Shown one piece after another: positions 1 through 10,671 of a stretch of 10,671 nt of DNA. Positions within the stretch are counted from its first letter, which is position 1, and the number at the start of each line of letters is the position of its first letter. The stretch lies in contig CAKZTQ010000026.1 in assembly GCA_937921735.1 (NCBI GenBank), positions 1 through 10,671 of the forward strand. Reading direction: 5' to 3'. Under the pieces are notes generated by a model. The model was given only the letters and a program-made list of their open reading frames with translations. It ran no database searches and was not told the origin of the DNA. The translations under genes were made by a program, and so were the position numbers. This DNA is from an uncultured archaeon. Its GTDB lineage: Archaea; Hadarchaeota; Hadarchaeia; Hadarchaeales; Hadarchaeaceae.

Positions 1-257
1 CTGGGGGTGCCGTTCAAGCCAGGAGAGGCCCAGGAGAGGCCGCAGAGCGAGAAGTAGCCCAGCTCGCCAGGTATGTCCCACCGCAGCCTGAAGCGGACGA
101 CGAAGTTGTCGCCCGGGGCGACGGCGATCGTCCCGCCCCCCGGCTCCCGAACCACGCCGGGGGCGAGGACCGAGGGGACATTCATCGCCAGCGGCAAAGC
201 CAGCGCTAGGACGAGGGAAAGTACGACCAGCCCGCGCCAAGCCCCCCCGATCCTCAA
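1..257 (-). CDS. Secreted/surface protein of unknown function, N-terminal 85 codons only (runs off the left edge; absent from the ORF track)
   Basis: Manual translation from TTG at 257: MRIGGAWRGLVVLSLVLALALPLAMNVPSVLAPGVVREPGGGTIAVAPGDNFVVRFRLRWDIPGELGYFSLCGLSWASPGLNGTP..., open to the edge. AAGGAGG (270-264) lies 6 nt upstream. The basic N-terminus and hydrophobic stretch look like a Sec signal peptide, and 'VAPGDNFVVRF' resembles the start of a beta-sandwich. Confidence 0.8.
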   Translation of the reverse strand, partial: MRIGGAWRGLVVLSLVLALALPLAMNVPSVLAPGVVREPGGGTIAVAPGDNFVVRFRLRWDIPGELGYFSLCGLSWASPGLNGTP

Positions 258-300
258 CCGATGCCTCCTTTGCAGCTCAAACTATAGAGGGCTTTCTCGA

Positions 301-318
301 GATATAAATGTTGTCGTT
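301..318 (-). promoter_or_regulatory. Putative archaeal BRE + TATA box for the left-edge gene
   Basis: The minus strand reads AACGACAACA-TTTATATC (TATA element 308-301) in an AT-rich intergenic gap, about 30 nt upstream of the SD sequence. Confidence 0.6.
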
Positions 319-326
319 TTGTCATA

Positions 327-359
327 AATTTGATTATTGTAATGATATTATATCAAATT
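327..359. repeat. AT-rich inverted repeats (candidate operator or terminator)
   Basis: AATTTGAT (327-334) pairs with ATCAAATT (352-359) across a 17-nt spacer. A palindrome TGATAT-T-ATATCA sits at 343-355. Confidence 0.45.
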
Positions 360-747
360 AGCTCGGGGCGTACGGCCACTTGCTCTTTGCGCCCGAGAGC
401 TCGCCGAGGAAGGCGCTCCTGGTCGCCGAGTCTACGTATGGCCACGCCGACTTGATCTTCGACGCCCTGCCGAGGAGGACACTTCGTGTGACGGTAAAGG
501 TCGCCATCGTCGAGATCACGCTCCCCCCATCGTCCTCCAGCAACAGGACGACCCTCTCCACTGCCTCCGCTTGCGGGTGTGCCACGTTTTCCAGCAGGGT
601 CACATCAGCGGGGGTGGTACCGCTCCAGACGACGCGCTCACCCCGCTCCTCGCCGCCATATGTCAGGAATTTCAACACCAGTTTAGAGCCGATGTCGAGG
701 TGGAGGTCGATGTCTAAGCTGACCTTGTACAGCGTGGCGAGACCGAA
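358..747 (-). repeat. Shared C-terminal domain, copy 1 (129 aa, ends KSKWPYAPS)
   Basis: Aligns by eye with 1799..2185 at about 65/129 identities with one 2-aa gap. Confidence 0.92.
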
Positions 748-1761
748 CTCTATTCTCCCCGTGGTGAACCGCTTGGGCTCGGACCACAGGCCCACGTGCG
801 TCGAATTGTCTCCTGACCTCACCCGCCAGTACCAAGTGCCGCAAGAGAGCGGGGACTCGACCATGTAAGAGGTGGAGGACCATCCCTTGACCGTGATGAC
901 GTTGGTCGTGAAGGAGTTGTCTTGAGCCAACTGGAGGTCGTAGGAGCTAGCGCCTGAAACGGCGGTCCATCTAAGCGTCGGGATGGGGCTAGCTCTCACG
1001 TTGTCCTCGGGCTGGAGGAGCGTGGGCGCTTGGATCGTCAGCCCAGCATGGATCATCGCCGTGTACCATATGTTCGCCGTAAGCTGGACGGCCGAGCGGA
1101 GCCTATTCTCGGTTATGTCGCGAAGGGTGGAGTTCCAGAGGATGTCCTGCTGCAGCCAGTAGCTAAGCTTGTCCGGGGTATAGCCGGTGTAGCCGTAGCT
1201 CTCCTCGAGCATCGCCATGGTCGCGGCAAAGACGTTCTCCACCTTGAAGGGGAGATACCCATGCGTGGGGATCGATATCTCGTTTAGGCGGCTATTCACC
1301 TCGCTCTCGAATGCCCCGTGGTTGCCGCCGGGGTTGTAGTCAGAGGTGGCGTGCAGCGGCATGCTTGCGTCGGCTAGGTAATGGCTTATGACGCCCATCA
1401 GCTGCGCGGCCCCCGTCCAGTTTTTGGCGATGAGCCTTTGCACGAGCAGCGCGAAGTTGTCCTCCACCGTCCAAGGCAGCACACCCTCCGAGTACTGTTG
1501 CCTCGTGTGGGGCACGTCGACGTGGTAGTAGTGCCTATATCTTTCTTGGGGGTCGCTGCTCTTCCATTGGTCGGGCTTCGTGGAGTAGTCCTTGATGGTC
1601 GCCAGGTAAGCGGAGAAGAACGAGCCGCTCGAAAAGATGCGGCTGGCGTTGTCCGCTACGGAGATGTGGGTGGTCCCGCCCCAAGCGTGAACGGTCAGCA
1701 CCTGTGCCGAACACGCGAAGATAACTACGGCAATTGTTAAAGCGATGGTGGTCCGTTTCAT
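358..1761 (-). CDS. Secreted zinc-dependent phospholipase C / S1-P1 nuclease-family protein with Fn3-like domain and C-terminal 'WPY' domain
   Basis: Signal peptide MKRTTIALTIAVVIFACSAQVLTVHA is followed by WGGTTH (mature N-terminal Trp and His Zn ligands typical of the PLC/P1 fold), then PDQWK, HYYHVD, HYLADASMPLH and HGAFES. An Fn3-like segment follows (APTLLQP...LRWTAVSGASSYDLQLA...GTWYWRVR...WS). Start moved from 1815 to ATG 1761, which gives a clean signal peptide and no overlap with the upstream gene. Confidence 0.88.
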   Translation of the reverse strand: MKRTTIALTIAVVIFACSAQVLTVHAWGGTTHISVADNASRIFSSGSFFSAYLATIKDYSTKPDQWKSSDPQERYRHYYHVDVPHTRQQYSEGVLPWTVEDNFALLVQRLIAKNWTGAAQLMGVISHYLADASMPLHATSDYNPGGNHGAFESEVNSRLNEISIPTHGYLPFKVENVFAATMAMLEESYGYTGYTPDKLSYWLQQDILWNSTLRDITENRLRSAVQLTANIWYTAMIHAGLTIQAPTLLQPEDNVRASPIPTLRWTAVSGASSYDLQLAQDNSFTTNVITVKGWSSTSYMVESPLSCGTWYWRVRSGDNSTHVGLWSEPKRFTTGRIEFGLATLYKVSLDIDLHLDIGSKLVLKFLTYGGEERGERVVWSGTTPADVTLLENVAHPQAEAVERVVLLLEDDGGSVISTMATFTVTRSVLLGRASKIKSAWPYVDSATRSAFLGELSGAKSKWPYAPS

Positions 1762-1798
1762 CCCGTCTCGGCCCCCTTTCATCATTATATCCCCACTA

Positions 1799-2185
1799 TT
1801 AAGAGCTTGGCGCATAAGGCCACCTGCTCTTTATGCCCGAGATCTCCGAGAGCAATGCCACCTTCTCCCCCGATGAGGCGTACGGCCACCCGCCCTTGAT
1901 CTCGCTGGTCCTCCTCATGAGGTCACCCTTGGAGACGGTGAAGCTAGCGATCGTCCGTGGCAAGCCATCCCTGACCAATGCCAGCACGACGTTTTCCACG
2001 GCTAGGCCTTGTGGGTGCCCCACGTTTTCCTCCAGCACCAAGCGCGTGGGCCCAGCGCTTACCCATAAGACGTTTTCCCCTTGGTAAGTGCCGGAGTAGG
2101 TGTAGAACTTGAGGATGAGCTCGGAGTTCTCCTCAACGTACGCGTCCAAGCTCAAGCTGAGCCGGTAGAGGGTCGCCAGCCTAAA
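1799..2185 (-). repeat. Shared C-terminal domain, copy 2 (128 aa, ends KSRWPYAPSS)
   Basis: Blocks conserved with copy 1: F.LATLY..SL, L.LKF.TY.G...GE.V.W, ENV.HPQ..AVE.VVL, T.A.FTV, IK..WPY, E.SG.KS.WPYAPS. Confidence 0.92.
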
Positions 2186-5100
2186 CCTTGTCACCGAGAC
2201 CATCAAGGGCTGCGTGTAAGAGGCGCCACCCTCGCCATGCACCTCCACCCGGACGTAGTTGGTCCACGCTGGCGGGCTATAGGCGGCGACACCACCGACG
2301 AGCGGCCTGTTGTCGAGGAGCACGCCGTTGTCCCCCACGAAGAGCACGTAGTCGCCCTCCGCGTTGACTACAATGGCGTTCTCATTCTCCACCGCTATGT
2401 TATAGATTGCGGGTCCCACGCCGGGGCCAGGGGGCGAGCTCCGCACGCAGTAGAAGTTGCCCACGCGCAGGCTGCGAAGGATCGCTTCCCTCGTCAGCTC
2501 TTGGGCATTGACCACCACCCATCCGAAACGTCCCACTTGCGAGCTCGAGTGGGCATCGTCGCTCATCACGCCGTAGACCAACCTGTTTTCCGCCAGCAGG
2601 GCGTCCCAATATTCCCTAGCCTTCGCCCCGCTCGCCTCGTCGCCGTGTATCTCGATGTGCCTCAGCCCCGACTCGACCGCCTGCCTCAGGTTCTCCAACG
2701 GGAATGGGGCGCCGGAGTAGCCCGGATGCGCGGCGATGGGAATGCCCCCCTGCGCCAGCACGTCCGCCACCCACTCTGCGACGCTTCGGGTCGCCCAGCC
2801 CTCGATCAAGTTCTCCACGGATATCGCCACCATGTGCGGTCCTCCGCCCCTAGTTACCTCCTCACCGCTTATGCCTAGGAAGTTGGGTGGGTCCGTGAAG
2901 ACCTCGGAGTCCGTGATGTAGTTGTGGTCGGTTATCGCGTTGAAGCTATAGCCGCTGTAGCGATAGGCGAACATCATCTCGCTTGCGGTGTTCTCGCCGT
3001 CGGAGTTCTCGGTGTGAGAGTGCAGGTTGCCCCTGAACCAGTAGGGGTAGTTCTTGTAAGGGCTAAAGATCGAGATTCTGCCCGTCCTGACGCCCGCTTG
3101 GGCTATCGCCGTGGAGCTTGCGAAGTCGCTCGAGCCCGAGCTGGAGGAGACGATTACCACTATCCTACTCGAGCTCCCGCTCGCCGCGTCGCTGGGCACA
3201 CGGACGCTCACCGTCGCCGTCCCCGCCTCACCCGGCGCCAACGTGAGCAAGGAGGGCGAAATGCCCGAGACCCAGCCGACGTTGTCGCTGGCCACCAAGC
3301 TGTAGTTCTCCTCGAGCCCGCTCAAGTTGACGACGATTGCACGGTAGTAAAGCGTCACCCCAGGCGCGCCCTTCTCAAAGTCCGCGGACAGGCTCACCGA
3401 GAGTGCGGGCAGGGGGGCGTCGGAGATCTCCAAGTGGGGGCGCTTGTCGACCTCCCCCCATTCCTTAGACTCGAACGCGTAGATAAAGGCGTAAGGTGCA
3501 ACTTGGTTCTCGCTCTCCGCCCTCAAGCAGAGGCTCACGAGCTTGTCTCCGAGCAGCTCGCCAGCGACGAAGGAGGTGACGTCCCAAGAGTACCAAGAAT
3601 TTATGGTCGTCACGTTCACGGAGGCAAGGACATCGCCGTGAGGGGGCTGGTTGTTCCATGTGATCGTGTTCTCGTTCCAAGTGTCGTCGAGCACCGCCCT
3701 AGCTTGCACGCCACCGCCGGAGGCGCCGGTCATCCTCCAGCAGTAGTTGCGTAACCTAGCCGTGGCTAGGGCGAAGTTCTCTGGGATGGCCGAGAGGTTA
3801 AATTTGAAGAAACCTCTCTCGTTCTTGTAGGCAGAGCTCAGGTCGTTTCCGACGTAGACGTAGGTCTTAGCGCCGTAATTGCTGTCTGGATAGCCCTCCG
3901 CCACCTGAGCGTCGTCGCTGGGAGGGAGCGCAATCCTCCCCGCCCTCGCGGAGCAAGTAGCGGAGGCGCTGATGGGAGGATCGAGCGAGGTAGCGGAGAT
4001 GGTGATGTTGTCAACCGACCCAAACACCTCTTCCGGCGGTATCGAGACGAGTAGGAGGGTGACCCTGCTCTCGCCTGAGGGCACAACAAGCGAGCCCTCG
4101 AGAAATTCCAGCCCCCATCCCCTCGTGTCGGTCGCGGAGAGGGTTAGCGTGGCGTCTCGACCGAGGAAATTCGAGACGATGACGGCAAAGCTCAGGTTCT
4201 CGCCAGGTGAGCCGCTTTTAGAGCTCGGCACCACCTCCATCGCCAAGCCCTCCGCCCTCGCCGTACAGCTGGCATCGGCCCGCACCGCTCCATCGGTCAA
4301 CGAGATGGCAGTGACCGAGACCACGTTAGATGAGCCGAGGCTCGCGGTCGGGGGGACGGTGACGGTCAGCTGGACGGACGTGACCCCGCCCGCGGTGAGC
4401 GAGACGAGGTCCTCCGAGAGCGCGAGCTCCCAGCCCTCGATGTCACTCGCAGCGAGCGAGTAGTTGTCCGCCGCGTTTCCCGAGTTCGTAACCGTCACCT
4501 CGTAGCTCAGCGTCCCTCCGGGCGGACCCCGGGCTTCGGGGGGCGAAATGGAAAGCGTTACCTCGTACACGGGCACGCGCACTAGGCCATAGCCGTAACA
4601 GTTATCCCAGCCCGGCGCGCCTAGGTCCTCCGCGAGGTCGCGCAGGAGCGACCTGACCCGGTCGTTGGAGAGGCTGGGGCACCTCGCCCAGAGCAGCGCG
4701 GCTGCGCCAGCCACGTGGGGTGAAGCCATGGAGGTGCCGCTCAGCGTCGCGTAGCTCGAGCCCCTGTAGGTGGAGTAGATGCCAACCCCTGGCGCGGCCA
4801 GCTCGACCTCCGGCCCCTTCGAGCTCCAAGAGGGCACGTCGTCGTTGGCATCGGTGGCGGCCACGGCGATCACGCTCTCATACTTTGCAGGGTAGCTCAC
4901 GCCGCCATCGCCCTCGTTGCCCGCGGCCGCGACGAGGAGGAGCCCCTGAAGGTAGGCTTTGGAGCAGGCCAACCTGAAGGAGTAGAAATCCTCGCTCGCG
5001 CCGAAGCTCATGTTCACCACCTGCATCCCGTTGCTGACGCACCAGTCTATGCCCTCCACCACATCGCTCAGGTAGCCCTCGCCGTTGTCCGCCAGCACCT

Positions 5101-5722
5101 TCACCGCGTAGAGCCAGGCGGCCGGCGCGACGCCCACCACACCTAGATCGTTGGCGACCGCGGCGACGATGCCCGCGACGTGGGTGCCATGTCCGTTGAC
5201 GTCGTTCCACCTCGCCGGGTCGGTGCTGTTTTCGGCGCCCACCAGCGAGATGCCTCCCTTGACATTCGCCGCTAGGTCGGGGTGATCGTACTGGATGCCG
5301 GTATCGAGGATTGCCACCTTCACGCCCTCGCCCGTCGAGGTAGGCCAAGCGTTGGGGGCACCTATCCTGCTCACGCCCCAAGGCACTTGCTCCCCCAGCG
5401 CGCGCACGATGGCGTCGGGCTCCACGCGCAGTACCGCGGCGCTGGACCTCAGCCGCTCGAGGGCTTCGCGGGGCACCTCCGCCGCCAGCGCGGGGATGAT
5501 GCTATATATAGTGAGCACCCTCCCGCCGAAGCCGGCGATAAGCTCGGCGTCCGGCCTTTCCCTGAAGAGGACTATGACCCGAACCCCTCGCGAGGGCGCC
5601 GCGGCAGGCGTGGGGGCAAAAGAGAGAAAAAAGGTCGCGACGAGGGCGGCAGCGATGATCCTAGGGTGGATCATGCGCGGCAAGCGGCTGGATCGCGCGA
5701 AGTCGGAGCAATCGGGGCTCAA
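1799..5722 (-). CDS. Secreted multidomain S8 subtilisin-like serine protease: I9-like propeptide, S8 domain, Ig-like (NEW3/COG1470-like) repeats, DNRLRE/CBM96-like domain, PHP (CehA/McbA-like) metallohydrolase domain, C-terminal 'WPY' domain
   Basis: The catalytic triad is intact: ILD140TG, NGH178GTHVAG, GTS331MASPHVAG, with oxyanion AAAGN269. Propeptide ends at VEPDAIVRA. DNRLRE-like motifs: DAQV..GYPDSNYG, FFKFNLS, WNENTITWNNQP, WDVT, RPHLEI. PHP motifs: GNLHSHT..SDG, AITDHN, GEE, AHP, SDDAH. The TTG start at 5722 has AGGAGG 6 nt upstream; the alternative start is ATG 5674. Confidence 0.93.
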   Translation of the reverse strand: MSPDCSDFARSSRLPRMIHPRIIAAALVATFFLSFAPTPAAAPSRGVRVIVLFRERPDAELIAGFGGRVLTIYSIIPALAAEVPREALERLRSSAAVLRVEPDAIVRALGEQVPWGVSRIGAPNAWPTSTGEGVKVAILDTGIQYDHPDLAANVKGGISLVGAENSTDPARWNDVNGHGTHVAGIVAAVANDLGVVGVAPAAWLYAVKVLADNGEGYLSDVVEGIDWCVSNGMQVVNMSFGASEDFYSFRLACSKAYLQGLLLVAAAGNEGDGGVSYPAKYESVIAVAATDANDDVPSWSSKGPEVELAAPGVGIYSTYRGSSYATLSGTSMASPHVAGAAALLWARCPSLSNDRVRSLLRDLAEDLGAPGWDNCYGYGLVRVPVYEVTLSISPPEARGPPGGTLSYEVTVTNSGNAADNYSLAASDIEGWELALSEDLVSLTAGGVTSVQLTVTVPPTASLGSSNVVSVTAISLTDGAVRADASCTARAEGLAMEVVPSSKSGSPGENLSFAVIVSNFLGRDATLTLSATDTRGWGLEFLEGSLVVPSGESRVTLLLVSIPPEEVFGSVDNITISATSLDPPISASATCSARAGRIALPPSDDAQVAEGYPDSNYGAKTYVYVGNDLSSAYKNERGFFKFNLSAIPENFALATARLRNYCWRMTGASGGGVQARAVLDDTWNENTITWNNQPPHGDVLASVNVTTINSWYSWDVTSFVAGELLGDKLVSLCLRAESENQVAPYAFIYAFESKEWGEVDKRPHLEISDAPLPALSVSLSADFEKGAPGVTLYYRAIVVNLSGLEENYSLVASDNVGWVSGISPSLLTLAPGEAGTATVSVRVPSDAASGSSSRIVVIVSSSSGSSDFASSTAIAQAGVRTGRISIFSPYKNYPYWFRGNLHSHTENSDGENTASEMMFAYRYSGYSFNAITDHNYITDSEVFTDPPNFLGISGEEVTRGGGPHMVAISVENLIEGWATRSVAEWVADVLAQGGIPIAAHPGYSGAPFPLENLRQAVESGLRHIEIHGDEASGAKAREYWDALLAENRLVYGVMSDDAHSSSQVGRFGWVVVNAQELTREAILRSLRVGNFYCVRSSPPGPGVGPAIYNIAVENENAIVVNAEGDYVLFVGDNGVLLDNRPLVGGVAAYSPPAWTNYVRVEVHGEGGASYTQPLMVSVTRFRLATLYRLSLSLDAYVEENSELILKFYTYSGTYQGENVLWVSAGPTRLVLEENVGHPQGLAVENVVLALVRDGLPRTIASFTVSKGDLMRRTSEIKGGWPYASSGEKVALLSEISGIKSRWPYAPSS

Positions 5723-5767
5723 TCCATGCCTCCTGGTCCGCCTCCTCCATATTTTTCGCGCTTGGGC

Positions 5768-5786
5768 GATATATAGTTTGTCGATT
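5768..5786 (-). promoter_or_regulatory. Putative BRE + TATA box for the protease gene
   Basis: The minus strand reads AATCGACAAAC-TATATATC (TATA 5775-5768), nearly the same as the element at 301-318. GGAGG follows at 5733-5729. Confidence 0.6.
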
Positions 5787-5835
5787 TGCCAAAAAATACC
5801 CTGAAATCTGGATTTTTTAACGGAGGTCCCCCTCT

Positions 5836-5878
5836 TAAAGCTTTATTTAGTAAAACCAACTCTATTAAATATAGGAGA
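5836..5878 (+). promoter_or_regulatory. Putative BRE/TATA and SD for the MNT-HEPN operon (divergent promoter)
   Basis: AAAGC-TTTATTTA (5837-5849) and AGGAGA (5873-5878) precede ATG 5881. A 10-bp palindrome TAAAGCTTTA (5836-5845) overlaps the BRE/TATA. Confidence 0.6.
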
Positions 5879-5880
5879 AC

Positions 5881-6537
5881 ATGAACCTGCTCCAGCTAAC
5901 ACCCGAGGGGAAAATAGTGATGGAATTGGCAAGCGGCGCCAAGAGCTTCACCGAGCTAAAGCACCTCACCAAGTTAAGCGATCGCTGGCTATCCAAAAAG
6001 CTCGAGGAGCTGGCGCATGCGGGTGTGGTCGAGCTGCGGAATGGCAAATACGGCCTGATCAAGCCCGAGGTCATTCACCGCGACCCCCTTGCGTCGATCT
6101 ACTTTAGAGCGAGGGCATCGCCGGAGGGAAAGGCCAAGCTCATCGCGGATGAACTGAGCCGAGATCGCAGGGTGCTGGCGGTCGTGGTCTTCGGGAGCGT
6201 CGCCAAGGGCGTCGCCGAGGAGGAAAGCGATGTGGACCTGCTGGTCATCACCGAGGGAGGGGTAGAGCTGGACGAGGAGGTCTACGGGCTCTCCTTCAAG
6301 TACGATGTGCCGATCGAGGCGATCTTCATGAGCTACGAGGAGCTGCTGTCTCACGCTCAAGCCAAGACCACCTTTTTGCTGGGGGTGCTCGAAGGGTATG
6401 ATGTTCTCCACGATCGCGCTGGCCTCGAGGGCCTCCTTTCCTTCCTCAAGGCGAAGGTTGAGGAGAGGTTCTCGTACGACAAGGAGGCAGGGGCTTGGAT
6501 TCTAAGGAGCGCGTCGCCTACCTCGACACCGCGATAG
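5881..6537 (+). CDS. Winged-HTH + minimal nucleotidyltransferase (MNT, Pol-beta superfamily) fusion; putative antitoxin
   Basis: N-terminal HxlR/ArsR-like wHTH (KSFTELKHLTKLSDRWLSKKLEELAHAGVVE...KYGL). The nucleotidyltransferase motif FGSVAKGVAEEESDVDLLV matches GS-X10-DXD. It lies directly upstream of a HEPN gene. Confidence 0.88.
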   Translation: MNLLQLTPEGKIVMELASGAKSFTELKHLTKLSDRWLSKKLEELAHAGVVELRNGKYGLIKPEVIHRDPLASIYFRARASPEGKAKLIADELSRDRRVLAVVVFGSVAKGVAEEESDVDLLVITEGGVELDEEVYGLSFKYDVPIEAIFMSYEELLSHAQAKTTFLLGVLEGYDVLHDRAGLEGLLSFLKAKVEERFSYDKEAGAWILRSASPTSTPR

Positions 6538-6929
6538 CTCAGCTGGAGGAGGCGAGGCTAGTTCTGGAGCACGGGCGGTACGCCTTGGCATCCTTCCTGA
6601 GCGCGTCTAGCGCCGAAAGCGCGACGTCCGCGCTGATCGTCTCCCTCGGGAGCAGGCCGAGCAAGAAGCACCGAAACTCGTTGGTGCTTCACCGCCTGTC
6701 GAGCTCCGCGGGGGAGCCGCTGAGGTCTAGGTTGCGCCCGCTGATCGAGAGCATGAAGAAACTCGAACCCCACATCACGAAGGCGAGGTATCCGATAAGG
6801 AAGGGCACCGAGCTCCTGCCGCCTGTGAAATTTTACTCAGCCGACGTCGCGAGGGAGCTTTTCGAGGAGGCAAGCCACGTCGTGGACTCAGTCCAGAAGT
6901 TGCTGACGGAGGCGCCGAACGGGTTTTGA
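6495..6929 (+). CDS. HEPN domain protein (RYP-type); putative toxin of an MNT-HEPN pair
   Basis: Pattern A..QLEEA...LEHGRY..ASF.S...AE.A..AL...G.RPSKKH...L....ARYP...YS...A.E....A..V. The TTG start has AAGGAGG (6481-6487) 7 nt upstream. It overlaps the MNT gene by 43 nt. Confidence 0.85.
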   Translation: MDSKERVAYLDTAIAQLEEARLVLEHGRYALASFLSASSAESATSALIVSLGSRPSKKHRNSLVLHRLSSSAGEPLRSRLRPLIESMKKLEPHITKARYPIRKGTELLPPVKFYSADVARELFEEASHVVDSVQKLLTEAPNGF

Positions 6930-7669
6930 CCGCGATTTCGATTAGCATGAAGGCTCGATGTCCGCCCGCGTTTGCAAAAATTAGGCCTCACGAGGGCATA
7001 GCTACGCGGGACGACTCGTCGATGGGGGGCAAGGCCTTGGGGGAGCCGACGCAGCAGCGGGGTGGGTCTCCTCTCGGCTGCCCTCCTTCGCCTGAGCCAG
7101 GAGCCCAGCAGGAAGGCGGCGAGGGCAGCGACCAACGCGAGGGCAGCGATGGTTGGAAAGGAGCTGCCCGTCGACACCTCGCCAGCGGTCTCCACCTTGG
7201 CCCTCGAGATGAGCTCGATCGCCCAGAGCTCCCCCGCCAGCGGCTGCCTGGTGACCGAGATCCAGGCCTCCCATCGCTGGTTGGTCAGGTTCTCCTGCGC
7301 GGGGATGTTGAGCGCCAGCTCCACCTCGGCATAGGAGTTCTCGCCCACCACGACGAGCGCGTTCTCCACGGTGGTCGAGCCATCCACGACGAAATAGAAC
7401 CAAGCGGTGTCGGGGATGGGGTGGTAGCCCTCCCTCACCTCGTTCTCTGGCGGCCTTTTGACGGAGATCGAGAAGGCTCGCTCGACGTTTTCGTGGTTTA
7501 TGATCACCAGCTTTCGCTCCAGCCGGCAGAACCTCCCCACGGGCACGTTTGGCGCGGTGAACTCCATCGGCGAGAGCTCAAAGGGCTCCTGCGCCAGCGC
7601 GGCCGAGGCGAGTGCCACGATCGCCAATGAAAGGACCGCGACGAGAGCACCCGGCTTCTCCCCGTTCAT
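6833..7669 (-). CDS. Membrane-anchored single beta-sandwich protein, paralog B (PapD/DUF916-like by pattern); C-terminal extension suspect
   Basis: The likely true start is ATG 7669, which overlaps the stop of paralog A as ATGA. Signal peptide MNGEKPGALVAVLSLAIVALASAALA-Q, a ~140-aa domain about half identical to paralog A, a TM helix (FPTIAALALVAALAAFLLGSWL) and RRRR. The first 84 aa of the 362-aa track ORF are an off-frame overlap with paralog A. Confidence 0.78.
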   Translation of the reverse strand: MNGEKPGALVAVLSLAIVALASAALAQEPFELSPMEFTAPNVPVGRFCRLERKLVIINHENVERAFSISVKRPPENEVREGYHPIPDTAWFYFVVDGSTTVENALVVVGENSYAEVELALNIPAQENLTNQRWEAWISVTRQPLAGELWAIELISRAKVETAGEVSTGSSFPTIAALALVAALAAFLLGSWLRRRRAAERRPTPLLRRLPQGLAPHRRVVPRSYALVRPNFCKRGRTSSLHANRNRGQNPFGASVSNFWTESTTWLASSKSSLATSAE

Positions 7670-8313
7670 CGATGGGAGAAAACCCGTCCTCCGACCCCCT
7701 TCTTGGCCTTCCTCCTCCTCGCCCAGATGCCCAGCGCCAAGATCGCCGCCGCCACCGCTATCGCCACGAACAATAGGAAGGGCCAAGACCGCCTCGAGAC
7801 TTCGCCGACCGTCTCCAACTTCATCCTCACCGTAGGCGCAGGGGCCACTACCTCGCCGGGTTCCGCCATCAGCTCTAGGGTTATCCAAGCCTCCCACCTC
7901 TGGTTGGTCAGGTTCTCCCAAGCCGGTAGGTCAAGCGCCACCCCGACCTCGCTCCAGTTCTCCCACTTCCCCTCCACCTCTCTGCCGACTATCAAGACCG
8001 CGTTCTCCACGCTCATGGAGCCGTCGTAGATGAAGTACACCCAAGTGGTGTCGGGGATGGGCGAGTAGCCAGGCCTCACTTGGTCACCGGGAGGTCTCAC
8101 CACGGAGATCGAAACGGCGCGAGGGATGTTGTCGTTGTGCGAGACGATCAGCTTTCGCTCCAGCTGGACGAACATGCCCACCGGCACGTCCCAAGCCACG
8201 AACTCAGCAGGGCTTGCGGCGACCCTTCGCTCCTGTGCTAGGGCAGGGGCGGCCAGGACGAGCGCTAGCGTCGCGGCTAGAAAGGAGGTCGCGAGGTACT
8301 TGGATCTCGACAT
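7666..8313 (-). CDS. Membrane-anchored single beta-sandwich protein, paralog A (PapD/DUF916-like by pattern), 215 aa
   Basis: ATG 8313 is preceded by AAGGAGATGGGG. Signal peptide MSRSKYLATSFLAATLALVLAAPALA-Q; C-terminal TM (WPFLLFVAIAVAAAILALGIWA) plus RRRKAKK. Shares VPVG, LERKL, PIPDT, VENA and ENLTNQRWEAWI with paralog B. Confidence 0.85.
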   Translation of the reverse strand: MSRSKYLATSFLAATLALVLAAPALAQERRVAASPAEFVAWDVPVGMFVQLERKLIVSHNDNIPRAVSISVVRPPGDQVRPGYSPIPDTTWVYFIYDGSMSVENAVLIVGREVEGKWENWSEVGVALDLPAWENLTNQRWEAWITLELMAEPGEVVAPAPTVRMKLETVGEVSRRSWPFLLFVAIAVAAAILALGIWARRRKAKKGVGGRVFSHR

Positions 8314-8338
8314 GGTTCCCCATCTCCTTTCAGAAGAT

Positions 8339-8379
8339 AAAAATAAAGGTTTTGAGGAGGCAGCTCGCGGCCCCTCCTC
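8339..8379 (-). terminator. Hairpin + T-rich tract after the large surface protein gene (terminator/attenuator or RNA-stabilising hairpin)
   Basis: The minus strand reads GAGGAGG-GGCCGCGAGCTG-CCTCCTC (7-bp perfect stem, 8379-8354), then AAAACCTTTATTTTT, starting 11 nt after the TAA stop. Confidence 0.55.
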
Positions 8380-8390
8380 CGAGCTCAAGC

Positions 8391-10671
8391 TTAAGCCCTT
8401 ACCGCCGTCAGCGTGACCACGGTCCACATCCTGCTGGGCACGGTTATCGAGCTCGGCGCCTGTATCTTGAGGTCGAAGCCGAATTCCTCTCCGGGCCTCA
8501 GCCCAGAGACTAGCGGGTTGTCGTTCTTGTTCAGCACGTTCCAAGCTGGAGCCGTGCCATACCACATCGCATACCTGTCGAGACCGATGTCCCCGTACTC
8601 GTCGAGCTCCCATCTCGCCACGGGCGCACCCGGCTCGCTCTTAGCATCGCTGCCCTTGATGGTGACGTTTACGTCCTTGTTGCCCACGTTCCTCACCGTG
8701 AAGTAGCTGCCGGTGGTCTCGGCGGTCTCGGTCTCGTCGAGGATGCCGAAGTGCCACGTGGTCGGCCATACCTCGATGGCTATGACCTCGACCTCGACGG
8801 TCAGCTTGATCCAGCCCTGCGGTACCCTCGGTCCGGGCACCAGCACGTGCGCGTCCACGCTAGCGTCGTCGCTGACTCCAGTACCCGTTGCGGTGACGGT
8901 TATCGTGTTCCACACGCTCGTCCTGAGGTCGCTGGGTATGGTGACCTCGAGGATCGCCTGGCCGAAGTTGCAGCCTGGCAGCGTCAAGCTGCTGGGTTCC
9001 AGCGTGTAGTTCCACGCCGGATAGCCTCGCTCGTTGTCCCTCACGTTTTGGCTCACGCTCAGGGAGTAGGTGTCCTGGACGTTGCCGAGGTTCTTCACCT
9101 TGACGATCCACCTGAGCTTGCTCCCCGGCGTGCCGGTCTGGACCTCCCATGGCAGGATGTCCACCCTCACGCCTCGAGCTTCGGCCACGTGGACCGTGCA
9201 GGTCTCGCTGATCACCGCGTTCTCGGTGTCGTCGCCCGTGCCGGTGGCCATCGTGCCCCTGGCCTCGACGGTTATGGTGTCGGTGGTGCAGCCGACCGCG
9301 TCCTTGGGCACGGTGACGCTGAGCACCGCGATGTCTTCCTTGCCGGGCTCGATGTAGAGCTCGATAGGCATGAGCTCCAGCATCCAGCCCTCGGTATCGC
9401 TGACGCTCAGGACGTACTTGTCTGCCAGCACGCCGGTGTTCTTAACTATCACCTTGAAGGTCAGCGGGTCGTAGCTCTTGTCGCCCCACTCTGGGTTGAT
9501 CACCAGCTTAGCCTCTTGGTGGCTGGGCTCGATCACCACCTCGACGCCCCTGAGCAGGAGCGCCCTGCCCATGCTGTGCGCTTTAGCGGTACCCTGACCC
9601 ACCGCTGGGGCCCAGAAGGACTCCCGGCCGGTGGCGGTGACCGTTAGGGTGTCGCGAGTGCAGTACACGTCGCTGCCTATGTTCTCCTCGACGACGAAGG
9701 AGAAGCTCTCGCCTGGGTTGAGGAACACCAGTGCCGGCACGCTGTACGTCAGCTGCCAGCCAAGCGCGCTCGTGACGCTGATGGCGTAGTTGTCCCAGGC
9801 GGTGCCCGTGTTGGTCACCGTCACCTCGAAGGTCACGATCTCCTCGAACCTGGCGCGGTTCTCGCTGGGCACGATCGACACCTCAACGCTCCAGCTTGGC
9901 CACTCGAGCAGCGAGGTCGGGGAGTAGACGCCCAGCTTGTCCGTGCCAACTAGCCCCATGTACGAGCTGCCTATTGCCGTCGTGGTGTCCACCGCGAGTA
10001 TCATATTGTAAGCAGCTCCGCCATAGTTGTCGACGGGATCGTAAACGCTATCGCTCTGGAAGCACCAGCCGAAGCCCAGGGCGCGCAGGATCTTGTTGTG
10101 CACTCGGTAGAAGTTGTAGCCAGCGAAGTCGGCGTTGTTGAAGATGAGCAGGACGCCCCCCGCGTTGACCCAGCTATTTATGTTGTCGACGTACTCGTCG
10201 GGCAACAATGTCGGGTCGCCGCCGGACCACCTAGCGCCAAGCTGGTAGCCGGCTACTATTAAGACATCGTTTTCTCCGATTATCCCAGTCCCCTTCAGCT
10301 GGGTGTTGTCCTCGGTTACGGTGTAGCCGAGGGCTGTGAGGGCAGCTCGAATCTGTGACACCCTGGCCCCTCTCTGGAATGTCCCATAGCCGGTATCCCA
10401 CAATATCTTAGTGGCGCCGGGCTTAGCCCATTGTATCGCGGCGTGCAGGAACTTGTCGAGGTAGGGGTACGGGTTTGCTGCAGCGTTCCACCTAAGGTTG
10501 TCGAGGGTGGATGTCAAACCCAACGCGACCACGGCGCCGCTGCCCACCTTTTGCGCCGCGACGATCGGCGGGCGATCGCCAGGCGCGTAGAGCCTGTAGG
10601 CAGGCGGCGTAGCGGGTTGACTATTGTCGAAGGCATTGGCCTGGCCCCTGGCTACGACGCCCTGCGTCCAC
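8391..10671 (-). CDS. Large cell-surface protein, 5'-truncated: class I GATase-like (DUF4350-like) domain, three Ig-like (NEW3/COG1470-like) repeats, C-terminal pilin/WxL-like domain
   Basis: The frame stays open past GTG 10547 to the window edge (WTQGVVARGQANAFDNSQPATPPAYRLYAPGDRPPIVAAQK-VGSG...), so the real start is outside the window. GATase-like motifs: KILWDTGYG, LGYTV, DVLIV, INSWVNAGGVLLI, NKILRALG, DSVYD. Three repeats V.V.I.P...F.V.V.N.G...D.Y.LSV. No C-terminal TM helix. Confidence 0.88.
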   Translation of the reverse strand, partial: WTQGVVARGQANAFDNSQPATPPAYRLYAPGDRPPIVAAQKVGSGAVVALGLTSTLDNLRWNAAANPYPYLDKFLHAAIQWAKPGATKILWDTGYGTFQRGARVSQIRAALTALGYTVTEDNTQLKGTGIIGENDVLIVAGYQLGARWSGGDPTLLPDEYVDNINSWVNAGGVLLIFNNADFAGYNFYRVHNKILRALGFGWCFQSDSVYDPVDNYGGAAYNMILAVDTTTAIGSSYMGLVGTDKLGVYSPTSLLEWPSWSVEVSIVPSENRARFEEIVTFEVTVTNTGTAWDNYAISVTSALGWQLTYSVPALVFLNPGESFSFVVEENIGSDVYCTRDTLTVTATGRESFWAPAVGQGTAKAHSMGRALLLRGVEVVIEPSHQEAKLVINPEWGDKSYDPLTFKVIVKNTGVLADKYVLSVSDTEGWMLELMPIELYIEPGKEDIAVLSVTVPKDAVGCTTDTITVEARGTMATGTGDDTENAVISETCTVHVAEARGVRVDILPWEVQTGTPGSKLRWIVKVKNLGNVQDTYSLSVSQNVRDNERGYPAWNYTLEPSSLTLPGCNFGQAILEVTIPSDLRTSVWNTITVTATGTGVSDDASVDAHVLVPGPRVPQGWIKLTVEVEVIAIEVWPTTWHFGILDETETAETTGSYFTVRNVGNKDVNVTIKGSDAKSEPGAPVARWELDEYGDIGLDRYAMWYGTAPAWNVLNKNDNPLVSGLRPGEEFGFDLKIQAPSSITVPSRMWTVVTLTAVRA
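8844..9890 (-). repeat. Three tandem ~105-125-aa Ig-like protein repeats
   Basis: Cores FEVTVTNTGTAWDNYAISV, FKVIVKNTGVLADKYVLSV and WIVKVKNLGNVQDTYSLSV, followed respectively by DTLTVTATG, DTITVEARG and NTITVTATG. Confidence 0.85.

Follow-up and report, generated by a model that had tools for sequence, protein, structure and literature searches.

A C-terminal module shared by unrelated secreted hydrolases of Hadesarchaea, a candidate cell-surface docking tag

[quoted passage not shown] Dockerins consist of a tandem, helix-forming duplication of ~22 residues with two-fold symmetry, usually located at the C-terminus of diverse secreted enzymes, in which equivalent recognition positions are alike in both repeats. 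SLH and other bacterial cell-wall-binding modules are portable and attach both exoenzymes and S-layer proteins to the envelope without a covalent bond; SLH modules are found at the N- or the C-terminus, and their ligand is a bacterial secondary cell-wall polymer. For archaea, passages of one paper describe PGF-CTERM as a tag at the C-terminus of numerous exported surface proteins within a single genome, with a tripartite signal made up of a motif, a TM helix, and basic residues (PMC6098224). The relevant passage of a 2017 review counts one S-layer-bound archaeal enzyme as known, and reports that in Staphylothermus marinus a protease of the subtilisin family sits on the S-layer stalk through non-covalent binding (PMC5744192).

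The window (the whole stretch of DNA analyzed, 10,671 nucleotides from an uncultured member of the Hadarchaeota) encodes two secreted hydrolases that end in a common module, with the following features:

358..1761, minus strand: gene 1, secreted Zn-dependent phospholipase C / S1-P1-nuclease-like protein with Ig-like domain and C-terminal module
1684..1761, minus strand: gene 1 signal-peptide-like N-terminus, with basic n-region, hydrophobic core, and V-H-A-like end (hydropathy heuristic, maximum 2.4)
1285..1671, minus strand: gene 1 Zn_dep_PLPC / S1-P1 nuclease-like catalytic domain (PF00882, E 2.4e-10; PF02265, E 4e-4)
490..768, minus strand: module copy 1, beta-sandwich part, 7 predicted strands (BLASTP, MAFFT, AlphaFold2, HMM)
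361..489, minus strand: module copy 1, helical hairpin tail (tail HMM, E 1.6e-14)
1799..5674, minus strand: gene 2, secreted subtilase with Ig-like domains, CBM96/DNRLRE, PHP (CehA/McbA-type) metallohydrolase, and C-terminal module
5597..5674, minus strand: gene 2 signal-peptide-like N-terminus (hydropathy maximum 2.45)
4586..5332, minus strand: gene 2 Peptidase_S8 (subtilase) domain (Pfam, E 5.7e-64)
3422..3928, minus strand: gene 2 CBM96 / DNRLRE domain (Pfam, NCBIfam)
2432..3040, minus strand: gene 2 PHP-type (CehA/McbA family) metallohydrolase domain (NCBIfam NF038032, E 5.9e-21)
1934..2209, minus strand: module copy 2, beta-sandwich part (BLASTP, MAFFT, HMM)
1802..1933, minus strand: module copy 2, helical hairpin tail (tail HMM, E 8.6e-18)

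The stop codon of gene 1 lies at 358-360 and its longest ORF extends to 1815; the likely start is M19 at 1761, in agreement with the 467-aa database form P0153. For gene 2, the stop codon lies at 1799-1801, the longest ORF extends to 5722, and the likely start is M17 at 5674. Besides the Zn_dep_PLPC / S1-P1 nuclease domain, Pfam identifies an Ig-like domain in the gene 1 product. The hairpin of copy 1 comprises two ~22-residue repeats, each closing in W-P-Y, with A-P-S as the final residues; the two repeats of copy 2 also close in W-P-Y, and the protein ends in A-P-S-S.

An earlier note, made from the sequence of the window, had claimed that two otherwise unrelated hydrolases share a C-terminal domain (about 65/129 identities by hand), beta-rich and then helical, on proteins with Sec-type signal peptides and no C-terminal TM helix, and this description was borne out throughout. 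BLASTP of the gene 1 and gene 2 proteins gave one significant alignment (residues 344-485 vs. 1169-1306, 67/142 identical, E 2e-35), all other segments having E > 2, such that only the last ~135 residues are common. MAFFT alignment of the last 134-135 residues of both proteins gave 65 identical columns, and AlphaFold2 places 7 strands before 2 helices. Each protein has a hydrophobic signal-like N-terminus by the hydropathy heuristic, and neither C-terminal sequence contains a hydrophobic TM stretch. Because only ~57% of the DNA alignment columns are in common (a hand count of listed invariant columns), the two copies, as judged from this alignment, are old paralogues rather than a recent duplication or assembly artefact.

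Pfam and NCBIfam scans of both window proteins placed no family on the common C-terminal tail; the module is present in neither database, and each described family matches at most 4 of 109 module copies, weakly. When only the window copy served as query, a word-indexed search retrieved 4 proteins; a profile search of a representative library (1.84e9 proteins) retrieved 372 clusters with the cutoff at E<=1e-3, and 224 when it was tightened to E<=1e-30. Both window genes match the A2 profile over its full length and up to the stop codon (E 2.1e-53 and 1.0e-50), and also match separate sandwich and tail HMMs. In all 21 full-length genome matches, 0-2 residues separate the end of the domain from the stop, and in 232 of 234 database proteins it ends within 9 residues of the C-terminus. 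Among 377 carriers, no protein has a hairpin that lacks a sandwich and none has two hairpins (0/377 each), and extra hairpin-less sandwiches lie upstream in 15; tail-only proteins were found neither among these carriers nor in the genome of the window (G000). These comparisons confirm, at the level of sequence, that the shared tail is a real, portable family without earlier Pfam or NCBIfam annotation. Titles and abstract openings of the literature on Hadesarchaea, Hadarchaeota, and archaeal surface or secreted proteins contained nothing on the module, nor anything on the envelope of Hadesarchaea or their handling of exoenzymes.

Named matches belong to Hadesarchaea, except for one partial Thermoplasmata record and several labelled just 'subsurface metagenome'. 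Carriers account for 5 of 66 Hadarchaeota genomes, with 3 copies in G000 and up to 15 matches in one genome. The module was not found in a 94%-complete, 3-contig genome of the same genus as the 15-match genome, nor in most other relatives, and because of this distribution it is, on the genomes searched, an accessory rather than a core envelope device. Module genes (145 in 89 loci) form clusters, in which as many as 6 lie within 20 kb. The locus-collection scans used a 7-row subset that represents two peptide patterns only, and therefore both collections are biased towards the I-K-G type of hairpin.

The AlphaFold2 model, built from a 19-sequence alignment (pLDDT 93.2, pTM 0.83), has a beta-sandwich of 7 strands and, after it, a hairpin of two helices closing in W-P-x-A-P-x, over ~135 residues; the sandwich is Ig-like, and the hairpin is a pseudo-symmetric, duplicated ~22-residue unit. 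The structural check proposed in the earlier note thus yielded a confident two-part fold, for which Foldseek returned nothing from the PDB at E<=1e-3. PDB sequences contained no match to the module, and the ESM Atlas no usable match. A wide structure search retrieved generic sandwiches and a single generic helical-hairpin row (residues 97-140). The best structural neighbours were Ig-like domains of GH2 enzymes (Z up to 8.0) and a porphyran-binding CBM (8wae_B, Z 7.3, 97 residues), with ~90-97 residues aligned at rmsd 2.7-3.3 across Z 7.3-8.0, where Z<=8 is the tool's stated background; the modelled sandwich may therefore be said to resemble generic Ig-like or CBM domains weakly. The hairpin conserves L, R/E, I, W, P, and A, an acidic loop not being among its conserved features, and the penultimate A-P is conserved in at least 90% of copies. 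In the sandwich, K, Y, Y, E, and H are conserved, and are also kept in one hairpin-less upstream sandwich.

A signal-like N-terminus, judged by hydropathy alone, is present in 109 of the 111 carriers with an intact 5' end, and a TM-like C-terminus, also by hydropathy, in 3 of 234. The carrier bodies include nucleases, phosphoesterases, proteases, and beta-helix, Kelch, and CBM96 proteins; by our tally of 120 listed rows these comprise Beta_helix/NosD (23), CBM96 (14), Metallophos (11), LTD (7), Kelch (6), Zn-PLC (5), S8 (5), ENPP (4), and others, with 22 lacking any Pfam domain. Many carriers also hold CBM96, LamG, or Kelch modules. The earlier note had anticipated numerous, taxonomically restricted matches, always C-terminal and on signal-peptide proteins with varied catalytic domains, and the family has this character, its terminal position being almost invariable; it is neither a previously described family, nor a local duplication confined to two genes, nor a domain of frequent internal or cytoplasmic occurrence. 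In the module loci, 34 signal-bearing proteins end instead in a TM helix plus basic tail, and for 19 of these the body is homologous to that of a module-ended protein (e.g., 40% identity over 1016 residues; 60% over 352). The alignments show that the module alternates with a predicted TM anchor on homologous bodies.

The two halves of the hairpin are 53% identical within a protein vs. 30% across proteins, and variable positions are alike in both halves far more often than in a shuffle control that ignores relatedness, e.g., 90/109 vs. 15 expected. On a helical wheel of our own reckoning, the co-varying positions share one face, and the invariant L, R/E, I, and W occupy a different one; in its sequence variation, the hairpin behaves like a recognition surface. 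Furthermore, in 24 same-contig pairs whose bodies are unrelated (from 9 contigs), the hairpins are 66% identical vs. 38% between contigs, and the sandwiches 52% vs. 54%; the contig-level hairpin excess was reached in 0 of 5000 random draws, controls that likewise ignore relatedness. The window's own pair is almost without excess (sandwich 0.48, hairpin 0.52). Where paired proteins agree in a residue, they use the same codon at 76% of such positions in hairpins vs. 57% in sandwiches (12 of the 24 pairs); because the within-contig likeness extends to synonymous sites, gene conversion without a shared partner could produce it.

We propose, at a probability of roughly 0.5, that the module is a non-covalent cell-surface docking tag in which the hairpin is the recognition element. 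Carriers would be exported by Sec via the signal-like N-terminus, after which the hairpin would bind a common component of the cell envelope, such as an S-layer protein or other scaffold, and so hold the carriers, among them nucleases, phosphoesterases, proteases, and binding proteins, at the cell surface; the module would thereby do the job of the C-terminal transmembrane anchor in its paralogues. The swapping with TM anchors, the symmetric co-varying hairpin, and the homogenisation of hairpins within contigs support surface docking indirectly, and it is from such observations that we infer binding by the module, the nature of what is bound, and the cell association of the enzymes. The Staphylothermus marinus protease provides a precedent for the proposed arrangement. 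Of the lineage-specific tag put forward in the earlier note, the restricted, portable, and terminal character and the occurrence on diverse signal-bearing enzymes hold; attachment to the S-layer or a scaffold, or routing through a processing step, stays putative. A more elaborate version is less likely: a wholly new archaeal surface-display system, with the hairpin as a dockerin analogue of at least two specificity classes that might plug into a scaffold, perhaps a coiled-coil S-layer stalk. On the cells of subsurface Hadesarchaea, the nucleases, phosphoesterases, proteases, and binding proteins would then be brought together in a bound complex for scavenging, and each lineage would see its tag and its receptor co-evolve.

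Searches of module neighbourhoods and of G000 revealed no receptor, scaffold, or processing enzyme. Two tandem TM-anchored proteins that adjoin the window genes were rejected as a general receptor, being present in only 2 of 66 genomes (single-protein search) and 2 of 46 family genomes (4-sequence profile), namely G000 and G003, and not in the genome with most module copies; in G003, the pair is syntenic with a subtilase-module gene. The largest cluster of non-module neighbours (44 ORFs, 33 loci), considered as a scaffold, proved to consist of paralogous surface proteins, 17 cut by contig ends and 27 ending otherwise, many in a TM anchor. A ~165-residue protein with 4 TM segments is encoded in 6 loci, just downstream of module genes in five and 7 kb off in the sixth, and was not found in G000 by tblastn; near-identical synteny is seen in 5 of these 6 loci.

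Alternatively, the module could be a sorting or processing signal rather than a permanent binding domain, read at the free C-terminus by dedicated machinery and followed by cleavage and/or covalent attachment, as in the T9SS CTD with PorU or sortase-type systems. The strict need for the extreme C-terminus, the single hairpin per protein, and the conserved penultimate A-P, all of them typical of signals and unusual in ordinary binding modules, are consistent with this, as is the parallel in fold with the T9SS CTD, likewise a terminal Ig-like sandwich (7 strands in the module) on diverse secreted hydrolases. However, the 109 copies gave no match to Por_Secre_tail or to another CTERM profile, the module has no TM segment or basic tail, and no recurrent peptidase or membrane-machine gene adjoins the 145 module genes. 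The exosortase/archaeosortase family (PF09721) was not found in G000 (83% complete), by a search in which the control was detected in Methanocaldococcus jannaschii, and an outer compartment requiring a further step of transport is not known in this lineage. We regard a sorting signal as unlikely.

It is also improbable that the module acts without a partner, as a CBM-like or adhesin sandwich that binds polymers, minerals, or necromass and is capped or stabilised by the hairpin. The GH2 and porphyran-binding neighbours would suit such a role, as would the residues conserved in the sandwich, kept even in one hairpin-less copy, and the CBM96, LamG, or Kelch modules that many carriers already possess; yet these neighbours score at background level. 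Moreover, ordinary CBMs are not limited to the last residues of a protein, and a partner-free sandwich leaves the symmetric co-variation of the hairpin, its within-contig homogenisation, and the swapping with TM anchors unexplained. Self-assembly, in which hairpins of different carriers bundle like with like into oligomers or mixed multi-enzyme particles, is very unlikely: the pseudo-two-fold hairpin with the same residues at equivalent variable positions, the likeness of hairpins within a contig, and the clustering of module genes would suit homotypic helix bundles, but at least two hairpin classes coexist in G036 (by our reading, I-K-G-x-W in 10 copies and I-P-x-x-W in 3). Homodimer prediction (two copies, 109-row alignment) gave 0.00 vs. 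a mark of 0.42, which the tool classes as 'no answer' and which weighs neither for nor against.

Hadesarchaea are uncultured subsurface archaea, and the module offers a sequence handle on a whole set of surface enzymes, one tag marking as many as 15 or more of the proteins that a genome exports; this set appears to serve the scavenging of nucleic acids, phosphoesters, and proteins. As a docking tag, the module would allow the non-covalent display of proteins by archaea to be tested, and, being compact and confidently predicted, it is a candidate for use as a display tag in structural and binding work. Because it is in neither Pfam nor NCBIfam, it could be added as a new domain model.

The module is a new family, though of a known kind. 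It shares with the T9SS CTD (Por_Secre_tail, TIGR04183/PF18962) an Ig-like sandwich at the extreme C-terminus of diverse signal-bearing hydrolases, but 0 of 109 copies match PF18962 or TIGR04183 at E<=0.1, the host is archaeal and without a known outer membrane, and the T9SS CTD has no counterpart to the duplicated helical hairpin; T9SS works with PorU/PorV, and no such partner has so far been identified for the module. With the dockerins of cellulosomes (type I/II), the hairpin shares the ~22-residue duplication and internal symmetry; it differs in its obligatory fusion to a beta-sandwich and in its column profile, which does not conserve the Asp/Asn-rich calcium loop of dockerins. None of the 109 copies match PF00404, and cohesin (PF00963) was not found in G000, the one genome searched (83% complete). 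Like PGF-CTERM, the module is an archaeal C-terminal tag on many exported proteins per genome; however, it is a folded domain of 135 residues that does not have the tripartite C-terminus, and a plain TM plus basic end is instead carried by the module-less paralogues in module loci, the archaeosortase family gene being undetected in G000 at 83% completeness. SLH modules are portable tethers, as proposed here, and none of the 109 copies matches such a cell-wall-binding family. A similar arrangement is that of STABLE in Staphylothermus marinus, an exoprotease held non-covalently on an S-layer component, the tetrabrachion stalk, as would be the case for the module; STABLE is a single enzyme of a crenarchaeon, for which the relevant passage describes no common portable tag (PMC5744192), and the likeness drawn here is one of arrangement.

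Genes 1 and 2 of the window encode otherwise unrelated proteins that end in the same ~135-residue domain (hereafter the module), as the earlier note had proposed. BLASTP of one protein against the other gives a single significant segment, which covers the final ~140 residues with 67/142 identities (E 2e-35), the remaining segments being at E above 2; MAFFT alignment gives 65 identical columns, reproducing the ~65 identities counted by hand. The module DNA of the two genes has ~57% of alignment columns in common (hand count of invariant columns), and thus the copies are regarded as old paralogues, not as a recent duplication or assembly artefact. Each protein begins with a hydrophobic signal-like segment and neither has a hydrophobic transmembrane (TM) stretch in its C-terminal sequence, both as originally described. 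The window is a complete contig of 10,671 bases, and its genes are as follows.

3-257, minus strand: another surface protein (signal peptide and first ~60 residues), running off the contig start
358-1815 (longest ORF; probable start 1761), minus strand: gene 1, Zn_dep_PLPC / S1-P1-nuclease-like domain and Ig-like domain (Pfam), then the module
1799-5722 (longest ORF; probable start 5674), minus strand: gene 2, Peptidase_S8, Ig-like domains, CBM96/DNRLRE and CehA/McbA-type PHP metallohydrolase (Pfam, NCBIfam), then the module
5881-6537, plus strand: nucleotidyltransferase (NTP_transf_2/Polbeta and HxlR-like wHTH; domain scan), overlapping the next gene
6495-6929, plus strand: HEPN protein (domain scan)
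7076-7630 and 7669-8313, minus strand: two tandem paralogues, 53% identical, each with a signal-like start, ~150-residue ectodomain without a Pfam match, C-terminal TM helix and basic tail
8391-10670, minus strand: large exported protein, Ig-rich and module-less (domain scan), running off the contig end

Genes 1 and 2 are adjacent, and the start at 1761 yields the 467-residue form of gene 1 held in the public protein collection. Gene 2 combines a subtilase and a PHP-type metallohydrolase within a single exported chain (1799-5674, minus strand). The N-terminal ~350-490 residues of the 8391-10670 protein are 37-43% identical to the bodies of module-bearing proteins elsewhere, and homologues of the 3-257 protein terminate either with the module or with a TM anchor; with both contig-end fragments included, the contig is almost entirely a surface-protein island. 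Between these surface-protein genes, the pair at 5881-6929 is the usual MNT-HEPN toxin-antitoxin arrangement.

AlphaFold2, run on an alignment of 19 module copies, predicts seven strands at residues 5-96, forming a beta-sandwich, and a hairpin of two helices at 99-115 and 118-137 (140-residue construct; mean pLDDT 93.2, pTM 0.83). The sandwich resembles GH2 Ig-like domains, fibronectin type III and one CBM, with Z up to 8.0, which is the background of the tool, and Foldseek with the module model returned nothing at E<=1e-3. When sandwich and hairpin HMMs were run separately over 377 proteins, the hairpin was never found without a sandwich directly before it, nor twice in one protein; sandwiches numbered one in 364 proteins, two in 13 and three in 2. 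The unit thus consists of one or more sandwiches and a single terminal hairpin. In other carriers, the PHP part of gene 2 follows a different N-terminal body and precedes an additional, hairpin-less sandwich.

The window copies have no Pfam-A or NCBIfam assignment, which bears out the statement that they match no known motif. When 109 non-redundant copies were scanned singly against Pfam and NCBIfam, each family was matched by at most 4/109, weakly, and the families are mutually unrelated; the best match of the 109-copy profile to PDB sequences had an E of 0.24. No literature on the module in Hadesarchaea was found at title/abstract level. Many hits beyond the two genes had been named as expected support, and a search of 1.84 billion representative proteins with a 19-sequence profile gave 372 matches at E<=1e-3 (325 at E<=1e-10, 224 at E<=1e-30). 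A two-sequence profile detects a third copy, cut by a contig end, in the window's genome (1.06 Mb, 60 contigs, 83% complete), and, among relatives, finds the module in four more members of that genome's taxonomic family, one having 15 matches. By the 19-sequence profile, the module occurs in 5/66 genomes and 3/20 genera of the phylum, and is not found in a 94%-complete, 3-contig genome congeneric with the richest carrier; thus, the family is accessory.

Named records with the module read "Hadesarchaea archaeon" in 6/6 loci, and source names among the 120 homologues listed (hand tally) are Hadesarchaea (6), "subsurface metagenome" (5) and "Thermoplasmata archaeon, partial" (1, on a 1,507-base contig). 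At least one module-less flanking gene matches the window's genome over >=60% of its length in 48 of the 88 non-window loci (median identity 66%, n = 134 genes, mostly to large contigs), which indicates that the carriers are chromosomal loci of this genome's relatives. In the related genome G003, a 92-residue ORF at ~141.1-141.3 kb of the 142-kb contig C11 (locus L041) covers only the middle of the module profile and so looks like a decayed remnant; at the end of contig C28 (L040), the hairpin is cut by the contig end.

Module genes are strongly clustered, accounting for 145 of the 498 ORFs in 89 loci, with up to 6 per 20 kb. A signal-like hydrophobic N-terminus is present in 109 of the 111 with an intact 5' end (the other 34 are cut there), in agreement with the proposal that carriers are signal-bearing; a cruder count on database gene calls gives 138/234, many of the others being fragments or starting inside the signal peptide. 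A common n-region, M-R/G-T-E followed by F-K/R-G-x-L-L before the hydrophobic core, is found in 78/234 carriers with unrelated mature parts (L027-L134, P0003-P0236) and in TM-ended paralogues, and is absent from both window proteins; it could reflect a type of signal peptide peculiar to the lineage, or 5' ends that the genes have in common.

Carrier bodies (hand tally over the 120 homologues listed) comprise Beta_helix/NosD (23), CBM96 (14), Metallophos, often with a 5'-nucleotidase C domain (11), PF00932 (7), Kelch (6), Zn-PLC (5), S8 (5), ENPP-type phosphodiesterase (4), PF13385 (3), PF02811, PF01364, PF13360 and 3-keto-disaccharide-hydrolase-like (2 each) and PF00112 (1), while 22 have no Pfam domain whatsoever. 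We take PF00932 to be LTD, PF13385 LamG, PF02811 PHP, PF01364 peptidase C25, PF13360 PQQ and PF00112 peptidase C1. The predicted variety of catalytic domains is thus apparent, with nuclease, phosphoesterase-type and protease bodies among others. All 21 full-length genome matches end 0-2 residues before the stop codon, and of 234 database proteins, 221 have at most 3 residues after the module and 232 at most 9, so the C-terminal position holds; in the two exceptions, the module runs on into the apparent body of another surface protein. Overall, the tests proposed earlier for a portable, lineage-restricted C-terminal tag were all positive. The final residues are nearly always A-P-x (A and P >=90% conserved in 109 copies); a subfamily (P0090, P0093, P0101, P0121, and P0150) has a conserved 9-residue extension (T/I-R-D-P-x-W...) after A-P-S. 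Since the module strictly requires a free C-terminus, we also consider that it may be a signal for sorting or processing, an unlikely reading.

We favor a non-covalent docking tag, at a probability of roughly one half, and we infer the mechanism of attachment. The same loci encode 34 signal-bearing proteins whose C-terminus is a hydrophobic helix plus basic residues; for 19 of these, a module-ended protein has a homologous body, in some cases over the full length (40% identity over 1016 residues, 60% over 352). Hence, the module and a membrane anchor can replace each other at the end of the same exported proteins, as expected if both retain the protein at the cell.

A ~22-residue unit is duplicated in tandem to form the hairpin, whose halves are 53% identical within a protein vs. 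30% between proteins (109 copies); the first half is 37% identical between proteins. At variable positions, both halves have the same residue in 90/109, 101/109, and 70/109 copies, vs. 15, 27, and 24 after shuffling. Codons at identical half-to-half residues agree in 433/949 cases vs. 376 predicted from codon usage, a slight excess, so that the symmetry is kept at the protein level. By hand helical-wheel reckoning, one face holds the invariant residues L, R (in helix 1) or E (in helix 2), I, and W; a second face holds the co-varying positions, and a third those that vary freely. The hairpin also shows concerted evolution within contigs: for 24 pairs of module proteins that share a contig and have unrelated bodies (9 contigs), hairpin identity is 66%, vs. 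38% between contigs, compared with 52% and 54% for the sandwich; the hairpin excess is seen in 9/9 contigs and was reached by 0/5000 random draws of between-contig pairs. Synonymous codons at identical residues agree 76% in hairpins vs. 57% in sandwiches (12 of the 24 pairs), which indicates that 3'-end exchange between paralogues contributes, and argues against a purely selective reading. In G036, another related genome, at least two hairpin classes were read by eye: I-K-G-x-W (10 copies) and I-P-x-x-W (3). Under docking, the hairpin would provide a two-fold symmetric, lineage-matched surface, with the sandwich as its obligatory base.

No partner was found among neighbor genes or in searches of the window's genome (83% complete) for archaeosortase-family and cohesin genes, neither of which was detected. 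The tandem TM-anchored pair (7076-8313) was rejected as a general partner, since among genomes of the taxonomic family it recurs only in G003 (contig C10, adjoining the subtilase-module gene). Five loci have, immediately downstream of module genes, a ~165-residue protein with a signal-like N-terminus and some four TM helices, and a sixth has it at a distance of 7 kb (L087:6329-6862, L090:7179-7676, L125:2158-2661, L079, L080, and L124); this protein is confined to a few related loci, with no match in the window's genome. A substrate-binding or stabilizing role that needs no partner seems doubtful to us, and self-assembly of the module improbable.

The module is a new domain family and, as a docking tag, would be of a functional kind already known. 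None of the 109 copies matched a T9SS, dockerin, or archaeosortase-tag profile. The T9SS C-terminal domain likewise places an Ig-like sandwich at the end of many hydrolases, and dockerins, like the hairpin, are a duplicated, symmetric helical segment; unlike dockerins, the module has no calcium loop. Archaeosortase tags are similarly carried by many surface proteins per archaeal genome (PMC6098224), but the module lacks their TM helix and basic tail. The module also resembles in logic a subtilisin-family protease of Staphylothermus marinus, which is bound to the S-layer stalk (PMC5744192). It belongs to none of these four systems, and the family merits attention in work on archaeal surfaces.

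What the first reader, a model, noticed from the sequence alone, without database searches (positions are those of the whole stretch)
6833..8816. WxL/DUF916-like (usher-less chaperone-pilin-like) surface module in an apparent archaeon
Seen: the large protein ends in a ~141-aa domain (8394-8816) with an alternating N-terminal strand IKLTVEVEVIAIEV, then WHFG, FTVRNVGN, a W-E-L, and a terminal strand P...WTVVTLTA. It has no membrane anchor. The next two genes encode signal peptide + one beta-sandwich starting 'SP.EF...VPVG' + TM + basic tail. Known: Firmicute WxL (csc) clusters pair anchor-less WxL-domain proteins with a TM-anchored DUF916/DUF3324 partner. Csu/SCPU pilins share the 'FG...terminal strand' layout and are bound by PapD-like chaperones through strand complementation. 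Inference from pattern only: the two TM paralogs capture or polymerise the C-terminal domain, displaying the large protein on the cell surface or at a fibre tip.
Basis: inference. Interest (0 to 1): 0.75.

Follow-up and report, generated by a model that had tools for sequence, protein, structure and literature searches.

The report
Archaeal surface-protein anchoring module
An uncultured archaeon encodes a large secreted protein whose conserved tail domain is almost always followed by genes for two small membrane-anchored proteins shaped like bacterial pilus chaperones, most likely a way of holding the large protein on the cell surface.

Summary
On the minus strand, a large secreted multi-domain protein (8391-10670, cut by the contig end) ends in a conserved beta domain of about 145 aa with no membrane anchor. 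Two paralogous genes follow: A at 7666-8313 and B at 6833-7669. Each encodes a signal peptide, one beta-sandwich, a TM helix and a basic tail.

The gene order is strongly conserved. 16 of 20 metagenome loci found through the tail domain carry 1-3 such paralog genes downstream, as does one related genome.

The tail domain is a PapD/MSP/pilin-like sandwich. Its matches are weak and mostly to donor-strand pilins. No WxL match was found.

Neither part reaches any Pfam threshold for WxL, DUF916 or PapD. There is no second DUF3324-like domain, and no small pilin was found.

The single complex prediction gave no verdict.

Best reading, at confidence 0.45: a trans-anchoring or capture module that resembles the WxL and Pam systems of bacteria without an outer membrane, but is not a member of either. 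A polymerised fibre is less likely.

The parts
8391..10670 (-). 3' part (759 codons plus stop) of a large secreted multi-domain surface protein. It holds a ThuA/DUF4350-like alpha/beta 'mid' domain, three CARDB/fn3-like Ig repeats and the C-terminal domain. The 5' end is cut by the contig end.
   Evidence: ORF and translation. Weak Pfam hits to fn3_6, Ig_VWA7 and NPCBM_assoc. Full-length orthologs P0007 and P0009 (943-956 aa) have an N-terminal signal sequence.
8394..8843 (-). Conserved C-terminal domain (CTD), 150 aa including the Pro-rich linker LVPGPRVPQG. It is a beta-sandwich with no TM anchor, always at the extreme C-end.
   Evidence: Alignment of 17 sequences. AF2 model with pLDDT 90.9. 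It is the most conserved segment in distant relatives: 54-62% identity against 37-56% for the Ig repeats and 36-45% for the mid domain.
8757..8801 (-). Long amphipathic N-terminal strand of the CTD (WIKLTVEVEVIAIEV). Only its last part is paired in the monomer model. It is a candidate edge or donor strand.
   Evidence: Conserved as [WV][IA]K[LV]xVExE[VI]xAI[EQ][VLM]WP. In the model, residues 1-22 have no strand and pLDDT 63-76. The role is inferred.
8314..8390 (-). 77-nt spacer between the large gene and gene A. It holds the inverted repeat GGAGGAGG...CCTCCTC, then TTTATTTTTA, then AGGAG 8 nt before the ATG.
   Evidence: Read from the sequence. The consensus scan reported nothing here. Whether this is a terminator or an own promoter is not tested.
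7666..8313 (-). Paralog A, 215 aa: signal peptide, PapD/WxLIP-like Ig ectodomain (residues ~27-176), TM helix (177-198), basic tail.
   Evidence: Translation. AF2 model with pLDDT 90.9. Fold matches.
6833..7669 (-). Paralog B, 278 aa, with the same architecture. Its start overlaps A's stop (ATGA). The long tail after the TM helix and RRRR is poorly conserved and overlaps the convergent HEPN gene.
   Evidence: Translation. 53% identity to A. The tail is unaligned in ortholog P0006. A ~92% identical contig diverges at 6966.

Best explanation
This is a conserved three-gene surface-display module of an archaeon.

The large protein is secreted. It carries a variable payload followed by an invariant C-terminal beta-sandwich (CTD) that serves as its attachment module.

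The two downstream genes encode type-I membrane proteins. Each places one PapD/WxLIP-like Ig domain outside the cell, on a C-terminal TM helix with a basic cytoplasmic tail.

Proposed mechanism (inferred, not shown): the ectodomain of one or both paralogs binds the CTD by beta-strand pairing or complementation. Candidate surfaces on the CTD are its long N-terminal edge strand and its C-terminal strand. This would tether the anchor-less large protein to the membrane.

The module would then work like the membrane-anchored WxLIP/ElrE-WxL pair of Bacillota and the PamC/PamD chaperones of CPR bacteria. It appears to act as a stable anchor or capture device rather than as an assembler of a long fibre.

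Shown: gene content, topology signals, folds, conservation and synteny. Inferred: the physical contact and its geometry.
For: 1. Synteny.
- The CTD alignment found 20 metagenome loci with 43-79% identity.
- 16 of the 20 have 1-3 paralog genes downstream on the same strand: two genes in 14 loci, three in L022, one in L030.
- In 13 of these the paralog ORF starts within about 310 nt of the CTD stop. In L019, L022 and L026 an inserted gene lies between.
- The related genome G003 has the same order.
- One contig in each of runs X2 and X3 spans B, A and the CTD gene at ~92% identity.

2. The CTD is always at the extreme C-end, with no TM helix after it. It is the best conserved segment while upstream domains are reshuffled. 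P0020 has mid 78% and Ig 46%; P0007 has mid 41% and Ig 83%. CBM96 is present in some relatives only.

3. A paralogous large protein in the same genome, G000:C15:49387-51861, has no CTD. It ends in its own Ig domain, TM helix and basic tail. Anchoring therefore occurs in cis there, and the CTD version needs a partner.

4. Paralog A model: pLDDT 90.9.

5. In the CTD Foldseek list, about two-thirds of the 45 rows shown are subunits of donor-strand fibres.

6. 13 of 120 family members give sub-threshold PF06030 (WxLIP_PGBD) hits, best E 5.3e-5. It is the third commonest family, after FixG_C (40 members) and fn3_5 (34).

7. A and B are translationally coupled through an ATGA overlap.
Against: 1. 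No contact has been shown.

2. The fold match to WxLIP is tied within about 1 Z with eukaryotic ASH/HYDIN/CEP192 domains and with glycosidase accessory domains. It may therefore reflect a common Ig arrangement.

4. Profile comparison links the paralog ectodomain weakly (probability 52%, E 1.4e-4) to the ordinary Ig repeat before the CTD, not to any chaperone family. The profile finds no PDB sequence; the best E is 0.29.

5. The Atlas places the ectodomain nearest to CARDB/NPCBM_assoc-type proteins, with all scores under 0.9.

6. L024 has 455 nt and L027 has 478 nt downstream of the CTD gene, and neither shows the start of a paralog there.

7. The first and second paralogs do not form two ancient clades: 7 label changes on the tree. 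A fixed A/B heterodimer role is therefore not indicated.

8. The module is rare. Strong pairs occur in 2 of the 66 genomes of the phylum that were searched.
Confidence: 0.45

Rival explanations
1. This is a true usher-less donor-strand fibre. The paralogs are transient membrane chaperones that prime an incomplete CTD fold. CTDs then polymerise head-to-tail, each inserting its N-terminal strand (WIKLTVEVEV...) into the next. The result is a polyadhesive fibre with one payload per subunit.
For: - The CTD has a long conserved amphipathic N-terminal strand that is largely unpaired in the monomer model.
- Its Foldseek list is dominated by donor-strand pilins.
- Two TM-anchored paralogous chaperones are also the layout of the CPR Pam system (PMC13278184, passages read).
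- The Elr preprint describes an adhesin that both accepts and donates a strand and sits inside the fibre (10.64898/2026.10.17.759780, section 14).
Against: - No small shaft pilin with this domain was found. There was none among proteins of 30-416 aa in the word-index search. There was none in the 22 loci apart from a 27-aa remnant in L026. There was none in the assembled genome at E < 1.
- The assembled genome holds only one CTD gene.
- The CTD strand does not fit the WxL donor consensus [S/T]-x-[G/A]-x-[V/I]-x-F given in the preprint (section 8), judged.
- The paralogs have one domain, not the two-domain L-shape of chaperones.
Confidence: 0.12
2. There is no direct partnership. A and B are ordinary small membrane-anchored Ig proteins of the envelope, such as spacers or adhesins. 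They lie next to the large gene only because surface-protein genes cluster and are co-regulated.
For: - The contig is an island of secreted proteins: an S8 subtilase with CBM96, a Zn-phospholipase C/S1-P1-like protein and another family member.
- A C-terminal TM helix plus basic tail is the common anchor of many surface proteins in this genome.
- The ectodomain resembles common CARDB/FixG_C/fn3_5-type Ig domains.
Against: - Adjacency holds across CTD divergence down to 43% identity, while every other neighbour changes.
- Insertions of foreign genes between the CTD gene and the paralogs have not dispersed them.
- The close family was found strongly only where a CTD gene is present: G000 and G003.
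Confidence: 0.25
3. This is a two-component envelope lattice of the SlaA/SlaB type. The large protein would be an outer canopy subunit, and A and B its membrane-anchored stalks.
For: It has the same logic as Sulfolobales slaA-slaB (recalled, not searched here): an anchor-less large secreted protein is followed by a gene for a beta-sandwich protein with a C-terminal TM helix.
Against: - The module is rare within the phylum: 2 of 66 genomes.
- The large proteins are a multi-copy, recombining family with enzyme-like or carbohydrate-binding payloads, namely ThuA/DUF4350-like and CBM96.
- The paralogs have no coiled-coil stalk.
Confidence: 0.08
4. The CTD is a secretion or sorting signal that is recognised and removed, like the T9SS C-terminal domain. 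It would not be an attachment module.
For: It is a conserved beta-sandwich of similar size at the extreme C-terminus of otherwise diverse secreted proteins.
Against: - No protease, sortase or translocon gene is conserved beside it.
- The only conserved neighbours are the two Ig-TM proteins.
- A second, different C-terminal module is used by the neighbouring subtilase and PLC-like genes.
Confidence: 0.05

Closest known systems
WxL / Elr pilus clusters of Bacillota: ElrE = WxLIP (DUF916-DUF3324-TM) with WxL-domain proteins (bioRxiv 10.64898/2026.10.17.759780, abstract and sections 7, 8, 12-14 read; PMC10599100, abstract and section 2 read)
   Same: - Both occur in organisms without an outer membrane.
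- Both have a signal peptide, a PapD-like Ig ectodomain and a C-terminal TM helix.
[quoted passage not shown]
- WxLIP is the best structural match of paralog A.
   Different: - No PF06030, PF11797 or PF13731 match reaches threshold.
- The paralogs have one ectodomain, not two.
- There are two anchors and one CTD protein, instead of one WxLIP and at least two WxL proteins.
- There is no small WxL pilin and no LPxTG/sortase partner.
- The host is an archaeon without peptidoglycan.
- The preprint found the system only in Bacillota among 4,698 genera (section 12).
Pam pilus of CPR bacteria: PamC/PamD membrane-anchored chaperones, PamT tip pilin, PamR anchor (PMC13278184, abstract and passages read)
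   Same: Both have two paralogous PapD-like proteins with C-terminal TM helices in one operon, Ig-like partner domains and no usher.
   Different: - PamC and PamD are two-domain proteins.
- Pam operons encode several pilins.
- The only sequence echo is NF058579 (PamT) on the CTD, at E 0.083 and 12.3 bits against a cut-off of 240. This is not significant.
Classical chaperone-usher chaperones (PapD, FimC, Caf1M, CsuC)
   Different: - Those chaperones are soluble, periplasmic and two-domain, and work with an outer-membrane usher.
- No PF00345 match was found.
Chaperone-free archaeal donor-strand fibres: Sulfolobus threads, Pyrobaculum bundling pili, Pyrodictium cannulae, haloarchaeal Tat pili (PMC9715654, PMC9245690, 10.1101/2024.12.30.630787, PMC12337348; seen in the search listing only)
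   Same: These are archaeal, and the CTD gives weak Foldseek hits to 7ueg and 7pnb.
   Different: Those are small pilins that polymerise without dedicated membrane chaperones. Here the domain sits on ~950-aa proteins and is tied to two TM proteins.
SlaA/SlaB S-layer pair of Sulfolobales (recalled)
   Same: An anchor-less large secreted protein is held by a TM-anchored beta-sandwich protein encoded next to it.
   Different: No sequence or fold link was tested. The module here is rare and has a variable, enzyme-like payload.

Membership tests
WxL domain (PF13731), tested on the CTD | Match to the Pfam WxL model | tested here: not met
   hmmscan of the 141-aa CTD found 0 families at E <= 1. The Atlas nearest named cluster is WxL at only 0.81, which is a lead and not a match.
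WxL domain (PF13731), tested on the CTD | Two conserved Trp-x-Leu motifs on adjacent strands, in a domain of 160-190 aa (PMC9772566, passages) | tested here: inconclusive
   - One W-x-L is conserved: W78 is invariant and L80 nearly so, often as TWTL.
- The second Trp, W140, is invariant but reads W-T-[V/I/L], with L in 6 of 17 sequences.
- The domain is about 145 aa.
- Strand adjacency could not be checked, because the tools return no coordinates.
WxL domain (PF13731), tested on the CTD | The cluster also holds a small WxL-only protein | tested here: not met
   None was found in the word-index search of shorter proteins, in 22 loci or in the assembled genome. The genome is 83% complete, and a divergent pilin could escape detection.
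WxL domain (PF13731), tested on the CTD | Fold like a solved WxL domain (entry 9i25) | tested here: inconclusive
   No WxL chain appears among the rows shown by Foldseek or VIA. Absence from a top-50 list does not exclude similarity.
WxLIP (DUF916 PF06030 + DUF3324 PF11797 + TM) | PF06030 match above the cut-off of 27.3 bits | tested here: not met
   A and B give no hit at E <= 1. 13 of 120 family members hit at E <= 0.01. Those inspected score 16-23 bits, below the cut-off.
WxLIP (DUF916 PF06030 + DUF3324 PF11797 + TM) | Second Ig domain (DUF3324/HBD) and the NQIDKxxxYFDLK motif (PMC10599100) | tested here: not met
   The model has a single sandwich, residues ~30-172, followed by the TM helix. 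The motif is absent from the alignment.
WxLIP (DUF916 PF06030 + DUF3324 PF11797 + TM) | Signal peptide plus C-terminal TM helix; gene next to its partner's gene | tested here: met
   Of 120 family members, 59 have a C-terminal hydrophobic 19-mer, and 57 of those have basic residues after it.
WxLIP (DUF916 PF06030 + DUF3324 PF11797 + TM) | Fold of the N-terminal (PGBD) domain | tested here: met
Chaperone-usher chaperones (PapD_N PF00345 + PapD_C) | Pfam match, two-domain L-shape, soluble, usher gene present | tested here: not met
   There is no PF00345 hit. The protein has one domain plus a TM helix. No usher-like gene lies in the window.
Pam pilus proteins of CPR (NCBIfam NF058579 and relatives) | NCBIfam equivalog match | tested here: not met
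   PamT scores 12.3 bits against a cut-off of 240, E 0.083.
Donor-strand pilin (functional class) | Incomplete Ig fold with an open groove, completed by a foreign strand | not testable with these tools
   Model coordinates are not returned. The only complex job gave no verdict (see Tried and rejected).

The most novel reading that the evidence does not exclude
The module is a genuine archaeal donor-strand system, and the first outside bacteria that uses dedicated membrane-anchored PapD-like proteins. In this reading the single-domain paralogs complete an incomplete pilin-like CTD fold. They either hold it permanently, as strand-complemented membrane anchoring, or hand it over so that the ~950-aa enzyme-like proteins join into a shaft-less polyadhesive fibre. 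WxL (Bacillota), Pam (CPR) and this archaeal module would then be branches of one ancient assembly principle for cells without an outer membrane.
Probability: 0.3. Interest if true: 0.8.

Novelty: new variant of a known kind. Interest (0 to 1): 0.6.

Why it matters
Membrane-anchored PapD-like chaperones that work without an usher were described only in 2026. One account covers Gram-positive WxL/Elr pili and the other CPR Pam pili. The Elr preprint reports that system as confined to Bacillota.

A strictly syntenic and structurally similar pair in a free-standing, non-DPANN archaeal lineage would extend the principle to the third domain. It would also offer a minimal version for study: one Ig domain plus a TM helix, with no shaft pilin.

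It further suggests how archaea that lack a cell wall polymer might retain large secreted hydrolase-like or carbohydrate-binding proteins.

The claim is directly testable with three small recombinant domains.

Tried and rejected
1. Complex prediction (collected).
- Chains: A ectodomain, B ectodomain and CTD, with the CTD as partner.
- Tool verdict: no answer, meaning neither support nor evidence against.
- Scores were 0.65, 0.67 and 0.65.
- The two controls with the partner replaced scored 0.00 and 0.00.
- The control that kept the CTD and B but replaced A scored 0.76, so the mark was not met.
- The tool advises handing in the partner with each kept chain alone.

2. The search for related loci.
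- With alignment A2, the call failed because there was no conserved stretch.
- With A1 on genome contigs, it found no relative.

The taxa of the 116 family representatives are therefore unknown.

4. The A2 profile against PDB sequences gave nothing; the best E was 0.29.

5. hhalign of the paralog family against the CTD gave no alignment to the CTD. There was only a weak one to the preceding Ig repeat.

6. No WxL chain was seen in the CTD fold lists.

7. Sequencing runs.
- No RNA holder is listed.
- Two runs labelled metatranscriptomic are flagged as probably DNA.
- Nothing can be said about expression.

8. The consensus promoter and terminator scan found nothing relevant in 6700-8900.

9. The Atlas gave leads only: for the CTD, WxL at 0.81 and SCPU at 0.78; for the paralog, all scores under 0.9.

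10. Earlier-findings look-ups by place and by sequence returned nothing.

11. Literature. No paper in the library combined archaea with a membrane-anchored PapD-like chaperone. One search listed only chaperone-free archaeal donor-strand fibres and the bacterial systems. Supplements of the bioRxiv preprints could not be seen.

Full report
WHAT IS THERE

The window is a whole 10,671-b contig (G000:C26) of a 1.06-Mb assembly in 60 contigs, 83% complete. The organism is an archaeon: ribosomal protein S8e is present, and that family rings only in the four archaea among the 14 control genomes. Its phylum is small, with 66 species genomes in the collection.

A protein identical to the ortholog in the related genome G003 carries the NCBI label 'Candidatus Hodarchaeaceae archaeon'. 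I did not test that label. By recall, genomes of ~1.1 Mb would fit Hadarchaeota better than Asgard Hodarchaeales.

Three genes on the minus strand make up the finding:
- A large protein at 8391-10670. 759 codons are present, and the 5' part is lost at the contig end.
- Paralog A at 7666-8313, 215 aa.
- Paralog B at 6833-7669, 278 aa. Its ATG overlaps A's stop as ATGA.

The only correction is that the conserved C-terminal block starts about 9 residues earlier, at the Pro-rich linker LVPGPRVPQG.

THE LARGE PROTEIN AND ITS TAIL DOMAIN

Full-length orthologs are 943-956 aa (P0007-P0009). Their layout, in order, is:
- an N-terminal signal sequence (MR.E...RG + hydrophobic helix);
- a beta-rich N-domain;
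- an alpha/beta 'mid' domain with weak ThuA/DUF4350 echoes;
- several CARDB/fn3-like Ig repeats, in some relatives with a CBM96 module;
- the tail domain (CTD).

The CTD recurs at the extreme C-end of 16 database proteins, E 2e-71 to 4e-35, and of 20 metagenome loci. A TM helix never follows it.

In distant relatives it is the best conserved segment: 54-62% identity, against 37-56% for the Ig repeats and 36-45% for the mid domain. The upstream parts are mosaics. P0020 has mid 78% and Ig 46%; P0007 has mid 41% and Ig 83%. [quoted passage not shown]

No CTD was found in short proteins. This holds for the word-index search of proteins of 30-416 aa, for the 22 loci and for an hmmsearch --max over all ORFs of at least 50 aa in the assembly.

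THE TWO PARALOGS

A and B are 53% identical, E 6e-51. Each has:
- a cleavable-looking signal peptide (..ALA|QE);
- a ~145-aa ectodomain with the motifs SPxEF..VPxG, RPP..VR.GY.PIPD..W and ENLTNQRWEAWI;
- a TM helix and an Arg/Lys tail, which gives type-I topology by the positive-inside rule.

Neither matches any Pfam or NCBIfam model.

A profile search of 1.84 billion representatives found 116 relatives at E <= 1e-3, of which 34 are at <= 1e-10. Of the 120 sequences scanned, 59 have a C-terminal hydrophobic 19-mer and 57 of these have basic residues after it. The more distant half are secreted one- or two-domain proteins without a TM helix. Longer members place the family domain at the N-terminus of a stalk of further Ig domains.

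SYNTENY

Among 41 related genomes, only G000 and G003 have the pair. Among all 66 genomes of the phylum, strong pairs are again only in these two.

In G003 the order is: CTD protein, an inserted ATPase-like gene, then two paralogs.

The 20 metagenome loci fetched through the CTD have 43-79% identity. An HMM of the paralog family gives these results:
- 16 of the 20 have paralog genes downstream on the same strand.
- 14 loci have two, L022 has three and L030 has one.
- Some second copies are cut by contig ends.
- L021 and L035 carry identical paralogs, so they are not independent.

In 13 of the 16 the paralog ORF begins within about 310 nt of the CTD stop. In L019 and L022 a 449-aa ORF lies between. 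I read it as TnpB-like; this is untested. In L026 an ATPase-like gene on the other strand lies between, together with a 27-aa remnant of a CTD end.

The four loci without paralogs have little downstream DNA: 455 nt (L024), 478 nt (L027), 78 nt (L029) and 0 nt (L034). L024 and L027 had room to show the start of an adjacent paralog and do not.

Contigs in two further runs span B, A and the CTD gene at ~92% identity.

The first and second paralogs do not form two ancient clades. The tree needs 7 label changes, and the duplicates group within sub-lineages.

The neighbourhood is therefore conserved well beyond what shared ancestry of close strains would give.

A CONTRAST INSIDE THE SAME GENOME

G000:C15:49387-51861 encodes an 824-aa paralog of the large protein. 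It has no CTD and ends in its own Ig domain, TM helix and basic tail. One version is therefore anchored in cis. The CTD version has no anchor of its own and is tied to two Ig-TM genes.

FOLDS

Paralog A, modelled with a 46-sequence alignment, gives pLDDT 90.9 and pTM 0.74. It has one beta-sandwich at residues ~30-172.
- Foldseek finds 111 PDB matches at E <= 0.001. ASH/PapD-like domains and the chaperones FimC, Caf1M and FaeE lead the list.

The CTD, modelled with 17 sequences, gives pLDDT 90.9. Residues 1-22, which include WIKLTVEV, form no strand and have pLDDT 63-76.
- Foldseek gives one hit at E <= 0.001, the TasA fibre at 9.5e-4.
- Its list then consists mostly of donor-strand subunits: CfaB, PapA, CS17/CS20, FimA/FimI, Csu, TLP-1, CupE, the Pyrobaculum bundling pilus and the Sulfolobus thread. 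These make up about two-thirds of the 45 rows shown.
- No WxL chain is listed.

SEQUENCE-LEVEL LINKS ARE FAINT

- 13 of 120 family members give PF06030 (WxLIP_PGBD) hits at E <= 0.01, best 5.3e-5. The hits I inspected were all below the cut-off. They come after FixG_C (40 members) and fn3_5 (34).
- The family profile finds nothing in PDB sequences.
- hhalign links it weakly to the Ig repeat before the CTD: probability 52%.
- The CTD has one conserved W-x-L (often TWTL). It has a second invariant Trp in W-T-[V/I/L], with L in 6 of 17 sequences.
- Its strand does not fit the WxL donor consensus quoted in the Elr preprint (section 8).

HOW IT MOST LIKELY WORKS

Shown:
- An anchor-less secreted protein with an invariant C-terminal sandwich.
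- Two type-I membrane proteins with a PapD/WxLIP-like ectodomain.
- Strict adjacency across deep divergence.
- A cis-anchored paralog in the same genome.

Inferred: the ectodomains bind the CTD by strand pairing or complementation and hold the large protein at the membrane. I give this 0.45.

A true polymerising fibre gets 0.12. No shaft pilin was found and the assembly holds only one CTD gene.

Mere co-location of surface genes gets 0.25. An S-layer-type canopy and stalk gets 0.08. A cleaved sorting signal gets 0.05.

COMPARISON WITH WHAT IS KNOWN

The closest known systems are these:
- The WxL/Elr pilus. [quoted passage not shown] Tip adhesins carry a C-terminal WxL module with a variable payload (preprint sections 7, 8, 14).
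- The CPR Pam pilus, which has two TM-anchored PapD-like chaperones (PMC13278184).

The module works like these on present evidence but is not a member of either. It fails their Pfam and NCBIfam models, the two-domain chaperone architecture, the small pilin requirement and the taxon. The preprint found the system only in Bacillota among 4,698 genera (section 12).

Known archaeal donor-strand fibres are chaperone-free (listing only).

Notes from this scan report similar clusters in DPANN archaea. Those are unchecked leads, not support.

VERDICT

This is a new variant of a known kind: a minimal, archaeal, apparently pilin-less counterpart of the membrane-anchored chaperone/attachment-domain systems. 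Contact between the parts is still unproven.

Noticed in passing
window 358-1815 (-) and 1799-5722 (-); also G000:C38 and L006:497-3781 (-): A second, different anchor-less C-terminal module of ~130 aa (...KFYTYGG...IKS(R/A)WP(Y/F)AP) is shared by four proteins: the S8 subtilase (with CBM96 and a PHP-like part), the Zn-phospholipase C/S1-P1-like protein, a fragment on C38 and the G003 subtilase. It has no Pfam hit. It may be another attachment or sorting domain.
   Followed up: partly
window 3-257 (-): This is the N-terminus (MRIGGAWRGLVV...) of another member of the large-protein family, running off the contig start. Further fragments lie on C48, C15 and C38, so the family is multi-copy and breaks the assembly.
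   Followed up: partly
N-termini of P0007-P0020 and window 3-257 (-): The signal sequences read MR(T/I)E..(K/R)G(F/L)(T/S)SILL.... A basic residue, then Gly, then a hydrophobic run resembles an archaeal class III (pilin-type) signal as well as a Sec signal. This was not tested.
   Followed up: no
window 5881-6537 (+) and 6495-6929 (+): An overlapping pair of genes encodes a nucleotidyltransferase (with an N-terminal HTH) and a HEPN protein. They are convergent with, and overlap, the unconserved tail of paralog B.
   Followed up: no
L019:3506-4855, L022:10576-11925, L026:7958-9322 (-), L006:7679-8872 (-): The spacer between the CTD gene and the paralogs is a repeated insertion site. L019 and L022 hold a 449-aa TnpB-like ORF. 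L026 and G003 hold ATPase-like genes. L026 also keeps a 27-aa duplicate of the CTD end. The names are my reading and were not tested.
   Followed up: partly
paralog A residues 133-137 (window ~7903-7917) and homologs: The most conserved family motif, ENLT(N/G/D)Q, contains an N-x-T sequon. It could be a conserved N-glycosylation site or a purely structural motif.
   Followed up: no
window 6966-9800: A ~92% identical copy of the module (B, A and the CTD gene on one contig) is held by runs recorded as hot-spring metagenomes. The near-identical holder is recorded as a marine metagenome. The relative diverges at 6966, inside B's long tail.
   Followed up: partly
distant members of the paralog family (e.g. 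P0059, P0066, P0069, P0078): About half of the 120 family members lack a TM helix. Many of these are ~290-300-aa secreted proteins with two tandem copies of the domain, a size and layout reminiscent of soluble two-domain chaperones. Their taxa and neighbours are unknown.
   Followed up: no
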